From IMG/VR virus record IMGVR_UViG_3300002092_001784, positions 64,001 through 128,000 of that record: a stretch of DNA of 64,000 nucleotides. One strand, 5' to 3'. Origin of the DNA: a virus. Taxonomy: Duplodnaviria > Caudoviricetes. Positions within the stretch are counted from its first letter, which is position 1. Every line of letters starts with the position of its first letter. This document shows positions 1 to 64,000 of this stretch, piece by piece. A program made the position numbers and the translations under genes. The notes under the pieces were generated by a model. The model had not been told where the DNA came from. It saw only the letters and a program-made list of their open reading frames with translations, and did not search any database.

Positions 1-7
1 ATAAGTT

Positions 8-1291
8 ATGAATAAACCAATATTAGTATTTCAAGGACCTTGTTTCACTCGTAGCGGATACGGGGACCATTGCAGAGATTTATTGAAATCTCTTAGGAGC
101 ATGGACAAATATGATGTAAAAATAGTTCCCATGCGATGGGGCAATACTCCACAAAATCAATTAGACCCTTCAACCGAATTTGGACAATGGATGTTGCAAA
201 ATGTAATAACTCAATTGGATGCAAAACCCGATGTGTTTATGCAAGTTTCTGTTGCAAATGAATTTGAACCAAAGGGTAACTACAATATAGGTATTACTGC
301 TGGAGTTGAAACTACACTCATTCCTAAAGATTTCATAGATGGTACAAACAAAATGGATTTGGTAATAGTACCATCACAGTTTACGAAACAGGTGTTGGTG
401 TCTACAATGTACCAGTCCAAAGATAATCGGACAGGCAAAGTAGTAGAAGAAATTAAAGTAACAAAGCCGGTTGAAGTTTTATTTGAAGGGGTTGATACTG
501 AAATATATTCAGCCGGAAATGGTGTAGATATTCTTAAAGATGTAACGGAAGATTTTGCGTTTTTGAGTGTAGGCCATTGGTTAAAGGGAGATATTGGACA
601 AGACAGAAAGGATATTGGAATGTTGATAAAAACATTTGCAACGGTATTTCAATATCTTCCAAAAGAAAAAAGACCCGCACTAATATTAAAAACTTCACAT
701 GCTGGATTTTCAGTAATGGATAGGGAGTTAACCCGTGAGAAGATTGAAACCATATTAAAGGGAATGGGTGATAAATGCCCATCGGTATATTTGCTGCACG
801 GTGATTTAAGTGATGCTGATATGGCATCATTGTATCATAACCCAAAGGTGAAGGCTATGGTATCGTTTACAAAAGGTGAAGGATATGGTAGACCATTGGC
901 AGAGTTTACATTAACAGGCAAACCAATATTGGTATCAAATTGGAGTGGACAGTTGGATTTTCTACCGGCCGATAAGGCAGTATTATTGGATGGGCAATTG
1001 ACACAGATTCACGAATCTGCGGCAGACCAATTCATTATTAAGGAAGCCCAATGGTTTACAGTTAATTATAGTAATGCGGCAAACAAAATGTATGATGTAT
1101 ATAAGAACTATCCGACGTACTTAAAAACTTCGGAAAAGCTTAAAGATAATACACTGAATGGGTTTACTTTAGATAAAATGAATACGGTATTTTCAAAAAT
1201 ATTAAATACTTATGTAAAGGAAGCTCCTAAAGTTGTTCCGTTTAGTTTACCAAAACTAAATATGATTAAACCATTAGAAAAAACTGAATGA
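8..1291 (+). CDS. Glycosyltransferase, GT-B (GT4-like)
   Basis: 427 aa; C-terminal TKGEGYGRPLAE matches the GT4 E-x7-E motif. Confidence 0.85.
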   Translation: MNKPILVFQGPCFTRSGYGDHCRDLLKSLRSMDKYDVKIVPMRWGNTPQNQLDPSTEFGQWMLQNVITQLDAKPDVFMQVSVANEFEPKGNYNIGITAGVETTLIPKDFIDGTNKMDLVIVPSQFTKQVLVSTMYQSKDNRTGKVVEEIKVTKPVEVLFEGVDTEIYSAGNGVDILKDVTEDFAFLSVGHWLKGDIGQDRKDIGMLIKTFATVFQYLPKEKRPALILKTSHAGFSVMDRELTREKIETILKGMGDKCPSVYLLHGDLSDADMASLYHNPKVKAMVSFTKGEGYGRPLAEFTLTGKPILVSNWSGQLDFLPADKAVLLDGQLTQIHESAADQFIIKEAQWFTVNYSNAANKMYDVYKNYPTYLKTSEKLKDNTLNGFTLDKMNTVFSKILNTYVKEAPKVVPFSLPKLNMIKPLEKTE

Positions 1292-1752
1292 TATTTACTT
1301 TGCAATACGATAAAATGATAGAAAGTGAGAAACCAATCGCTAGAAATCGTGTATTGCCAAGAAATATGTACAGAATCAAATCATACACTTACGCGGATGG
1401 ACATCATGAAAATTTAACAGGTATTCATTCTGCGTTAGTGTTTGTTTTTGGTAGAGATCAAGACACTTTATACTGCCTTAAAATTAATGAAGTACGGCCT
1501 ATTAAATTTTTTGATTGGTTGGCTACGATACTCGCTCACAAACATTTCAATTGGGATAATGTTGAAGAATTAAGAGAGGCAATTATTGTATCGGATAGGG
1601 CAGGTAAAGGTATATGGAAACGACAAATACATGGGAAATCCCCATACATATTACCCGCAAGTATATATCGAACTTATAAAATAAGTAGTATATCATTGAT
1701 CCATGAAATTTATTTTAAGACAAATGTACTGAAAAAGAATTTACCAAGATAA
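1288..1752 (+). CDS. Hypothetical protein
   Basis: 154 aa ORF with ATGA overlap, followed by a terminator. Confidence 0.7.
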   Translation: MIFTLQYDKMIESEKPIARNRVLPRNMYRIKSYTYADGHHENLTGIHSALVFVFGRDQDTLYCLKINEVRPIKFFDWLATILAHKHFNWDNVEELREAIIVSDRAGKGIWKRQIHGKSPYILPASIYRTYKISSISLIHEIYFKTNVLKKNLPR

Positions 1753-1753
1753 A

Positions 1754-1790
1754 ATTGGATAACTTAAAAAATTATCCAATTTTTTTTGTG
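1754..1790 (+). terminator. Intrinsic terminator
   Basis: AATTGGATAA / TTATCCAATT hairpin followed by a T run. Confidence 0.75.
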
Positions 1791-1841
1791 TTTTCTCAAA
1801 AAATATATATTTATATATAATAACAATTAAACTAATAAGTT

Positions 1842-2480
1842 ATGAATATTCCAATCACATACGCAATTACCGTTTGCAATGAACTAGAAGAAATCGTTAA
1901 GTTGGTAGATTTCCTCATACCAAAAATTAATACTGAAGATGAAATTCTAATTCAATATGATACCGATGCTGCGACAAAAGAAGTAGTTGATTATTTGAAT
2001 ATTATTTCACAAATTCATTCTAAGTTGATACGAGTAATTAACTTTCCACTGAATAACGATTTTGCTTCTTTCAAAAATAATCTGAAGAATCACGCTAATG
2101 GTATCTATATTTTCCAAGTAGATGCAGATGAAATTCCATCGGAATATCTTGTGACAAATCTTAGTATGTTTTTGGAGCATAATAAAGATGTGGATTTATT
2201 TTTTGTACCACGAATCAATACAGTTGATGGGTTGACAGATGAACACATTAAAAAGTGGGGATGGAATATCAGTCCCAATGATTGGGTGAACTTTCCCGAC
2301 TACCAAACTAGGATATACCGCAGAACATCTGAAATCGAATGGGTTGGTGCAGTACATGAACGTATTGTTGGGTATAACACATTATCAGTACTACCTGCCG
2401 AAGAACAATTTTGCCTATATCACCATAAACAGATAGAACGACAGGAAAAACAAAACGAATACTATTCTACTTTAGCATGA
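1842..2480 (+). CDS. GT2-family glycosyltransferase
   Basis: TYAITVCNE start and QVDADE DxD motif. Confidence 0.8.
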   Translation: MNIPITYAITVCNELEEIVKLVDFLIPKINTEDEILIQYDTDAATKEVVDYLNIISQIHSKLIRVINFPLNNDFASFKNNLKNHANGIYIFQVDADEIPSEYLVTNLSMFLEHNKDVDLFFVPRINTVDGLTDEHIKKWGWNISPNDWVNFPDYQTRIYRRTSEIEWVGAVHERIVGYNTLSVLPAEEQFCLYHHKQIERQEKQNEYYSTLA

Positions 2481-3463
2481 AAATAGCATTTCTTACAGAA
2501 ATAAAGGGGGCCGGTAAAATTCCAAAAGCGTTTCCCAATATGAGAACAGAATTTGCATGGATGCATACATTAGGTGCAGTTCATCACAATATTGAGTTAT
2601 TTAATTCGGTGGAAGGATATGATCATGTTTTTATTATTTTTCCAAAGGGTAGGGTATTTTTAAGTGCGGAGGGAATTAAAATAGTTAGTGCGGTTAACCC
2701 AGTATCGGAATTATTACAATCTGATATAGTTTCTGTATTAAAAAATAATAATACAAAGGTACATTATATACAGGAAGGACCACATTGGTGGTTCAATGAT
2801 TATGATGTGGCTGACCAAATTTATTTTTTTAATTTATTATCTAAATGTGATAGTATATTCGTACATAATCAGTATGATGTAAATTATTATCAGGGTATGT
2901 TTATGGATAAACCAATTCATGTCATACCTACGTTAATGATTGAAGAATTACTTTCTGATATAATTCCAATTAAGCAAGATAAAGTTATAATTGGTGGAAA
3001 CTTTGCACATTGGTATGGTGGATTTGAAAGTTATGTAGTGGCCGGTACATTGGGGATACCCATTTGGGCTCAGGACTCTCATGCAAAACGTGAATATGAA
3101 TCTGAAGTTCCGAACCTAAACCATTTACCACGGTTAATATGGGTGGATTGGATGAAAACCTTATCTGAATTTAAGTATGCAGTACACCTTATGCCAACCG
3201 TTGCTGCTGGTACATTTTCATTGAATTGTGCATATTTTTCTATACCATGTATTGGCAATGAATTGTTGGATACTCAACGGATATGTCACCCAGAACTTTC
3301 AGTTGATGTTTCTGATTTGAAACGGGCAAATAAACTGATATATCAATTACATACCGATAAAGAATTTTATAATGAATGTAGTAGAACCGCAAAGGAGAAT
3401 TATCATAGGTACTATTCGGAAGTAGTTTGGAAAGATAATATGAATAAAAAATTACAATTATGA
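2477..3463 (+). CDS. Putative GT-B glycosyltransferase
   Basis: 328 aa in the glycan operon; C-terminal half resembles GT-B; weak motif support. Confidence 0.5.
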   Translation: MKIAFLTEIKGAGKIPKAFPNMRTEFAWMHTLGAVHHNIELFNSVEGYDHVFIIFPKGRVFLSAEGIKIVSAVNPVSELLQSDIVSVLKNNNTKVHYIQEGPHWWFNDYDVADQIYFFNLLSKCDSIFVHNQYDVNYYQGMFMDKPIHVIPTLMIEELLSDIIPIKQDKVIIGGNFAHWYGGFESYVVAGTLGIPIWAQDSHAKREYESEVPNLNHLPRLIWVDWMKTLSEFKYAVHLMPTVAAGTFSLNCAYFSIPCIGNELLDTQRICHPELSVDVSDLKRANKLIYQLHTDKEFYNECSRTAKENYHRYYSEVVWKDNMNKKLQL

Positions 3464-4233
3464 GTATAACAGTTATATTAAACGGTTACAAACGTGGTGA
3501 TCATTTAGACGAGCAACTTAGGGCTTTACAGAATCAAACGATTCAACCAGATGAAATTTTACTATGGTATAATAATCCCGGCGATGATTCGGAAATCAAT
3601 TATAATATTGGTACTCAGATACCTGCGGCATATTGTAACTACAACTTCGGTGTATGGGCACGGTTTACTTTCGCATTAAACGCTCGCAGTGAGTTTGTTT
3701 GTGTGTTTGATGATGATACCATACCCGGTTCAAAGTGGTTAGAAAACTGCCTTAATACGATGAACAAGACGGAAGGATTGTTGGGTACGGTTGGTTTATT
3801 ATACCTCAATCCATTACCACCGGTACAATCATCTTATTATGAACACTATATTCGGTTTGGCTGGCCGGAAAGTGGGAACAACGAACGGACAGTTGAGGTG
3901 GATTTGGTCGGACATAGCTGGTTCTTTAAGAAAGAATGGTTATCTTATATGTTTAGAGAATTGCCAGACCCAAAATATAATACTTGCGGTGAAGATATGC
4001 ACTTTAGTTATATGTTACAAAAATATGCAGGTATAAAAACATTTGTACCGCCACATCCAATTTCAGATAAAGAATTGTGGGGTAGTATAAAGGGGGCAGA
4101 ATATGGTGGAGACCAAAATTCACTATGGGAGAGCAATCAACGAAGTATAGATGGTATACCATTTAGAGCACTAATGAATGATTACTTTTATAATCAACGA
4201 ATGAATGGATGGAGGTTATGTAATGAAAAATAA
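3460..4233 (+). CDS. GT2-like glycosyltransferase
   Basis: ITVILNGYKR start, VFDDDTIPG and GEDMH motifs. Confidence 0.75.
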   Translation: MSITVILNGYKRGDHLDEQLRALQNQTIQPDEILLWYNNPGDDSEINYNIGTQIPAAYCNYNFGVWARFTFALNARSEFVCVFDDDTIPGSKWLENCLNTMNKTEGLLGTVGLLYLNPLPPVQSSYYEHYIRFGWPESGNNERTVEVDLVGHSWFFKKEWLSYMFRELPDPKYNTCGEDMHFSYMLQKYAGIKTFVPPHPISDKELWGSIKGAEYGGDQNSLWESNQRSIDGIPFRALMNDYFYNQRMNGWRLCNEK

Positions 4234-5227
4234 ATTACCAATATTGATTTGTTTTGGAACAAGGCCAGAATGGTTGAAGGTTAAACCATTGGTGGACATT
4301 ATGAAAGATGATGAATATGTTTTGTTATTTACAGGTCAACACCCTGATTTGTTAAATGAGGTTGGTGTAGATAGACGTATAAAAATCATAGATTATGAAA
4401 ACCGATTAGATGCCGTTATTAGTAGTTGTATGCTACAATTTCCCGAAGGGAAATACAGAGCAGTACTTGTACAGGGAGATACCGCATCTGCCTTCGGATG
4501 TGCGATAGCAGCGTTTAATAGGCAAATTAAAATTCTGTATATGGAAGCCGGATTACGCAGTGGTAATTTGAAGCACCCGTATCCAGAAGAAGGATATAGA
4601 CAGATGATTTCTCGTATATCCGATATTAACTTTGCACCTACTGAATTATCAGAAACAAATTTATACGAAGAAAAGACACATGGTGATACTTTTGTGACAG
4701 GAAATACAATTTTGGACAGTTTAATTGGTTATGGTAACCCAACCTATGGTAATAGAGTATTGGTAACTTTACATCGTAGAGAAAATCATTTTTGGATAGA
4801 CCAATGGTTTGATGAAATTAATAAACTTGCAGTAGATAATCCAGAATTAGAGTTCATAATGCCAATACATCCAAATCCAATGGTAATCGCATTTAGAAAA
4901 CTATTACCAAATGTGACTTTGGTTGACCCTCTTGGACATGATGAATTAATTGGAATATTAAAAGATTGCAAATTAATAATAACCGATAGTGGTGGTTTAC
5001 AAGAAGAAGGCTCGTTTTTCAATAAAAAAGTGATTGTGTGTAGAAAAACAACAGAAAGACCGGAAGGTATTAAAAGTGGACATTTATATATGTGTGATTC
5101 CCCAAATAAACTTAGGAAATTATTTGTTAAATTGAATAAAAAACCGTATATTTGTAGCCCATGTCCATACGGTGATGGAAATGCTGCACAAAACATCTAT
5201 GATATAATACGAAATGAAAAATTTTAA
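4223..5227 (+). CDS. wecB: UDP-N-acetylglucosamine 2-epimerase
   Basis: GTRPE, TGQH, VQGDT, EAGLRS, TDSGGLQEE and ERPEG motifs; start moved to ATG 4223. Confidence 0.92.
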   Translation: MKNKLPILICFGTRPEWLKVKPLVDIMKDDEYVLLFTGQHPDLLNEVGVDRRIKIIDYENRLDAVISSCMLQFPEGKYRAVLVQGDTASAFGCAIAAFNRQIKILYMEAGLRSGNLKHPYPEEGYRQMISRISDINFAPTELSETNLYEEKTHGDTFVTGNTILDSLIGYGNPTYGNRVLVTLHRRENHFWIDQWFDEINKLAVDNPELEFIMPIHPNPMVIAFRKLLPNVTLVDPLGHDELIGILKDCKLIITDSGGLQEEGSFFNKKVIVCRKTTERPEGIKSGHLYMCDSPNKLRKLFVKLNKKPYICSPCPYGDGNAAQNIYDIIRNEKF

Positions 5228-5990
5228 GGAGCATTTTGAATTTTTTACAAAAAAACTGTTAAATAAGGAAAACTTTGCGTTTTCACGATATTCTGATGGT
5301 GAGTTGTATATTCTTCAAAATAAAGAGTTGGTTCTTGGTGATGGTGTAATAAAAATAGGAGATCGGATTCAAAGAGGATTTTATCGAACGGAAGATCATA
5401 AACATTTTGATCCAAATCAACATTCATTTTATAGAGATAAATTAATTGAAGCATACAAACATCGTCAGATAGGTTATTACAAAGGTATAGGTTGTCAATG
5501 TTGTGTGGGTAAAGAAGCGTTTGATTGGCAACTTGAATTACATGGTGGTGATGATGAATCGCTTACGTGGGCAAACCTTTGGGTGAATGGTAATTATCCC
5601 AGTTTTGTAAGTAATATACTACCGATATTTTTTAGTAGAGATTGTGTATTCATTTGTAATGATAAAGCAAATTTGACACGTTTACCATTCGTTGTGAAGG
5701 ATTTTAGAGTAGGATATAATGCAATGGTAAATGATTATAATAAAATTGAAGATATAAAGAAATGGATCGGTGACAACAATATAGTTAATCATATTTTCTT
5801 ATTTTCAGCATCAACATTCAGTAATTTGGCAATATATGAACTCTATAAAGAATATCCAAATAACACTTATATTGATATTGGGACTTGCCTAACTCCGATG
5901 ATGGATATGCCAACGGAACGTAGTTATTTGCAAGAATATTGGAATTACATACAAGGCAATGACCTTCAAAAAATATGTATATGGAATTAG
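5214..5990 (+). CDS. GT-D-fold (DUF1792-like) glycosyltransferase
   Basis: FAFSRYSDGE and YIDIG motifs. Confidence 0.5.
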   Translation: MKNFKEHFEFFTKKLLNKENFAFSRYSDGELYILQNKELVLGDGVIKIGDRIQRGFYRTEDHKHFDPNQHSFYRDKLIEAYKHRQIGYYKGIGCQCCVGKEAFDWQLELHGGDDESLTWANLWVNGNYPSFVSNILPIFFSRDCVFICNDKANLTRLPFVVKDFRVGYNAMVNDYNKIEDIKKWIGDNNIVNHIFLFSASTFSNLAIYELYKEYPNNTYIDIGTCLTPMMDMPTERSYLQEYWNYIQGNDLQKICIWN

Positions 5991-6385
5991 GTAGAATTGA
6001 ATTTAACTTAGTAGAATGTAATACGGAATATTGGGAGTTTGTTAGGGAACTTCGTAATGATAGTAGAGTGATTGGTGGTTTTATAGAAACTACATATATT
6101 ACACCAGAAATGCAAAACGAATATATGAAACTACATCAACATGAATATCGTATTGGTTTACTCTATGGAAAGCCTGTTGGTTATGTTGGTGTAATTGAAG
6201 ATGATATTCGAGTCTGTACCCATCCGAATTATCAGAAATTAGGAGTTGGTAAATTTATGATAAATGAAGCTATGAAGATATGGCCAACTGCGTTTGCGAA
6301 AGTAAAGATTGATAATACTGCAAGTCTAAAATTGTTTGAATCTTGCGGGTTTACACAAAAATATGTAATTTTAACAAAAGATTGA
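5975..6385 (+). CDS. GNAT acetyltransferase
   Basis: YQKLGVGK acetyl-CoA motif and NTASLKLFESCGF; next to an aminotransferase. Confidence 0.75.
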   Translation: MYMELGRIEFNLVECNTEYWEFVRELRNDSRVIGGFIETTYITPEMQNEYMKLHQHEYRIGLLYGKPVGYVGVIEDDIRVCTHPNYQKLGVGKFMINEAMKIWPTAFAKVKIDNTASLKLFESCGFTQKYVILTKD

Positions 6386-6386
6386 T

Positions 6387-7013
6387 ATGTTACACAATCC
6401 ATATAAAATAGTAAAAATGTTTGAAGAAGAAATAGCGGCTTATACTGGAGCACCGTATGCTATTTCCGTAGATAGTTGTACTAATGCATTATTTTTAATG
6501 TGTAAGTATTTGGAAGTTGAAGATGTAACAATACCATCTAAAACTTACTTATCAGTACCACAATCGATTATTCATGCCGGTGGTAATGTTATCTTTGATA
6601 AACGACCGGTTACTAATCATTGGAGAGGTATTTATCAGTTAAAACCATATCCAATATGGGATGCAGCTAAACGGTTAACTAAAGATATGTATATACCCGG
6701 TTCATATATGGGATTATCATTTCATATTAAAAAGAGCCTACCAATTTGGAAAGGCGGTATGATTTTAACGGATGACCCTAAAGCTGATGACTGGTTTAGA
6801 AAAGCCAGATATGAAGGTAGAAGTGAAAAGTATTATAAAGAAGATGATATAACCTTTTGTGGTTGGAATATGTATATGACTCCACAACAAGCAGCTCAAG
6901 GATTAGCATTGTTTCAGAATTATCCCGAACATAAAGAAGATACTGCTGAATTGAATGGTTATAGAGATTTAACAGAGTTTACAGTATTCAAAAATAATAA
7001 GGTTATAGAATGA
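6387..7013 (+). CDS. Short DegT/DnrJ/EryC1/StrS sugar aminotransferase
   Basis: SCTNAL, DAA, SFHIKK (PLP lysine) and GGMILT motifs; only 208 aa. Confidence 0.8.
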   Translation: MLHNPYKIVKMFEEEIAAYTGAPYAISVDSCTNALFLMCKYLEVEDVTIPSKTYLSVPQSIIHAGGNVIFDKRPVTNHWRGIYQLKPYPIWDAAKRLTKDMYIPGSYMGLSFHIKKSLPIWKGGMILTDDPKADDWFRKARYEGRSEKYYKEDDITFCGWNMYMTPQQAAQGLALFQNYPEHKEDTAELNGYRDLTEFTVFKNNKVIE

Positions 7014-7637
7014 AACGATGCATTGTAGTGCAAGGACCGACTATAAAAGAAGATGTTGATACGATAAAACAATGTTGGGGTGAGTTTCCTATTATTTTTT
7101 TCCACATGGGAAGATGCTGATAAAAATTGTTATGATCCCAATGATACTGTGATATTCAATATATATCCAGAAACTAACGGATTTCACAACTTTAATTTAC
7201 AAAGAATATCAACTTTAACTGGAATTTTGAAAGCAAAAGAACTTGGATTTGATAGAGTAATCAAGTGGCGTGGTGATTTTATTACAAATAATGCAACCGA
7301 ATTAGTTAAACTATTCAAAGATGATTACTTAAACTTTTATGCATTTATCAATGATCCAACCGGATATGTTACTGATTTTTTTATGGAGGGTGATGTTGAT
7401 GATATGCTGGAGTTGTTTAATATTATGGAAATTCATGGATACCCATTTCCCGAATTTTTAATTACAAAAAGATTGTATACTATGGGCTTAAATAATAAAG
7501 TAAATTTTATATGTAGGCAACTAACACAAGATACTAATATATATTGGAAAAAAATGAATTATTGGTTAACCGATAATAAGCAATACCCAGTTTATACGGA
7601 TTCTTTGCCAGAAATAACAAACCAACAATATCTTTGA
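7010..7637 (+). pseudogene. WavE-like glycan protein split by a +1 frameshift in a T7 tract
   Basis: ATG 7010 gives MKRCIVVQGPT...PII; removing one T from 7095-7101 joins it to FSTWED in ORF 7080-7637; compare ILQG...VISTWTD at 61744. Confidence 0.6.
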
Positions 7638-7638
7638 T

Positions 7639-8364
7639 ATGAAAATAGCACTTTGTTTACACGGTATGTTCAATTCAACACAAGACCTGAGTTCAAATGG
7701 TTTTGATGGATATGATCATATTAAAAAACATATTTTGGATAAAGGTGATACTGATGTGTTTGTTCATAGTTGGGATATAGATATGCAAGATGTAATTACT
7801 GATTTGTACAAACCAATCACTGCTGTGTTTGAACCACAAAAGGATTTTACCGATTTAATATATGATAGAGATTTGGATTTATTACCAAATACACCTAGGT
7901 CACCTCAATCAGTACTATCACACCTATATAGTGTAACAGAGGTAATGAAATTACCATATAAAACCAATACCGAATATGATATAGTTGTAAAAGCACGATT
8001 TGATTTAGGTAGAATCAATAGAAATACATCAGGACCTGGATTAGGTAATCCGTATCCCGTTCAATGCATTAATTTTCAAACAGATATTCAATTTGATAAA
8101 ATTTATATGGCTGATTGGAATTATTTTAATATGGGGCCTGCTGATATGTGGTTTTATGGTTCTTATAATGTTATGCGTTTGTTTGGTGGGTTATACGAAT
8201 CACTTATTAGCCAAATGGAAATCAATAGTCCATTTTTCAAATTTGCTGTTAATATAGAAGGAAATGCGGGTGACCTTTCCAATTCAATAGCTTTTTATAA
8301 ATACTGGATGATACAGAATGGACTTTGGGAAAAACGAATAAATTTACCTACGTTATGGGAATAA
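7639..8364 (+). CDS. Hypothetical glycan-related protein (KIALCLxG family)
   Basis: KIALCLHG start and YDIVVKARFD; paralogous to ORFs at 10414, 11713 and 20129. Confidence 0.6.
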   Translation: MKIALCLHGMFNSTQDLSSNGFDGYDHIKKHILDKGDTDVFVHSWDIDMQDVITDLYKPITAVFEPQKDFTDLIYDRDLDLLPNTPRSPQSVLSHLYSVTEVMKLPYKTNTEYDIVVKARFDLGRINRNTSGPGLGNPYPVQCINFQTDIQFDKIYMADWNYFNMGPADMWFYGSYNVMRLFGGLYESLISQMEINSPFFKFAVNIEGNAGDLSNSIAFYKYWMIQNGLWEKRINLPTLWE

Positions 8365-9053
8365 AATGGACTATATTAATTTACACACATTCGGATATGG
8401 CAGATGTGTGGCCGATGTTCTTTGGGCAACTGACTAAATACGGATTGGATACCAAATTTGAGATTTATGTTGCTGTTAATAAAAATGATGAAAGAATACC
8501 GTATACACAACTTTATTACAATGATAAACTATCATATACTGATAGATTAAAATCAATTTTAGAACAAATATCAGATGATACTATATTGTTTATACATGAA
8601 GATATGGTATTATACGATACGCCAAATTTTGGATTATTAAATCGATATTTCAATTATGTATATACTGGATATGCCGATAGTATTAAACTTATTTATGTGG
8701 AGAACGGTATTACTACAACGGATTTGGATGAAACATTGGTTACCAATCCTTATGCAAAGTTTTCAATTCAGCCTACAATAATTAAGACTTCTCGGTTAAA
8801 TTCATTATTAGATATTGTTGGTAGTGTAAGCATTTGGGATTTCGAACACAAAGCACCGTATTCTGAATTAGATTTTATGTCTAAAATTGGTAATGAAAAC
8901 AGAAGAGGTAGTTTACACTATGATAGTTCGGTATTTCCATATATAGCAACTGCTATCACAAAGGGTAAATGGAATTATAATCAATATAAAGTAGAATTAG
9001 ATAATCTTTTTGAACAATATAATATAAATCCATTTGAAAGGGGAATACTATGA
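8355..9053 (+). CDS. Putative GT-A-like protein
   Basis: ILFIHEDM motif within the glycan operon; start moved to ATG 8355. Confidence 0.5.
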   Translation: MGIKWTILIYTHSDMADVWPMFFGQLTKYGLDTKFEIYVAVNKNDERIPYTQLYYNDKLSYTDRLKSILEQISDDTILFIHEDMVLYDTPNFGLLNRYFNYVYTGYADSIKLIYVENGITTTDLDETLVTNPYAKFSIQPTIIKTSRLNSLLDIVGSVSIWDFEHKAPYSELDFMSKIGNENRRGSLHYDSSVFPYIATAITKGKWNYNQYKVELDNLFEQYNINPFERGIL

Positions 9054-10417
9054 TAAAATTAATAATTTTCGATCTTGATGGTGTGTTGGTATCGGCAAAA
9101 CATATACATTATGAAACACTTAATACCGCAATTGAAACGGTTGCTGGTAAGCAATATGCCATTACTGAAACGGAACATCTGTCTACATATGATGGATTAA
9201 AAACAAATCAGAAATTGGAAATGTTGACAAATTCCAAAGGATTACCATTGGCATTGCATACCGAAATTTGGAGTATGAAACAAAAGTTGACAATAGAAGC
9301 AATATCTGAACTGAAACAAGATGAACGATTGGTCGGTATATTTAACGAATTATCGCATAGAGGCTATAAATTGGCATGTGCTTCAAATTCAATTCGTCGT
9401 TCTGTGCTGGTTATGCTATCCAAAATCGGAGTGATTGAGTATATGGATTTAATACTTTCAAACGAAGATGTGAAGAACTCCAAACCGCATCCGGAAATGT
9501 ATTGGAAGGCAATGAGTATGATGGGAGTGTTACCTGATGAAACTCTTATAGTTGAAGATTCACCAACTGGATTACTTGCCGCAAGTAGAAGTAGAGCAAC
9601 AGTTTTGAGAGTGGACAACCCTGATGATGTGACATTAGAAAAAATCGAAACTAAATTAAAAGATAATAAAATTATGAGTATTCCAAAATGGCAAGGAGGT
9701 AAGATGAATGTTCTCATTCCAATGGCTGGGGCTGGAAGTAGGTTTCAGCAAGCAGGTTATACGTTTCCAAAACCACTAATTGATGTGGCTGGTAAACCAA
9801 TGATTCAAGTTGTAGTTGATAATATTAACATAGATGCAACTTTCATATATGTAGTACAGAAATCTCATAGAGAGAAATACAATTTGGATACGTTATTGAA
9901 TATAATAACACCAAACTGTAAAATAGTTGAGGTTGATGGATTGACTGAAGGTGCTGCTTGTACTACATTATTGGCTAAGGAATTTATAGATAATGACCAA
10001 CCATTACTGATGGCAAATTCTGATCAATTTATTGAGTGGGACAGTAATGAATTTATGTATAAGATGATTGAGCAGAATGCCGATGGGGGTATTCTTACAT
10101 TTTATTCGATTCATCCAAAATGGTCATATGCAAAACTTGATGAAAATGGTTATGTAACGGAAGTTCAAGAGAAAAATCCAATATCAGATAAGGCAACCGT
10201 TGGAATTTACTATTGGAAGCATGGTAGTGATTATGTTAAATATGCTGAACAAATGATAGAGAAAAATATCAGAGTGAATGGGGAGTTTTATACATGCCCT
10301 GTTTATAATGAAGCAATATCAGATGGGTTAAAAATTAAGACATTTGGTATTGAAAAAATGTGGGGAATTGGTGTACCAGAAGATTTACAATATTTTTTAG
10401 AAAATTATAAAAAATGA
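9050..10417 (+). CDS. HAD phosphatase fused to a sugar-nucleotidyltransferase
   Basis: FDLDGVL, KPHP and VEDS HAD motifs, then IPMAGAGSRF...PKPLI NTP-transferase motif. Confidence 0.88.
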   Translation: MIKLIIFDLDGVLVSAKHIHYETLNTAIETVAGKQYAITETEHLSTYDGLKTNQKLEMLTNSKGLPLALHTEIWSMKQKLTIEAISELKQDERLVGIFNELSHRGYKLACASNSIRRSVLVMLSKIGVIEYMDLILSNEDVKNSKPHPEMYWKAMSMMGVLPDETLIVEDSPTGLLAASRSRATVLRVDNPDDVTLEKIETKLKDNKIMSIPKWQGGKMNVLIPMAGAGSRFQQAGYTFPKPLIDVAGKPMIQVVVDNINIDATFIYVVQKSHREKYNLDTLLNIITPNCKIVEVDGLTEGAACTTLLAKEFIDNDQPLLMANSDQFIEWDSNEFMYKMIEQNADGGILTFYSIHPKWSYAKLDENGYVTEVQEKNPISDKATVGIYYWKHGSDYVKYAEQMIEKNIRVNGEFYTCPVYNEAISDGLKIKTFGIEKMWGIGVPEDLQYFLENYKK

Positions 10418-11025
10418 GTAAAGTTAGAATGGTATTTGGCGGTCAGTGGAGAGGTACACCTGAAACATGGGAGTGTGTAAAAAAATTCAAAGAATATCAT
10501 AATGCCGATGTATATGTTGCATCGCATCAAAGTTGGAAATTTCCGTTTGAATTTAATTTCGTACAGACACCCGAAAGATTGAACGGTACTATATTTGAAC
10601 AGGTCTATCATGCGCATAATGAAAAATACATATTGCAGTGGTCTGGGTTATATAACAGTTGGAATAATTGGAATTTTAATTGGGATGCTTCGGATATTGT
10701 AGTACGAGTCAGAAATGATTTGGTCTTTCCTATTTTTGAATTGAATCCGGAAGAAAATACATTTCATGTACCGACAAAAGAATTTCATGCCGAACCATTC
10801 CCTACTGATATTTTTTGTAATGACCAAATTTCGTATGGATATAAGGATGTAATGGATACCTATTTTAAGTTGCCATACACATTTAATTGGAAATATCCAA
10901 GAAAACAAAAAGCAATAGAATATCATAACGGAATTTGTGGTATCGAAGAAATACTAAGAACGCATTTGTATGATAATAACATAGAATTAAAAACATTTGA
11001 TTTGATATATGACAGGGGAAAATAA
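10414..11025 (+). CDS. Hypothetical glycan-related protein
   Basis: GQWRG start and IVVRVRNDL; paralog family. Confidence 0.55.
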   Translation: MSKVRMVFGGQWRGTPETWECVKKFKEYHNADVYVASHQSWKFPFEFNFVQTPERLNGTIFEQVYHAHNEKYILQWSGLYNSWNNWNFNWDASDIVVRVRNDLVFPIFELNPEENTFHVPTKEFHAEPFPTDIFCNDQISYGYKDVMDTYFKLPYTFNWKYPRKQKAIEYHNGICGIEEILRTHLYDNNIELKTFDLIYDRGK

Positions 11026-11716
11026 AATAAAAGTGGATGCTGAAAATAGATATACGGCAATGCAAAAACTAGCATATTCGATTGGAACTACAAATCACGA
11101 TGAGCATAACCAAAATCCTGATTATTGGCATATTCTTTTGGGTGAATTAAATAATACTGATTTGTGGGAGAATAAAGTTGCTCTTGATTTTGGTTGCGGT
11201 AAAGGTAGGAATGTGGTAAATATACACAGTAAATGTAATTGGACTCGAGTAGATGGTATTGATTTATCCGAAGCTAATATTCATTATTGTAAAAATAATT
11301 ACCCATATCTACCAAGTAATTGGTACACAAACAATGGTATTGATGTTTCCGTATTAAACGATAATGAATATGATTTTATATTATCTACTATTACTTTACA
11401 GCATATACCAGTATATGATATTAGAAAGAATATAATAACAGATTTATTTAGGGTATTGAAACCAAACGGTATTTTTTCGTTTCAAATGGCATATGGTGAA
11501 CATATAAATACTAACGAAAACGTAAGTTCATATTTTGAAAACTATTATGATGCACGTGGTACAAATAGTGCAAATGATGTTAGAATTGAAAATATAGAAG
11601 ATGTTGTTAATGATTTACAAGAAATAGGATTTGTAAATGTAAAAACTGAAATAAGAAATTCATATTCAGATGATGGTCATCCATACTGGATTTATGTGAA
11701 ATGTTCTAAAAAATGA
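11009..11716 (+). CDS. Class I SAM-dependent methyltransferase
   Basis: LDFGCGKGR, GIDLS and LKPNG motifs. Confidence 0.88.
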   Translation: MTGENKIKVDAENRYTAMQKLAYSIGTTNHDEHNQNPDYWHILLGELNNTDLWENKVALDFGCGKGRNVVNIHSKCNWTRVDGIDLSEANIHYCKNNYPYLPSNWYTNNGIDVSVLNDNEYDFILSTITLQHIPVYDIRKNIITDLFRVLKPNGIFSFQMAYGEHINTNENVSSYFENYYDARGTNSANDVRIENIEDVVNDLQEIGFVNVKTEIRNSYSDDGHPYWIYVKCSKK

Positions 11717-12384
11717 AAATTGCAATACTTTTAGCAGGACCGTATAGAGGTAGTACTCAAATATTGGAAAATCATTTACAATTCATAGGTGAGTACGATA
11801 TTTATGTTTCTTGCTTTGAACATTATAAAAATGACTGGATAAATAGTGGTTGGCCGATTAAAAAACTGTTTATCACACCAACTATTAATTTTAATGAAAC
11901 AAATTGGTCTAAGTATCGAAACGATTTAGCAGGACAAAGTGGATTTTGGCAATTTTGGAATTTGAGAAATGTAATACTAAATGTAGATAAAGATTATGAC
12001 TGGTATATAAAAAATAGGTGTGATTTACTGTTTAATACCAATGTGATTACTTCTGATTTTTTTGAAAATCTAAAGCCAAATACATTATACGCACCGTCTA
12101 ATATGTTTAATTCAAATACATGGAATGATAATGCGATTAATGATCAGTTTTATATTGGAGATTATACAGTTATGAAGGTAGTATCAGAATTTAGTATTAA
12201 TTACTATGATACATTCAGACATCAACTCAATGCAGGTGGAAATGAAAATTGTTTGAAAAATTGGTTAGATGATAATAATATATTAATTGAACCGGTTTCT
12301 TTTATAAAATATACCAAAGATTTTAATGGATACCAATACCCAACCGGAAACGATATTAACCAATACCAATTGGAAAATTTTTAA
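11713..12384 (+). CDS. Hypothetical glycan-related protein
   Basis: KIAILLAGPYR, YDWYIKNRCDL and NDQF; paralog family. Confidence 0.55.
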   Translation: MKIAILLAGPYRGSTQILENHLQFIGEYDIYVSCFEHYKNDWINSGWPIKKLFITPTINFNETNWSKYRNDLAGQSGFWQFWNLRNVILNVDKDYDWYIKNRCDLLFNTNVITSDFFENLKPNTLYAPSNMFNSNTWNDNAINDQFYIGDYTVMKVVSEFSINYYDTFRHQLNAGGNENCLKNWLDDNNILIEPVSFIKYTKDFNGYQYPTGNDINQYQLENF

Positions 12385-12393
12385 TAAATTACA

Positions 12394-13557
12394 ATGAAAA
12401 AAATAACATTTTGTATACCAACTAAGAATAATTTGAGATACCTTAAAGGGTGTATTCAATCAATACGAGAAAACAGTACATATGATAATGATATTATCGT
12501 ATTTGTAGATTCGGACAATGATGGAACTATTCATTGGTTAAAGGAAAATAGTATAAATTGCCTAATAAATGATAGTGGTACTCCAAAAGGTATTGCGTAT
12601 GGCTATAATCGATGTATTGAATCGGCTAAAACCAATATAGTATGTATGTTTCATGCTGATATGTATATGGCTAAGGGATTTGATACTGCTATACTGAAAC
12701 ATCTAAAACCGTTATCGGTAGTTAGTGGTACTCGTATCGAACCACCATTACACCCAAAGGGACAGGAGAAGGTGGTTGAAGATTTTGGTATGTATCCAGA
12801 AGATTTTAAGAAAGATGAATTTGAAGCATATACTGCCAAATTTAGCACCTTATATGAAGGTGTTACAACGCGCGGTATATTTGCTCCTTGGGCAATCTAT
12901 AAAGAAGATATAACCTCAATGGGTATGCACGATGAGATGTTCCATTCGTATCACGAAGATAGTGACATATTCAATCGTTTTATATTAAATGGGTATGAAA
13001 TAATTCAAACATGGGAGGGGTTGGTATATCATCTAACATGCAGAGGCGGTCAGTTTCAAGACGGAATCGAAAAAGTGACAACTGATACATTTTTTCATAA
13101 AATGAAAAATAATGCGTTCCGTAATTATGTTAGAAAGTGGGGCAGCTTTATTAAGAATGATATTCACCAATATCCAATAATACCTCACAAATATAATATA
13201 GGTCTTTATTTGAAAAATGGAACACCTGAGTTACTTAATATGTTAGAGCCGTGGTGTTCCAGTATATTTGTATCATTGCCAAACTCAGTTATTCAGAAAT
13301 ATATTACCGATGAACAGCCAAATACCAATGTAAACCTAAAAGAAAAAATAAATAGTGTACGCAGTGATAGTAGACCGGATATAACAGTAACGGTCGATGG
13401 TAGTAAATTAACACAACAATCTATTAATTTCATTTTTACATTATGTGAAATTTTGGATGCGAACGATTTGGTAGCCGGTGAATATGATTTTGATATATTT
13501 TCAATCACTGTATATAGAATCAATCATATTGAGAAGAATTTAATTAATAATAAATAA
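12394..13557 (+). CDS. GT2-family glycosyltransferase
   Basis: ITFCIPT, FHADM and HEDSD motifs. Confidence 0.8.
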   Translation: MKKITFCIPTKNNLRYLKGCIQSIRENSTYDNDIIVFVDSDNDGTIHWLKENSINCLINDSGTPKGIAYGYNRCIESAKTNIVCMFHADMYMAKGFDTAILKHLKPLSVVSGTRIEPPLHPKGQEKVVEDFGMYPEDFKKDEFEAYTAKFSTLYEGVTTRGIFAPWAIYKEDITSMGMHDEMFHSYHEDSDIFNRFILNGYEIIQTWEGLVYHLTCRGGQFQDGIEKVTTDTFFHKMKNNAFRNYVRKWGSFIKNDIHQYPIIPHKYNIGLYLKNGTPELLNMLEPWCSSIFVSLPNSVIQKYITDEQPNTNVNLKEKINSVRSDSRPDITVTVDGSKLTQQSINFIFTLCEILDANDLVAGEYDFDIFSITVYRINHIEKNLINNK

Positions 13558-14402
13558 TGAAAACAGTATTAGTTACAGGTGGTTGTGGTTTTATTGGTTA
13601 TGCTTTAACGGGGGAACTTATTAGGAGAGGATATTCTGTTGATGTTATTGATAATCTTTCTATTGGACGTGAAGCTAAAGATGTATCAGATACTGGGGCT
13701 ACATTTTTACATGGTGATGTAAGGGGTATGGAAAACTTAATTATGAGACCACATGATTATGTTTTTCATTTGGCAGCATTAAGTAGAATACAACCATCTT
13801 TTCAAAACCCAACACAAACTTTTTCGGTAAATGTTGATGGTACTCGGCAAGTTATAGAATATGCACATCGTACTAAAGCTAAACTGATATATGCCGGTTC
13901 TTCTTCACGATGGCATAACCCAACATTATCACCATATGCTATGAGTAAACATATGGGAGAAGAGTGGATTAAGATGTATAAAAAGGTATATGGACTAAAT
14001 TCTGAAATAGTTAGGTTTTACAACGTATATGGGCCCGGAGAATTAGTGGATTCGCATATGGCGGCTGTAATTGGATTATGGCGGTCCGCAATTAAAAAAG
14101 GTCAACCGATTTTAATACACAGTGATGGTGAGCAACGTAGAGATTTTACTCACATTGATGATATTATAGATGGATTGATTAAAATTGCAGAAAGTGATGA
14201 AACCCATGAAGATGCGTGGGAATTGGGTACTGGGAAGAATTACTCATTAAACGAAGTTGCTGATATGTTTGGGGCTGACCGGAAATATACAGATGATGTT
14301 AAAGGTAATTATAGAGAAACATTAAGAGTTAATAATGATGCTATTGATAGATTGGGATGGCAACCTAAAGATAGATTAAAACAATATATAGACGGATTAT
14401 GA
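13557..14402 (+). CDS. NAD-dependent epimerase/dehydratase
   Basis: GGCGFIG, HLAA, YAMSK, RFYNVYGP and RDFTH extended-SDR motifs. Confidence 0.92.
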   Translation: MKTVLVTGGCGFIGYALTGELIRRGYSVDVIDNLSIGREAKDVSDTGATFLHGDVRGMENLIMRPHDYVFHLAALSRIQPSFQNPTQTFSVNVDGTRQVIEYAHRTKAKLIYAGSSSRWHNPTLSPYAMSKHMGEEWIKMYKKVYGLNSEIVRFYNVYGPGELVDSHMAAVIGLWRSAIKKGQPILIHSDGEQRRDFTHIDDIIDGLIKIAESDETHEDAWELGTGKNYSLNEVADMFGADRKYTDDVKGNYRETLRVNNDAIDRLGWQPKDRLKQYIDGL

Positions 14403-15283
14403 AAAAAAGTACATTAGTAGTAGTGCATTGTATGCCAACCGAAATAGAAATGCTGGAACGCTTTATGGTACGGTATCGTAAATCACTTTCGCATTTGGAT
14501 AGTAATGATGATGTTACATTAAAAGTGACACTAAACCTAAACCCTAAACTTACAGATTGGGATGTTAGTGAATTGAAGCAGGATTATTTTATAAAACGAT
14601 TTGATACATTGTTTGATGATATTAAAAGTGTAAATGAAATTCAATTGGGTGATTCGTTAATGGGAACTACTCAACAGAAACGAGAAAGTATTGAGTTGGA
14701 TTACGACCAATTTATATTTTGTGATCCAGATGTAATTACGCATGAGTTGTTATTGGCAACTCAAATCCATACATCATACGATATGAACGGTATGTATATC
14801 ATATCACCATCATTACCTAAATGGTGGGATTATACTTGGAATCAGTTATGTCATTCTGATTATGTAAACCGACCATATCAATACGCATATAGCGATGAAT
14901 GTATATTAAACGCAGAAATCCAAACAGTTTCCGATATAACTGTTAAACCTATTAGTAGAATAAAATTTGGATGTGGTATGCATACTTTATATTCCAAAGA
15001 ATTTTGGAAGTTTATCGGAATACCCGAATCGTTGGGGGGTTATGGGCCGGAAGATACATATGCAATGCAAGCAGCATCCTTAGCTATAAAGTTCGGTTAT
15101 GATATTAAACAATTTGTATTGGATGGCATTTACATTACGGAAGATTTGATAAATAAAAAATGTGAAATCGAAAGTAAAATAGTAAAAGTTGATAATAAAT
15201 CAGAACTGTATAAAAATGGTGAAGATAACAGTAAAATAGAATTAGTGAACTTTGGTAAAAAACTATACACTTTTTTGAGATAA
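14399..15283 (+). CDS. Putative GT-A-like protein
   Basis: FIFCDPD and YGPED motifs. Confidence 0.5.
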   Translation: MKKSTLVVVHCMPTEIEMLERFMVRYRKSLSHLDSNDDVTLKVTLNLNPKLTDWDVSELKQDYFIKRFDTLFDDIKSVNEIQLGDSLMGTTQQKRESIELDYDQFIFCDPDVITHELLLATQIHTSYDMNGMYIISPSLPKWWDYTWNQLCHSDYVNRPYQYAYSDECILNAEIQTVSDITVKPISRIKFGCGMHTLYSKEFWKFIGIPESLGGYGPEDTYAMQAASLAIKFGYDIKQFVLDGIYITEDLINKKCEIESKIVKVDNKSELYKNGEDNSKIELVNFGKKLYTFLR

Positions 15284-15367
15284 ATAAAAAAATTAAATAT
15301 TTATAATAAATTAAAAAGTGCGTGAATTGCACACCATTTAGTTTCAACTAATTATATAAAATTCTAC

Positions 15368-15979
15368 ATGCAAATGATTGAAATATATGCAAGTGTGTTA
15401 ATCGCATTAATAACTACTTTGTTTGGCCCGTTGTTTGTCACTTGGGTTCGACATAGAATAGTTAAAAAACCCAAAGATGCATTGGTTGGAGATTTAATTG
15501 AGCTCGAAAAGGTGGATATTGAATTACAAGAAATACTTGATTACCTTAATGCAGATAGAGTGTGGATAACACAACTTCATAACGGTGGCCATTTCTTACA
15601 TTCCAATAAATCTATGAAGAAGTTTTCGGTAATGTATGAAGTTACGTCTGCTGGAATTTCTACCATATCATCTACACTTTCAAATATACCAATGACGTTA
15701 TATTCGGCATTGTTTAAGGAATTATTAACTAACAAAAAGGTAATAGTACATGATGCACTTGCATCCTGCAACACCTATGGATTAAATAATATAGCAACAA
15801 GTTCAGGTACTGTATCATTTTATATTGTGGGTATGTTTGATTTCGGAACAGAATTTCTTATCGGTATGGTTGGTGTTGATTATTTGGAAGAAACCCAACT
15901 AACAGATGAACAGTTGGAATATTTGCAATTTAAGGTAGAAAAAATATCAGGATACCTGTCGGCAAAATATAAAAGATAA
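15368..15979 (+). CDS. Holin-like protein (one N-terminal TM helix plus a GAF-like domain)
   Basis: Hydrophobic residues about 6-26, then ADRVWI..HNG and GMVGVDY GAF-like pattern; same architecture as T4 holin T. Confidence 0.5.
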   Translation: MQMIEIYASVLIALITTLFGPLFVTWVRHRIVKKPKDALVGDLIELEKVDIELQEILDYLNADRVWITQLHNGGHFLHSNKSMKKFSVMYEVTSAGISTISSTLSNIPMTLYSALFKELLTNKKVIVHDALASCNTYGLNNIATSSGTVSFYIVGMFDFGTEFLIGMVGVDYLEETQLTDEQLEYLQFKVEKISGYLSAKYKR

Positions 15980-16512
15980 TGATAGCAAGGAGTTTATTTA
16001 CAGAAGATAAGAAATTGAGAGTGTTTGACTTTGATGATGTTTTGGTCAAAACAACATCATTTGTTTATGTGACTCATAAAAATGGAAGTAAGCAAAAGTT
16101 ATCACCCGCACAATATGCTGTATATAAAGAACAACCGGGTGATATATTTGATTACAAAGATTTTCAGCAGGTATCCAATCCAAAATTGATAAAGGGATAT
16201 GTTGAATTATTAAAAAGAATTGTCAATTCCGGTGGAGACCGTAAAGTCTATATATTAACAGCAAGAAATGCTTATAAACCCGTATATGATTTTATTAGAC
16301 AATTAGGGGTTCGTAATGTTGAAGTAATAGCATTGGGTGATTCAAATCCAGAAAAGAAAGCAGATTGGATTGAAGATCAAATTAAATCCAATGGATATGA
16401 TGATGTGTTTTTTGTAGATGATTCTATTAAAAATGTGGAAGCAGTTCGTAAAAGATTACAAAAATATCCTAGCATAAAGAAAAAAATACAACTGGCAAAA
16501 AGTTCCAGTTAA
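15979..16512 (+). CDS. HAD-family phosphatase
   Basis: VFDFDDVL, ILTAR, K and FVDDS motifs. Confidence 0.75.
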   Translation: MIARSLFTEDKKLRVFDFDDVLVKTTSFVYVTHKNGSKQKLSPAQYAVYKEQPGDIFDYKDFQQVSNPKLIKGYVELLKRIVNSGGDRKVYILTARNAYKPVYDFIRQLGVRNVEVIALGDSNPEKKADWIEDQIKSNGYDDVFFVDDSIKNVEAVRKRLQKYPSIKKKIQLAKSSS

Positions 16513-16528
16513 TAAACGAATATTAACA

Positions 16529-17017
16529 TTGACACCCATAATGAGTTATATATATTGGTTCACAGGAAACTATGGTGCTGGTAAAACCACAATTGGCACT
16601 AAGTTAAAAGAATTTCTTCAAACCGAAAAACGTAATTGGCGTAAAACGGTATTTTATATTGATGAAACCGAATTACGAAATATCACAAATAACACAGATT
16701 ATTCATCGGAAGGTAATCACAAAATAGTTGTAGATATTCAACTAATAACAAAATTCTTGCATAATAACATATGCGATGTTATTGTGACATCAACCTCACC
16801 AAACAGAGAGTTACGGGAGCAGTTTAAGAATGAAATGGGTGATTCTGTAATTGAGATATATACCCACACTAATCGTAAACGGAAAACGGACGCACTTAAA
16901 GTTGATAATTATGAAATACCGGAATCCAATTTTATAGATATGGATACTACGCATGATAATCCTGCACAATCATTTTCGAACCTGATAACTCACCTAAAAT
17001 CTATAAATAAGTTATAA
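16529..17017 (+). CDS. Adenylylsulfate kinase-like P-loop protein
   Basis: YWFTGNYGAGKTT at the N-terminus; TTG start. Confidence 0.6.
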   Translation: MTPIMSYIYWFTGNYGAGKTTIGTKLKEFLQTEKRNWRKTVFYIDETELRNITNNTDYSSEGNHKIVVDIQLITKFLHNNICDVIVTSTSPNRELREQFKNEMGDSVIEIYTHTNRKRKTDALKVDNYEIPESNFIDMDTTHDNPAQSFSNLITHLKSINKL

Positions 17018-17033
17018 TTAGTATATTAAAGTT

Positions 17034-17576
17034 ATGGAAGATTCAGTATTTGACCCAACGCAAAACTTATCCCTAGCCCCTAAACAACGGTCTAAACGTG
17101 GATTTGCATCACGTCCCCTAATGGAATCAGAAATCAGAGATGTTCAAAAAAGAGCACGTTCTGCTGCCGAAGCCGCAAGATTATTGGGTGTAGTTTATAA
17201 TACCTATAAAAAATATGCACAAATGTATGGTATATTTGAGGACTTAAAAAATCCGTCTTGTATTGGTATTCCTAAAAAATCAAATGGTGGTATTGGTAAC
17301 TACCCGTTAGATGATATATTGGCAGGTAAGCACCCTACTTATGATATATCCAAACTAAAAAAGAGATTACTATTAAATGGGTATTTGGAAGAGAAGTGCT
17401 GTTTGTGTGGTTATGAAGAAAGAAGATTAACAGACCACAGAGTACCATTGGTATTGGATTTTGTGGATGGGGATCGGAAAAATTTCTTATATGATAACCT
17501 ACGCATGCTATGTCTAAACTGTTCATTCCTACACAATGGAAATCTGACAGGACCAAAACAACTCTACTATTATTGA
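17034..17576 (+). CDS. HTH plus degenerate HNH zinc-finger protein
   Basis: SAAEAARLLGV HTH; CCLCG...LDFVDG..N..NLRMLCLNC. Confidence 0.6.
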   Translation: MEDSVFDPTQNLSLAPKQRSKRGFASRPLMESEIRDVQKRARSAAEAARLLGVVYNTYKKYAQMYGIFEDLKNPSCIGIPKKSNGGIGNYPLDDILAGKHPTYDISKLKKRLLLNGYLEEKCCLCGYEERRLTDHRVPLVLDFVDGDRKNFLYDNLRMLCLNCSFLHNGNLTGPKQLYYY

Positions 17577-17583
17577 TAATAAA

Positions 17584-17615
17584 TTTGGAAAAGTGAAAAA
17601 TTATTAGTATCTTTG
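17584..17615 (+). promoter_or_regulatory. Bacteroidota primary-sigma promoter
   Basis: TTTG-N20-TATCTTTG. Confidence 0.75.
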
Positions 17616-17646
17616 TATAAATTAAACAATTAAAATAAAAACAGTT

Positions 17647-17859
17647 ATGAGCAAGTATTTTGAAGTTTCAGTTGAAGTTGTCGTATCTACGGCTAAGAAT
17701 GGCAAAGAAAAAAAGAACAAGGAAGTATACCTCGTTGACTCAATGTCAGTTACCGAAGCAGAAGCGCGTGTAGTTAAAGATTTTACCGATGCTGGAGTTG
17801 TGTTAGACTATAAAGTTGTTTCGGTAAAGGAGAGTAGAGTAATTCAAGTAATTGAATAA
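17647..17859 (+). CDS. DUF4494-like small protein
   Basis: YFEV..., EVYLVDSMSVTEAEARV pattern typical of this Bacteroidota family. Confidence 0.65.
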   Translation: MSKYFEVSVEVVVSTAKNGKEKKNKEVYLVDSMSVTEAEARVVKDFTDAGVVLDYKVVSVKESRVIQVIE

Positions 17860-17861
17860 TT

Positions 17862-18110
17862 ATGGAAACAGATATTAAAGAAGAAAAAGTAGTAGTTTTG
17901 AAACGAAACCCGCCCGGTGATAGGTGGAGTTTCGTTTCAGAACCATCTGGCACAGTGTATCCATCATTAACGGCTGGGTTGGATGCGTGGTATCAAACCA
18001 ATGGTAATACGAGTTTTTTTATTGATGCAAGGGCTGGAACAGTAAGTGTTGTTAAATCAGTAGAAGTTGAAAGACCAATTGAAAAGTATTCTTTATACGG
18101 AGAATATTAA
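17862..18110 (+). CDS. Hypothetical protein
   Basis: 82 aa ORF, co-oriented. Confidence 0.6.
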   Translation: METDIKEEKVVVLKRNPPGDRWSFVSEPSGTVYPSLTAGLDAWYQTNGNTSFFIDARAGTVSVVKSVEVERPIEKYSLYGEY

Positions 18111-18168
18111 AACAGAACGATGTTTATATTTATATAAAATTATCGTTTAATTGTATAAACCTATTATA

Positions 18169-19020
18169 ATGAGTAAGAAAATCCTAAATGAAATAAAAAG
18201 TATCTCTAATGAACTGAAAGAAATTCGTAAGAGTATGTTGCTTCAAATGATTACAGAAGGTGTTGATGATCCGGGAATCCTAAAATGTGTATTTTTAGCA
18301 GGTGGACCGGGTTCGGGTAAAAGTTATGTGGCCAATGAAATATTTGGTATGACAGATGAAATGAAAAATCAAACATTTTCCGCATCTGGGTTGAAGATAG
18401 TTAATTCAGACCGTGCATTTGAAAAAGTACTTAAAGATTATGGTATAGACCCAAAAGATTTAGCAAAGATTGAAAAAGACGAACCTGAATTTTGGAATAA
18501 CATTGTATTAGGACAACTTAGAACTAAAGCCAAAACTATTACAAATACGCAAAAATCATTTTACGAAATGGGAAGGCTTGGAATGATAATTGATGGTACT
18601 GGTGATGAAGTTTCATCTATACTTGAAAAGAAAGTCAAAGCTGAAAAAATGGGGTATGATTGTTATATGATTTTTGTGAATACTTCTTTGGAAGTTGCTC
18701 TATATCGTAACGCACACCGTTCTAGGCAGTTGAGCGAAAAATTAGTTAAAGAAATATGGCATAAATGCCAAAATAATTTAGGTAAGTTCCAACACATATT
18801 TGGACCAAGATTTACTATTGTTGATAATACATCAGGTGTACCGTTTCATTGGACGGATACGGATACCAAAGGTAGGGAATATGAAATGGATACGGCTGTT
18901 GCACGTGGAGTGCTGGCTGCTGTTAATAAATTCGTTAATGCACCTTTGCAAAATCCAGATGGCAAAAAATGGGTATTGAGCGCTAGGGCATTAAAAAACG
19001 CTAATTTGATAAATAAGTAA
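18169..19020 (+). CDS. P-loop kinase (zeta-toxin/AAA_33-like)
   Basis: FLAGGPGSGKS, VNSD, IIDGT and RN..R lid motifs; start moved to ATG 18169. Confidence 0.7.
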   Translation: MSKKILNEIKSISNELKEIRKSMLLQMITEGVDDPGILKCVFLAGGPGSGKSYVANEIFGMTDEMKNQTFSASGLKIVNSDRAFEKVLKDYGIDPKDLAKIEKDEPEFWNNIVLGQLRTKAKTITNTQKSFYEMGRLGMIIDGTGDEVSSILEKKVKAEKMGYDCYMIFVNTSLEVALYRNAHRSRQLSEKLVKEIWHKCQNNLGKFQHIFGPRFTIVDNTSGVPFHWTDTDTKGREYEMDTAVARGVLAAVNKFVNAPLQNPDGKKWVLSARALKNANLINK

Positions 19021-19021
19021 C

Positions 19022-19153
19022 ATGGCAAAGAAAGATTCAGCACAGAAAGTTTTCGGTAAATTATCATTCGGTAAGAAAGGGACGGGTAAATTAAAAAAAC
19101 ACCCAAACAGACACGATAGAAGAGAGAAAAATTACAGAGGACAGGGTCGTTAA
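19022..19153 (+). CDS. Small basic protein (43 aa), not in ORF track
   Basis: MAKKDSAQKVFGKLSFGKKGTGKLKKHPNRHDRREKNYRGQGR. Confidence 0.6.
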   Translation: MAKKDSAQKVFGKLSFGKKGTGKLKKHPNRHDRREKNYRGQGR

Positions 19154-19170
19154 TCGTTACGAAATCTATT

Positions 19171-19341
19171 ATGAAAAATGAAAAATTTTATATCGAGAAA
19201 TTAATTCTTGATGATGAGTATGCCGATGATATTGTATTGGACAAGACTACAAAAATAAGTAAATTCAAAAGAAACAATCCAAAGAAGCCAAAAAGTAAGC
19301 ATCACCAAAATGTGGAAGTTTTTGAAGATGAATTGGATTAA
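19171..19341 (+). CDS. Small protein (56 aa), not in ORF track
   Basis: MKNEKFYIEKLILDDEYADD...FEDELD fills the gap between genes. Confidence 0.55.
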   Translation: MKNEKFYIEKLILDDEYADDIVLDKTTKISKFKRNNPKKPKSKHHQNVEVFEDELD

Positions 19342-19353
19342 ATACAAATTAAT

Positions 19354-19812
19354 ATGTTACAACACTACATTTCACATAGAGGAAATTTAGATGGTCGGAT
19401 TCCTGATAAAGAAAACCATCCATCTTATATTAATGACGCTATTGCTTCCGGATATGAGGTTGAGATTGATGTTTGGATGATTGAAGGTGTCCTATTTTTA
19501 GGACACGATGAACCCCAATATGGTATAACTCAACATTGGTTGAATGAACGTTCGGATAGATTATGGATACATTGTAAAAACACTGAAGCAGTTGAATGGT
19601 TCAGTAGTATTACAGGGTTTTGGTGGTTTTGGCATGAATCGGATACACTTACTTTAACATCAGCTGGCCACCGTTGGGTATATCCCGGAAAACAACCAAT
19701 CAATAGAAGTATCGCAGTACTGCCGGAAATACATAACGATGATGTCAGTCAATGTGTTGGTATTTGTTCAGATTATATACAAAACTATAAATACCAGTTC
19801 ACCCACGTATGA
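19354..19812 (+). CDS. Glycerophosphodiesterase/PI-PLC-like protein
   Basis: ISHRGN, VEIDVW and LGHD motifs. Confidence 0.7.
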   Translation: MLQHYISHRGNLDGRIPDKENHPSYINDAIASGYEVEIDVWMIEGVLFLGHDEPQYGITQHWLNERSDRLWIHCKNTEAVEWFSSITGFWWFWHESDTLTLTSAGHRWVYPGKQPINRSIAVLPEIHNDDVSQCVGICSDYIQNYKYQFTHV

Positions 19813-20132
19813 AAATCAATAAATTAGATGAAATGTTTCGTGGTTGGTTTGTTGGTAACTTTGAACCTACATTATACCTTACCAATGATGTTGAAGTGGC
19901 AGTTAAACGATACAATAAAGGAGATTATGAAGCAGCACATTACCATAAAATAGCAACAGAGATAAGTGTTGTTATATCAGGTCGTGTCAGAATGAATGGT
20001 ATTGAATATGGTGCTGGGGATATTATTACAATGGAGCCCGATGAGGCAACCGATTTTGAAGCACTGGAAGATGGTACAGTAAATGTAGTAGTTAAACTAC
20101 CTGGAGCTAACGATGATAAATATTTAGTATGA
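19809..20132 (+). CDS. Cupin-domain protein
   Basis: HYHKIATE cupin motif. Confidence 0.7.
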   Translation: MKINKLDEMFRGWFVGNFEPTLYLTNDVEVAVKRYNKGDYEAAHYHKIATEISVVISGRVRMNGIEYGAGDIITMEPDEATDFEALEDGTVNVVVKLPGANDDKYLV

Positions 20133-20953
20133 AAATAGCACTTTGTTTTTCTGGCCATATAAATGACTTGAATGATACTAAAGAATATTGGACAGGGCTG
20201 ATTAAAAAATATGATATTGATGTATATGGTTCGTTTTGGGAGGATGAACATATAGAGTTTGGTGATACTGCTGAAAACTTCTTAAACATATATTCGCCGA
20301 AACGGTTTGAAGTTGAGAATTATGAAGCATTTAAGACATCAACTCAAGATTTAGTATCTATGAATATTGATCCACCTGCTGAAATCGAATCATTTTTTAT
20401 GGGTACTACTAAACGGTTTGGTCAGTTATCTATGTATTACAGAATATGGAGATGTAATATGCTTACCAAACAAACCGGTACTAAATACGATTTAGTTATT
20501 AGAGCACGGACAGATACTAAGTTAGATGATAACTTTGAAATAACTTACAATGAAATGTTGAATGTGCCGGTTGGTATTGTGTGTGCATATGTATTGCCTA
20601 ATTCATTTGGGTATAATGATTGCTTTGCGTATGGTACTCCAAAGATAATGGATTATTACAGTTTTCTGTTTTTACGCATGATGGAATACCTTAAAGCAGG
20701 ATATTATGCATTACCGGCTGAACATTTTCTTTTAGTTCATTTTTCAAAAATACACATACAGGTTAGACAGATGGCCAATTATATAACCGTTACACGTACA
20801 TCCAAACGAATGCCGGATGAGGTATATAATCGCACCACATCACCATTCGAAGAAAATGTACAATGGAGCGATTGGTGGGAAGACACTATCTCAAATCCAG
20901 CCCAATTTGGAAATTTTATGAAAGCATCAATTAAAGACGATTTTGTGGTTTAG
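20129..20953 (+). CDS. Hypothetical glycan-related protein (KIALCFSG family)
   Basis: KIALCFSG, YDLVIRARTD and NDCFAYG motifs. Confidence 0.6.
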   Translation: MKIALCFSGHINDLNDTKEYWTGLIKKYDIDVYGSFWEDEHIEFGDTAENFLNIYSPKRFEVENYEAFKTSTQDLVSMNIDPPAEIESFFMGTTKRFGQLSMYYRIWRCNMLTKQTGTKYDLVIRARTDTKLDDNFEITYNEMLNVPVGIVCAYVLPNSFGYNDCFAYGTPKIMDYYSFLFLRMMEYLKAGYYALPAEHFLLVHFSKIHIQVRQMANYITVTRTSKRMPDEVYNRTTSPFEENVQWSDWWEDTISNPAQFGNFMKASIKDDFVV

Positions 20954-20992
20954 TATCGTTTATGATATTTAATTAAAATTAATTATCTTATT

Positions 20993-21151
20993 ATGGACAT
21001 AGCAAATAAAATATCAATTATTATTGAAATGCTTGATGACTCGGTATCTCTTGAAGATTGGGGTATTGTGGAAGATGCAAGACGTGAACTGAATTTTCTT
21101 TACGAAGAAATTGAATCTGATTTTCCATTAGATGATTTCGATCAGGATTAA
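20993..21151 (+). CDS. Small acidic protein (52 aa), not in ORF track
   Basis: MDIANKISIIIEMLDDSVSLEDW...DDFDQD. Confidence 0.55.
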   Translation: MDIANKISIIIEMLDDSVSLEDWGIVEDARRELNFLYEEIESDFPLDDFDQD

Positions 21152-21189
21152 TTAAAATTACAACTTTTATAAAGAAAAATCACAAAAAA

Positions 21190-21221
21190 TTTGGAAAGTT
21201 CAAATATTATTCGTATATTTG
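21190..21221 (+). promoter_or_regulatory. Bacteroidota promoter
   Basis: TTTG-N20-TATATTTG. Confidence 0.7.
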
Positions 21222-21266
21222 GACTTCAGATTAGGTGTGATATGGATAAAAATTACTTATTACGAT

Positions 21267-21340
21267 TTAACAATTTCTTAACATTAAATATTTGGAAATT
21301 CGTTAAAAAATACCTATCTTTGTGTATTGAGTTTTGAGAG
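21267..21340 (+). promoter_or_regulatory. Extended promoter with upstream TTAACA repeat and downstream leader motif
   Basis: TTAACA-N5-TTAACA, TTTG-N20-TATCTTTG, GTATTGAGTTTTGAGAG. Confidence 0.8.
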
Positions 21341-21362
21341 TTATTAATTTAATCCCTTTCTT

Positions 21363-23633
21363 ATGAAAGTTTCTTCAAAAGATGTTTCTAAAAAAAGTTC
21401 GTATGGTGCTTCCGCTTGGTGGATGGATGATTTCGATACCAGTTACGCTGATTCGTATCTATCTGATACCGATAAACATGCCACCGATTTGTATAAAATG
21501 GCTTCCCATCGTAGGGCTATCGCCAACTTTGTTGGTATTGTAACCAACAAATCTATTCCTGTTAAATTTGTTTCCAAAGGTGATTCGTTTACAGATGGTA
21601 AGAGTGTTACTATTTCTTCCAAAGTAAGTGACCCAAAGGAGTTTGACTCAACGGTTGGTTTGGCTTTGCATGAAGGTTCTCACATTAAACTTTCAGATTT
21701 CGGTATTCTGAAAGACCTTAGTGTTAATATCCACTCACTTATTAGTTATGATAAACGTGCGGAACTTACTGAACTTTCCACTGTTAAAAAAGTTGATTTT
21801 TATTATACTGTAAAAAGTATTCTTAATTGGGTTGAAGACCGTAGGATTGACCAATATGTTTTCAATCAGGCCCCTGGCTATCGTGATTACTATCGGGCAA
21901 TGTATGATAAATACTTCAATGACCCTATTATTGAAAAGGCGTTGGCTAGTAATGAGTTTACAAAGGAAACCATTAAATCGTATATGTTTCGTTTGATTAA
22001 TCTACATTCCAAATCAACCCGACTTGATGCTTTGAAATCACTTCGTAAGATTAGTAATGTAGTTGACCTATCAAATATCAGTAGGTTACAATCATCCAAA
22101 GATGCGTTGGGTGTGGCGCTTGAGATTACAGAAATCATTCTTAATTCGATTGTGTTGCCCGAACCGCCTAAACCAAAAGAGCCGGAACAAAAATCTGAAC
22201 AAACCGATGGTGGTGGTTCTGGTGCGGGTGATGGTTCTGATGAAAGTGAATCTGATGAATCTGATGAGAAATCGGGTTCTGACAGTAAAAGTGGTAAATC
22301 GGACGATGATTCTGACGAAGATGATTCTGAGGGTGGTGAATCGGGTGGTATATCTGATGACGAATCGGATGATTTTGGTGAGTATGGTTCTGAAAAGCCA
22401 GAACAAACTTCAGATAAAACCAATGGTACTTCTCCTGATGTTGAAAATGATACTGATGATACTGATAGTGAGGGTGGTATGAGTTCTACCGGTGCTGGTT
22501 CTGAGGCTGAACCGTTTAACGATGGTTCTGACTCCAACTCCGCTGATAATCGTTTGACTGATAAACAAATGAAACAGTTGGAGAAGAAACTGAAATCGCA
22601 GGAAGATTTTGTTAACGGTGACGTTAAGAAATCTACGGTTACCAAAACAGAACAGCAATCTCTAAAGAATATTGAAGAATCGGGCGCTGAACTTTCAGTA
22701 GTTGGTAAAGATATTCCAACTTACGGTGGACCTCTTAAAGGTATTGAATGTGTTGTGGTTAAAAAAATGACCGAATCGGTTATGCTTGAGAAATCGTTTC
22801 CATTAACACACAAATCTTACAATTATAAGACAGGTACTTATGATATGAAATCTTTTTCAGATTCGGCTGTTGAGGCTGGTATTCGGTTGGGAACTATGCT
22901 TGGTAAAAGGTTGCAGGTTCGTTCTGAAGCAAGAGAAACGGTTTACAATCGCCAGTTAGTTGGTAGGTTGGATAAACGAATGGTTTCTTCGCTTGGGTTT
23001 GGTAATGAGCATGTGTTTTTCACCCGTGAGATTGACAAATACAACAAAGCTAACTTACATATTTCAATTGACGCTTCCGGTTCTATGGCCGGTTCAAAGT
23101 GGGACTCTACTATGACTAATGTAGTTGCTTTGGCTAAAGCAGTTGATATGATTCCAAATCTTCAGATTCAGATTTCATTCAGAACTACGCAAGGTAATTC
23201 ACCTTATGTGGTTATTGCTTACGATAGTAGGGTTGACAAGTTTGTTAAAATCAAAAGTTTGTTCAGATATTTAAGACCAGAAGGTCTTACACCTGAAGGA
23301 CTTTGTTTTGAAGCAATTCTGAAATATATGGTTTCGTCTGGAACTGATATTGATTCTTACTTTGTGAATATTTCAGATGGTGAACCTTATTTCACCGCTC
23401 AAAGTGGTTTGTATTATACTGGGGCTACCGCTTCCAAACATACCCGAACTATGGTGGACAATATTTCTAAAATGGGAATCAGAGTTTTATCTTACTTCGT
23501 TAGTAGTGGTAACAACGAACGGGTGATGGCTACTTTCAGAGAGTGTTACGGTAAGGCCGCTTCGTTTATTAATGTTACTAATATGGTAGAAGTTTCCCGT
23601 ACTATGAACGCCTTATTTATGACTAAGGCGTAA
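21363..23633 (+). CDS. CobT-like vWA protein with N-terminal HExxH domain
   Basis: LHEGSH, long acidic linker, MIDAS motif IDASGS...T...SDGE. Confidence 0.8.
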   Translation: MKVSSKDVSKKSSYGASAWWMDDFDTSYADSYLSDTDKHATDLYKMASHRRAIANFVGIVTNKSIPVKFVSKGDSFTDGKSVTISSKVSDPKEFDSTVGLALHEGSHIKLSDFGILKDLSVNIHSLISYDKRAELTELSTVKKVDFYYTVKSILNWVEDRRIDQYVFNQAPGYRDYYRAMYDKYFNDPIIEKALASNEFTKETIKSYMFRLINLHSKSTRLDALKSLRKISNVVDLSNISRLQSSKDALGVALEITEIILNSIVLPEPPKPKEPEQKSEQTDGGGSGAGDGSDESESDESDEKSGSDSKSGKSDDDSDEDDSEGGESGGISDDESDDFGEYGSEKPEQTSDKTNGTSPDVENDTDDTDSEGGMSSTGAGSEAEPFNDGSDSNSADNRLTDKQMKQLEKKLKSQEDFVNGDVKKSTVTKTEQQSLKNIEESGAELSVVGKDIPTYGGPLKGIECVVVKKMTESVMLEKSFPLTHKSYNYKTGTYDMKSFSDSAVEAGIRLGTMLGKRLQVRSEARETVYNRQLVGRLDKRMVSSLGFGNEHVFFTREIDKYNKANLHISIDASGSMAGSKWDSTMTNVVALAKAVDMIPNLQIQISFRTTQGNSPYVVIAYDSRVDKFVKIKSLFRYLRPEGLTPEGLCFEAILKYMVSSGTDIDSYFVNISDGEPYFTAQSGLYYTGATASKHTRTMVDNISKMGIRVLSYFVSSGNNERVMATFRECYGKAASFINVTNMVEVSRTMNALFMTKA

Positions 23634-23653
23634 TTAAACTTAAATTATTAAAA

Positions 23654-23932
23654 ATGGCAGAATTAAAAGGAAAAGTGATTGCAGGTAAGGTTTTGATACA
23701 GCCTGAACAATCTGTTACTAAAACGAGCGGGGGTATTATTATCCCCGACTCTGCAAAAGAAAAACCAAACTCCGGCAAAGTTATACTTGTCGGTTTGGCT
23801 AAATCTGATGAAATAGTGGAAGTATCCATTGGGGATACTGTTTTTTATCCAAAATATGTGGGTACTGAAATTAGTATTGATGGTACTGATTATTTACTCA
23901 TATCTCAATCGGATATACTATTCATCGCTTAA
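23654..23932 (+). CDS. groES: Co-chaperonin GroES
   Basis: KTSGGIIIPDSAKEKP mobile loop. Confidence 0.95.
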   Translation: MAELKGKVIAGKVLIQPEQSVTKTSGGIIIPDSAKEKPNSGKVILVGLAKSDEIVEVSIGDTVFYPKYVGTEISIDGTDYLLISQSDILFIA

Positions 23933-23949
23933 ATTTTAATTAAAAATAA

Positions 23950-25578
<1,629 letters not shown>

Positions 25579-25590
25579 TAGACATGAGAT

Positions 25591-25620
25591 TGAAACCGGC
25601 TTCGGCCGGTTTCATTTCTT
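25591..25620 (+). terminator. Intrinsic terminator
   Basis: TGAAACCGGC-TTCG-GCCGGTTTCA followed by a T-rich tail. Confidence 0.8.
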
Positions 25621-25692
25621 AACAATTTATTAACATTAAAAATTTGGAAATTAGAATTGAATTTTGTATCTTTGAGTATTGTTCTTTGAGAG
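25619..25692 (+). promoter_or_regulatory. Extended promoter with boxA-like site
   Basis: TTAACA repeat, TTTG-N20-TATCTTTG, GTTCTTTGA at 25681. Confidence 0.75.
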
Positions 25693-25728
25693 AGTTGAGT
25701 TTTTCAGTCTGATGTTATTTTTGTTGAT

Positions 25729-25805
25729 TTAACAATTATTTAACATTAAAAGTTTGGAAAGTTCATTTTTATTTCTTATATTTGTGTATTGATTTTTGAG
25801 AGAGA
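25729..25805 (+). promoter_or_regulatory. Second tandem extended promoter
   Basis: TTAACA repeat, TTTG-N20-TATATTTG, GTATTGATTTTTGAGAG. Confidence 0.75.
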
Positions 25806-25843
25806 TATTATTTTTTATTCGTTTTATTTAACCCCATATTATT

Positions 25844-27040
25844 ATGAAGAATTTAGATTCGGTTTCGGTTTTTAAGGTTGTTAAAGTTTCTGGAGCTTTC
25901 AAACTCCAAAGTGTTAATGGTGAAATCGTTGGTACGGCTGGTATCAACACCGGTACTCGTCGTAAGGCGTTTGATACCGATAAGGCCCTCAAACAGGTAG
26001 TTGGTAAGACCGGTAAGGTTTCCTACCGTTTAGTTGAAATGGATGAGTATTCCAAATTGGTTGCTCCACTAAAAGAACAGGCCGAAGTTAATTCGGAACC
26101 TGTTAAATCTCACGCTGAGATTACCGATTTCATTCACAACCGTTCGTTGGAACTGAAACCTGTACATTTGGTGATGACCCCACTCAAATGGAAGTATCTA
26201 ATCCGTTCGGCAGTGAGAGCTAAGAATATTATGATGACCGGACCTGCCGGTTGTGGAAAAACGTTGGCCGCCAAAACATTGGTTACGGCTCTTAACCGAC
26301 CTGATTACTATTTCAACTTAGGAGCAACGCAGGATGCTAGAGCAACTCTTATTGGTAACACCCACTTTGATTCTAAAAACGGTACGTTCTTCTCAGAATC
26401 GGCATTCGTTAAGGCTATCAGAACACCAAACGCGGTTATCCTATTGGATGAGTTGAGTAGAGCACACCCTGATGCTTGGAATATTTTGATGACTGTGTTG
26501 GACCAGGGACAACGTTACCTTCGTTTGGATGAGGCTGAAAATTCACCGATTGTGAATGTGGCTGAGGGTGTTACTTTCATCGCTACCGCCAATATCGGTA
26601 ATGAGTATACATCGACTAGAGTTTTGGATAGGGCATTACTTGACCGTTTCACTACTATTGAAATGGATGTTCTGAACGCAACAGAAGAACTTGACCTTCT
26701 GAAATATATGTACCCTGATGTTGATGTTTATGATTTGAACGCTGTGGCTGAAATTGCTCACCACACCCGTGAGATGAGCAAATCTGAGAGTGGTAAATTA
26801 ACTAATATGGTTTCGACCAGAGCAAGTGTTGAAACGGCTGGTTTACTTTATGACGGGTTTACACTTACTGAGGCGGCTGAAATCGCTATCTTCCCTTTCT
26901 TCTCTACTGATGGTGGTGTGGACTCCGAAAGGACTTACATCAAACAGTTAGTTCAGAAATACCAACGTGAAGAGAAATCAGAACCGTTGTTTACGGCCGA
27001 AGCAAAACCCGCCGATACCGATAGTAAAATCATTTGGTAA
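25844..27040 (+). CDS. MoxR/CbbQ/NorQ-like AAA+ ATPase
   Basis: GPAGCGKT Walker A, ILLDELSR Walker B, ATAN, ALLDRF and STR motifs. Confidence 0.88.
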   Translation: MKNLDSVSVFKVVKVSGAFKLQSVNGEIVGTAGINTGTRRKAFDTDKALKQVVGKTGKVSYRLVEMDEYSKLVAPLKEQAEVNSEPVKSHAEITDFIHNRSLELKPVHLVMTPLKWKYLIRSAVRAKNIMMTGPAGCGKTLAAKTLVTALNRPDYYFNLGATQDARATLIGNTHFDSKNGTFFSESAFVKAIRTPNAVILLDELSRAHPDAWNILMTVLDQGQRYLRLDEAENSPIVNVAEGVTFIATANIGNEYTSTRVLDRALLDRFTTIEMDVLNATEELDLLKYMYPDVDVYDLNAVAEIAHHTREMSKSESGKLTNMVSTRASVETAGLLYDGFTLTEAAEIAIFPFFSTDGGVDSERTYIKQLVQKYQREEKSEPLFTAEAKPADTDSKIIW

Positions 27041-27068
27041 TCGGTAAGGGGTTAACGATTATCATTAG

Positions 27069-27097
27069 AGTAGTGGGGGAAACTCCACTACTTTTTT
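27069..27097 (+). terminator. Intrinsic terminator
   Basis: AGTAGTGGGG-GAAA-CTCCACTACT followed by a T run. Confidence 0.8.
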
Positions 27098-27103
27098 ATA
27101 ACT

Positions 27104-27298
27104 TTGAAATTTAATATAAATCATATGAGTACTAATAAAAAAGGTGATTGGATTGACCGGTTGATGAAATCATACCGAGTACCAGCAGAAACACCATCGG
27201 ATGTGAATAAAAAGAAAAGTATATTGAGAGAGTCACAATTAAAAATTATTAACCAAAGTAAAGCAAAAAATGAAAGAAACATTAAAACTGGTAACTAA
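27104..27298 (+). CDS. Hypothetical protein
   Basis: 64 aa ORF; start uncertain. Confidence 0.5.
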   Translation: MKFNINHMSTNKKGDWIDRLMKSYRVPAETPSDVNKKKSILRESQLKIINQSKAKNERNIKTGN

Positions 27299-27569
27299 TT
27301 TTGATGTTACCAATTTTGATAAATTACAGTTTGTAGAGAGAAATAGCTTTTCAAATATGAAGCAGGCAATTGTTGAGTATGCAAACGGATATGGTGCAAG
27401 TATAATCATCGATGACAATTCATACGGTGGGTTGGCTGGTTTATATGAAATTGCGGTATTAGGTAAGAATGGTGAAATCGTATATAATACACCAATTACG
27501 AATGATGTGTTGGGGTATTTATCAGAACAAGAAGTAACAGAAACATTAATTAAAATTAAGAACCTTTAA
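27270..27569 (+). CDS. Hypothetical phage protein
   Basis: FxNGYGASI...GLYEIAVL...DVLGYL pattern common in phages. Confidence 0.65.
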   Translation: MKETLKLVTNFDVTNFDKLQFVERNSFSNMKQAIVEYANGYGASIIIDDNSYGGLAGLYEIAVLGKNGEIVYNTPITNDVLGYLSEQEVTETLIKIKNL

Positions 27570-27580
27570 GTTTTCAAAAG

Positions 27581-27856
27581 ATGGAAGTTGTAAAAAGTAG
27601 GTATGGTGCAGACCGTTCAGTGGAACGTGTTGATTTTGGTAAGGTATTGGTAATGGGTGAATCGGAGTTCAGCCGCCAATCAGTTAATAACAAAGGGGTC
27701 ACTACTCTATTTGATTTTGAGGGTGGACCTTGCTATACGCTAGGTGGTAAAATCGCCTTTGAAGGGTTGAATTGGAAGATTACTTCCATTGGTTCACAGG
27801 AGACCAACCACAATGGTTTGGTTAAGTGTGTATTGGGTGTTGAACCTCTATACTAA
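27581..27856 (+). CDS. Hypothetical protein
   Basis: 91 aa ORF. Confidence 0.6.
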   Translation: MEVVKSRYGADRSVERVDFGKVLVMGESEFSRQSVNNKGVTTLFDFEGGPCYTLGGKIAFEGLNWKITSIGSQETNHNGLVKCVLGVEPLY

Positions 27857-27967
27857 ACCTAAAATTCGGTGGATTTGATACGTTAAGTCCACCGATTATT
27901 CATGTCCTAACAGATAGTTTAATTAAAAAAAATAACCTCTTAAATGGGGTTAAAATGAAAATAAACA

Positions 27968-28582
27968 ATGGTCAATAATTCAGAACAAATAAAAAGTATG
28001 CTATCCTTCGGTACTGATGATTTTTACTTTGTTGAAATAATAAAACGTAGAAAAGATAATCCAGAGTTGGACAGAAGTGAAAAGGTTATTCGTAATTTTT
28101 ATATTGAATCGTTTGAGCAGTATGATAAATTACTACCGATAATTACTAAAGTATGTGATTATGAGAACGCAAGGGCATATTTTCGTATCAATCGACGTAA
28201 TTATAAGAAGTTAGCATTGCACATCAACAAACGAATAGCAGAATATTTGATAAATGGTTCTGAAAAATCAATCAGAACTGTATTTGATTCTGTTGCCGGT
28301 GAAATTCATTCTGATGATGACACTAAATGGATTGTGGATATTGATAACTTATCATTTGACGATAAATTTTCATCAGTAATGGGATTGGGTACACGTCCTA
28401 TGTATTATTCATACTTGGAAAAACTTCAGATTGAAGCAAATAGAGTGCCATTGATGCACGTATTACCTACTAAAAGTGGTATTCATATTGTTACAAGACC
28501 ATTTAATTTGCAAAAATTCAAAGAAGTGCATCCGGAGATTGATGTACATAAAGATAATATGGTAGTTTTATACTGCCCATAA
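27968..28582 (+). CDS. Hypothetical phage protein
   Basis: 204 aa; KWIVDID and TKSGIH motifs (possibly primase-like, unverified). Confidence 0.6.
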   Translation: MVNNSEQIKSMLSFGTDDFYFVEIIKRRKDNPELDRSEKVIRNFYIESFEQYDKLLPIITKVCDYENARAYFRINRRNYKKLALHINKRIAEYLINGSEKSIRTVFDSVAGEIHSDDDTKWIVDIDNLSFDDKFSSVMGLGTRPMYYSYLEKLQIEANRVPLMHVLPTKSGIHIVTRPFNLQKFKEVHPEIDVHKDNMVVLYCP

Positions 28583-28595
28583 TTTAATCGATAGT

Positions 28596-28934
28596 ATGAC
28601 GAGATTATTGTTTTTAGTGTTGATGTTGTTTACATTGGGATTATCCGCACAAACCAGAGATACTACAAAAATAAATGCGGACGAACAAATTAGATTCGAT
28701 AGAATTGATTCTACGCTGCATGAATATGGTAAGCAACAAACTGTTGCAAATAAAATTACAGTTGTATCGATATTGTTTGTAGTTGGTGGAACTGTAATTG
28801 GAGTTCCAACAATGCCGCTATTGGTAGCAACTTCAATGTGTGATTTGGCAACGTTGATTGTAAGTAGTAAAGCAAATAAAAGATTATCAGGAAATACACC
28901 AAAAAGAAAACGAAAGCATGAAAATAACAGATAA
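28596..28934 (+). CDS. Membrane/secreted protein
   Basis: Signal-peptide-like N-terminus and a hydrophobic C-terminal segment. Confidence 0.55.
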   Translation: MTRLLFLVLMLFTLGLSAQTRDTTKINADEQIRFDRIDSTLHEYGKQQTVANKITVVSILFVVGGTVIGVPTMPLLVATSMCDLATLIVSSKANKRLSGNTPKRKRKHENNR

Positions 28935-29394
28935 GTATGTATTCTTCTACAATGATGAGTTTTCCCAATGGCATAGAGCTCCAATGTTAATTGATGGTAT
29001 TCGATATAACTGCGCAGAGCAGTATATGATGCATCAAAAGGCATTGCTGTTTGATGATACGGAAATAGCCGGACTCATTATGAGTGCAGATTTTGCGGCG
29101 GTTCAAAAGAAGTTAGGTAGAGCGGTAAAGGGCTTCCATCAAACTAAATGGGACCGGTATTGCCTATCCATAGTTTATAAGGGAAATTTGGCAAAGTTTT
29201 CACAGAACCCGGAATTACGCAAACTTATACTTTCGTTTGGTGACAGAGTTTTTGTTGAAGCATCCAAATTTGATTCGGTGTGGGGTGTTGGTTTTAGTGA
29301 ATATGATGATGAAATACTAAATCCCGAAAATTGGCGTGGTACTAATCTATTAGGAACTGTATTGACAATGGTTCGGAATGAATTAAAAGGATAA
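28918..29394 (+). CDS. NADAR (YbiA-like) protein
   Basis: FSQW, AEQYMM..KA.LF, KFSQN, EAS..D.VWGVG and G.NLLG..L motifs. Confidence 0.9.
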   Translation: MKITDKYVFFYNDEFSQWHRAPMLIDGIRYNCAEQYMMHQKALLFDDTEIAGLIMSADFAAVQKKLGRAVKGFHQTKWDRYCLSIVYKGNLAKFSQNPELRKLILSFGDRVFVEASKFDSVWGVGFSEYDDEILNPENWRGTNLLGTVLTMVRNELKG

Positions 29395-29396
29395 AA

Positions 29397-29903
29397 ATGG
29401 CAAACTATAAAGAAATTGAAGGTGATTTGATACAACTAGCTAAACAGGCTAAGTTTGATGTTATCGCTCACGGATGTAATTGTATGAGTAATATGGGAGC
29501 TGGTATTGCAGTTCCAATGGCATTAACATTTGGGTGTAACCGATTTGAAATGGAAAGATGGGGCCGAACTATTCAAAAACTTGGTTGTATTGATTTTCAA
29601 ACATTCGTATTGGGCGAAAACGCAATGTGGAATTTGGAAAACGGTAAAAATCATAAAGATGAACCAGAACTTATAGTTGTTAATGCATATACTCAAGTTT
29701 TTCCAAGAGCAGACCTCAAACCATTGGATTATGAAGCATTGACATTGTGTATGCGTAAAATGAATGTGGTGTTCAGAGGTAAACATATAGGATTGCCGAA
29801 AATTGGAGCCGGATTGGCAGGTGGGGATTGGGAACGAATTAAAACAATCATACAGACCGAATTAAAAGATTGTGATATAACGGTTGTAATATATAAAAAA
29901 TAA
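29397..29903 (+). CDS. Macrodomain (ADP-ribose hydrolase-like) protein
   Basis: EGDLI, IAHGCNC...MGAGIA and PKIGAGLAGGDW motifs. Confidence 0.9.
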   Translation: MANYKEIEGDLIQLAKQAKFDVIAHGCNCMSNMGAGIAVPMALTFGCNRFEMERWGRTIQKLGCIDFQTFVLGENAMWNLENGKNHKDEPELIVVNAYTQVFPRADLKPLDYEALTLCMRKMNVVFRGKHIGLPKIGAGLAGGDWERIKTIIQTELKDCDITVVIYKK

Positions 29904-30280
29904 TGAGTAACGGAGTTACAATTCAAGGTTGGAAAAAACTAAATGGTATGGGGTGTTTCATATGCACTATGCCACTTACATTTGGAAAAGCTGATATAAT
30001 TAATGAGTTGTATACTGTTGAGTTGTTATCCGATAAAAAATCAATATTACAGGTAGATATTTGGGCAGATGATATGCTTATGGAAGTTAGAGCAAAATCC
30101 ACAATACTACATACTGTACCAGTTCTTCGTTCTGATATAAACCCAAAGGATATAGCAAGCCCTATACATTTTATAAATAAACTGGATAGTATTGTTAACT
30201 CAAACAAACCATTTCAATCATACCTATATTTAGTGGCTGAAATTGAAAACGATGCACCAACATTAAGTAATCCACATTAG
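29903..30280 (+). CDS. Hypothetical protein
   Basis: 125 aa ORF. Confidence 0.55.
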   Translation: MSNGVTIQGWKKLNGMGCFICTMPLTFGKADIINELYTVELLSDKKSILQVDIWADDMLMEVRAKSTILHTVPVLRSDINPKDIASPIHFINKLDSIVNSNKPFQSYLYLVAEIENDAPTLSNPH

Positions 30281-30301
30281 CATAATATTTATATTAAAGT
30301 A

Positions 30302-30634
30302 TTGAAATTCATGGAGCCAAAAAAAATATTCATAGAGGGAAAGCCGCAGATTCATAAATGGGCAGATGAAAATCGCAGTATCATAATGGAATGTCTTTAT
30401 GATAATGTGTTCGATTTTGTTAAAAAAAATGAAGATGTCAGAGTGGTTTTGAAGCTTGTTACGGGTGGAGAAAAGCCATCACGTGGTCGTATGAAACAAA
30501 ACGGTTATAATATCGAGTTTACTATATCTAAAGATGATATTGTGGAAACTATTGATAATTTATTAACTTATATGATCGAAACAGAAGAATATGAAAAGTG
30601 CGGAGAATTGACAGATTTGAAAAAAATGATTTGA
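30302..30634 (+). CDS. Hypothetical protein with UVR-like C-terminal motif
   Basis: ETEEYEKCGEL at the C-terminus. Confidence 0.55.
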   Translation: MKFMEPKKIFIEGKPQIHKWADENRSIIMECLYDNVFDFVKKNEDVRVVLKLVTGGEKPSRGRMKQNGYNIEFTISKDDIVETIDNLLTYMIETEEYEKCGELTDLKKMI

Positions 30635-30652
30635 AAAAAATAACATATTTAT

Positions 30653-30874
30653 ATGAATAGAGAGTACTTTGAAAAAATATCAAATAGGCAAGAGGTCTTA
30701 AAAAAAGAATTGCAGTATTGGGTCAATTTTGTACCATCTGGTGGAATGGGTCATTACGCTAAAAATATAAAGATTGAAACTATTACTGAAAAGTTGGAAA
30801 AAATTGAAAGTAAACTTGGAGATAAATATGTTGTAGATTTTAACGAATTATTAGAATTGATAAAAGATGTATAG
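30653..30874 (+). CDS. Hypothetical protein
   Basis: 73 aa ORF. Confidence 0.55.
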   Translation: MNREYFEKISNRQEVLKKELQYWVNFVPSGGMGHYAKNIKIETITEKLEKIESKLGDKYVVDFNELLELIKDV

Positions 30875-31577
30875 AACAAATAAAGTGTTAGATGAAGTAT
30901 CCTTAAATCGAATATATCAGCATGTTGTTGATAAAAAAGTACCGTCTTGGGGTATCATCACTGCTTATAGAAACGGTAATAGCAAAAAGAAAAACATTGA
31001 AAAAAACAATGAATTGGCAGCCAAACTCAGAGAAATGGGATATGGTTTTGCTAAAATGAAGGGAGCTTGGAAAGAATGTCAAGACCAATCCGTACCGTAT
31101 AGTAAATGTCCTCCTGAGAAATTAGTAGATGCACATGAAATTACATATTTTGTTCCAAATCTAAAGAAAGATCAATTACATAAATTATGTAATGAGTTTG
31201 AACAAGATGCGGTTATTTATGGGGATGAAACAACCAAAGGTAATGCACATCTAATGTTTCAAGATGGTTCATCTGAAAATATTGGTAAGTTCCACCCAGA
31301 TACAATTGCTGCAAACTATACCAAACTCAATAACAATAGAAACTTTACATTTGCTAAACGCAAACAAAAACAAAAAGTAGAGCCAACTACCGCAACCGTT
31401 CAAAAACCGGAGAAAACTACATTGAAGAGTTTACTACCAACCGGAGTATTGAATAGTATGATTAAGAACCCAGAAACAGGTCGTAATGTGAAAGTTAAAT
31501 CAGCATTACGATATGATAAAGATTCACAAGCGTATAAAGCAGCAAAGCAAAAAATATCAAACGCAATCAAAAAATAA
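30867..31577 (+). CDS. Hypothetical protein (DUF3293-like N-terminus)
   Basis: WGIITAYR...N.ELAAKL...G.W.E pattern. Confidence 0.5.
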   Translation: MYRTNKVLDEVSLNRIYQHVVDKKVPSWGIITAYRNGNSKKKNIEKNNELAAKLREMGYGFAKMKGAWKECQDQSVPYSKCPPEKLVDAHEITYFVPNLKKDQLHKLCNEFEQDAVIYGDETTKGNAHLMFQDGSSENIGKFHPDTIAANYTKLNNNRNFTFAKRKQKQKVEPTTATVQKPEKTTLKSLLPTGVLNSMIKNPETGRNVKVKSALRYDKDSQAYKAAKQKISNAIKK

Positions 31578-31609
31578 TTTGGTAAATCCAAAAATTATTC
31601 GTATCTTTG
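31578..31609 (+). promoter_or_regulatory. Promoter for tmRNA
   Basis: TTTG-N20-TATCTTTG ending 15 nt before the tmRNA. Confidence 0.8.
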
Positions 31610-31623
31610 TAACATCAAAATAT

Positions 31624-32002
31624 GGGGCTGACAGGTATTGACAGCGTATGACGAGGGTATATTGATGCAAGCGGGGTTAGATGGAAACCCTTGAACACCT
31701 ATCAAACAATAAAAGGCGTTAATAACTACGCATTAGCAGCGTAACCCATAGGGTTAACATAGCTTGGGGTCGTTGAACATATAACCTCGCAACAGAAGTT
31801 CATAAGGTGATGATACTACCAGCTAAGTGTATTGTGGGTGCAGGCGGAGCTCATATAAAATAATTCCAGCCAAGTTGTTTATCGGTGGGTTTCTCACATA
31901 CATCAAACCGTTTTATTTGTCAGTAAGAAACAACTGAATAAGCTTGTGAACGATGTGTATTTAAGCTATGTCTGGACGAGGATTCAACTTCCTCCAGCTC
32001 CA
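31624..32002 (+). ncRNA. ssrA: tmRNA; tag ORF 31715-31744 encodes GVNNYALAA
   Basis: 5' GGGGCTG pairs with CAGCTCC-A (G3.U70 alanine identity); T arm GAGGA-TTCAACT-TCCTC; tag ends in YALAA. Confidence 0.95.
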
Positions 32003-32081
32003 CGAAAATCAATTCAAGCTCGCCAATATCTAACTACTGCATCAAAACTGTGGATAGAGGTGAGCTTGATTTTTGTATTAA

Positions 32082-32303
32082 ATGAGTTATATTATGAGAG
32101 AATTATCTTTATTGGAAAGACGAAATGTTGCAAGATACCGTACTAATAAATCACAATGGATGTTTATATTACGAAATGGACACTGTAAGGAGACATATGA
32201 TATGATGGGTATACCGGCTACGCTGGATGAATACGATGAGTATATCAAAACACATCCAATTTTACAGCAACACCTTCCGAAATCAGAAACGGAAGTTTTT
32301 TAA
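32082..32303 (+). CDS. Hypothetical protein
   Basis: 73 aa ORF. Confidence 0.5.
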   Translation: MSYIMRELSLLERRNVARYRTNKSQWMFILRNGHCKETYDMMGIPATLDEYDEYIKTHPILQQHLPKSETEVF

Positions 32304-32319
32304 CTAACAGTTTGTTCAT

Positions 32320-32619
32320 ATGCTAGCATACAAACTATGTAGGTTACTTAAATCGGGTGAAATTACACCACTGTTTATCAATAAGGAAAAACGATTACCG
32401 TTTAACGAATGGATGGATGCTGAATCACATCCCACCGATGGTTATAAACTCCGACCATTTTGGCATTGCACTTCACAACCAATAGCGCCACATCTTTCAA
32501 AAGAAGGTAGGGTGTGGGTGGAATGTGAGATTGAAAATTTTACCGAATTTATAAGACCGGTACATCAGGGAGGTAAGTGGTATTTGGCAAATAGAATCAA
32601 ACTAATAAAAATAATATGA
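32320..32619 (+). CDS. Hypothetical phage protein
   Basis: RPFWHC...APHL...RVWVECE pattern. Confidence 0.65.
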   Translation: MLAYKLCRLLKSGEITPLFINKEKRLPFNEWMDAESHPTDGYKLRPFWHCTSQPIAPHLSKEGRVWVECEIENFTEFIRPVHQGGKWYLANRIKLIKII

Positions 32620-32625
32620 AAAGTA

Positions 32626-32657
32626 TTTGGAAAATTCAAATATTTTTCGTATCTTTG
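32626..32657 (+). promoter_or_regulatory. Bacteroidota promoter
   Basis: TTTG-N20-TATCTTTG. Confidence 0.75.
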
Positions 32658-32699
32658 TATTCAAATTAAATTTTTTAACAATTAAATTAAAAGTGTGTT

Positions 32700-33395
32700 A
32701 TGGTAAAAAGTAGATTGTTTTTTGTTGGGATGCTGTTTAGTGCAGCAGTTTTGGTTACTTCTTGTGCATCGTTTCCTCAAGCAGAGTATGATGCCACAAA
32801 AGCAGCCGTTAGTGAAGTAAAAACTGTTGGTGCTGATGTGTATGTACCGGAGGCTTTCAAATCGTTGAATGATTCATTACAGAGTGCAGAACTTAAATTG
32901 AATGATGAAAAGGCGAAATGGTTTAAGACTTACAAAGATTCTAAAAAGAGTTTGGCAAGTGTAACCAACTTCGCAGCAGAAGTTAAAGCCAAAACTGAAT
33001 TTCGGAAAGCCGAATTGGTAAAAGAAAATCAGGCATTGGTTACTGAAATTAACGGATTGATTGCAACCAATGTTGAACTGTTAAAGGGAGCACCAAAGGG
33101 TAAAGGAGATGCTGAAATTCTTGTAGCAATTAAGACTGACATTTCAGTAGTTCAAACTTCCGTTACTGAAGCAAGTGGATTGAACACATCTGGTGATTTG
33201 CTTGGGGCAAACGGTAAACTGAAGGCAGCTAAGGAAAAGGCGTTAACAATTAAATCGGAATTGGAAACGGCAATTGAAAAGGCTAAACTTCGTAAGAAAG
33301 CCCACAAAACTGTTCACAAAAATCAACACCAATCCGTACATTCAGCAATCCATCACATCGCTCCAAAGGCATGGCGTAGGATTGTGGCGAAGTAA
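32700..33395 (+). CDS. Helical lipoprotein (DUF4398-like)
   Basis: Signal peptide with VTS/C lipobox; P.AE...A.AA...A.VY.PE pattern. Confidence 0.65.
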   Translation: MVKSRLFFVGMLFSAAVLVTSCASFPQAEYDATKAAVSEVKTVGADVYVPEAFKSLNDSLQSAELKLNDEKAKWFKTYKDSKKSLASVTNFAAEVKAKTEFRKAELVKENQALVTEINGLIATNVELLKGAPKGKGDAEILVAIKTDISVVQTSVTEASGLNTSGDLLGANGKLKAAKEKALTIKSELETAIEKAKLRKKAHKTVHKNQHQSVHSAIHHIAPKAWRRIVAK

Positions 33396-33428
33396 GGAAC
33401 TTCCACATTTATATATGTGGATTTAAGG

Positions 33429-33529
33429 AATTTGGTAGTAAATACGTCCGGCAGTTCCACTGTCTAAGCCGAAACGGTTATGGCACCTGAGACAGGATTA
33501 CGTTGTGGGTTCGAGTCCCACCCAAATTA
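33429..33529 (+). ncRNA. tRNA-like RNA (acceptor stem plus T arm, no anticodon arm)
   Basis: AATTTGG/CCAAATT-A; GTGGG-TTCGAGT-CCCAC; branched core. Confidence 0.65.
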
Positions 33530-33591
33530 CATTATAAATAATTAAACAATAAGTGTTATATCAGAAATAAAAATATGTAAAATTAACGAAT

Positions 33592-33849
33592 ATGAATGAA
33601 AAAATGGAAAAGAAAGATTTAATTATTACAGTATCAGGGCAATTTGCATCTGGTAAATCACGTTTAACATTCTTATTGAAGAAATTTTTACGTGACAATG
33701 GGTTTGATGTGGAATTTGATGGGAACATAGATCACCCAACAGAAAGTAATTTCGATAAACATATGAGTAAAAATTTTGATGAAGTGATTAACAGCATCAA
33801 AGAAACTAGAAAGATAACATTAAAAGAAGTGCAACTTGCTCGTGATTGA
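33592..33849 (+). CDS. Small P-loop-containing protein
   Basis: ITVSGQFASGKS. Confidence 0.55.
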   Translation: MNEKMEKKDLIITVSGQFASGKSRLTFLLKKFLRDNGFDVEFDGNIDHPTESNFDKHMSKNFDEVINSIKETRKITLKEVQLARD

Positions 33850-33944
33850 AAACGTGATTAAATTGCACATAACGGAACGCAATTTTACTTAGGAACAATG
33901 AACTCACTATCAGTTAGTTATACTCATAAATTTTAATTCAATCC

Positions 33945-34020
33945 TTAACAATTTCTTAACATTAAAAATTTGGAAAGTTGATGTAAATATCGTATCTTTA
34001 CTATGTAATCAATAAGAGAT
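33945..34020 (+). promoter_or_regulatory. Extended promoter
   Basis: TTAACA-N5-TTAACA, TTTG-N20-TATCTTTA. Confidence 0.75.
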
Positions 34021-34025
34021 ACGTT

Positions 34026-34448
34026 ATGAATAGACATTTGATTCCCTCCAGTTCGTTGGCCCCTGTTTTGAGTTCTGAAAAGAATAATAGTGGTGCTGAG
34101 TTTACGGTTGTTTCTAATAAAACCGGTAAGGATTACACTTACAAAATCGTTCGTTCGGAATACAACAATAAGTGGTTTACCCACGTGAAGGTTGAAACCG
34201 GCTATATGAAGTTTAAGAGATTGGGAACTTACTTTAATGGTAAGATTTTCAACAAAAGGGAGTTGGTTGAAACTCCATCGGCCGTTGCAATATCCTACAT
34301 TCTTAATAAAGTTGAGAAAGGTGATTTTGGTTCGTTGGATAAAAATGTGAAGGTAATGCATATTGGAAAGTGTTTGTGTTGTGGTAGACCACTCACTGAT
34401 GCTCACAGTATCGAAATCGGGTTGGGACCTGTTTGTGCTAATCATTAA
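34026..34448 (+). CDS. DUF6011-like zinc-finger protein
   Basis: CLCCGRPLTD..SI..GLGPVC. Confidence 0.75.
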   Translation: MNRHLIPSSSLAPVLSSEKNNSGAEFTVVSNKTGKDYTYKIVRSEYNNKWFTHVKVETGYMKFKRLGTYFNGKIFNKRELVETPSAVAISYILNKVEKGDFGSLDKNVKVMHIGKCLCCGRPLTDAHSIEIGLGPVCANH

Positions 34449-34467
34449 TAATCCGTAAACATAAATT

Positions 34468-34842
34468 ATGACAACGAAATTCATAAAAAATTATAAAAAT
34501 ACTTGGACTATAAAAAATCCAAAGATTAATATTTCCAAATCTGAGATTAGAGAAACGATTTCGGAAGTGGGAAAACGATTTGGTTATGATTACATACATG
34601 GAACTCCGGCCGATTGGGAATTTGAAGGGCCAGTTATTCCGGTTGAAATTGCTAATATGGAAGTTGAAGAATTTCTAAATGATAATTTCAAACCAATGGT
34701 GGAGGCAATTAAAAATCAATTTCAACTCATATCAGGTAAGCAGGTTTCTATAAGGGTAACTACCGATACTAAGAGTTGGAAAGAATACAATACAGTTGAA
34801 GTACATTATACAGTAGTCATTTTAGAACTTAAATTTAATTAA
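34468..34842 (+). CDS. Hypothetical protein
   Basis: 124 aa ORF. Confidence 0.55.
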   Translation: MTTKFIKNYKNTWTIKNPKINISKSEIRETISEVGKRFGYDYIHGTPADWEFEGPVIPVEIANMEVEEFLNDNFKPMVEAIKNQFQLISGKQVSIRVTTDTKSWKEYNTVEVHYTVVILELKFN

Positions 34843-34843
34843 G

Positions 34844-35431
34844 ATGGAATTACGAACACTGCTAGAAAATGAGTTGAGATCAAAATTACAGAATTTTGCT
34901 CTATCTGAATCGTATGGACATCGTGCTGTTGGGGATAAGTTAGAATCGGACACTGCGTATGTGGCCAGCCAACTATTTAATGTAGAATTTGGTAATCCTA
35001 CAAGTAAAAGATCAATAGAAGATTTTAGTGTATTGATAAAAAATACATTACACATGTATGATGTGAAAACTCACTATATACAATCAACTGCTGGGTTCTC
35101 AATGCCTAATTTAATTTCAGTTAAACGATTAAAAAATGTTTTAGAAAATAATTTACAATCACTATGTTATATATTCATTGATTATAAGAGAGAAAATGGA
35201 TGGGTGTTGATTGAAGATATTCATATTAAATATGTATGGGAGTTGGATTGGTCAATACTAACAATCGGCTCTTTGGGAAAGGGGCAGTTACAAATCAAAG
35301 ATGCTAATAAAAAACTAATTTTTACTACAATCGGTAAGGATGCTTGGTTTGAAATATTGAAATTGAAAGTGAAAGAATTTTACCGAAAAGAACTAAATAA
35401 AATACAAAAAGAGACATTAGTATGGCAATAA
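34844..35431 (+). CDS. Putative type II restriction endonuclease (PD-(D/E)xK, HincII-like)
   Basis: EDF...YDVKT...PNLIS..RL resembles the HincII-type core; overlaps a methyltransferase gene. Confidence 0.55.
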   Translation: MELRTLLENELRSKLQNFALSESYGHRAVGDKLESDTAYVASQLFNVEFGNPTSKRSIEDFSVLIKNTLHMYDVKTHYIQSTAGFSMPNLISVKRLKNVLENNLQSLCYIFIDYKRENGWVLIEDIHIKYVWELDWSILTIGSLGKGQLQIKDANKKLIFTTIGKDAWFEILKLKVKEFYRKELNKIQKETLVWQ

Positions 35432-36300
35432 GATATTTTAATGAAACATTTGAAAATTCGGTTAATTATATACAAAACGCTTCCGTAGATTTATTATTCT
35501 TAGACCCACCATACTATATCAGTGGAAACAAAAAAAATATAAATTTAGAAACCGGTGATAGAAGTGATTGGGACTCACAATGGGAAACTAAAGATGAATA
35601 TTATAATTGGATTGAAACTGTACTAAAGTTAGGATATACTCAATTAAAAGATTATGGTTCTTTGTATTTGTGTATAAGTTGGCAACATTCTCCAATGTTT
35701 CATCTGTTGCTTGAAAAATGTGGATTTACAGTTCAAAACAGAATAACATGGAAACGAGATAAAGGTAGGGGTTCAAATAACAATTGGAAGTCTATGCATG
35801 AAGATGTTTTTTTTGCAACAAAGCATCCTAGCAAATACACATTCAATGTCAATGCGGTAATGATTGAAAAAAATGTAGTTGCCCCATATCGTAATACCGA
35901 TGGCTCTCCGAAGGATTGGTGGGTTGACGCCAATGGTAATAAAGTAAGATTGACATATCCGGGTAATATTTGGACAGATTTATGTGTACCGTATTGGAGT
36001 ATGAACGAAGTTAAAAGTTATGCAAAAACTAAAAAAACACCCAATAACTTATTTCAAAAACATAATACACAAAAACCAAAAGCTCTTGTGAAGCGATGTA
36101 TATTGGCAAGTACAAATGAGAATGATTTAGTTGTAGATTATTTTTCTGGTAGTGGAACTACTGCAATATCTTCTGAAGAACTAAATAGAAACTCAATTTC
36201 ATTTGAAATAAATAAAACATACATTGAAATATTAAAAACAAGAATTAATAACGAATTGCCAAATAATACTACAATAGATAATGATTTAACATTTTTTTAA
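35422..36300 (+). CDS. Beta-class N6-adenine/N4-cytosine DNA methyltransferase
   Basis: DPPY near the N-terminus, then HNTQKP and DYFSGSGTT near the C-terminus. Confidence 0.92.
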   Translation: MAIRYFNETFENSVNYIQNASVDLLFLDPPYYISGNKKNINLETGDRSDWDSQWETKDEYYNWIETVLKLGYTQLKDYGSLYLCISWQHSPMFHLLLEKCGFTVQNRITWKRDKGRGSNNNWKSMHEDVFFATKHPSKYTFNVNAVMIEKNVVAPYRNTDGSPKDWWVDANGNKVRLTYPGNIWTDLCVPYWSMNEVKSYAKTKKTPNNLFQKHNTQKPKALVKRCILASTNENDLVVDYFSGSGTTAISSEELNRNSISFEINKTYIEILKTRINNELPNNTTIDNDLTFF

Positions 36301-36357
36301 CATTAAAAATTTGGAAATACCAAATAAAAGTTGTATATTTGTAATGTAGTTCTTTGA
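36286..36357 (+). promoter_or_regulatory. Extended promoter plus boxA-like site heading the ncRNA region
   Basis: TTAACA repeat, TTTG-N20-TATATTTG, GTTCTTTGA at 36349. Confidence 0.8.
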
Positions 36358-36367
36358 GAAGATAATT

Positions 36368-36469
36368 GGTCGGGTGGCGAAATTGGTAGACGAATAATCT
36401 CTTACATATAGAGATAAGAATAAGGCTGCAAGGCAGTACTTCATGCAGGTTCGAGTCCTGCCCTGATCA
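36368..36469 (+). ncRNA. tRNA-Leu-like RNA with non-canonical anticodon region (copy 1)
   Basis: GGTCGGG/CCTGATC-A, D arm TGGCGAAATTGGTAGACG, T arm GCAGG-TTCGAGT-CCTGC. Confidence 0.7.
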
Positions 36470-36475
36470 CAAAAT

Positions 36476-36865
36476 AAATTCGTAACCGATAGCAGGTGGG
36501 CAGTAGGGCTATCCGAATTAAAACAAATGGTATAACGATGAAATGATCAACTCGAGATAAGATCAGAGTAGTATGAAAGTAAACGAAGCCCGTGGTATCA
36601 ATCAAACACCTCTACGTGGTGATGCTAGAAATCCAGAAATGGAGCTAAGTTTGAACAGTTCAGTTAAAAAAAGTAAGATGGTTAAAGTTAGTCCAAGCTT
36701 TAACATTAGTGTTCAATGGATTAGAAAGGGAAATCTGTAATCAGTCGTAATGGGCTATGAGCTTACGTCTAATCGCTAATATTTAATCATCGTGACCCTA
36801 ATCTTATTATTCCTATAATTTAATTGATGGAGTATGAACGTTAGTTCAGTAATAAGAAAGGGTTC
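36476..36865 (+). ncRNA. Unassigned structured RNA A
   Basis: No long ORF; helices GATAGC/GCTATC, ACGATGA/TCATCGT and ACCCT..CTTATTA/TAATAAG..AGGGT. Confidence 0.55.
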
Positions 36866-36872
36866 TAATATT

Positions 36873-36996
36873 GATCAGGTGGCGGAATTGGTAGACGCTT
36901 ACAATATGATAAGGTGAACGAGAGGAGAACCGATAAGAATCAACCGCTTTTATATTATTCAGCTTCACTTAGCAGGTTCGAATCCTGCCCTGATCA
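36873..36996 (+). ncRNA. tRNA-Leu-like RNA with a 73-nt insert replacing the anticodon and variable arms (copy 2)
   Basis: GATCAGG/CCTGATC-A, D arm TGGCGGAATTGGTAGACGC, T arm GCAGG-TTCGAAT-CCTGC. Confidence 0.7.
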
Positions 36997-37001
36997 CATA
37001 A

Positions 37002-37065
37002 TCGACCATAAGAGGATTGGTAATGAGGAACACATTACAAGTGGTTGACAGCTCGGAAAGACGGC
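37002..37065 (+). ncRNA. Small two-hairpin motif with GACAG..GGAAAGAC (possibly Flavo-1-like)
   Basis: TCGACCAT/GTGGTTGA followed by CAGCTCGGAAAGACGGC; second copy at 40353. Confidence 0.4.
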
Positions 37066-37085
37066 ATTTGTTCTTTGAAAAAATA

Positions 37086-37660
37086 AACTCTTCTGCTTGA
37101 AGCAAAGCAATCTTAAAGACATCCATAACCACCATAAGAACGTTTGTTGGGTTAATAAGATAGATCATAGCAGTGATCGTTGTTTTGTGGAGAGATGATA
37201 TAACGTTTTATCAATTCCAATCTGCAATTGGACAGAAGAGTTTTTAAAATAGAAAGAGGAGACTGGGTTATATTTGATAATGGAGGCAATTCCTGGATAT
37301 ATCACACTCCTCTAAATAAACAGGCTAAACATTGAATCCTGATGTGAATTACTGCCCGTAGGGTTAATTTATAGGTACTGATATTGTGCCCTTAATTCAC
37401 ATAAAGATGTACACAGTAATGTGTAACGTGTTGTTCCCTTGAGAAAGGAATAGTTTATGTTCAGAGACAGAGGGTGTACCTTGAGTACCGACTCTCACCA
37501 ACACGAATGAGTTCTCAGCAAAAATGATTAATAAGGAACGAAGCAATCCCTTAATATACATAGTGAGGTATAGTTAATCATTGTGACCCTACTCTTATCA
37601 GTAGTTTAAGAAACTATCGCTCTGTTTTTTACAGGATGGAAAGGATTGATAGACAAGAGG
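37086..37660 (+). ncRNA. Unassigned multi-domain structured RNA B (about 570 nt)
   Basis: Follows a boxA-like site; helices AAACTCTTCTG/CAGAAGAGTTT, GAGGAG/CTCCTC, ATGTGAATTA/TAATTCACAT, CGTGTTG/CAACACG, AATGATTAA/TTAATCATT. Confidence 0.6.
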
Positions 37661-37696
37661 GTGCTAATAAATAAATTGAAAAAAGTACAAAATTAA

Positions 37697-37728
37697 TTTG
37701 GAAATGTGAAAAATTATTCGTATCTTTG
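37697..37728 (+). promoter_or_regulatory. Bacteroidota promoter upstream of tRNA-fMet
   Basis: TTTG-N20-TATCTTTG. Confidence 0.75.
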
Positions 37729-37772
37729 TATAAATTAAAAAACTATATACTTATATATATATTAAAACATAC

Positions 37773-37850
37773 AGCAGGATGGACTGGAGATGGTCCCAGC
37801 TCGGTCTCATAAGCCGAATCACACGAGTTCGAATCTCGTTCCTGCAACCA
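37773..37850 (+). tRNA. tRNA-Met(CAT), probably initiator
   Basis: TCGGT-CTCATAA-GCCGA; 1:72 mismatch; CCA encoded. Confidence 0.85.
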
Positions 37851-37922
37851 TTAAAAAATTGATTGAAGCCAGCACCTAATAAAACCGAGTGCGTGAATAA
37901 ATAAAAAGCCGGACATCAATTT

Positions 37923-37994
37923 TTAACATTTTTTAACTAAAAAAGATTTGGAAATTAAAAATATTTTTCGTATCTTTGTAGTATAGTTCTTTGA
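37923..37994 (+). promoter_or_regulatory. Promoter plus boxA-like site
   Basis: Partial TTAAC repeat, TTTG-N20-TATCTTTG, GTTCTTTGA at 37986. Confidence 0.75.
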
Positions 37995-38001
37995 GATGAT
38001 T

Positions 38002-38153
38002 ATTGAAACAAGCTGGAGCTTGTAATGTGAAAATTGAATTAATTTAGGGGTTCATAACTCCTTCATCCAGCGGTGCAATACCGTAGTAACATTCAATGTA
38101 ATGTGGTTAATATTCAGAATAAGCAGATGATGGTTCAATTCCATCTTTCAATA
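38002..38153 (+). ncRNA. tRNA-like-capped RNA (152 nt)
   Basis: ATTGAAA/TTTCAAT-A acceptor-like stem; GATGG-TTCAATT-CCATC T arm; inner GCTGGA/TCCAGC helix. Confidence 0.6.
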
Positions 38154-38180
38154 ATTATTTTTAATAAAATTACAAAAAGA

Positions 38181-38242
38181 TTTGGAAATGTGAAAAATTT
38201 TTCGTATCTTTGTAAAACAAAATTAAAACATACGTTCTTTAA
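38181..38242 (+). promoter_or_regulatory. Promoter plus boxA-like site upstream of the GOLLD-like RNA
   Basis: TTTG-N20-TATCTTTG; GTTCTTTAA at 38234. Confidence 0.75.
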
Positions 38243-38259
38243 TAGTATTTAAGATTTAA

Positions 38260-39135
38260 GAACTGAACAAAGCTTCGGCAGAGTGAAAGTTCAAGACGGC
38301 CGCCTATGGTCGTTAAATAAACTACGAAAGTAGGATAAAGTGAACCGGTGTGGTTTATACGGTTTGCGGTTTGATAATCGAAAGGTTGTTGAGCTCGAGT
38401 AGGCAATGGAAATATCATCGCTCCTTTAGTATTGAGGGTAACACTGTAAAGATGGTGGAGAGATGACTGGGCTAAGTAGATAGTCCGGTTGAGTTCGGAA
38501 GAACAATAAGAATAATTTCAAGGATTTATGCAAGAAATGGGAACTTAATCCCTTCTCACTATTGCGTGATTCAATATGAGAGTTGACTTAAAACCGAAAG
38601 GTAATGTAAGTATGGTGAATTGCCAGAATGTACAGGTGGTGCTGTTATTCCTTTCACTACAAAGTTTTACCAAAAGCTTTGAATACTTCAGTCCACTTAA
38701 AATGTGGTGTTAGGGATAACACATTGGGTAGTTTAGTATTCCGTTGTTCAAAAGGTAACGGAGCTGGTTGGCGAACCACTACCCGAATCCATCTACAAAC
38801 CAAAACTATTTGAAATATGGTTCAAAACTAAAAATCAAAAAGCAAAAGTGTTCGTCAGTTGCAAGCGAAAGGTGCGTACTTAGTAATGGGTTGTCCATTG
38901 CCATATGTAATAGCCAAAATCATATGATTCTAAGGAAAGACTTCTAACACCGCAAGTGCTAATCAGTTCGGCAGAATTGATGAGGTGTAATAGTTGGAGA
39001 GTAGTTTGTAACTCAAAGAGTGGTTCACTTAAATAACCCGCATTGAATCAATACCAGCCAAAAGCAGGTGGATAATAAGGGAAACAATAATCCTTATAAA
39101 GATGGTTCACATAAGCAAGTAATCTCATTGCAAAT
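38260..39135 (+). ncRNA. GOLLD-like giant ornate RNA (boundaries approximate)
   Basis: About 870 nt with no credible ORF; many GNRA and UUCG-type hairpins; 3' blocks GTTCAAAAGGTAACG, AAAGCAAAAGT..GCAAGCGAAAG, GAGTAGTTTG..GAGTGGTT and GGTGGATAA resemble GOLLD as I recall it; next to tRNAs. Confidence 0.75.
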
Positions 39136-39143
39136 AACAAAAC

Positions 39144-39212
39144 GCGGAAATCGTATAATGTAGTATCACAGGCCTCCAGCCTGTTGGTTGTGGACGATTC
39201 CACATTTCCGCT
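39144..39212 (+). tRNA. Atypical tRNA-Gly(TCC)
   Basis: GCGGAAA/TTTCCGC-T; loop CCTCCAG (C33); 6-nt T loop ACGATT. Confidence 0.6.
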
Positions 39213-39251
39213 CACTTAGTTATGGTTCTATTAATTAAAAACCAAAAATTT

Positions 39252-39319
39252 GCGGTTTAAGTGTTACGGTAGCACAGGAACATTCCAGTTTCAAGATGGG
39301 TTCGACTCCCAAAACCGCT
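39252..39319 (+). tRNA. Atypical tRNA-Gly(TCC)
   Basis: GCGGTTT/AAACCGC-T; GGAAC-ATTCCA-GTTTC with a 6-nt loop. Confidence 0.55.
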
Positions 39320-39355
39320 CTAAGATAAATTCAGTTCAGTAATGAACTAAAAATC

Positions 39356-39458
39356 TACGGTAGAAGTGGGTGATTGGGCGGGATACCTTAAATAAGATTC
39401 GCAACTTTCAAGTCCATTCGCTTTCACAATAGTAAATGTGAATATTGTGACTACCGTA
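39356..39458 (+). ncRNA. Unassigned three-way-junction RNA
   Basis: TACGGTAG/CTACCGTA closing stem; TCACAATA/TATTGTGA hairpin. Confidence 0.5.
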
Positions 39459-39496
39459 AAAATATTAAAAAAATAAAAACATAATACTTATATACA

Positions 39497-39622
39497 ATGA
39501 AAACCTTAGCATTACATACAAATTTGTTTAATTTACCACTCTATAAAAGCTGGTCGAATATTTGTGTGTTTAATTCAAGCATTCGCAAGAGTTCAGTTGA
39601 GGGAAGTAATTTATTTACGTGA
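39497..39622 (+). CDS. Leader peptide 1 (41 aa), candidate attenuator of the downstream tRNA array
   Basis: MKTLALHTNLFNLPLYKSWSNICVFNSSIRKSSVEGSNLFT; 39593-39603 is complementary to the terminator 5' arm. Confidence 0.7.
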   Translation: MKTLALHTNLFNLPLYKSWSNICVFNSSIRKSSVEGSNLFT

Positions 39623-39660
39623 CGTATTAGAAGATAAAAGAATACAAACTAACTAAATAG

Positions 39661-39694
39661 ACCCTCTACTGATAAACAAAGTAGGGGGTTTTTT
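39661..39694 (+). terminator. Attenuator terminator 1
   Basis: ACCCTCTACT/AGTAGGGGGT 10-bp stem followed by a T run. Confidence 0.85.
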
Positions 39695-39709
39695 CGTTTG
39701 TAACAATTT

Positions 39710-39780
39710 GTTTCTATGGTGAAATGGTATCACGACGGACTGTTAATCCGTGATTTATGGTTCGAGTCCATATGGGAACG
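39710..39780 (+). tRNA. tRNA-Asn(GTT)
   Basis: ACGGA-CTGTTAA-TCCGT; full cloverleaf. Confidence 0.92.
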
Positions 39781-39819
39781 CTAGAACAAAAGGTTCATTG
39801 AAATATTTGAGTTTGATTT

Positions 39820-39894
39820 GGGCATGTAGTTTAGCTGGTTGAAAATGTCTGGTTTACACCCAGAAGACCGTAGGTTCAAATCCTACCTTGCCTA
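39820..39894 (+). tRNA. tRNA-Val(TAC)
   Basis: TCTGG-TTTACAC-CCAGA. Confidence 0.9.
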
Positions 39895-39904
39895 CATATA
39901 ATAT

Positions 39905-39971
39905 GCCGACGAACAGGAATAAGCCGGGTCTGTAAAACCCTAGCTCGAGGTTTCGATCACCTCCGGCGGCA
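39905..39971 (+). tRNA. Truncated tRNA-Tyr(GTA) without a clear D stem or long variable arm
   Basis: GGGT-CTGTAAA-ACCC; T arm GAGGT-TTCGATC-ACCTC; 67 nt. Confidence 0.65.
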
Positions 39972-39976
39972 CAATT

Positions 39977-40049
39977 GGAGAAGAAGCTAACTTGGTAGAA
40001 GCACTGGTCTGAAAAATCAGAGGAATTGGATCGAAACCAATCTTTTCCA
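39977..40049 (+). tRNA. tRNA-Phe(GAA)
   Basis: CTGGT-CTGAAAA-ATCAG. Confidence 0.9.
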
Positions 40050-40076
40050 CAATCCAAAAAGGATTATATTAAAAAT

Positions 40077-40150
40077 GACTTCGTGGCCAAACTGGATAAG
40101 GCTTCTCACTTTTAATGAGAAAATTGTGAGTTCAAATCTCACCGGAGTCA
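40077..40150 (+). tRNA. tRNA-Lys(TTT)
   Basis: TCTCA-CTTTTAA-TGAGA. Confidence 0.92.
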
Positions 40151-40249
40151 CTAGGGAACGTGGGTGGTAATCTGACCGGATATAGGATTGGATGGGAAAC
40201 AGACAGGGAGCCTGCTGAAATTCTGTAAAGGGTTGGGAATTTATGTTAT

Positions 40250-40322
40250 GGTTCGGTAGACCAACGGTAGAGTCAGTAGTTTCAAAAGCTATAAAGTGTG
40301 GGTTCGAATCCCACTCGGACTA
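40250..40322 (+). tRNA. tRNA-Leu(CAA) with short variable loop
   Basis: GTAGT-TTCAAAA-GCTAT; A73. Confidence 0.82.
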
Positions 40323-40352
40323 CATTGGAATACATATTCGAACGAAGTGTAT

Positions 40353-40405
40353 TAGCAAAGACGAGAAGTCAATCATTCGTTTGTGACAGGTGTGGAAAGA
40401 CATAC
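40353..40405 (+). ncRNA. Second GACAG..GGAAAGAC motif
   Basis: Helix ending in TGA, then CAGGTGTGGAAAGACATAC. Confidence 0.4.
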
Positions 40406-40410
40406 GATAT

Positions 40411-40485
40411 GGTCCGGTAGCCCAATTTGGTAGAGGCAGCAGACTTAAACCCTGCATAGTGAGAGTTCAAATCTCTTTCGGACTA
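40411..40485 (+). tRNA. tRNA-Leu(TAA) with short variable loop
   Basis: GCAGA-CTTAAAC-CCTGC; A73. Confidence 0.82.
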
Positions 40486-40495
40486 CAATTATTAA

Positions 40496-40569
40496 CGGCG
40501 AATCGTCTAATTTGGTTAGGACGCAAATCTGATAAGTTTGTAATCCCAGTTCGAAGCTGGGCTCGCCGA
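40496..40569 (+). tRNA. tRNA-Ile(GAT)
   Basis: CAAAT-CTGATAA-GTTTG. Confidence 0.88.
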
Positions 40570-40586
40570 CAAACAATAAAAAAAAT

Positions 40587-40678
40587 GGAAGTATAAATCC
40601 CAGATGGACTAAGGGAGCCGGTCTTGAAAACCGTAGGTCGCTAAACACGGCGTGTAAGTTCGAGTCTTACTACTTCCG
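40587..40678 (+). tRNA. tRNA-Ser(TGA)
   Basis: CCGGT-CTTGAAA-ACCGT; long variable arm; G73. Confidence 0.9.
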
Positions 40679-40781
40679 CAGCATGTGTGATATATCACTC
40701 ATTAATGATTAATTTGATTAAAATAAACAACATTATGAAAAAACTATTTGACAAGTATTAGGTTAATTAAAACCTAGTATT

Positions 40782-41003
40782 ATGAAACCGTACAAAAAAT
40801 CAATGATTGCTAAAACTACAACTTGTAGAAAAGAATACAAAGTAGTTACTAACCGTTTTTATAAAGACCCGTATTGGGATGAAGGGCTATACTTTTATCC
40901 AACAATACGAAAGGGTTATAAAAACCCTAACAGACAGATTATGAGTTATCAGATTAGAATGTATCGAACTTGGAAACATAATCGGAAAACTCAATGGAAA
41001 TAA
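40782..41003 (+). CDS. Hypothetical basic protein
   Basis: 73 aa, ends YRTWKHNRKTQWK. Confidence 0.6.
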   Translation: MKPYKKSMIAKTTTCRKEYKVVTNRFYKDPYWDEGLYFYPTIRKGYKNPNRQIMSYQIRMYRTWKHNRKTQWK

Positions 41004-41010
41004 ACAATAC

Positions 41011-41092
41011 ACATTCGCTCATTGGCGTGACCAGCCGGCTCCAACCCGGTAATGCGTAAGCGTGGTTGAGGGTTCGAATCCCTACGAATGTG
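41011..41092 (+). tRNA. Atypical tRNA-Trp(CCA) with long variable arm
   Basis: ACATTCG/CGAATGT-G; GCCGG-CTCCAAC-CCGGT; extra arm ATGCG-TAAG-CGTG. Confidence 0.65.
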
Positions 41093-41098
41093 CACTAT

Positions 41099-41171
41099 AC
41101 GTAAGTAGCTCAATTGGTAGAGTAGTGGTCTCCAAAACCACCGGTTGGGAGTTCGAGTCTCTCCTTACGTG
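41099..41171 (+). tRNA. tRNA-Trp(CCA)
   Basis: GTGGT-CTCCAAA-ACCAC. Confidence 0.92.
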
Positions 41172-41174
41172 CAT

Positions 41175-41251
41175 GGCCTTATGGTGTAATTGAATAACAC
41201 GCTTCGCTACGGACGAAGAGAGTGAGGGTTTGAATCCTTCTAGGGTCACCA
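41175..41251 (+). tRNA. tRNA-Arg(ACG)
   Basis: CTTCG-CTACGGA-CGAAG; CCA encoded. Confidence 0.9.
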
Positions 41252-41253
41252 AT

Positions 41254-41327
41254 TTAACAATTTCTTAACATTAAAAATTTGGAAATACTGAATAAATGTA
41301 GTATATTTGATTATAAAATTAAGAGAT
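41254..41327 (+). promoter_or_regulatory. Extended promoter
   Basis: TTAACA-N5-TTAACA, TTTG-N20-TATATTTG. Confidence 0.78.
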
Positions 41328-41468
41328 ATGACAAAAGTATGGATAGCCGATGTAAACCGAAAAGATGGTAGGAAGCTAGTTTCATTTTGGAACAGTACTT
41401 TGACCGGAACATATTTTATTGAAAAGAATCGTTTTGGTAAACTTTATTCAGTAATCAAACAGTTTTAA
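41328..41468 (+). CDS. Small protein (46 aa), not in ORF track
   Basis: MTKVWIADVNRKDGRKLVSFW..., directly after the promoter. Confidence 0.55.
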   Translation: MTKVWIADVNRKDGRKLVSFWNSTLTGTYFIEKNRFGKLYSVIKQF

Positions 41469-41471
41469 GTT

Positions 41472-42194
41472 ATGAAACAGTTAATCGGATTTACCATTAA
41501 GTATTATACATTGTGGAATTATTCAGAAGAGCCGCAATACGTTACGGATGCATATGGTAATCATCATCAAAGTGGTATCAAACAGCATTATGAATACATT
41601 AAGAATGTAAGTTTTGATATTGAAAAGGTGAAGAAACTACACCCCGAACTTTCAATCGATGAAGGGCTTAGGGGTAAGACCAGTAGTTGGTATGATTACA
41701 AAAAGATTGATTTACCTAACAACATTTTTTGGGGTGGTAAATATACCGGTCTATTGATTGATGAAATTCTGGTTAGAGATTTTAAGTATTGCCGATGGGC
41801 TGCATCGAATTACAGTCAGGTGGAAGAATATCTTTCAACCTGTCCGTTTTATTTGGAGCAGATGGGTCAACAACAAAAACGGTTGGATGAACAACTAAAA
41901 TCAGCAGGATTGTTAACCGAAGGTCAGATTGCTACTATTCATTTTACATCAAATGGATATAACGCCAATGATGAATTTACAGAGTGTTGGGCAACTGGTA
42001 TTTATGATTCTATTGGGGTTAAGGTGATGTTTAACGGTGTTAAACGGGTTGGTGGTATGTATCCTTATCTAATGCCATTGGTTAACGGAAAGTGTCAAAA
42101 AACGAAAGGAAAGGCATTTCAAATTGAAGTGGCTGAAGTATTCAATACGAATGTTTACAAAGATACAATTACTCAACAGATACGAATTAAATAA
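41472..42194 (+). CDS. Hypothetical protein
   Basis: 240 aa ORF. Confidence 0.65.
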   Translation: MKQLIGFTIKYYTLWNYSEEPQYVTDAYGNHHQSGIKQHYEYIKNVSFDIEKVKKLHPELSIDEGLRGKTSSWYDYKKIDLPNNIFWGGKYTGLLIDEILVRDFKYCRWAASNYSQVEEYLSTCPFYLEQMGQQQKRLDEQLKSAGLLTEGQIATIHFTSNGYNANDEFTECWATGIYDSIGVKVMFNGVKRVGGMYPYLMPLVNGKCQKTKGKAFQIEVAEVFNTNVYKDTITQQIRIK

Positions 42195-42198
42195 AGTT

Positions 42199-42582
42199 AT
42201 GACAAAAGAAGAAATTGAATTAGTTAATAGTAAGTGTCCTTATGAGCAGGGTATATTTGTTGAACCATGGGCGATTCCAATCCATATCAAAGAACCTGTA
42301 ATTTATTGTAGATATGAAACTGGTGGGTATCGTGGTGGCGGTTATTGGAATGATGGTGAACCTACATATTATGAAGAAGATGCACCTGATGACAAGTTCA
42401 AAGTATTGGATTTGGTATTGGAAATTCTGAAACCAAATATATCATATTTACAGTATAAAAAAATAGAAAATATGATACACGACAATTACGAAACCGAATA
42501 TGAATATTACGGTAATTCTACAAATTGGAAAGTTGAATACATTATTTTATCTGAATTGGAGAAATTCTTAGAAAATTGTTAA
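42199..42582 (+). CDS. Hypothetical protein
   Basis: Start moved to AAGTT-ATG at 42199. Confidence 0.6.
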   Translation: MTKEEIELVNSKCPYEQGIFVEPWAIPIHIKEPVIYCRYETGGYRGGGYWNDGEPTYYEEDAPDDKFKVLDLVLEILKPNISYLQYKKIENMIHDNYETEYEYYGNSTNWKVEYIILSELEKFLENC

Positions 42583-42586
42583 CAAT

Positions 42587-42892
42587 ATGAACATAGACGA
42601 ATACAAAGAACTTGAAGATGAATTGTTGTCAAAACATCGGTTTGAATTACATAAGTTGCGTTCGGATTATGTTGCCAATAATAAAAAATACAGTATTGGC
42701 GACTTTGTTTATAATGTAACTGGAATTATTCGGGTCGATAGTGTAGGTTATAGGTTGTTCTTGGGTGGTATTGAGATTGTTTATACCGGATACCGATATA
42801 AGAAACAAAATGGACAAATCAGTAGAACAAAGGATAAGCTAATGGCAACTTTATGGGAAAGTCATAAACTTAAATTGTTAACAATTTCTTAA
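42587..42892 (+). CDS. Hypothetical protein
   Basis: 101 aa ORF. Confidence 0.6.
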   Translation: MNIDEYKELEDELLSKHRFELHKLRSDYVANNKKYSIGDFVYNVTGIIRVDSVGYRLFLGGIEIVYTGYRYKKQNGQISRTKDKLMATLWESHKLKLLTIS

Positions 42893-42950
42893 CATCAAAA
42901 GTTTGGAAATCCAAAATAAATGTAGTATATTTGAATATAATCATTAAGAG
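42878..42950 (+). promoter_or_regulatory. Extended promoter
   Basis: TTAACA-N5-TTAACA, TTTG-N20-TATATTTG. Confidence 0.78.
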
Positions 42951-42959
42951 ATATACATT

Positions 42960-43556
42960 ATGAAACCTTCGAAAATTACAGTTCAGATTAACGGTGTTAA
43001 ACTTCAACTTCCAGAAACGGCTATTAAAAAAACGAATTGGAAGGGTGAACCGATTACTCCTTATATTGAGATTGGACAAGTAGAAACCGCTTCCCTTTCT
43101 AAACAGTATGTTAAACTAAAATATCCGAACGTATCCGTTTCAGCAAGTTCAGATTCATATTCCGGTGGGTGTAGTTGTAATGTGTATCTTTCCGATGAAT
43201 ATGGGTTTCCGGTATCGAAAACGATTCTTAACGATGTTCAGAAGTTTGCATATCAGTTTCAATCGGGTCACTTCGATGGTATGACCGATAGTTACAATTA
43301 CAATGAAGTTGACCCTACTTCGGATAACGGAACTCGTCTTTCAACTGGATGTAGTTATGTGTTTGTTAACAACCGACCAAAGTTTGGTTCGGGTCCTGAT
43401 ATTATCCGTTCCATTAGAGAACATATGGAAGGTAAGTATAACTGTGGTGTTACCACATTTGAAGTGGCTAAAACACAAACCGCTAGGTATCACAAACCGG
43501 CCGCTATTGAAAGGGCTTTGAAAGGTGTTGATTTGAAAAAGGCATTGAAATTTTAA
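42960..43556 (+). CDS. Hypothetical protein (LPD29-like motif)
   Basis: FSVR-like VSASSDSYSGG and G.FDGMTDSY pattern. Confidence 0.55.
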   Translation: MKPSKITVQINGVKLQLPETAIKKTNWKGEPITPYIEIGQVETASLSKQYVKLKYPNVSVSASSDSYSGGCSCNVYLSDEYGFPVSKTILNDVQKFAYQFQSGHFDGMTDSYNYNEVDPTSDNGTRLSTGCSYVFVNNRPKFGSGPDIIRSIREHMEGKYNCGVTTFEVAKTQTARYHKPAAIERALKGVDLKKALKF

Positions 43557-43571
43557 TATATAAACAAAGTT

Positions 43572-43829
43572 ATGAAAAAATTGTATGAACCAAAAATTGG
43601 TAGTATTGTCAGACATACTGGATTTCAACAAAATCCAAAAGAATACCCTTGTGATGTGTATATTGTTAGTGGGCAGTTTTTCTCGAATGGTAGATTATCT
43701 AATTTCTGGGAGTGGCGTAGGGTTTTAGATGGTAACCAGCTGGGTGATATTGAAAAGGGGTATGGCGATTTTGAGGAAACTGAAAATAAATATGAAATTA
43801 ATCATACAGTTAGTATAGTTAAAACATAA
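43572..43829 (+). CDS. Hypothetical protein
   Basis: 85 aa ORF. Confidence 0.6.
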   Translation: MKKLYEPKIGSIVRHTGFQQNPKEYPCDVYIVSGQFFSNGRLSNFWEWRRVLDGNQLGDIEKGYGDFEETENKYEINHTVSIVKT

Positions 43830-43838
43830 ATAATAATT

Positions 43839-43909
43839 GTCACACAAATCAAATGGATTGGTGCTTGTCTGCAAAATAAGATTAGTGAGTTCGATTCTCA
43901 CGTGTGACT
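43839..43909 (+). tRNA. tRNA-Cys(GCA)
   Basis: CTTGT-CTGCAAA-ATAAG; U73. Confidence 0.88.
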
Positions 43910-43914
43910 CATAT

Positions 43915-43988
43915 GGTGTCTATGGTGTTAATGGTAGCATGACAGATTGTGGTTCTGTGGGTGAGAGGTTCGAATCCTCCTAGACACA
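43915..43988 (+). tRNA. tRNA-His(GTG)
   Basis: ACAGA-TTGTGGT-TCTGT; encoded G-1. Confidence 0.88.
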
Positions 43989-43997
43989 CTTAAAAAA

Positions 43998-44048
43998 ATT
44001 ATAAGGCTAGAACCTTATAATCGCATATTATAAGGCTAGAACCTTATA
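43998..44048 (+). repeat. Twin 22-nt direct repeat, each copy a hairpin
   Basis: ATTATAAGGCTAGAACCTTATA at 43998 and 44027. Confidence 0.9.
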
Positions 44049-44055
44049 TTTTTAT

Positions 44056-44141
44056 GGAGAGTGAAGTAGCAAGGTCTGTTACCACCGCCTGCTAAGCGGA
44101 TGGCTCTGAAAATGGGTACGTTTCGAATACGTCGTTCTCCG
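44056..44141 (+). tRNA. tRNA-Ser(GCT)
   Basis: CCGC-CTGCTAA-GCGG; long variable arm; G73. Confidence 0.88.
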
Positions 44142-44154
44142 CATTTATTAACTC

Positions 44155-44228
44155 GGTTCGGTAGACCAATTGGTAGAGTCAACGGCTTTAGACACCGTCC
44201 AGTGTGGGTTCGAATCCCACTCGAACTA
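44155..44228 (+). tRNA. tRNA-Leu(TAG) with short variable loop
   Basis: ACGGC-TTTAGAC-ACCGT; paralog of the tRNA at 40250. Confidence 0.82.
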
Positions 44229-44241
44229 CAAAAAGATATTT

Positions 44242-44895
44242 ATGAAATTAGTTTTAGAAAAAGGACAAAGGTTATACTTCACCTCGGATTCACACTACGG
44301 TCATCACAACATCTGTTCTGCAACTACAAAATGGGTAGATGCAGAAGATATGACTCGGGATTTCGAATCGTTGGACAGTATGAATGATATGTTGGTAGAC
44401 AATATCAATAAGTTGGTTGGTGAAAATGATATTCTATTTCATTTAGGTGACTGGTCTTTTGGTGGATTTGATAACATCAGAAAATTCAGAGAGAGGATTG
44501 CTTGTAAGAACATTCATTTGGTACTTGGTAACCATGACCACCATATCGCTAATAACAAAGATGGTGTTCAATCTCTTTTCAGTTCGGTAAACAATTATGT
44601 GTTTCTGGATGTGAGAGTACCGATTAACAAAAACCATAATGACAGACACGCATTTGTATTGTGTCACTTTCCGATTGCAAGTTGGGATAGTATGAACACA
44701 GGAGTACTGCATTTGCATGGACACACTCACCTACCTCCGCATTTAAGAATTGCCGCAGGTAGGGCAATGGACATTGGTATGGATGGGAACGGATTAGAAC
44801 CGATTGAATACACAGAGGTTGTAAACCTATTGAAAGATAGACCAATCCGAAAGTTGAGTTTACCGACGGACCACCATGAAAAAAGATTGATTTAA
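44242..44895 (+). CDS. Calcineurin-like metallophosphoesterase
   Basis: SDSHYGH, LGD, GNHD and HGHTH motifs; start moved out of the tRNA to ATG 44242. Confidence 0.9.
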   Translation: MKLVLEKGQRLYFTSDSHYGHHNICSATTKWVDAEDMTRDFESLDSMNDMLVDNINKLVGENDILFHLGDWSFGGFDNIRKFRERIACKNIHLVLGNHDHHIANNKDGVQSLFSSVNNYVFLDVRVPINKNHNDRHAFVLCHFPIASWDSMNTGVLHLHGHTHLPPHLRIAAGRAMDIGMDGNGLEPIEYTEVVNLLKDRPIRKLSLPTDHHEKRLI

Positions 44896-44927
44896 TTTGG
44901 TAATATGAAATATTTTTTGTATATTTG
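44896..44927 (+). promoter_or_regulatory. Bacteroidota promoter
   Basis: TTTG-N20-TATATTTG. Confidence 0.7.
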
Positions 44928-44944
44928 TAAAAAATAAATAAGTT

Positions 44945-45124
44945 ATGAAAGAATTAAGGATTTATGAATTTCAAGCAAAGCAAATCGAGGATACATTTCG
45001 TTTGATTGCCCGATTATTAAAATCGCAAGATAAATTAACATCTCTTGATAGAGATGTGATGCAGAGTTGGGGAATGATTGAAAATGTATTGAATGGCAAT
45101 ATCAATGAACAGGTAAAACGATAA
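44945..45124 (+). CDS. Small protein (59 aa), not in ORF track
   Basis: MKELRIYEFQAKQIEDTFRL..., AAGTT-ATG start. Confidence 0.6.
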   Translation: MKELRIYEFQAKQIEDTFRLIARLLKSQDKLTSLDRDVMQSWGMIENVLNGNINEQVKR

Positions 45125-45127
45125 GTT

Positions 45128-45568
45128 ATGACAGGTAAAGAATTGGGAGCATTACTATTTGGTATTCATCATCACGACGAACGAAGTGAAAAGATAATCT
45201 ACTTTGAAGAAGATTTATTACCAATACTTCTTGCCGCAGGATTGCCCCAACCGGAGTGGGGTGGCAGTATGGATTTGGATCAATATAGTGAATTGGAATC
45301 GGAACGATGGTTACGAGAAGCTGAACAACGAAAAGAAGAAAGAGAACGATTGAATCTATTTGTTACAGGTGATAGAGTTGTGATTGATACTACTGATTTA
45401 CAATATTTTCCATGGAAATACGAAAAGTATATTGGTGTGGTTGGGGTGGTATATTCTACTGCAATGGGTGGTGAGCAAGGAATTGGTCCGTTTCAAGAGA
45501 TTAGAGTTGACTTTAACGGAACTATAACAGAATCATTACTAAGCATATATTTTAAGCATACAATCTAA
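45128..45568 (+). CDS. Hypothetical protein
   Basis: 146 aa ORF. Confidence 0.6.
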   Translation: MTGKELGALLFGIHHHDERSEKIIYFEEDLLPILLAAGLPQPEWGGSMDLDQYSELESERWLREAEQRKEERERLNLFVTGDRVVIDTTDLQYFPWKYEKYIGVVGVVYSTAMGGEQGIGPFQEIRVDFNGTITESLLSIYFKHTI

Positions 45569-45570
45569 AT

Positions 45571-46131
45571 ATGAAAATTTTATTCCTTGACCACGATGGA
45601 GTAATTTGTTTGTCCCCACAGTGGGGAGGTCGTTTCAAAAACAAAGAAGGACTTGATTTGATGTTTGACAGATTTGATGATAAAGCAGTAAAGGTACTGA
45701 ATAAAATCATTGAAGAAACCGATTGCGAAATTGTGGTATCATCCGATTGGAGATTGTTCGCTACATTAGAGCAAATGCAAGAATTGTATCTTATCCGTGG
45801 TATCTTAAAATCACCGATTGATTATACACCACTAACCGCAGATACTGATGTAATACCTGATGGGTTTACATTTGATAGGTGGGAATGGGAAGTACAGCAA
45901 AGTAGGTGTTTTGAGATTAAAACTTGGTTAAAACGCCATACTGAAATTACGAATTGGGTGGCAGTTGATGATATGAATATGAGTTCAGATTATAAGTTTG
46001 AATACGATTCACATAAGCAGTTGTGGGGGTTGGATAATTTTGTAAGGACACCGATTTCAAATCAAGGAATTAAACAAACCGGAATTAAGGATAAAATTGT
46101 TAAAATACTTAATCAAACTCAAAATATGTAA
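45571..46131 (+). CDS. HAD-family protein (HAD_SAK_2-like)
   Basis: ILFLDHDGVI, VVSSDWR, R..EI..WL and WVAVDD motifs. Confidence 0.82.
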   Translation: MKILFLDHDGVICLSPQWGGRFKNKEGLDLMFDRFDDKAVKVLNKIIEETDCEIVVSSDWRLFATLEQMQELYLIRGILKSPIDYTPLTADTDVIPDGFTFDRWEWEVQQSRCFEIKTWLKRHTEITNWVAVDDMNMSSDYKFEYDSHKQLWGLDNFVRTPISNQGIKQTGIKDKIVKILNQTQNM

Positions 46132-46193
46132 TAATTTAACGGAACTTTATTATTGGTTGGTATATTTATAGGTGTAATAAAATACCTATAAAG

Positions 46194-47276
46194 ATGAAAA
46201 AACCCAAAGTTCTGTTTATTCTTAAAAAAAGACAAGATTACGGTGAACCACACCCAGCGCATATTGGGTTGAGTACTGGTTTATATAATTCGGCAACATT
46301 TGTTAACGATATGCTAAATGATGCAGGAATCCATTCACATATTGAAGTGGTAGTTGACAATAATGATATAGATAGAGAAGTTACTAAACACAAACCAACT
46401 CATGTTATTATTGAGGCGTTGTGGGTAGTACCATCTAAATTTGATGTGTTGTGTAAATTACACCCAACTGTAAATTGGATTATAAGGCTTCATAGTGAAC
46501 TTCCATTTTTAGCAAATGAAGGAAACGCTATGGATTGGATTGGATGTTATATACAGCATAGAAACGTACATATTGCAGTAAATGCCCCACGTACTATGAA
46601 TGATATTAAACATTATCTTCGTATCAAGATGGGCTGGTTAAATAATATGGTGAATAAGAAAGTAATTTATTTACCAAATTTTTATCCTCAGAAGTACAAA
46701 GTAAAGAAATTCAATGTGAATGATGATACTATTGATATTTCTTGTTTTGGGGCAGTTAGACCGTTTAAGAATCATCTTAATCAGGCTATGGCAGCAATTA
46801 AGTTTGCTGACAAGATTGGTAAGAAGTTGAGATTTCATATCAATACCGGTCGTTTTGAAATGAAAGGTGTATCAGTCTATACTAATTTGGTTGGATTGTT
46901 TGATCACCTATCAGATAGAGGACATAAGTTAATTAACCATGAGTGGACACACCATGATGAATTTTTGAAAATCTGTTCTCAAATGGATATTGCAATGCAA
47001 TGTTCATTTTCTGAAACTTTTAATATAGTTGCCGCAGATGAGATTTCTCAGGGAGTACCATTGGTAGCATCTAAAGAGATAGTTTGGTCGAGTTCTTTGT
47101 TTAATGCAAATCCAACAGATACGAAGTCTATTACCAATGCATTGATGCTGACATATAAGATGCCGTGTTTGAATGTAAAATGGAATAAACTTGGTTTAAC
47201 AACTTATACAAATAAGACTCGGAAAATATGGGTTGATTATTTCAAAAAACAAAACCCATTCATTCTTAACAAATAA
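46194..47276 (+). CDS. GT-B glycosyltransferase-like protein
   Basis: FGAVRPFKN and SFSETFNIVAAD (E-x7-D) motifs. Confidence 0.7.
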   Translation: MKKPKVLFILKKRQDYGEPHPAHIGLSTGLYNSATFVNDMLNDAGIHSHIEVVVDNNDIDREVTKHKPTHVIIEALWVVPSKFDVLCKLHPTVNWIIRLHSELPFLANEGNAMDWIGCYIQHRNVHIAVNAPRTMNDIKHYLRIKMGWLNNMVNKKVIYLPNFYPQKYKVKKFNVNDDTIDISCFGAVRPFKNHLNQAMAAIKFADKIGKKLRFHINTGRFEMKGVSVYTNLVGLFDHLSDRGHKLINHEWTHHDEFLKICSQMDIAMQCSFSETFNIVAADEISQGVPLVASKEIVWSSSLFNANPTDTKSITNALMLTYKMPCLNVKWNKLGLTTYTNKTRKIWVDYFKKQNPFILNK

Positions 47277-47312
47277 AATAGTGATTTTTTAATTTTTGAA
47301 TACTTATATACG

Positions 47313-47417
47313 ATGAAGAACACAATAAACACATACCCGCAACCTAGTAGACCAACAACCGTTGGGACAGGAAGAGGTACGCAAAATTACATAGTTCGGA
47401 ATCGCAAATTAGATTAA
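47313..47417 (+). CDS. Leader peptide 2 (34 aa), candidate attenuator of the Arg/Pro/Thr/Gly/Gln tRNA array
   Basis: MKNTINTYPQPSRPTTVGTGRGTQNYIVRNRKLD; 47392-47400 is complementary to the terminator 5' arm. Confidence 0.75.
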   Translation: MKNTINTYPQPSRPTTVGTGRGTQNYIVRNRKLD

Positions 47418-47440
47418 ATAAAAAACATTCATATAATTTG

Positions 47441-47480
47441 AAAAATCCGAGCTAAACATAAAGAGTTCGGATTTTTTATT
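47441..47480 (+). terminator. Attenuator terminator 2
   Basis: AAAAATCCGAGCT / AGTTCGGATTTTT followed by a T-rich tail. Confidence 0.85.
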
Positions 47481-47580
47481 TTAAGATATTAACACCATCG
47501 TTCTTTGGCATAACGGAGAAAAATAATTATGGAACAAGGCATTATTATCGATATAGATATAATGGTGAATAGTGTTATAT

Positions 47581-47653
47581 GGCCCTATGATGTAATGGAT
47601 TAGCATCAGTCCCTTCTAAGGATTTCGTTAGCGTTCGAATCGCTATGGGGCTA
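47581..47653 (+). tRNA. tRNA-Arg(TCT)
   Basis: AGTCC-CTTCTAA-GGATT. Confidence 0.9.
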
Positions 47654-47688
47654 CTAAGTTATTAAGTGTAAACTAAAAAACAGAAATT

Positions 47689-48120
47689 ATGAAATTATTA
47701 AAAATAGTATTGATATGTATATTACTATCGCTAATACCTGTTCAGTTTAAGGCTGATATTGCAGATTTGGTTGTGTTTGAAAATATATTAAAGAAAGAAC
47801 AGAAACCTCGTATTGTAACAGTAACAACATATACTGTGAATCGTAAAAAGTATACCGCTAGTGGATTTGAGGTAACTCCGGATAATCCGGCAGCAGAACG
47901 AATTATCGCAATTAGTAGGGATTTGAAGAAACGATTTGAATATGGTGAGCGTGTACTGGTTACTGGTATTGGAGAATATAGTGGGGTTTATATTATAAGG
48001 GATTTGATGGGTAAAAAGTGGAAGAACCGAATAGATATTCTAATTGATCCGGAAGATGAACATACAAAATTGTTTAATGCAAGATTGTATCGAATGGATG
48101 CTGAAGATTCAGAAAAGTAA
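47689..48120 (+). CDS. 3D-domain (peptidoglycan hydrolase-like) secreted protein
   Basis: Signal peptide; T.Y...TASG...IAISRD...D......RIDIL. Confidence 0.75.
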   Translation: MKLLKIVLICILLSLIPVQFKADIADLVVFENILKKEQKPRIVTVTTYTVNRKKYTASGFEVTPDNPAAERIIAISRDLKKRFEYGERVLVTGIGEYSGVYIIRDLMGKKWKNRIDILIDPEDEHTKLFNARLYRMDAEDSEK

Positions 48121-48128
48121 AAGTATAT

Positions 48129-48201
48129 AGCGAGTGAGGTGTAATGATTTTGCATACCGCATTTGGGATGCGGGGGAGGAGTTTGATTCTCACACTTGCT
48201 A
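48129..48201 (+). tRNA. tRNA-Pro(TGG)
   Basis: CCGCA-TTTGGGA-TGCGG; weak T stem. Confidence 0.8.
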
Positions 48202-48229
48202 CAAAAAAATAAAAACGAAGTAGTTATAT

Positions 48230-48589
48230 ATGGAAAAACTAACATATAAAACCGATGGGGACATGAGTGAATACTTCGAAAGATTATCCGATATAATCAA
48301 AAAAGGGAAAACACAGGAAGAAGTGGTATCAATGATTCTTAATGTGGTAAACGCCAAGAAAAAGTTGGTGAAGTATAAAGGTGGCAAATGTGAATTATGC
48401 GGATACAATCGAAGTATAAATGCATTACATTTTCATACTCGTAACAAAGATGGTAAAGATTATATCATAAGTGGCAAAACTTTATCAATGGATACTCTTA
48501 AAAAGGATGTGGATAAATATGTATTGGTTTGTTCAAATTGCAGAGTAGAAATAAATGAAGGAATTGTTGATATTAGTTTGGAAAGTTGA
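48230..48589 (+). CDS. Degenerate HNH-like protein
   Basis: KGGKCELCGY...ALHFH...VCSNC. Confidence 0.65.
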   Translation: MEKLTYKTDGDMSEYFERLSDIIKKGKTQEEVVSMILNVVNAKKKLVKYKGGKCELCGYNRSINALHFHTRNKDGKDYIISGKTLSMDTLKKDVDKYVLVCSNCRVEINEGIVDISLES

Positions 48590-48608
48590 AATATTTTTCG
48601 TATCTTTG
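48577..48608 (+). promoter_or_regulatory. Bacteroidota promoter upstream of tRNA-Thr
   Basis: TTTG-N20-TATCTTTG. Confidence 0.75.
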
Positions 48609-48623
48609 TAAAATTAAATAAAC

Positions 48624-48708
48624 GCCTCTATCGTATAGTGGTCGATTACAGCTGATTTGTAATCAGCATTTCGAAAGAAACTCGTCGGTTCGAATCCGGC
48701 TAGGGGCT
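48624..48708 (+). tRNA. tRNA-Thr(TGT) with long variable arm
   Basis: GCTGA-TTTGTAA-TCAGC; extra arm TTTC-GAAA-GAAA. Confidence 0.85.
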
Positions 48709-48784
48709 CGGGGTAACTCATATTGAGAACCCGTTCCGATAACATACCCAGAGTGGTTACTTAAACGAAGTGTTATCAAATATT

Positions 48785-48860
48785 GCGAATGTAGCTCAAT
48801 TGGTAGAGTACGGCGTTGCCAACGCTGAGGTTGTGAGATCGTAGCTCATCATTCGCTCCA
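48785..48860 (+). tRNA. tRNA-Gly(GCC)
   Basis: CGGCG-TTGCCAA-CGCTG; CCA encoded. Confidence 0.92.
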
Positions 48861-48973
48861 TAAGGGTTTCCCGCTTTAAGGTGAAGGACACGCGGGCGGA
48901 GACGTTCAGAATTAGTCATTAAACAATTCAAAACCTTAAGTCTATGATGGGAGGGCCCTACCCATTAAATTTT

Positions 48974-49046
48974 GCGGAAGTAGCTCAATTGGTAGAGCGC
49001 CTGCCTTCCAAGCAGGGGGTTGAGGTATCGTACACCTTCTTCCGCT
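48974..49046 (+). tRNA. tRNA-Gly(TCC)
   Basis: CCTGC-CTTCCAA-GCAGG. Confidence 0.92.
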
Positions 49047-49102
49047 CCGGTCACTTTTTTGTAAGTTAGAGATGAAAGTTCGATTTTATTATATTTATAT
49101 GT

Positions 49103-49789
49103 ATGAAACGATGCAAAAAATGTAATATAGAATTTGAACCTCAACGAGGATTGTTGAATTATTGCTCATTAGCATGTAGGAACAGTAGAAATTGGACGGT
49201 TGCTGATAAATTAAAAAAATCAATTAGTGCTAAAAATAGTGCTAAAGTTATTGAATCAAACTCTAAATTATCTGATAAATTAAAAGAATATTGGTCGGAT
49301 GAAACTAAAAGATTGGCTCAATCATATCGTATAAAAAATATATGGACTGATGAAATGAGAAAAATTTATTCATCCAATCGAATGGGAGTTAAGCATTCAG
49401 CAGAAACAATAGAAAAAATAAGAACTATTCAAAAACAAAGATTAAAGGATAACCCAATGCTGCATCCTAATAGATTATGTGCTGGTATTAATGAAAGTTA
49501 TCCCGAAAGAATGATTAGGGAATATTTTGAAAATATTGGATATGTAAATGGTATTGATTTTATTCAGCAATTTGAATATAAAGGTTATTATGTAGATTTT
49601 TATATACCAAAAACTAATATTTGTATAGAAGTTGATGGTGAATATTGGCATGATAGTTCAAATCAAAAAGAAATTGATAGAGAAAATGAAATAAAGAAAA
49701 CATATAAATTATATAGATTATCCGCAAAACAAGTATTGAAAAAAGAATACGAAGATTTATTAAAAAATATATTTTCAGAATTGAATTAA
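49103..49789 (+). mobile_element. Free-standing homing-type endonuclease (Zn finger, NUMOD3-like, DUF559/Vsr-like)
   Basis: CKKC...CSLAC, KHSAETIEKI and YYVDFY...IEVDGEYWH; inserted between tRNA genes. Confidence 0.7.
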
Positions 49790-49886
49790 TATAAAAACTC
49801 AAGTACCCGTACAGCTAGAGTAGGGTTAAATTAGATACGATTTCTCAGTTTCAATAACACGCTGGAAGTAGAATGCTTGAGAATAT

Positions 49887-49957
49887 TGCCCGATGGTGTA
49901 ACGGTAGCACCCATCACTTTGACTGATGTAGTTTAGGTTCGAATCCTAATCGGGCGA
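49887..49957 (+). tRNA. tRNA-Gln(TTG)
   Basis: CATCA-CTTTGAC-TGATG. Confidence 0.92.
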
Positions 49958-49970
49958 CTAAAATAGTTTT

Positions 49971-50528
49971 ATGAAAAATTGGAAGAAAATATTAATAATC
50001 ATTGCGGCAATTGGATTAGCTGCATTTGTAATTTGGAAAATAGTAACATATACAGAACCGGAGTTTCACCCAGAGCCGTTTCCAATCAATAATACAGTTG
50101 CCAATCTAACAGGTGGTAAGACTTATTTGGATACAATAGTTCATCTGGCATTAAACGCATTGGATTTTAAGGGATTGGTTGTTGTTATTCAACCATTAAC
50201 ACCTGCAATGCAGTCCGCATTTTCTCAAACATTGGAACTTAAAGCTCAGATTAAACCGGATAGTGATAGTACACTGTTTCATTTGTATATTGGTGATTTA
50301 AGTAAATCGGAAGCAATTGGGGTAGTATCGCATGAAATGATACATTTGAAACAATATTATCTAAAGGAATTAGTAGTTAAAAACGATACTGCTTATTGGC
50401 AAGAATATCCAATACCTATTACATCTGTGGAATACGAAGCAAGGCCGTGGGAAACTCAAGCTTTTAATTTGAGTAAAGATTTAGAATGGATATTAAAACA
50501 TAAACTGTATAATTTATACACAAAATAA
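49971..50528 (+). CDS. Membrane-anchored HExxH metallopeptidase-like protein
   Basis: N-terminal TM helix; SHEMIHL..Q and PWETQA motifs. Confidence 0.7.
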   Translation: MKNWKKILIIIAAIGLAAFVIWKIVTYTEPEFHPEPFPINNTVANLTGGKTYLDTIVHLALNALDFKGLVVVIQPLTPAMQSAFSQTLELKAQIKPDSDSTLFHLYIGDLSKSEAIGVVSHEMIHLKQYYLKELVVKNDTAYWQEYPIPITSVEYEARPWETQAFNLSKDLEWILKHKLYNLYTK

Positions 50529-50533
50529 CCGAT

Positions 50534-50989
50534 ATGAAATTTAGAAAAATGTTTCAATCTACCGAATTTGAAGTAGTTGATTATGTGAAGGAATATTTGG
50601 ACGAACATGAAGATATTGAAATTCTAATCGGTTGTGATTCACAAAATCGTTCATCCGAAACCGTATATGCAGTTGTAGTTGCAATGTACAGACCTGGGAA
50701 GGGAGCACATATAATTTTCCGCAAATGGAAAACACCAAAGGAATTTAACAGACCAACTCGGTTATTAAATGAGGTATGGTTTTCAGTTGAAGTTGCGGAA
50801 TTATTAAAAAATGCAGGTGTTAAGAAGCCGAAATGGATAGATATAGATATTAACCCGGACCCTCGTTATAAATCAAATGAAGTATTTCGTCAGGCTGTTG
50901 GGCTGGTGGAAGGAATGGGTTATAGCTGCAGATTCAAATCATTAGGCCCAATTACAACGTATACCGCAGATTCATTAGTAAAATCTTAA
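50534..50989 (+). CDS. RNase H-like YkuK (DUF458) protein
   Basis: IGCDSQ, RLLNEV and IDIDIN motifs. Confidence 0.8.
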   Translation: MKFRKMFQSTEFEVVDYVKEYLDEHEDIEILIGCDSQNRSSETVYAVVVAMYRPGKGAHIIFRKWKTPKEFNRPTRLLNEVWFSVEVAELLKNAGVKKPKWIDIDINPDPRYKSNEVFRQAVGLVEGMGYSCRFKSLGPITTYTADSLVKS

Positions 50990-51001
50990 AAAAACAATTA
51001 T

Positions 51002-51634
51002 ATGATTAAAGAAACACATTACAATCCAGATTGGCAAATAAATCGAATCAACTTTATACTTGAACGGTATCCAGAAGAATTTTTCAAAGGAAAACGTATT
51101 TTAGAATTAGGTTCATATAATGGTTATATTGGTGCACGGTTTGCTGAAATGGGAGCAATAGTACATTGTATAGAGGGTAGGCCCGAAAATGTTCAATACA
51201 TTAAAGATAACTATCCTAATGTTACTGTGGAATTGGCAGATTTAGATACGACTGATTGGAAATTTGGTAAATGGGATGTAATTATTAACTTTGGGTTGGT
51301 TTACCATCTACAAAATTGTCACAAAGAGCATTTGACAAACTGTATTCAAAATACCAATCTTATGTTCTTAGAATCGGTAATATATGATAGTGATGAACCG
51401 GAAATATTTACCAGACATGAAATTGGAGCTGATCAATCATTAAGTGAATTTGGGGGAACGCCATCAACTTCATATGTTGAGAATATTTTATCAGAGTATT
51501 CAATATTTTACACAAAATACGCAAATTCTGAATTGAACGGTGGTCCTCATCATTATGATTGGGTTGATGTAAATTCTAAAGTACTGGATCAATACGCTCG
51601 CAGATTTTGGATAATTAATTCCATTACTATATAA
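51002..51634 (+). CDS. Class I SAM-dependent methyltransferase
   Basis: ILELGSYNG, IEGR..N and FGLVYHL motifs. Confidence 0.82.
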   Translation: MIKETHYNPDWQINRINFILERYPEEFFKGKRILELGSYNGYIGARFAEMGAIVHCIEGRPENVQYIKDNYPNVTVELADLDTTDWKFGKWDVIINFGLVYHLQNCHKEHLTNCIQNTNLMFLESVIYDSDEPEIFTRHEIGADQSLSEFGGTPSTSYVENILSEYSIFYTKYANSELNGGPHHYDWVDVNSKVLDQYARRFWIINSITI

Positions 51635-51637
51635 CAT

Positions 51638-51711
51638 TTAACAATTATTTAACATTAAAAGCTTGGTTATTCCAAGCTTTTTTTGTATATTTGTGTATTG
51701 AGTTTTGAGAG
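51638..51711 (+). promoter_or_regulatory. Extended promoter overlapping a terminator-like hairpin
   Basis: TTAACA repeat; AAAAGCTTGG-TTATT-CCAAGCTTTT plus T run; TATATTTG; leader motif. Confidence 0.75.
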
Positions 51712-51734
51712 TGTTTAATTAAAAAAAATACATT

Positions 51735-51944
51735 ATGAGTAAATATCAAGCTAAAATAGTTAAAGCGATTAAAGCTGGAGCTAAGTTACAATGTACCGAA
51801 GGCGTAAACTACAAGACTTGGTTGGTTTATTCTGATGGTAAAAAAGAAAACGTTAGACGTGATTCAGCTAATAAAGTATGTATAGACTATGAAAGAAAAT
51901 TAGTATTCGGTGAGTGGTCTGGCATTAGATGGAGAAACATTTAA
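51735..51944 (+). CDS. Hypothetical protein
   Basis: 69 aa ORF after the promoter. Confidence 0.6.
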   Translation: MSKYQAKIVKAIKAGAKLQCTEGVNYKTWLVYSDGKKENVRRDSANKVCIDYERKLVFGEWSGIRWRNI

Positions 51945-52014
51945 CAATTTCTTAACATTAAAAATTTGGAAATACTGAATAAATGTAGTACCTTTAGGTA
52001 TTGAGTTTTGAGAG
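51941..52014 (+). promoter_or_regulatory. Extended promoter
   Basis: TTAACA repeat, TTTG-N20-TACCTTTA, leader motif. Confidence 0.75.
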
Positions 52015-52038
52015 TGTTTAATCCTAAAAAATAAAGAT

Positions 52039-52164
52039 ATGAAAACTTATTATGGTGTTGTTTCCTTAGAAAATGAGTTGGTTTCTGAGAGTGAGTATGA
52101 ATGGGAAGCAATATTGGTTCGTGAATATCACGAAGGTTCAATTGTTAAACAGTATTCAAAATAA
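52039..52164 (+). CDS. Small protein (41 aa), not in ORF track
   Basis: MKTYYGVVSLENELVSESEYEW... Confidence 0.5.
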   Translation: MKTYYGVVSLENELVSESEYEWEAILVREYHEGSIVKQYSK

Positions 52165-52170
52165 AAAGTT

Positions 52171-52404
52171 ATGAATTATATCAATTCGTTGTTGTCAAAT
52201 GTTGAGTTCGAAAGTGAAGAACAGATTTTAAGTATTAAGAAAACTCTTCAAAATCGTTATAATTGTGAAGTTCGGCCGCGTGGTAGGCATTCTAACCGAA
52301 AATTGGTTTTAGGAAATAAGTGGGTAGCTAATACTCAAAATGATATTCCTTGGAGATTGGCCGAAACTGTTTCTTTTTATAATGTTGTTAGACGTAAACG
52401 TTAA
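52171..52404 (+). CDS. Hypothetical protein
   Basis: 77 aa ORF. Confidence 0.6.
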   Translation: MNYINSLLSNVEFESEEQILSIKKTLQNRYNCEVRPRGRHSNRKLVLGNKWVANTQNDIPWRLAETVSFYNVVRRKR

Positions 52405-52415
52405 TTATTTAAGTT

Positions 52416-52682
52416 ATGGAAATTCAAAAAGTTATTGAGTGTACAAATTGTGGTAGTGGAAATACTGATGTAATTCTTGGGAACAATGCAAATGGTTCGG
52501 TTGTGGTACAATGTTGCCAATGTAAACATATTTGGAAAATAGTAGAACAAGAACCTATAACCTATACGGAGCAGGAAGTGCTGGAATTACTTGAGGCATT
52601 CAAAGTTACTTTGGAATTTGCTAAACAGTATAGAATACCTTGTGATATTAAGGTGTTGTTTGAAGGGCATAAAAAGAAATAA
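52416..52682 (+). CDS. Zinc-ribbon protein
   Basis: CTNC...CCQC. Confidence 0.6.
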   Translation: MEIQKVIECTNCGSGNTDVILGNNANGSVVVQCCQCKHIWKIVEQEPITYTEQEVLELLEAFKVTLEFAKQYRIPCDIKVLFEGHKKK

Positions 52683-52695
52683 AATACATAAACAT

Positions 52696-52770
52696 TTAAC
52701 AATTTCTTAACATTAAAAATTTGGAATATTGCAAAAAATGTGTTATCTTTGAGTATTGAGTTTTGAGAGT
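52696..52770 (+). promoter_or_regulatory. Extended promoter
   Basis: TTAACA repeat, TTTG-N20-TATCTTTG, leader motif. Confidence 0.78.
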
Positions 52771-52794
52771 GTTTAATCCTAAAAATTTTGAGTT

Positions 52795-52974
52795 ATGAAA
52801 GTTTCAGTTTCTAAAAGAACCAAGTCGATTGTAGGTAAAGAATCTTATGAATCAGTTGCCGCTAAATTCGGTTTCAAAAAGCCGGTGTATCAGAAATACA
52901 TCATCATCAATGGTGTTCCCCACAAAGCTACGGCTGAAGGTTTAGTTCCGTTAACCAAAGTTAGTTCACTTTAA
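52795..52974 (+). CDS. Small basic protein (59 aa), not in ORF track
   Basis: MKVSVSKRTKSIVGKESYES... Confidence 0.6.
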   Translation: MKVSVSKRTKSIVGKESYESVAAKFGFKKPVYQKYIIINGVPHKATAEGLVPLTKVSSL

Positions 52975-52985
52975 TCTTATCTGTT

Positions 52986-53219
52986 ATGAATGTTGTTACA
53001 AATCCTATTGTTACTATGAAATCCGATTTATCGAAAGTTATTGGAAAGGTTGTTTCGGAAGATTTTTCATCTACCGGTCGTGCTAAGTTACTTTCGGTTG
53101 GAAATAAATATGTTAGATTTGAAATGATGAAATCACCATATGGATTTGACGGTATAGAAGATGAAGGTAGGATTTACACAAGACCGATACTTTCAGCTTG
53201 GAAAACTTTCTTTCGTTAA
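52986..53219 (+). CDS. Hypothetical protein (paralog A)
   Basis: Aligns by eye with 53236-53490. Confidence 0.65.
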   Translation: MNVVTNPIVTMKSDLSKVIGKVVSEDFSSTGRAKLLSVGNKYVRFEMMKSPYGFDGIEDEGRIYTRPILSAWKTFFR

Positions 53220-53235
53220 TTTAATTCTATTTTTT

Positions 53236-53490
53236 ATGAGAAAAATTCACCCAAAACCTTATGTTTTTATTGAACGTATGAATGATTTGAAAAATGAGTT
53301 GGCTACCGTAATTGGGAAACCAGTGGCTCAAAATCAATCACCTACACTGAACGCAAAGTTGGTGAAGATTAATAAAACCACTTGTACTTTTGAAGTTACA
53401 CAATCACCATATCGAAGTGGTGATGAATCGAAAATCGGTAAACGTTATTTAGTACCGATTCAATATGCTTGGAACGCTTATTTCTTTTAA
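53236..53490 (+). CDS. Hypothetical protein (paralog B)
   Basis: VIGK.V...AKL...FE...SPY...PI..AW..FF shared with 52986. Confidence 0.65.
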   Translation: MRKIHPKPYVFIERMNDLKNELATVIGKPVAQNQSPTLNAKLVKINKTTCTFEVTQSPYRSGDESKIGKRYLVPIQYAWNAYFF

Positions 53491-53491
53491 T

Positions 53492-53698
53492 ATGAAACTA
53501 TTAAATATAATACTTTGTTTGATATTGGTTATTGGTATGAATAGCATTCTCAATTATCCAATTACATTTATGAGGCAACCGGTTGGCATTGAACCATTAA
53601 TAGCGGCTTTTGATTTGTTATTTAATCAAATCGTAATTGCATACACGGTTAGTAAGTTTTGGACATGGTTTAATTCAAACATAAAAGAAAAGGTATGA
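53492..53698 (+). CDS. Small membrane protein
   Basis: Two hydrophobic segments. Confidence 0.55.
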   Translation: MKLLNIILCLILVIGMNSILNYPITFMRQPVGIEPLIAAFDLLFNQIVIAYTVSKFWTWFNSNIKEKV

Positions 53699-53886
53699 GA
53701 TACGTTATTTTACCCATATTAGGGTTACTTTATGGTTATTGGACTGTATGCTCTATACATGATTTATTCAACCTAAAGGATGGAACGAAATGGTGGATAG
53801 GTGAAATAGCTAGAATATATTGGGTATGCCTGCACGCAGCAGTTATTGTGGTTTATTTAATCGAATTGATTGCACTTTTTTGGTAA
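53695..53886 (+). CDS. Small membrane protein
   Basis: Two hydrophobic segments. Confidence 0.55.
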   Translation: MRYVILPILGLLYGYWTVCSIHDLFNLKDGTKWWIGEIARIYWVCLHAAVIVVYLIELIALFW

Positions 53887-53906
53887 ACAATTAAAAATTA
53901 TATATT

Positions 53907-54080
53907 ATGATTTCAATAAAAGAAAGGGTGATTATTTTGATATTATCCATTGTGACTATTATGTTATTATGTATCGCATTTGGATTTAAGTTGGAGACCA
54001 GTAATGTGATTGGTATGTGTGGTGGTGCATTTGGGTATCAAATTGCAGATTACTTTATTCAAAAACGTAAAAACAAATAA
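53907..54080 (+). CDS. Small membrane protein (57 aa), not in ORF track
   Basis: MISIKERVIILILSIVTIMLLCIAFG... Confidence 0.5.
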   Translation: MISIKERVIILILSIVTIMLLCIAFGFKLETSNVIGMCGGAFGYQIADYFIQKRKNK

Positions 54081-54091
54081 AATTATACAGT

Positions 54092-54355
54092 ATGGCAACT
54101 TTTAGAGTAGATGATATAGATATATCTCCTGATGATTATATCTATGAATGTTCGGAAAACGAAATTAAGGAATTGATATCCTGTCTTAAAGAAGAAGGAC
54201 ACTTAACAAGTGATGAATATGAACCGGCGGAGTTTGAACGGATGGGTGATGGTGAACGTATGTTTGAAAAGGCTTTACACAATCTACATACTAAGTGGAA
54301 TTTATTAAGTAAAGAAGATGAAGAAACAATTTTAAGAATTAGTAAACAATTTTAA
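54092..54355 (+). CDS. Small acidic protein
   Basis: 87 aa ORF. Confidence 0.6.
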   Translation: MATFRVDDIDISPDDYIYECSENEIKELISCLKEEGHLTSDEYEPAEFERMGDGERMFEKALHNLHTKWNLLSKEDEETILRISKQF

Positions 54356-54357
54356 TT

Positions 54358-54576
54358 ATGAAAACATTTGAAACAGTTTTAGGTGGTATTGTTATTTTGG
54401 TGGGTTCGTTGTGTTTAATTGCAGCTGTGCTTGGATACCCGCTGATGTTATTGTGGAATTGGTTGATGCCAATCTTATTTAAGTTGCCGGAAATTACGTT
54501 TTGGCAGGCAGTTGGGTTGAATGTGTTATCGGGTATTTTATTTAAGTCATCATCAACATCATCAAAAAAAGAATAA
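54358..54576 (+). CDS. Small membrane protein
   Basis: LLWNWLMP.LF.LP.ITFWQA pattern common in phages. Confidence 0.65.
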   Translation: MKTFETVLGGIVILVGSLCLIAAVLGYPLMLLWNWLMPILFKLPEITFWQAVGLNVLSGILFKSSSTSSKKE

Positions 54577-54577
54577 T

Positions 54578-54841
54578 ATGAAAAAGTTATTAGTATTAGC
54601 AGTAATTGTAGCCGGTCTATTTACGGTAAGTTGTACAGAAAATATTCGGGCACGCCATTGGGGTGGAACTGAAAACATTCAGTTAGAATCAGGAAATCGT
54701 GTGGTAAATGTAACATGGAAGGAAGGAAATGTCTGGATACTTACAAAGCAAGATGCTACCACAAAACCTACCGTATATACCTTTGCGGAAAAATCGAATT
54801 GGGGAGTTATGCAAGGTAGTATCGTTATTGTTGAAAACTAA
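54578..54841 (+). CDS. Lipoprotein
   Basis: MKKLLVLAVIVAGLFTVS/C lipobox; WGG...KLV..TWK-like pattern. Confidence 0.65.
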   Translation: MKKLLVLAVIVAGLFTVSCTENIRARHWGGTENIQLESGNRVVNVTWKEGNVWILTKQDATTKPTVYTFAEKSNWGVMQGSIVIVEN

Positions 54842-54846
54842 AAGTT

Positions 54847-55020
54847 ATGTTAGATTTAACATTAGATGAGCAGATTTCCATTAACGAAATACTGATGGAA
54901 GCGGCAGCATACGGATTGAGAAACGATGTGGACATGTTGGCTATTGAATACATTGAAATGGGTGTATTTCCAACCGAAGCATATGAACTTGCGTATTGTG
55001 ATTTAACAGAGGATTATTGA
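54847..55020 (+). CDS. Small acidic protein (57 aa), not in ORF track
   Basis: MLDLTLDEQISINEILMEAAAYGLR... Confidence 0.55.
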   Translation: MLDLTLDEQISINEILMEAAAYGLRNDVDMLAIEYIEMGVFPTEAYELAYCDLTEDY

Positions 55021-55034
55021 AATTGTAAAAAAAA

Positions 55035-55301
55035 ATGATAACGAGAGAATTTCTTATAGAAGGACATGATGCATATACATTATCACCTGACGAGTTGGGG
55101 GTAAATGAAAGCGGATGGACTATAACAGGTGACGTACATGAAGATTATTATGAATGGGTGAATGAGTTTGAAGCGAGTCATCCGGTTTATGGTAGAGTTT
55201 GGGGTGATTTTGAACAAATAGTATATGCAGACAGTGATGCTGGGTATGTCCATTTTTTTGAAAATCATACTCCGCAAAGTTGGGATTATTGGGATATTTA
55301 A
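55035..55301 (+). CDS. Hypothetical acidic protein
   Basis: 88 aa ORF. Confidence 0.6.
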   Translation: MITREFLIEGHDAYTLSPDELGVNESGWTITGDVHEDYYEWVNEFEASHPVYGRVWGDFEQIVYADSDAGYVHFFENHTPQSWDYWDI

Positions 55302-55370
55302 CATTAATTTAACATTGAAAGTTTGGAAACCCCAAACTTTTTTTGTATCTTTAAGTATTGATTTGAGAGA
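55298..55370 (+). promoter_or_regulatory. Extended promoter overlapping a terminator-like hairpin
   Basis: TTAACA repeat; AAAGTTTGG-AAACC-CCAAACTTT plus T run; TATCTTTA. Confidence 0.72.
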
Positions 55371-55373
55371 GTT

Positions 55374-55739
55374 ATGAAAAGATCAGAAGTAAAAAGGCTT
55401 TCGGAAATGGTACTTGAAAAGGTTGTAGAACGTTATGGTAACAGTAAGTTCCAACCAACTACTCCGTATTTATCATTAGAAACATCACCTTATTCGGATG
55501 CTAAAGACCCAAACGCAAAGGGTGTGTTTATGTTCGATGATAATGAGATTGTGGTTTACTGGAAGAATATGGGTAGTTTGGAAGAGTTGGCAAGAACGAT
55601 TGTTCACGAATATCAACACTATTTACAATCACCACGTTGGTTTTCACGTTACTATTCGATGGGGCACACTTATGAAACACATCCGTATGAAGTTAAAGCT
55701 TACGCTGAAGAAGAAAATTGGAAATCTGTACTAAATTAA
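55374..55739 (+). CDS. Small HExxH metallopeptidase-like protein
   Basis: TIVHEYQHYLQ and HPYEVKA motifs. Confidence 0.75.
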   Translation: MKRSEVKRLSEMVLEKVVERYGNSKFQPTTPYLSLETSPYSDAKDPNAKGVFMFDDNEIVVYWKNMGSLEELARTIVHEYQHYLQSPRWFSRYYSMGHTYETHPYEVKAYAEEENWKSVLN

Positions 55740-55745
55740 AAAGTT

Positions 55746-55922
55746 ATGTGGAAAAGATTAAAATCGAAACTGTTAACGAAGTGGTTTATTGAGTGGGTTA
55801 ATGATGAATATGATTTGGAACTGTTAGCAGCAACCCGCCAATTGATTCAGAAGCAAGAACAACAAATTAAGTGGTACATTCACTTTGGTAATCGGATAGA
55901 AATTAAAGGATTTGGAAAATAA
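55746..55922 (+). CDS. Small protein (58 aa), not in ORF track
   Basis: MWKRLKSKLLTKWFIEWV... Confidence 0.5.
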   Translation: MWKRLKSKLLTKWFIEWVNDEYDLELLAATRQLIQKQEQQIKWYIHFGNRIEIKGFGK

Positions 55923-55932
55923 AAGATAATAA

Positions 55933-56166
55933 ATGCAAAGTCAATTTTTGAATGTAAATGGTGAACAGTTTCAACTAATACGAAAGTTCAATACCGGTGG
56001 TTGGTTTGATAAGGCAGTTGAAACGTTTGGTGGTGAAGAAATATGTAGGCAATATCATTGTGATAAGTTGCTAAAAGATAGTAACGGTGTTTTTTATTTA
56101 GTAAATGAAGTAACCGATGCTATGATTGTATTGCCGGTGGAAGAAAGTGAAACACAAAACGTATAA
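55933..56166 (+). CDS. Hypothetical protein
   Basis: 77 aa ORF. Confidence 0.6.
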   Translation: MQSQFLNVNGEQFQLIRKFNTGGWFDKAVETFGGEEICRQYHCDKLLKDSNGVFYLVNEVTDAMIVLPVEESETQNV

Positions 56167-56176
56167 TAGTAATAAA

Positions 56177-57031
56177 ATGAGATATACAGTAGGAATTGTA
56201 GGGTATGGGTTCGTTGGTGAATCACAGGCATATGCATTTGCTCCGATAGCAGACATAAAAGTATATGATATTGATGAAAAGAAATGCACCCATTCGTTGG
56301 AAGATGTATTAAATCAGCAGTTTGTATTTATATGTTTGCCAACTCCAATGTTGGAAAACGGAAAGCAAGATATATCATTGATTGATAATTTCTTTAAGCA
56401 AATTGAATATTACGATACGCCCGATACTATTTTTATAATAAAATCAACAGTACTACCCGGAACAACAGATGAATTACTTACTACCTATTGGAGAAAGATT
56501 GTATTTTGTCCCGAATTTTTAACTGAAAAGAACGCCAAATTGGATATGCTTACCCAACCTCGTATCATATTGGGTGGTAATCGTATATGGTTGTCGTATG
56601 TACAAGAATTGTTTGAGGCCAGATTTGGTAATAAGCATTATATCTTAACAGATAGTACATCTGCTGAAATAATAAAGTATATGTGTAACAATTTTTTATC
56701 AGTTAAGGTATCGTTTGTAAATGAATTTTATGATTTGGTAGAAACAGTTGGTGCTGATTGGGATTCTGTAATTGAAGGATTTGTATCAGACCCTCGTATT
56801 GGTAATTCGCATACACAAACTCCCGGACCCGATGGTAAGCGTGGATTTGGTGGAACTTGTTTTCCGAAAGATATAAATGGTATGATTGAATTTAGCAAAG
56901 ATATGGAAGTTGATATGGATGTATTAAAATCCACATGGAAAACAAATTTAAGAGTAAGACCTGAGCAAGATTGGAAGGAATTGGAAGGTAGAGCAGTAAC
57001 TAAAAAAATTAAAGAAGATGGGAAAAGTTAA
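56177..57031 (+). CDS. ugd: UDP-glucose 6-dehydrogenase family protein (short form)
   Basis: GYGFVG, ICLPTP, KSTV.PGT, PEFL.E and GFGGTCFPKD motifs; start moved to 56177. Confidence 0.9.
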   Translation: MRYTVGIVGYGFVGESQAYAFAPIADIKVYDIDEKKCTHSLEDVLNQQFVFICLPTPMLENGKQDISLIDNFFKQIEYYDTPDTIFIIKSTVLPGTTDELLTTYWRKIVFCPEFLTEKNAKLDMLTQPRIILGGNRIWLSYVQELFEARFGNKHYILTDSTSAEIIKYMCNNFLSVKVSFVNEFYDLVETVGADWDSVIEGFVSDPRIGNSHTQTPGPDGKRGFGGTCFPKDINGMIEFSKDMEVDMDVLKSTWKTNLRVRPEQDWKELEGRAVTKKIKEDGKS

Positions 57032-57335
57032 AGAACAATTATTGAACGAAGCACTTCCGCATGAAGATATTCGTGATAGTATTTATGAATTGGGTATTGA
57101 AGAATATGTGGATTATATTGATAAATCCAAAAACGGATGGTATGAAAATTTGGAAAGGGAATCTAAACTATTCAAAGATATATCAGATGAACAATATTAT
57201 TCATCAGATTTTCTATTAGCATTGGATTACGCATTTGACCAAATTAAATTATCACCTGATGAAATTGGTACTGATGTATATATCGACTTATTAAAAGAGC
57301 AGGTCCTAATTTATTTGAAAAGTATTATCGTATAA
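57018..57335 (+). CDS. Hypothetical protein
   Basis: 105 aa ORF. Confidence 0.6.
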   Translation: MGKVKEQLLNEALPHEDIRDSIYELGIEEYVDYIDKSKNGWYENLERESKLFKDISDEQYYSSDFLLALDYAFDQIKLSPDEIGTDVYIDLLKEQVLIYLKSIIV

Positions 57336-57382
57336 TCATTATTTGGTTGAGTAGTTGATATTTATTGTAAACCAATAAACTA

Positions 57383-58135
57383 TTGACTATGGCAAACAAC
57401 AGGGTGTATGGCTGGAAACGACAAGCTCCAGACCACAGGGATTTAATTTATAAGGTAAGTGAACATACAAAACTACCAAAATCGGTTGATTTAAGACCAA
57501 ACTGTCCGCCGGTGTATGACCAAGGTTCTTTGGGTTCATGTACCGCTAATGCGATTGCTGGCGCAATTGAGTTTGATTTTCTGAAACAAAAGCATGAAGA
57601 TTACACACCGTCTCGATTGTTTATTTATTACAATGAACGATTGATTGAGGGTACACTTTCAGAAGATGCCGGAGCAGCATTGCGTGATGGTATAAAAACG
57701 GTTAATAAGTATGGAGTTTGTAATGAAACATTATGGCCTTACAATGTAAATAATTTTACAACAAAGCCAAGTGATGATGCATATACAACCGCATTGACCG
57801 ACATTGTTACAAAATACGAAGCATTAACAAATATACATTCTTACAAAGCAGCATTGGCAGCTGGGTATCCATTTGTATTCGGATTTTCCGTATATGGGGC
57901 ATTTGAATCAGAGGAAGTAGCAGCTACTGGAATTGTACCACAACCCGATTTGAACGATGAATTTATGGGTGGCCATGCAGTTTGTGCGGTAGGATATGAT
58001 GACGACAAAGAATGGTTTATCGTAAGAAACAGCTGGGGACCGAATTGGGGAGATAAAGGATACTTCTATTTACCATATTCTTATTTCAAACCGGGGCTTT
58101 CTGATGATTTTTGGGTAATTTATTTTATAGCATAA
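57383..58135 (+). CDS. C1 (papain-family) cysteine peptidase
   Basis: DQGSLGSCTANA, GGHAV and RNSWG catalytic motifs. Confidence 0.92.
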   Translation: MTMANNRVYGWKRQAPDHRDLIYKVSEHTKLPKSVDLRPNCPPVYDQGSLGSCTANAIAGAIEFDFLKQKHEDYTPSRLFIYYNERLIEGTLSEDAGAALRDGIKTVNKYGVCNETLWPYNVNNFTTKPSDDAYTTALTDIVTKYEALTNIHSYKAALAAGYPFVFGFSVYGAFESEEVAATGIVPQPDLNDEFMGGHAVCAVGYDDDKEWFIVRNSWGPNWGDKGYFYLPYSYFKPGLSDDFWVIYFIA

Positions 58136-58148
58136 ATTTCTCAATTAT

Positions 58149-58193
58149 TTAACATTAAAAGCTTGGTTATTCCAAGCTTTTTTTGTATCTTTA
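58149..58193 (+). promoter_or_regulatory. Promoter overlapping a terminator-like hairpin
   Basis: Same AAAAGCTTGG..CCAAGCTTTT palindrome as at 51657; TATCTTTA. Confidence 0.7.
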
Positions 58194-58215
58194 TAGTGTG
58201 TTAAAATAATAAGTT

Positions 58216-58494
58216 ATGAATATAGGAAACATTATCGATTATCAAAAACTTGCATTTGATAGAGCAATAGAACTGTATAAAGCAAGATACACATTTCAAC
58301 GTCCATTTGAGTTTGAATTGATGGGAATTTTAGTTGATTCGAGTTTTGTTATTGTTACGTTTATGGAAACAAAAACAACTCAGATTGATAGGCAGATGAT
58401 ATTATTTTCAGAATTGGATTTATCGGCTGAAGATTGGGATCATTATGTGGCAACACAAACACAAATATCCGAATGGAAGGAAGGGGTATTATGA
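58216..58494 (+). CDS. Hypothetical protein
   Basis: 92 aa ORF. Confidence 0.6.
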   Translation: MNIGNIIDYQKLAFDRAIELYKARYTFQRPFEFELMGILVDSSFVIVTFMETKTTQIDRQMILFSELDLSAEDWDHYVATQTQISEWKEGVL

Positions 58495-58766
58495 AACAAA
58501 AACCATCACTACTAATATGTTCATGTCATAATACAGAGCATCAAATGATTTTCTTATTTGATGAATGGGATGATACGGATGGTGCAGTTTATATTCACAC
58601 CCATTTGAACAAAGGAGGATTTTGGTATAGGTTGAAGTATGCCGTAAAATATATCTTCGGACACCAAAGTAGATATGGTGCATTTGATGAGTTCATCATT
58701 AAGCCGGAAGATGCCAATGAATTTGAGAAAGTGATTAAATACTTAAAACGAAACGAAATCAAATAA
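58491..58766 (+). CDS. Hypothetical phage protein
   Basis: CSCH..EH...FW.RLKYA.KYIFG..SRYG.FDE pattern. Confidence 0.65.
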   Translation: MKQKPSLLICSCHNTEHQMIFLFDEWDDTDGAVYIHTHLNKGGFWYRLKYAVKYIFGHQSRYGAFDEFIIKPEDANEFEKVIKYLKRNEIK

Positions 58767-58773
58767 TTAAATT

Positions 58774-59136
58774 ATGAAAAAGTTACTTAAAAAATTGGAT
58801 TGGTGGTTTGACATCAATATTGCTTATTACTTTTACAATGGTAATAAGATGCACCGTTACTATGAATACCTTGAACGGAAATGGGGAATTAAACCGGCAA
58901 CTATTCGAGAAAACGTATTGGAATTAAACGCAGATGCGGTTTTATGGGATGATTTGGATGAAGCTATAATTGGAATATCAGATGATAATAGAGTAGTTTA
59001 CAGTATTCAAAAAATGATTACCGAACTTCAAAAAAATAATAAGTGGACATATGAAGAAGCAGATGAGTGGGTAAATTATAATATAACAAGTGCTTATGTT
59101 GGCGAGTTCACACCGATACATATTTATGAATTTTAA
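58774..59136 (+). CDS. Hypothetical phage protein
   Basis: D.AIIG...VVYS..KM...A.EW..YN...AYVG..TPI pattern. Confidence 0.65.
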   Translation: MKKLLKKLDWWFDINIAYYFYNGNKMHRYYEYLERKWGIKPATIRENVLELNADAVLWDDLDEAIIGISDDNRVVYSIQKMITELQKNNKWTYEEADEWVNYNITSAYVGEFTPIHIYEF

Positions 59137-59148
59137 CAAAGGTTATTT

Positions 59149-59403
59149 ATGAAAAAAACATGCAATACTTGCACTTATAAAAGTGAAATAGCAAATTCAC
59201 ATCGTATTACTTGCCATTACTATTGGGAGAATAAACATCTATTGTACACATCACCCGCATCATTGAGTGATATATCGGATTATGCAAAGACAAGTGGATG
59301 GTTTGATTTTCCGTATGATTTTGATCCACTTTGGATTACAACGGACTGTAATGGTTATAAACGTGAAATTGATGAACCGATACTTTACACTAATGAATTT
59401 TAA
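59149..59403 (+). CDS. Cys-rich hypothetical protein
   Basis: CNTC...C...GWF.FP..FDP.W...C. Confidence 0.65.
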   Translation: MKKTCNTCTYKSEIANSHRITCHYYWENKHLLYTSPASLSDISDYAKTSGWFDFPYDFDPLWITTDCNGYKREIDEPILYTNEF

Positions 59404-59482
59404 GTTATGGAAGAAACTGCTATAATAATCGAAAATACTTATATCGTTGATTGGCAAATGGCAACCACAATTACAGTTACTA

Positions 59483-60481
59483 ATGGATAGAGAATTATTT
59501 ATAATATCCGCATATTGTCCGGCATTGGAACAGCAAATTCAGTTAAGAAATTTGGTCTATAAAATTAAAGAAGAGGGACGAAATGTATTATTGGTATCAC
59601 ATACGCATACACCAGATGATATAGTAAAGCAATGTGATTATTATTTTTATGACAAGGATAATTTACTTATTGATGCTTGGAAAACTGTGGGTAATTGGTA
59701 TTGGTATTCCGGTGATTTAAGTATGAACACTTACTTTAGTCTATTCAATTATTCTAATTATAGTGTACCGGCATTAAAACTGATGTTTCATGGGTTATTA
59801 TTGGGTAAGGAATTGGGATACAATAAAGCACATTTTTTGGTGTATGATACTGAAATCTTAAACTTTACTGTTTTTGATAAAAATAATCTATTGTTGGATG
59901 AGTACGATGCCATTGCATACAACATAAGAGAAGATTTCAATCCAATGCCGGCGGGATACTACATTGCTTTTAATTTGGACGGATATAGTTATGATGATTT
60001 AAGATTCGATCAAAACCGATTGGTAGAAGAACTGTCAGCATCAGATGAAGGCAATATTGGTGAGATAAGTATGATGAAAAACTTCTTATCATCTAAACGA
60101 TTCTCATTTGATCCAATATCCAAACTGGATTCTGATTCGATACGTGTTAATCTAAGCCATACATCGGATTCAACATATCTTGCCAAAAATGTTATAGCAT
60201 GTGCCTGTGTTAGAGAAGTATCCGGCATTGAAGATGGTGTAATATTTTTTATAAACAATAACGGTGGTATGGATATTAAGATTGAAATATTATTGAATGA
60301 TTCAAAATGGGTGGCTGTTACGGCAAATCCGTTTGAATGGCGATACATTTATCTATGTACCTTAGCCGAACTGCAAAATATCAAATTTTATATGGATGGC
60401 AAACCATTGCGTGAGATGGATTTTGTAAATGATATTCCAATCGATATTTTTAAGAAAAGAAGTGTATTTAGAACACCATAA
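59483..60481 (+). CDS. Hypothetical protein (possibly glycan-related)
   Basis: Start moved to ATG 59483 (MDRELFIISAYCP). Confidence 0.6.
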   Translation: MDRELFIISAYCPALEQQIQLRNLVYKIKEEGRNVLLVSHTHTPDDIVKQCDYYFYDKDNLLIDAWKTVGNWYWYSGDLSMNTYFSLFNYSNYSVPALKLMFHGLLLGKELGYNKAHFLVYDTEILNFTVFDKNNLLLDEYDAIAYNIREDFNPMPAGYYIAFNLDGYSYDDLRFDQNRLVEELSASDEGNIGEISMMKNFLSSKRFSFDPISKLDSDSIRVNLSHTSDSTYLAKNVIACACVREVSGIEDGVIFFINNNGGMDIKIEILLNDSKWVAVTANPFEWRYIYLCTLAELQNIKFYMDGKPLREMDFVNDIPIDIFKKRSVFRTP

Positions 60482-60482
60482 A

Positions 60483-60514
60483 TTTGGAAAATCCATTATT
60501 TTTTCGTATCTTTG
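60483..60514 (+). promoter_or_regulatory. Bacteroidota promoter
   Basis: TTTG-N20-TATCTTTG. Confidence 0.75.
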
Positions 60515-60551
60515 TATCATTCAAACTATAAAACAATTAAAACATAAAAAG

Positions 60552-60983
60552 ATGACATTAAATCAGGCTCTAAAGCGAAAGAACAAACTTGCATTAGAAA
60601 TTAAGAATTTATATGAAATTCTTAAAACTCAAAATTCTTTAGAAGAATCAGCTCCACGTAGATATTCAATTAAAACTACATTGGATACTATTAATCAAAA
60701 GATTTTAGAATTATCAAAACTGAAAGCAAAAATACATGGGGCAAATAAACCGATGTACGAACAGATTTTTTTAATTGCTGAACTAAAAGGTTTGGCAAAA
60801 CAACTCAAACAGATGCCAACCGATGAAGGTAAAGTATCGCAGAGGTTTGGCGGTAGTAGTGAATCAAAGACAGTTGAAATTGACATTGCATCGAAAAACG
60901 ATATTGTATCTTTTTTAGAAAACAGTATCGATGAATTGCAAGATACATTGGATAAATACAATGCAGTTACTACTATAAATTAA
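60552..60983 (+). CDS. DIP1984/DUF6847-like coiled-coil protein
   Basis: MTLNQALKRKNKL...N...LQD.LD..N..T.I pattern; start moved to 60552. Confidence 0.65.
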   Translation: MTLNQALKRKNKLALEIKNLYEILKTQNSLEESAPRRYSIKTTLDTINQKILELSKLKAKIHGANKPMYEQIFLIAELKGLAKQLKQMPTDEGKVSQRFGGSSESKTVEIDIASKNDIVSFLENSIDELQDTLDKYNAVTTIN

Positions 60984-60985
60984 TT

Positions 60986-61181
60986 TAGTGATTGGGAACG
61001 ATGATGATTGAGTTAAATAGATAATTCTACCCATGGCAGTTTGCCGGACTGTGATAATTGATAATGATAAAAATCTAGTAAAAATTCTATATTCAATTGG
61101 TCAATCTTTAGGCACATCAATTCTTAAAATTCATTGAAACTGTTATCTACTTTAGTTCTTTTGGATTCGTTCCCTACACTA
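60986..61181 (+). ncRNA. Rod-like 196-nt structured RNA
   Basis: Nested helices TAGTG/CACTA, GGGAACGA/TCGTTCCC, GAGTTAAATAGATAA/TTATCTACTTTAGTTC, CAGTTT/AAACTG, AATTGAT/ATCAATT. Confidence 0.65.
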
Positions 61182-61245
61182 TTATTAATTTATATCACTA
61201 ATACGGAGTTCATAATATTTATATAGGTATTAAACTTAACTTATT

Positions 61246-61449
61246 ATGAAAAACCGTATTAGTAATTTTATTCTAAATGTGGATGCTTTACATGTAGTTA
61301 TTGCAATAATAATAATAACTATATTAGATGTGTGGGTGTTTCCATTTACATGCATCGGTGATTACATTACCAATATTGCATCTGGATTAGCAGGTGGGAT
61401 TGCTGGAGCATATACATATCGACGTATTAAACAAAAATCATTAAAATAA
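61246..61449 (+). CDS. Small membrane protein
   Basis: Two TM segments and a basic tail. Confidence 0.55.
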   Translation: MKNRISNFILNVDALHVVIAIIIITILDVWVFPFTCIGDYITNIASGLAGGIAGAYTYRRIKQKSLK

Positions 61450-61464
61450 TAAAAAATAAAGGTT

Positions 61465-61740
61465 ATGAAGTGTATTAAATCAGAAGTTGGGGTTATAGAT
61501 AGAGTTAATGACGCATTGGCAGAAACGAGAGTTAATACCGGTGAGTGGAGTTATGTAGCGAAATCCGAATGGAAATCATTACGAATTAATGTTGGTAAGA
61601 AAGTAAAAGAAAAGAATACAGTTGATTCGCCCGAATCTAATACTGTAAATACTCAAATAACAGATGCAGTAACTACACCTAAGAAAAAGAAAAAGGAAAG
61701 AGTAGCTGACGAGAAATCAAAATCAAAGAAAAAGAAGTAA
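61465..61740 (+). CDS. Lys-rich hypothetical protein
   Basis: 91 aa ORF. Confidence 0.6.
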   Translation: MKCIKSEVGVIDRVNDALAETRVNTGEWSYVAKSEWKSLRINVGKKVKEKNTVDSPESNTVNTQITDAVTTPKKKKKERVADEKSKSKKKK

Positions 61741-61743
61741 TTT

Positions 61744-62691
61744 ATGTTGGATGATGTAACGATAATACTTCAAGGTAGAATTGACGAAGAGTGCTTTAAC
61801 CTTTGGTTGGCTAATTATTCGGAGTACAATGTAGTAATATCGACATGGACAGACTGCTCTATTGATTTTTCAAAAATAGAATTGCCAAGCCATTGGAAAT
61901 TGGTAAAGACAACATATCCATATACTAGACTTACTACGGATTCCAATTTGGATTATCAAGTAATAACTACACTTAGTGCTTTATATGCAACTAATACCAA
62001 ATGGGTAATTAAGATGCGATTGGATGAATATTGGTCTAATATGGAAGTGGTATATCGAAAAATGATATTGGATGAAAAAAAGATAGTCTGTGGTTCTATG
62101 TTTTTTAGACCTATGATAAATCAATATCCATGGCACATATCCGATCATGTAATGGGCGGTACTGTTGATAATATGAAATTAATGTTTGAAAAAACATTAC
62201 ATAATCTGGAAATAAAACTATGGGATTATCCTATACCAGAATCCCATTTGGGATTGGCATATGTTATGGCAAAAGAACCGGATTTAGATAGTTTGCCAAA
62301 CATTTCATATTATCTAAAAAAAGTTGATATAACAAAATCCGATTCTGAAATCAAAACAACAGTAAATGCATCGGTAGCTATGGTGGTTGATACTGCTATT
62401 AAACTACTTACTGATGCAATTATGGATGGCGATATCCCAAATTGGAAAGAAATGCATCGTAAATTACTATATAGCAAAGAAGTATTGAATGAAAGTATCA
62501 AATGTGTTGAGACTAAATTTGTTGATCATATAGATTACGCTAAATATCTTCCAATTTGGTTTGATATTGTGGATGTTAATCAATTAAAACCATATATTGC
62601 CACTCAATCATATGATATATGGGGTGATGGGCCGGGTCGTATTTGGTATCGTGATAATTTCGATAATAAAGATTGCATAACTCACTTTTAA
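61744..62691 (+). CDS. WavE-like glycan biosynthesis protein
   Basis: TIILQG, VVISTW, VIKMR.D and HISDH motifs. Confidence 0.6.
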   Translation: MLDDVTIILQGRIDEECFNLWLANYSEYNVVISTWTDCSIDFSKIELPSHWKLVKTTYPYTRLTTDSNLDYQVITTLSALYATNTKWVIKMRLDEYWSNMEVVYRKMILDEKKIVCGSMFFRPMINQYPWHISDHVMGGTVDNMKLMFEKTLHNLEIKLWDYPIPESHLGLAYVMAKEPDLDSLPNISYYLKKVDITKSDSEIKTTVNASVAMVVDTAIKLLTDAIMDGDIPNWKEMHRKLLYSKEVLNESIKCVETKFVDHIDYAKYLPIWFDIVDVNQLKPYIATQSYDIWGDGPGRIWYRDNFDNKDCITHF

Positions 62692-62700
62692 CTAAAAAAA

Positions 62701-62732
62701 TTTGGAAATACGAAATATTATTCGTATATTTA
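62701..62732 (+). promoter_or_regulatory. Bacteroidota promoter
   Basis: TTTG-N20-TATATTTA. Confidence 0.6.
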
Positions 62733-62750
62733 CATTATTAAATTAATAAA

Positions 62751-63971
62751 ATGAATGAAGTAACATCTTGTCCGATAACGGGCGATACTGAACGGTTTAC
62801 ATATATCAATTTGGGTGATATGCCATTGGTTAACAATTTATGCGATACTATGGATGAATCGTTTAAGTGTGATACATATCCATTAGCGGTTCAATATTTT
62901 ACTAAAAGTAAACTATCCTGTCTTACTCACAATATCGATCCGGATTTGGTATTTTCGCAATATTCATATAAATCAGGAGTAATCAAGCCATATGCCGAAC
63001 ATTGTAGAGAAATGTTTGATTTTCTAAATGATTATGCTAAGTTACACATACCCGGAATTACGGTGTTAGATATTGGTGGAAATGATGGAACTTTATTGAA
63101 AGAATTTTTGGGATTAAATCCAAAGCTGGACGTTCTAAATGTTGATGCATCGGAAAATCTAACTGAAGTGAGTTTTGTAGAAAATCACATACCTACCTTA
63201 AACGCATATTGGGGGGTTGAAACCGCTAAGCAATTAAATCGCAAATTCAAATTAATAACATCAACCAATGTTTTTCAACATACGCCACCAATAAAAGATT
63301 ATGTTGAGGCAGTTGCTATGAGTTTAGATACCAATGGATTGTGGTGTTTAGAATTTCCGTATTGGAAGGAAAGTATGGAAACTAAACAATATGATCAGAT
63401 TTATCACGAACACGTTTATTATTATTTAGTAGAGCCACTCAAATTATTATTTGACCAATATGGTTTGGATATTATAAAGATTGTAAAACAGCCAATACAT
63501 GGTGGTAGTTTACGATTACTTATAGCTAAAAAAGAAGATAAATGGCCAATATGCGGTAGTGTTGATGATCATATTTATTTTGAACAATATCTTACATCTG
63601 ACTACTATAAGGGTTGGGGTACTGATGTTCAGCTTTATATGGATACTTGCTGGGAGTTTTTAGCAGAATTGAAAAGTGAGGGAAACAATATAGTTGGATT
63701 TGGTGCAGCAGCAAAAGGGTGTGTATTTCTTAACAGTGTTGGTATAGATAATCTTACATTGGATGTTGTTATTGATGATACCGATTTGAAGCAAGATAAA
63801 TACATTCCCGGTACTGGTATTCAAATTAAGAGTAGGGAATACTTAAAGAACCATAAAGTGGATTACATTTTAATCCTAGCTCACAATTTTAAGGATGCCA
63901 TTATGGAAAGTTTGAAAGATGAATACAATGGTAAATTCATTATAATGTTTCCCACAATACAAATACTTTAA
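62751..63971 (+). CDS. NDP-sugar C-methyltransferase
   Basis: Zn-binding N-terminus (LGDMPL.N), LDIGGNDG, YDQIYHEH, HGGSLR and GFGAAAKG motifs. Confidence 0.9.
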   Translation: MNEVTSCPITGDTERFTYINLGDMPLVNNLCDTMDESFKCDTYPLAVQYFTKSKLSCLTHNIDPDLVFSQYSYKSGVIKPYAEHCREMFDFLNDYAKLHIPGITVLDIGGNDGTLLKEFLGLNPKLDVLNVDASENLTEVSFVENHIPTLNAYWGVETAKQLNRKFKLITSTNVFQHTPPIKDYVEAVAMSLDTNGLWCLEFPYWKESMETKQYDQIYHEHVYYYLVEPLKLLFDQYGLDIIKIVKQPIHGGSLRLLIAKKEDKWPICGSVDDHIYFEQYLTSDYYKGWGTDVQLYMDTCWEFLAELKSEGNNIVGFGAAAKGCVFLNSVGIDNLTLDVVIDDTDLKQDKYIPGTGIQIKSREYLKNHKVDYILILAHNFKDAIMESLKDEYNGKFIIMFPTIQIL

Positions 63972-64000
63972 TATAAATTAATATGTTACTACTAATCAAA

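Follow-up and report, generated by a model that had tools for sequence, protein, structure and literature searches.

Leader-peptide attenuation has been described for amino-acid operons, among them those with the trpL, hisL, leuL, thrL and pheL leaders, and the ilvGMEDA and ilvBN leaders are multivalent, responding to several amino acids. In Escherichia coli it also governs a gene of the translation apparatus, pheST, where attenuation through the pheM leader responds to tRNA charging. Phage tRNA arrays, known from work on T5, vibriophages and mycobacteriophages, are thought to compensate for loss of host tRNAs or for tRNA-cleaving defences. Studies of these arrays, as far as we found, describe tRNA content and benefit and no codon-matched leader that controls transcription; our literature search returned no description of leader-peptide attenuation applied to tRNA genes.

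Here we analyzed a window of 64,000 nt, positions 64,001-128,000 of IMG/VR record IMGVR_UViG_3300002092_001784, from the 266-kb genome of a giant freshwater phage (Duplodnaviria; Caudoviricetes); coordinates are window-based. The stretch at 47290-49958 is likely to be a trp-type ribosome-mediated (leader-peptide) transcription attenuator, which would sense the supply of the phage's own tRNA set. Its control elements, as predicted from sequence, are the following.

47290-47311, + strand: upstream control region, with an imperfect Bacteroidota-type -7 box, TAATTTTTG, at 47290-47298, then the 12-mer ATACTTATATAC at 47300-47311.
47313-47417, + strand: leader ORF of 34 codons, leader family B (ORF list; family-profile search).
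47322-47384, + strand: sensor block, codons 4-24, with 16 of 21 codons read by the downstream tRNAs.
47392-47400, + strand: antiterminator (region 2), a copy of the terminator 3' arm inside the ORF, ending about 14 nt before the stop codon.
47441-47482, + strand: intrinsic terminator (regions 3 and 4), with a 13-bp stem, a 10-nt loop and a T-run.
47500-47511, + strand: boxA-like element GTTCTTTGGCAT, by resemblance to the boxA consensus.

In the amino-acid operon attenuators, a translated short ORF with regulatory codons precedes the genes, hairpins 1:2, 2:3 and 3:4 exclude one another, the last being an intrinsic terminator, and a stalled ribosome selects the antiterminator. The phage element has the ORF, the codons, the terminator and the predicted 2:3 and 3:4 alternatives in common with them and, as proposed here, a stalled ribosome would likewise select the antiterminator. 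Unlike in those operons, the regulated genes are tRNAs rather than enzymes and are phage-encoded, and the antiterminator lies inside the ORF, upstream of its stop codon. The phage leaders also sample 5 to 20 amino acids (6 to about 24 anticodon species), each once or a few times, whereas the amino-acid leaders carry runs of one residue. The pheST system differs in controlling a synthetase, in sensing a single amino acid and in belonging to a cellular operon. T-box riboswitches, like the phage element, read tRNA status and choose between terminator and antiterminator, but they bind uncharged tRNA directly and have no ORF; an Rfam scan of 46000-51000 in E-value mode gave no match to the T-box or any other cis-regulatory family. 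The arrangement further recalls rrn-type boxA/Nus antitermination and the lambda nut sites in that the boxA-like GTTCTTTGRCAT heads an untranslated RNA operon and is conserved in relatives; in contrast to those systems, it is located downstream of the regulated terminator, where only transcripts already past that terminator would be subject to it. With the phage tRNA arrays studied previously, the locus shares a setting in which demand-driven tRNA expression would pay off.

The array downstream of the control region contains the following features.

47581-47654, + strand: tRNA-Arg(UCU) (ARAGORN default; not listed by Rfam).
47689-48120, + strand: 143-aa ORF inside the array (phrog_21574, no function assigned).
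48129-48202, + strand: candidate tRNA-Pro(UGG), a weak call (ARAGORN -ps90 only; not by Rfam).
48230-48589, + strand: HNH endonuclease ORF, 119 aa (PHROGs phrog_2255, E = 3e-18).
48577-48608, + strand: predicted internal Bacteroidota-type promoter, with TTTG at 48577-48580, 20 nt, then TATCTTTG at 48601-48608 (consensus motif).
48624-48709, + strand: tRNA-Thr(UGU) (ARAGORN default, Rfam).
48785-48860, + strand: tRNA-Gly(GCC) (ARAGORN default, Rfam).
48974-49048, + strand: tRNA-Gly(UCC) (ARAGORN default, Rfam).
49103-49789, + strand: DUF559/homing-endonuclease-like ORF, 228 aa (Pfam PF04480, E = 4e-8; PHROGs).
49887-49958, + strand: tRNA-Gln(UUG), the last tRNA of the array (ARAGORN default, Rfam).

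The earlier note had counted six tRNAs. Five of these (Arg, Thr, Gly, Gly and Gln) are called by ARAGORN at default settings, with Rfam confirming all except Arg, and the sixth, Pro(UGG), is a weak call that appears at the relaxed threshold only. In nearly all relatives tRNA-Pro(UGG) comes after tRNA-Arg(UCU), and the candidate in the window occupies the matching position. An Rfam match to DUF2693-RNA over 47500-47654 was rejected, as it scored 24 bits against a threshold of 81 bits. The tRNAs do not form a clean operon, since they are interrupted by three ORFs, one of unknown function and two encoding endonucleases.

The 34-codon ORF proposed as the leader is present at 47313-47417 and matches the family-B profile (hmmsearch E = 1e-16, the window sequence being among the profile seeds). 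It has at least 17 distinct homologs of 33-36 codons, in which the ORF is kept open despite indels. In their alignment the third codon positions are the most variable, with third-position change in excess; the leader peptide has no Pfam match. The cognate codons of the sensor block are AGA (twice), CCN (three times), ACN (six times), GGN (three times) and CAA (twice). The claim that 14 of the 16 leader residues 9-24 are Arg, Pro, Thr, Gly or Gln was borne out, and these are in cognate codons. Such codons make up 23.6% of the phage's long ORFs, and 14 cognate codons in 16 were reached by 0 of the 53,266 16-codon windows of those ORFs. Over the whole leader ORF, 16 of 33 codons are cognate (null 0.24, p = 0.016) and all six tRNA species are represented (joint p = 0.0018). 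The cognate codons cluster toward the start, with 15 of 22 among the codons at least 10 nt before the antiterminator and 1 of 11 in the tail. Counting against the attenuator reading, the non-cognate codons include four Asn, two Tyr, two Ile and two Val codons, which belong to the tRNAs of the other array.

For comparison we used 80 related jumbo-phage loci, from which 46 distinct modules were scored. These loci contain four unrelated families of leader ORFs (A, B, C and D) with a common layout of short ORF, in-ORF antiterminator, terminator and tRNA array; the family-D leaders, in L070-L085, were recognized by inspection, the T-run there being below 5. Across the 46 modules, the fraction of array tRNA species with a cognate codon in the leader (recall) is 0.96 and the fraction of leader codons that are cognate (precision) is 0.79. 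The observed F1 of 0.86 compares with 0.66 when arrays are shuffled among all modules and with 0.81 when they are shuffled within families, and neither set of 20,000 permutations contains a value as high (0/20,000 in each), though the modules are phylogenetically related and the permutation p-values overstate their independence. Upstream of the antiterminator the cognate fraction is 0.79, vs. 0.37 in the tail, in family B, and 0.86 vs. 0.60 in family A.

Leader composition also co-varies with the array. Within families, 48 of 56 informative tRNA species are richer in cognate leader codons when the tRNA is in that array, with 8 changing in the other direction. Whether Val and Thr codons are in leader A or in leader B depends on which of the two arrays has tRNA-Val and tRNA-Thr. 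In L002/L128, which have no downstream tRNA-Gln, the leader has no Gln codon. In L109, where array A has given up its Asp and Glu tRNAs to array B, leader A is devoid of codons for these two amino acids, each of which has a single codon in leader B. The array B of the window has lost Leu, Asn, Tyr, Val, Met and Ser(GCU), and its leader core has changed from RPLNNGNGYGVQ to RPTTVGTGRGTQ. Codon choice extends to the isoacceptor level, as Arg is AGA in leader B and mainly CGN in leader A, and Ser codons are a conserved AGT in leader B and mainly TCN in leader A. Exceptions are the family-B short-array loci L120 and L101, which keep codons for tRNAs not found downstream.

These patterns bear on whether a real attenuator of this kind might instead read general translation capacity or amino-acid starvation, with the codon match reflecting nothing more than the phage's preferred codons. 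A stall would report a shortage of charged tRNA from any cause, and phage tRNAs usually match the frequent codons of the phage. Random windows of the phage's own ORFs nevertheless fall short of the observed match, with joint p ranging from below 5e-5 to 0.007 for representatives of all four families. Moreover, the two leaders of a genome split the code exactly as the arrays do: in all 11 two-leader genomes both leaders match their own array much better than the other one, and codons follow a tRNA that changes array. We thus consider this alternative unlikely.

The intrinsic terminator reported by the earlier note is confirmed, with a stem at 47441-47453/47464-47476 that begins 24 nt past the leader stop codon and a T-run to 47482. 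The 191-nt stretch containing it (47300-47490) has a minimum free energy of -36.4 kcal/mol (z = -4.5, with none of 200 shuffled sequences reaching this stability), and the hairpin is kept with compensatory changes in 16 relatives. A consensus terminator scanner misses it only because the loop limit of that scanner is 8 nt. The 9-bp pairing of TAGTTCGGA (47392-47400) with TCCGAGCTA (47446-47454) likewise holds, with eight Watson-Crick pairs and one G.U pair. This antiterminator duplex, at -11.6 kcal/mol, is matched by 0.3% of shuffled upstream regions (p = 0.003) and by 1% of genome windows. AGTTCGGA occurs in only seven copies in the genome, both strands included, and two of these are the antiterminator and terminator copies, 71 nt apart. 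Within family B, GTTCGG is conserved in two reading frames, as TGT-TCG-GAT in most members and as GTT-CGG in the window, L002 and L109.

In the relatives the in-ORF segment tracks its own terminator: the segments pair with their own terminators at -10.6 to -13.0 kcal/mol vs. about -7 with those of other families, and family C contains the matched antiterminator/terminator variants GTTAGAGG/CCTCTAAC, GTTAAGGG/CCCTTAAC and TCAGGG/CCCTGA. The gap between the antiterminator end and the stop codon measures 10-18 nt, with 14 the typical value, in almost every module of families B and C, and 6-7 nt in D. The stop-codon position in the window, a spacing conserved in B and C, fits a terminating ribosome that blocks 2:3 but not 3:4. 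A start-proximal region 1, which overlaps the start codon, is complementary to the antiterminator in all four families (-8.2 to -9.6 kcal/mol vs. -4.9 to -7.1 for shuffles, with matched variants); in the window this 1:2 pairing is weak, consisting only of GAAC/GTTC and CGAT/ATCG at about -6 kcal/mol. RNAalifold also drew a small in-ORF hairpin (columns 57-70 of A6), the loop of which is too short in several members.

A point against the attenuator is the stability of the terminator, which greatly exceeds that of the 9-bp antiterminator; the switch must therefore be kinetic. The same disparity would suit a terminator that leaks constitutively, or a hairpin for processing or stability, either of which would fix the ratio of upstream to downstream RNA with no ribosome coupling of the alternative pairing, and bacterial tRNA operons are generally not known to use attenuation. 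Such an element would not, however, account for an ORF that stays open through indels in all modules with third-position change in excess, for cognate codons confined upstream of the antiterminator, for the conserved stop spacing or for the overlap of region 1 with the start codon, and we find it very unlikely. A chance ORF and chance complementarity beside a terminator might be suspected in a single AT-rich locus judged post hoc, for which whole-ORF precision alone gives p = 0.016. This explanation is barely credible, as it is contradicted by conservation and covariation in 46 modules of four families and no 16-codon window in the genome's long ORFs equals the sensor block.

The flanking signals set limits on how tightly the array could be gated. 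The 12-mer ATACTTATATAC ends 1 nt ahead of the leader ATG and has exactly two copies in the genome, each directly before a leader ORF. At the equivalent upstream position, family-B relatives contain TAnnTTTG and then ATACTTATTAAAACG; the local promoter of the window departs from the TAnnTTTG consensus, which counts against the attenuator reading. The boxA-like site, GTTCTTTGGCAT, is present at 47500-47511 as noted earlier, and GTTCTTTGACAT is found ahead of the first tRNA in 15 of the 16 modules of family B as well as in family D. GTTCTTTGGCAT is a candidate boxA by resemblance to the consensus, and binding of NusB/NusE is putative. Similar elements, at about 37986 and 38234, follow other promoters of the window.

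The internal promoter at 48577-48608 is a near-copy of three window promoters, at about 37700, 37946 and 38180, and the caveat raised earlier stands, as it is predicted to be able to transcribe the Thr, Gly, Gly and Gln tRNAs independently. Strict dependence on the attenuator would therefore apply only to Arg(UCU) and Pro. In addition, a consensus promoter, together with a boxA, separates the terminator from the first tRNA in 11 of the 16 modules of family B, which weakens exclusive control; there the switch could only modulate expression. In family C and most family-A modules the first tRNA starts 8-24 nt past the terminator stem, and in family D 29-35 nt past it; no promoter motif was found between stem and first tRNA in families C and D or in most A modules, and those arrays therefore need read-through.

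The promoters past the terminator, the one at 48577 included, and the conservation of the peptide family would also be expected if the ORF were an independent micro-protein gene, with an ordinary terminator or insulator ending this unit and the upstream genes, and the tRNAs were transcribed from their own promoters with no sensing. That arrangement gives no reason for leader codons to follow the content of the array, both inside a family and from one family to another, for GTTCGG to persist in two frames, or for all four unrelated families to place a copy of the terminator 3' arm at a constant spacing from the stop. Further, families A, C and D have no room or motif for a post-terminator promoter, and the peptide matches nothing in Pfam. 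We judge it highly improbable.

The genome contains a second leader, of family C, ahead of another tRNA.

39484-39696, + strand: candidate sister attenuator, leader family C, with the 12-mer ATACTTATATAC, ORF, antiterminator, terminator and tRNA-Asn.

Its parts are a 41-codon ORF (39497-39622), an in-ORF antiterminator (39594-39604) and a terminator (39659-39691), with tRNA-Asn starting 18 nt past the stem and a codon match of joint p below 5e-5. A third tRNA cluster (Glu, Glu, Asp and Ala; G000 148157-149353) directly follows an 87-codon ORF and has neither leader nor terminator, so that not every array is gated.

There are no cultured close relatives, the best marker-protein match having 36% identity and lying in uncultured huge phages, and a DNA search with 46900-47700 against GenBank phages gave no match. 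In L051, the nearest relative when judged by marker protein, the locus examined has no leader-2 module, and searching the DNA of the L002-L005 records for leader 1 yielded only noise. The 37 stretches from a gapped-pattern scan of IMG/VR were chance matches in GC-rich contigs, except for the L002 contig. Matches by tblastn to the leader C terminus in L058 and L061 were spurious, as the stretch has no ORF and resembles the GOLLD region of the window. The phage is present in six sequencing runs, all of them DNA and none RNA, and the contigs of four runs show no variants.

Anatomy, conservation, RNA-arm covariation and co-variation of leader codons with array content were all computed here, and together the two covariation results and the permutation test favor the attenuator suggested by the earlier note. 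No homolog was seen with the terminator but without the ORF and pairing; in at least 17 distinct homologs of the module the terminator is accompanied by both the ORF and the in-ORF copy. We infer that the ORF is translated, in which direction the switch works and what its physiological trigger is, namely host tRNA depletion, tRNA-cleaving defences or starvation. In the model, transcription would enter the leader from the weak local promoter or from upstream genes, and a ribosome would translate the 34-codon ORF. If the Arg-AGA, Pro, Thr, Gly and Gln codons were decoded smoothly, the ribosome would cover TAGTTCGGA and come to sit at the stop codon about 14 nt on; with TAGTTCGGA covered, pairing with the terminator 5' arm would not occur, the terminator, 24 nt past the stop, would fold and transcription would end. 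Slow decoding of any sensor codon would stall the ribosome upstream, leaving TAGTTCGGA free to pair with the emerging 5' arm and block the terminator, such that RNA polymerase would continue past the boxA-like site and transcribe tRNA-Arg(UCU), tRNA-Pro and what follows. The outcome would be a demand-driven, self-limiting supply of the tRNA species sampled by the leader.

Somewhat less confidently, we favor the view that, in large phages, codon-matched leader ORFs sense tRNA supply as a general class of element not described before. Each leader would carry about one codon per array tRNA, the array would be transcribed only upon slow decoding of one such codon, for example after loss of host tRNAs or under tRNA-cleaving defences, and the leader would evolve in step with tRNA gain or loss. 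If so, tRNA genes would join amino-acid operons and a single synthetase operon as targets of leader-peptide attenuation, and the range of sensed amino acids would grow from one to three up to all twenty. From sequence alone, the leaders would reveal how a phage groups its tRNAs into regulatory units, and as compact modular sensors of decoding speed at chosen codons they could be reused as reporters. Phages would then regulate their tRNA sets by demand and not constitutively, which bears on what phage tRNAs are for, whether codon compensation, replacement of degraded host tRNAs or escape from anticodon nucleases.

The leader 2 module contains the ORF, terminator, antiterminator and boxA-like site that the earlier note had described, and its principal elements on the given strand are as follows.

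47313-47417: leader 2 ORF, 34 codons
47441-47476: terminator hairpin, 13-bp stem and 10-nt loop, with a T-run to 47482
47500-47511: boxA-like site GTTCTTTGGCAT
48577-48608: internal consensus promoter

The 191 nt from 47300 to 47490, which include the terminator, fold with -36.4 kcal/mol (z = -4.5). Within the ORF, TAGTTCGGA (47392-47400) is a near-copy of the terminator 3' arm and can form a 9-bp pairing with the 5' arm (-11.6 kcal/mol), a duplex strength equalled by just 0.3% of shuffles and 1% of genome windows; the 8-mer AGTTCGGA has just 7 genome copies, both strands counted. The array was said to hold six tRNAs, five of which, Arg(UCU), Thr(UGU), Gly(GCC), Gly(UCC) and Gln(UUG), are called by ARAGORN, while Pro(UGG) (48129-48202) is called at a relaxed threshold only; an Rfam scan of the array lists neither the Pro nor the Arg tRNA. 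A 143-aa ORF, an HNH endonuclease and a DUF559-type endonuclease interrupt the array. As proposed, 14 of the 16 codons at residues 9-24 of leader 2 are cognate to the downstream tRNAs. In the phage's long ORFs, codons of this kind account for 23.6% of the total, and a count of 14 is attained by none of their 53,266 16-codon windows. Over the whole ORF, 16/33 codons are cognate (p = 0.016) and all six tRNA species are represented (joint p 0.0018).

A search with a 360-aa neighbouring protein led to L002, a 310-kb phage whose longer tRNA array is preceded by a homologous ORF of 36 codons, a terminator and a boxA-like site. A second search, with the 151-aa protein downstream of the array (50534-50989), yielded 80 loci with 10-kb flanks, among whose small ORFs a profile search found at least 17 distinct homologs of leader 2, here family B. 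Their common layout is a TAnnTTTG promoter, ATACTTATTAAAACG and an ATG, an ORF of 33-36 codons with (A/T)GTTCGGA inside, a terminator of the form ACCCGAAC...GTTCGGG plus T-run, usually a second promoter, and a boxA-like GTTCTTTGACAT preceding an array in the order Leu(UAA), Arg(UCU), Pro, Asn, Leu(UAG), Tyr, Met, Val, Gly, Thr, Gly, Gln, Ser(GCU). Scanning for a small ORF followed by a terminator and a tRNA revealed three more families, A, C and D, unrelated in sequence. The family A array consists of Ala, Ile, Phe, Lys, Trp, Arg(ACG), Cys, His, Met, Asp, Ser(UGA) and Glu, and its leader core represents every residue of that array, the rare Trp, Cys and His included. The array of family D lacks Thr and Gly, and the sensor part of its leader has no Thr or Gly codons. 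Family C leaders have 40-53 codons, and each precedes a single array with about 25 tRNAs; some of these leaders, such as that of the related locus L058, contain all twenty amino acids. The window holds a family C member, leader 1 (39497-39622), in a sister attenuator.

39484-39696: sister attenuator; 41-codon ORF, in-ORF antiterminator and terminator, with the same 12-mer before the ATG
47300-47311 and 39484-39495: motif ATACTTAT(T/A), also in relatives L102, L116, L118 and others

The leader 1 ORF is rich in Leu, Asn, Phe, Lys, Ser, Ile, Trp, Cys and His, and tRNA-Asn begins 18 nt past its terminator stem. The ATACTTAT(T/A) motif adjoins all leader families, its position relative to the -7 box varying. 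In family A modules (L102 near 4780, and others), the terminator is followed first by an Ala(UGC) tRNA gene, often overlooked by ARAGORN at default settings and beginning 9-11 nt past the stem. The more distant relatives L003 and L004 (about 6053-6266) carry, in their tRNA region and adjoining a homing endonuclease, a 71-codon ORF that ends in 13 His codons. In other relatives (L107 near 12039, L127 near 12054, L087 and L080), ARAGORN reports suppressor-type tRNAs (anticodon CTA, one TTA), which hint at stop-codon reassignment or suppression.

Across 46 distinct modules, at least one cognate leader codon is present for 96% of the array anticodon species, and 79% of leader codons are cognate. 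The earlier note had suggested a permutation test of this match, and the match holds: the observed F1 of 0.86 compares with a mean of 0.66 when arrays are shuffled among all modules and 0.81 when they are shuffled within families, and in either case 0 of 20,000 trials attain it. In all 11 two-leader genomes, each leader is fitted much better by its own array than by the other. In the window, precision against the own versus the other array is 0.48 versus 0.33 for leader 2 and 0.72 versus 0.12 for leader 1 (recall 1.0, joint p <5e-5). For representatives of each of the four families, comparison with windows drawn at random from the phage's own long ORFs gives joint p values from <5e-5 to 0.007. 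Because the modules are phylogenetically related, the p-values of all these tests overstate independence; the four families are mutually independent, and swaps within one genome are not subject to phylogenetic artefact.

Leader composition also co-varies with array content among the relatives, a further check proposed at the outset. Within families, 48 of the 56 informative tRNA species are represented by more cognate codons in a leader when they belong to that leader's array. For example, one clade has tRNA-Val and tRNA-Thr in array B and another has them in array A, and Val and Thr codons are enriched in the matching leader. In L002/L128, where tRNA-Gln lies upstream, the leader has no Gln codon, and in L109, where Asp and Glu have relocated to array B, leader A is without Asp and Glu codons and leader B contains one codon for each. 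The leader 2 array of the window has lost Leu, Asn, Tyr, Val, Met and Ser(GCU), and the family core RPLNNGNGYGVQ is replaced by RPTTVGTGRGTQ. Codon choice tracks the isoacceptor as well: leader A, with Arg(ACG) and Ser(UGA) downstream, encodes Arg mainly by CGN and Ser mainly by TCN, whereas leader B, with Arg(UCU) and Ser(GCU) downstream, uses AGA and a conserved AGT Ser codon. Exceptions are the loci L120 and L101, where the leaders still sample tRNAs that are absent from the short arrays.

The in-ORF segment is constrained as RNA. GTTCGG is invariant in family B, where most members read it in the frame TGT-TCG-GAT, whereas the window, L002 and L109 have GTT-CGG; its retention in two frames therefore places the constraint on the RNA rather than the peptide. 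In every family the segment is complementary to its own terminator 5' arm at -10.6 to -13.0 kcal/mol, compared with about -7 kcal/mol against terminators of other families, and segment and arm occur in matched variants in family C, so that the covariation sought between terminator and antiterminator is found. In predicted folds of the leaders from which the terminator is left out, the segment is paired to the region of the start codon; this pairing exceeds shuffles family-wide and has matched variants, such as GAACATAA/TTATGTTC and GAATTTGA/TCAAGTTC. With the start-proximal region, in-ORF segment and two terminator arms numbered 1 to 4, the predicted pairings would amount to the classical 1:2, 2:3, 3:4 scheme, 1:2 being weak in the window. 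In nearly all family B and C modules the segment ends 10-18 nt, typically 14, before the stop codon, and the terminator stem starts about 20-28 nt past it; thus, a ribosome at the stop codon would sit between regions 2 and 3, leaving regions 3 and 4 free. Cognate codons cluster where a stalled ribosome would leave the in-ORF segment free (cognate fraction 0.79 in the upstream zone versus 0.37 in the tail in family B; 15/22 versus 1/11 codons in leader 2). The ORFs are probably translated, since the reading frame stays open through indels in all modules, third codon positions are the most variable and second the least (32-43% of single-base codon differences are synonymous), and the codons correspond to the anticodons, which we consider the strongest argument for translation.

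Expression of the arrays would in many modules require read-through. The first tRNA begins 8-24 nt past the stem in family C and most family A modules, and 29-35 nt past it, behind a boxA-like site, in family D. No promoter motif was found between terminator and first tRNA in families A, C and D, and thus these arrays would be expressible only through the terminator. In 11 of 16 family B modules a TAnnTTTG promoter follows the terminator, whose T-run contains the -33 TTTG of that promoter; here read-through would add to basal promoter output. The leader 2 module of the window retains the boxA-like site and has no second promoter, and its tRNA-Arg(UCU) and tRNA-Pro therefore appear dependent on read-through. 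The Thr, Gly, Gly and Gln tRNAs can additionally be served by the internal promoter, a caveat raised in the earlier note that stands.

The phage record (266,153 bp, 34% G+C; window, bases 64001-128000), to which DNA in several freshwater metagenomes is near-identical, encodes about 25 tRNA genes along with a tmRNA and a GOLLD RNA. Its recurring promoters take the form TTTG / TAnnTTTG, which we take to be the Bacteroidota sigma-A consensus, in agreement with the Bacteroidota host guessed at first.

31624-32003: phage tmRNA, tag peptide VNNYALAA
38724-39131: GOLLD RNA (Rfam RF02032, 275 bits versus a 150-bit threshold)
45571-46131: 186-aa HAD_SAK_2 protein (Pfam E = 6e-23)
37700-37731, 37946-37998, 38180-38245 and 48577-48608: four near-identical Bacteroidota-type promoters (GATTTGGAAAT...TTCGTATCTTTGTA)
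36368-36469, 36873-36996, 39251-39320, 40587-40677 and 41010-41092: tRNA-like genes whose anticodon regions are odd or enlarged or whose variable arms are long

A boxA-like GTTCTTTGAGA or GTTCTTTAATA lies within 25 nt after two of the four promoters, ahead of structured RNAs. The GOLLD RNA has its own promoter and a boxA-like site ahead, and the first leader and tRNA array downstream. The five tRNA-like genes have low or tRNA-Sec-like Rfam scores and are reported by ARAGORN as "???" or at relaxed thresholds only. HAD_SAK_2 is a domain of "Swiss Army Knife" RNA-repair proteins, and its gene, placed between both tRNA arrays, may indicate a tRNA-repair context. Outside the window, at 147840-149353 of the full record (G000:C1), a third tRNA cluster (Glu, Glu, Asp, one of unassigned type, Ala) directly follows an 87-codon ORF with a leader-like promoter and 5' UTR, but without a terminator.

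A T-box is excluded for the leader 2 region by the Rfam scan. The proposed mechanism matches the one used by leader-peptide attenuators of the trp/his type and by the related multivalent ilv leaders, and the pheST leader illustrates that genes of the translation apparatus can be under such attenuation. In contrast to the known attenuators, the phage leaders are phage-encoded, target tRNA genes, carry the antiterminator inside the ORF, and sample between 6 and about 24 anticodon species, each with one or a few codons; target, breadth, in-ORF antiterminator and phage setting are new. No description of such tRNA-gene control was found in the full-text literature searched, the coverage of which excludes most subscription journals. 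The comparative tests proposed in the earlier note, all computational, thus support its attenuator interpretation: a leader-peptide attenuator mechanism, whose trigger and benefit to the phage we infer, probably gates the phage tRNA genes.
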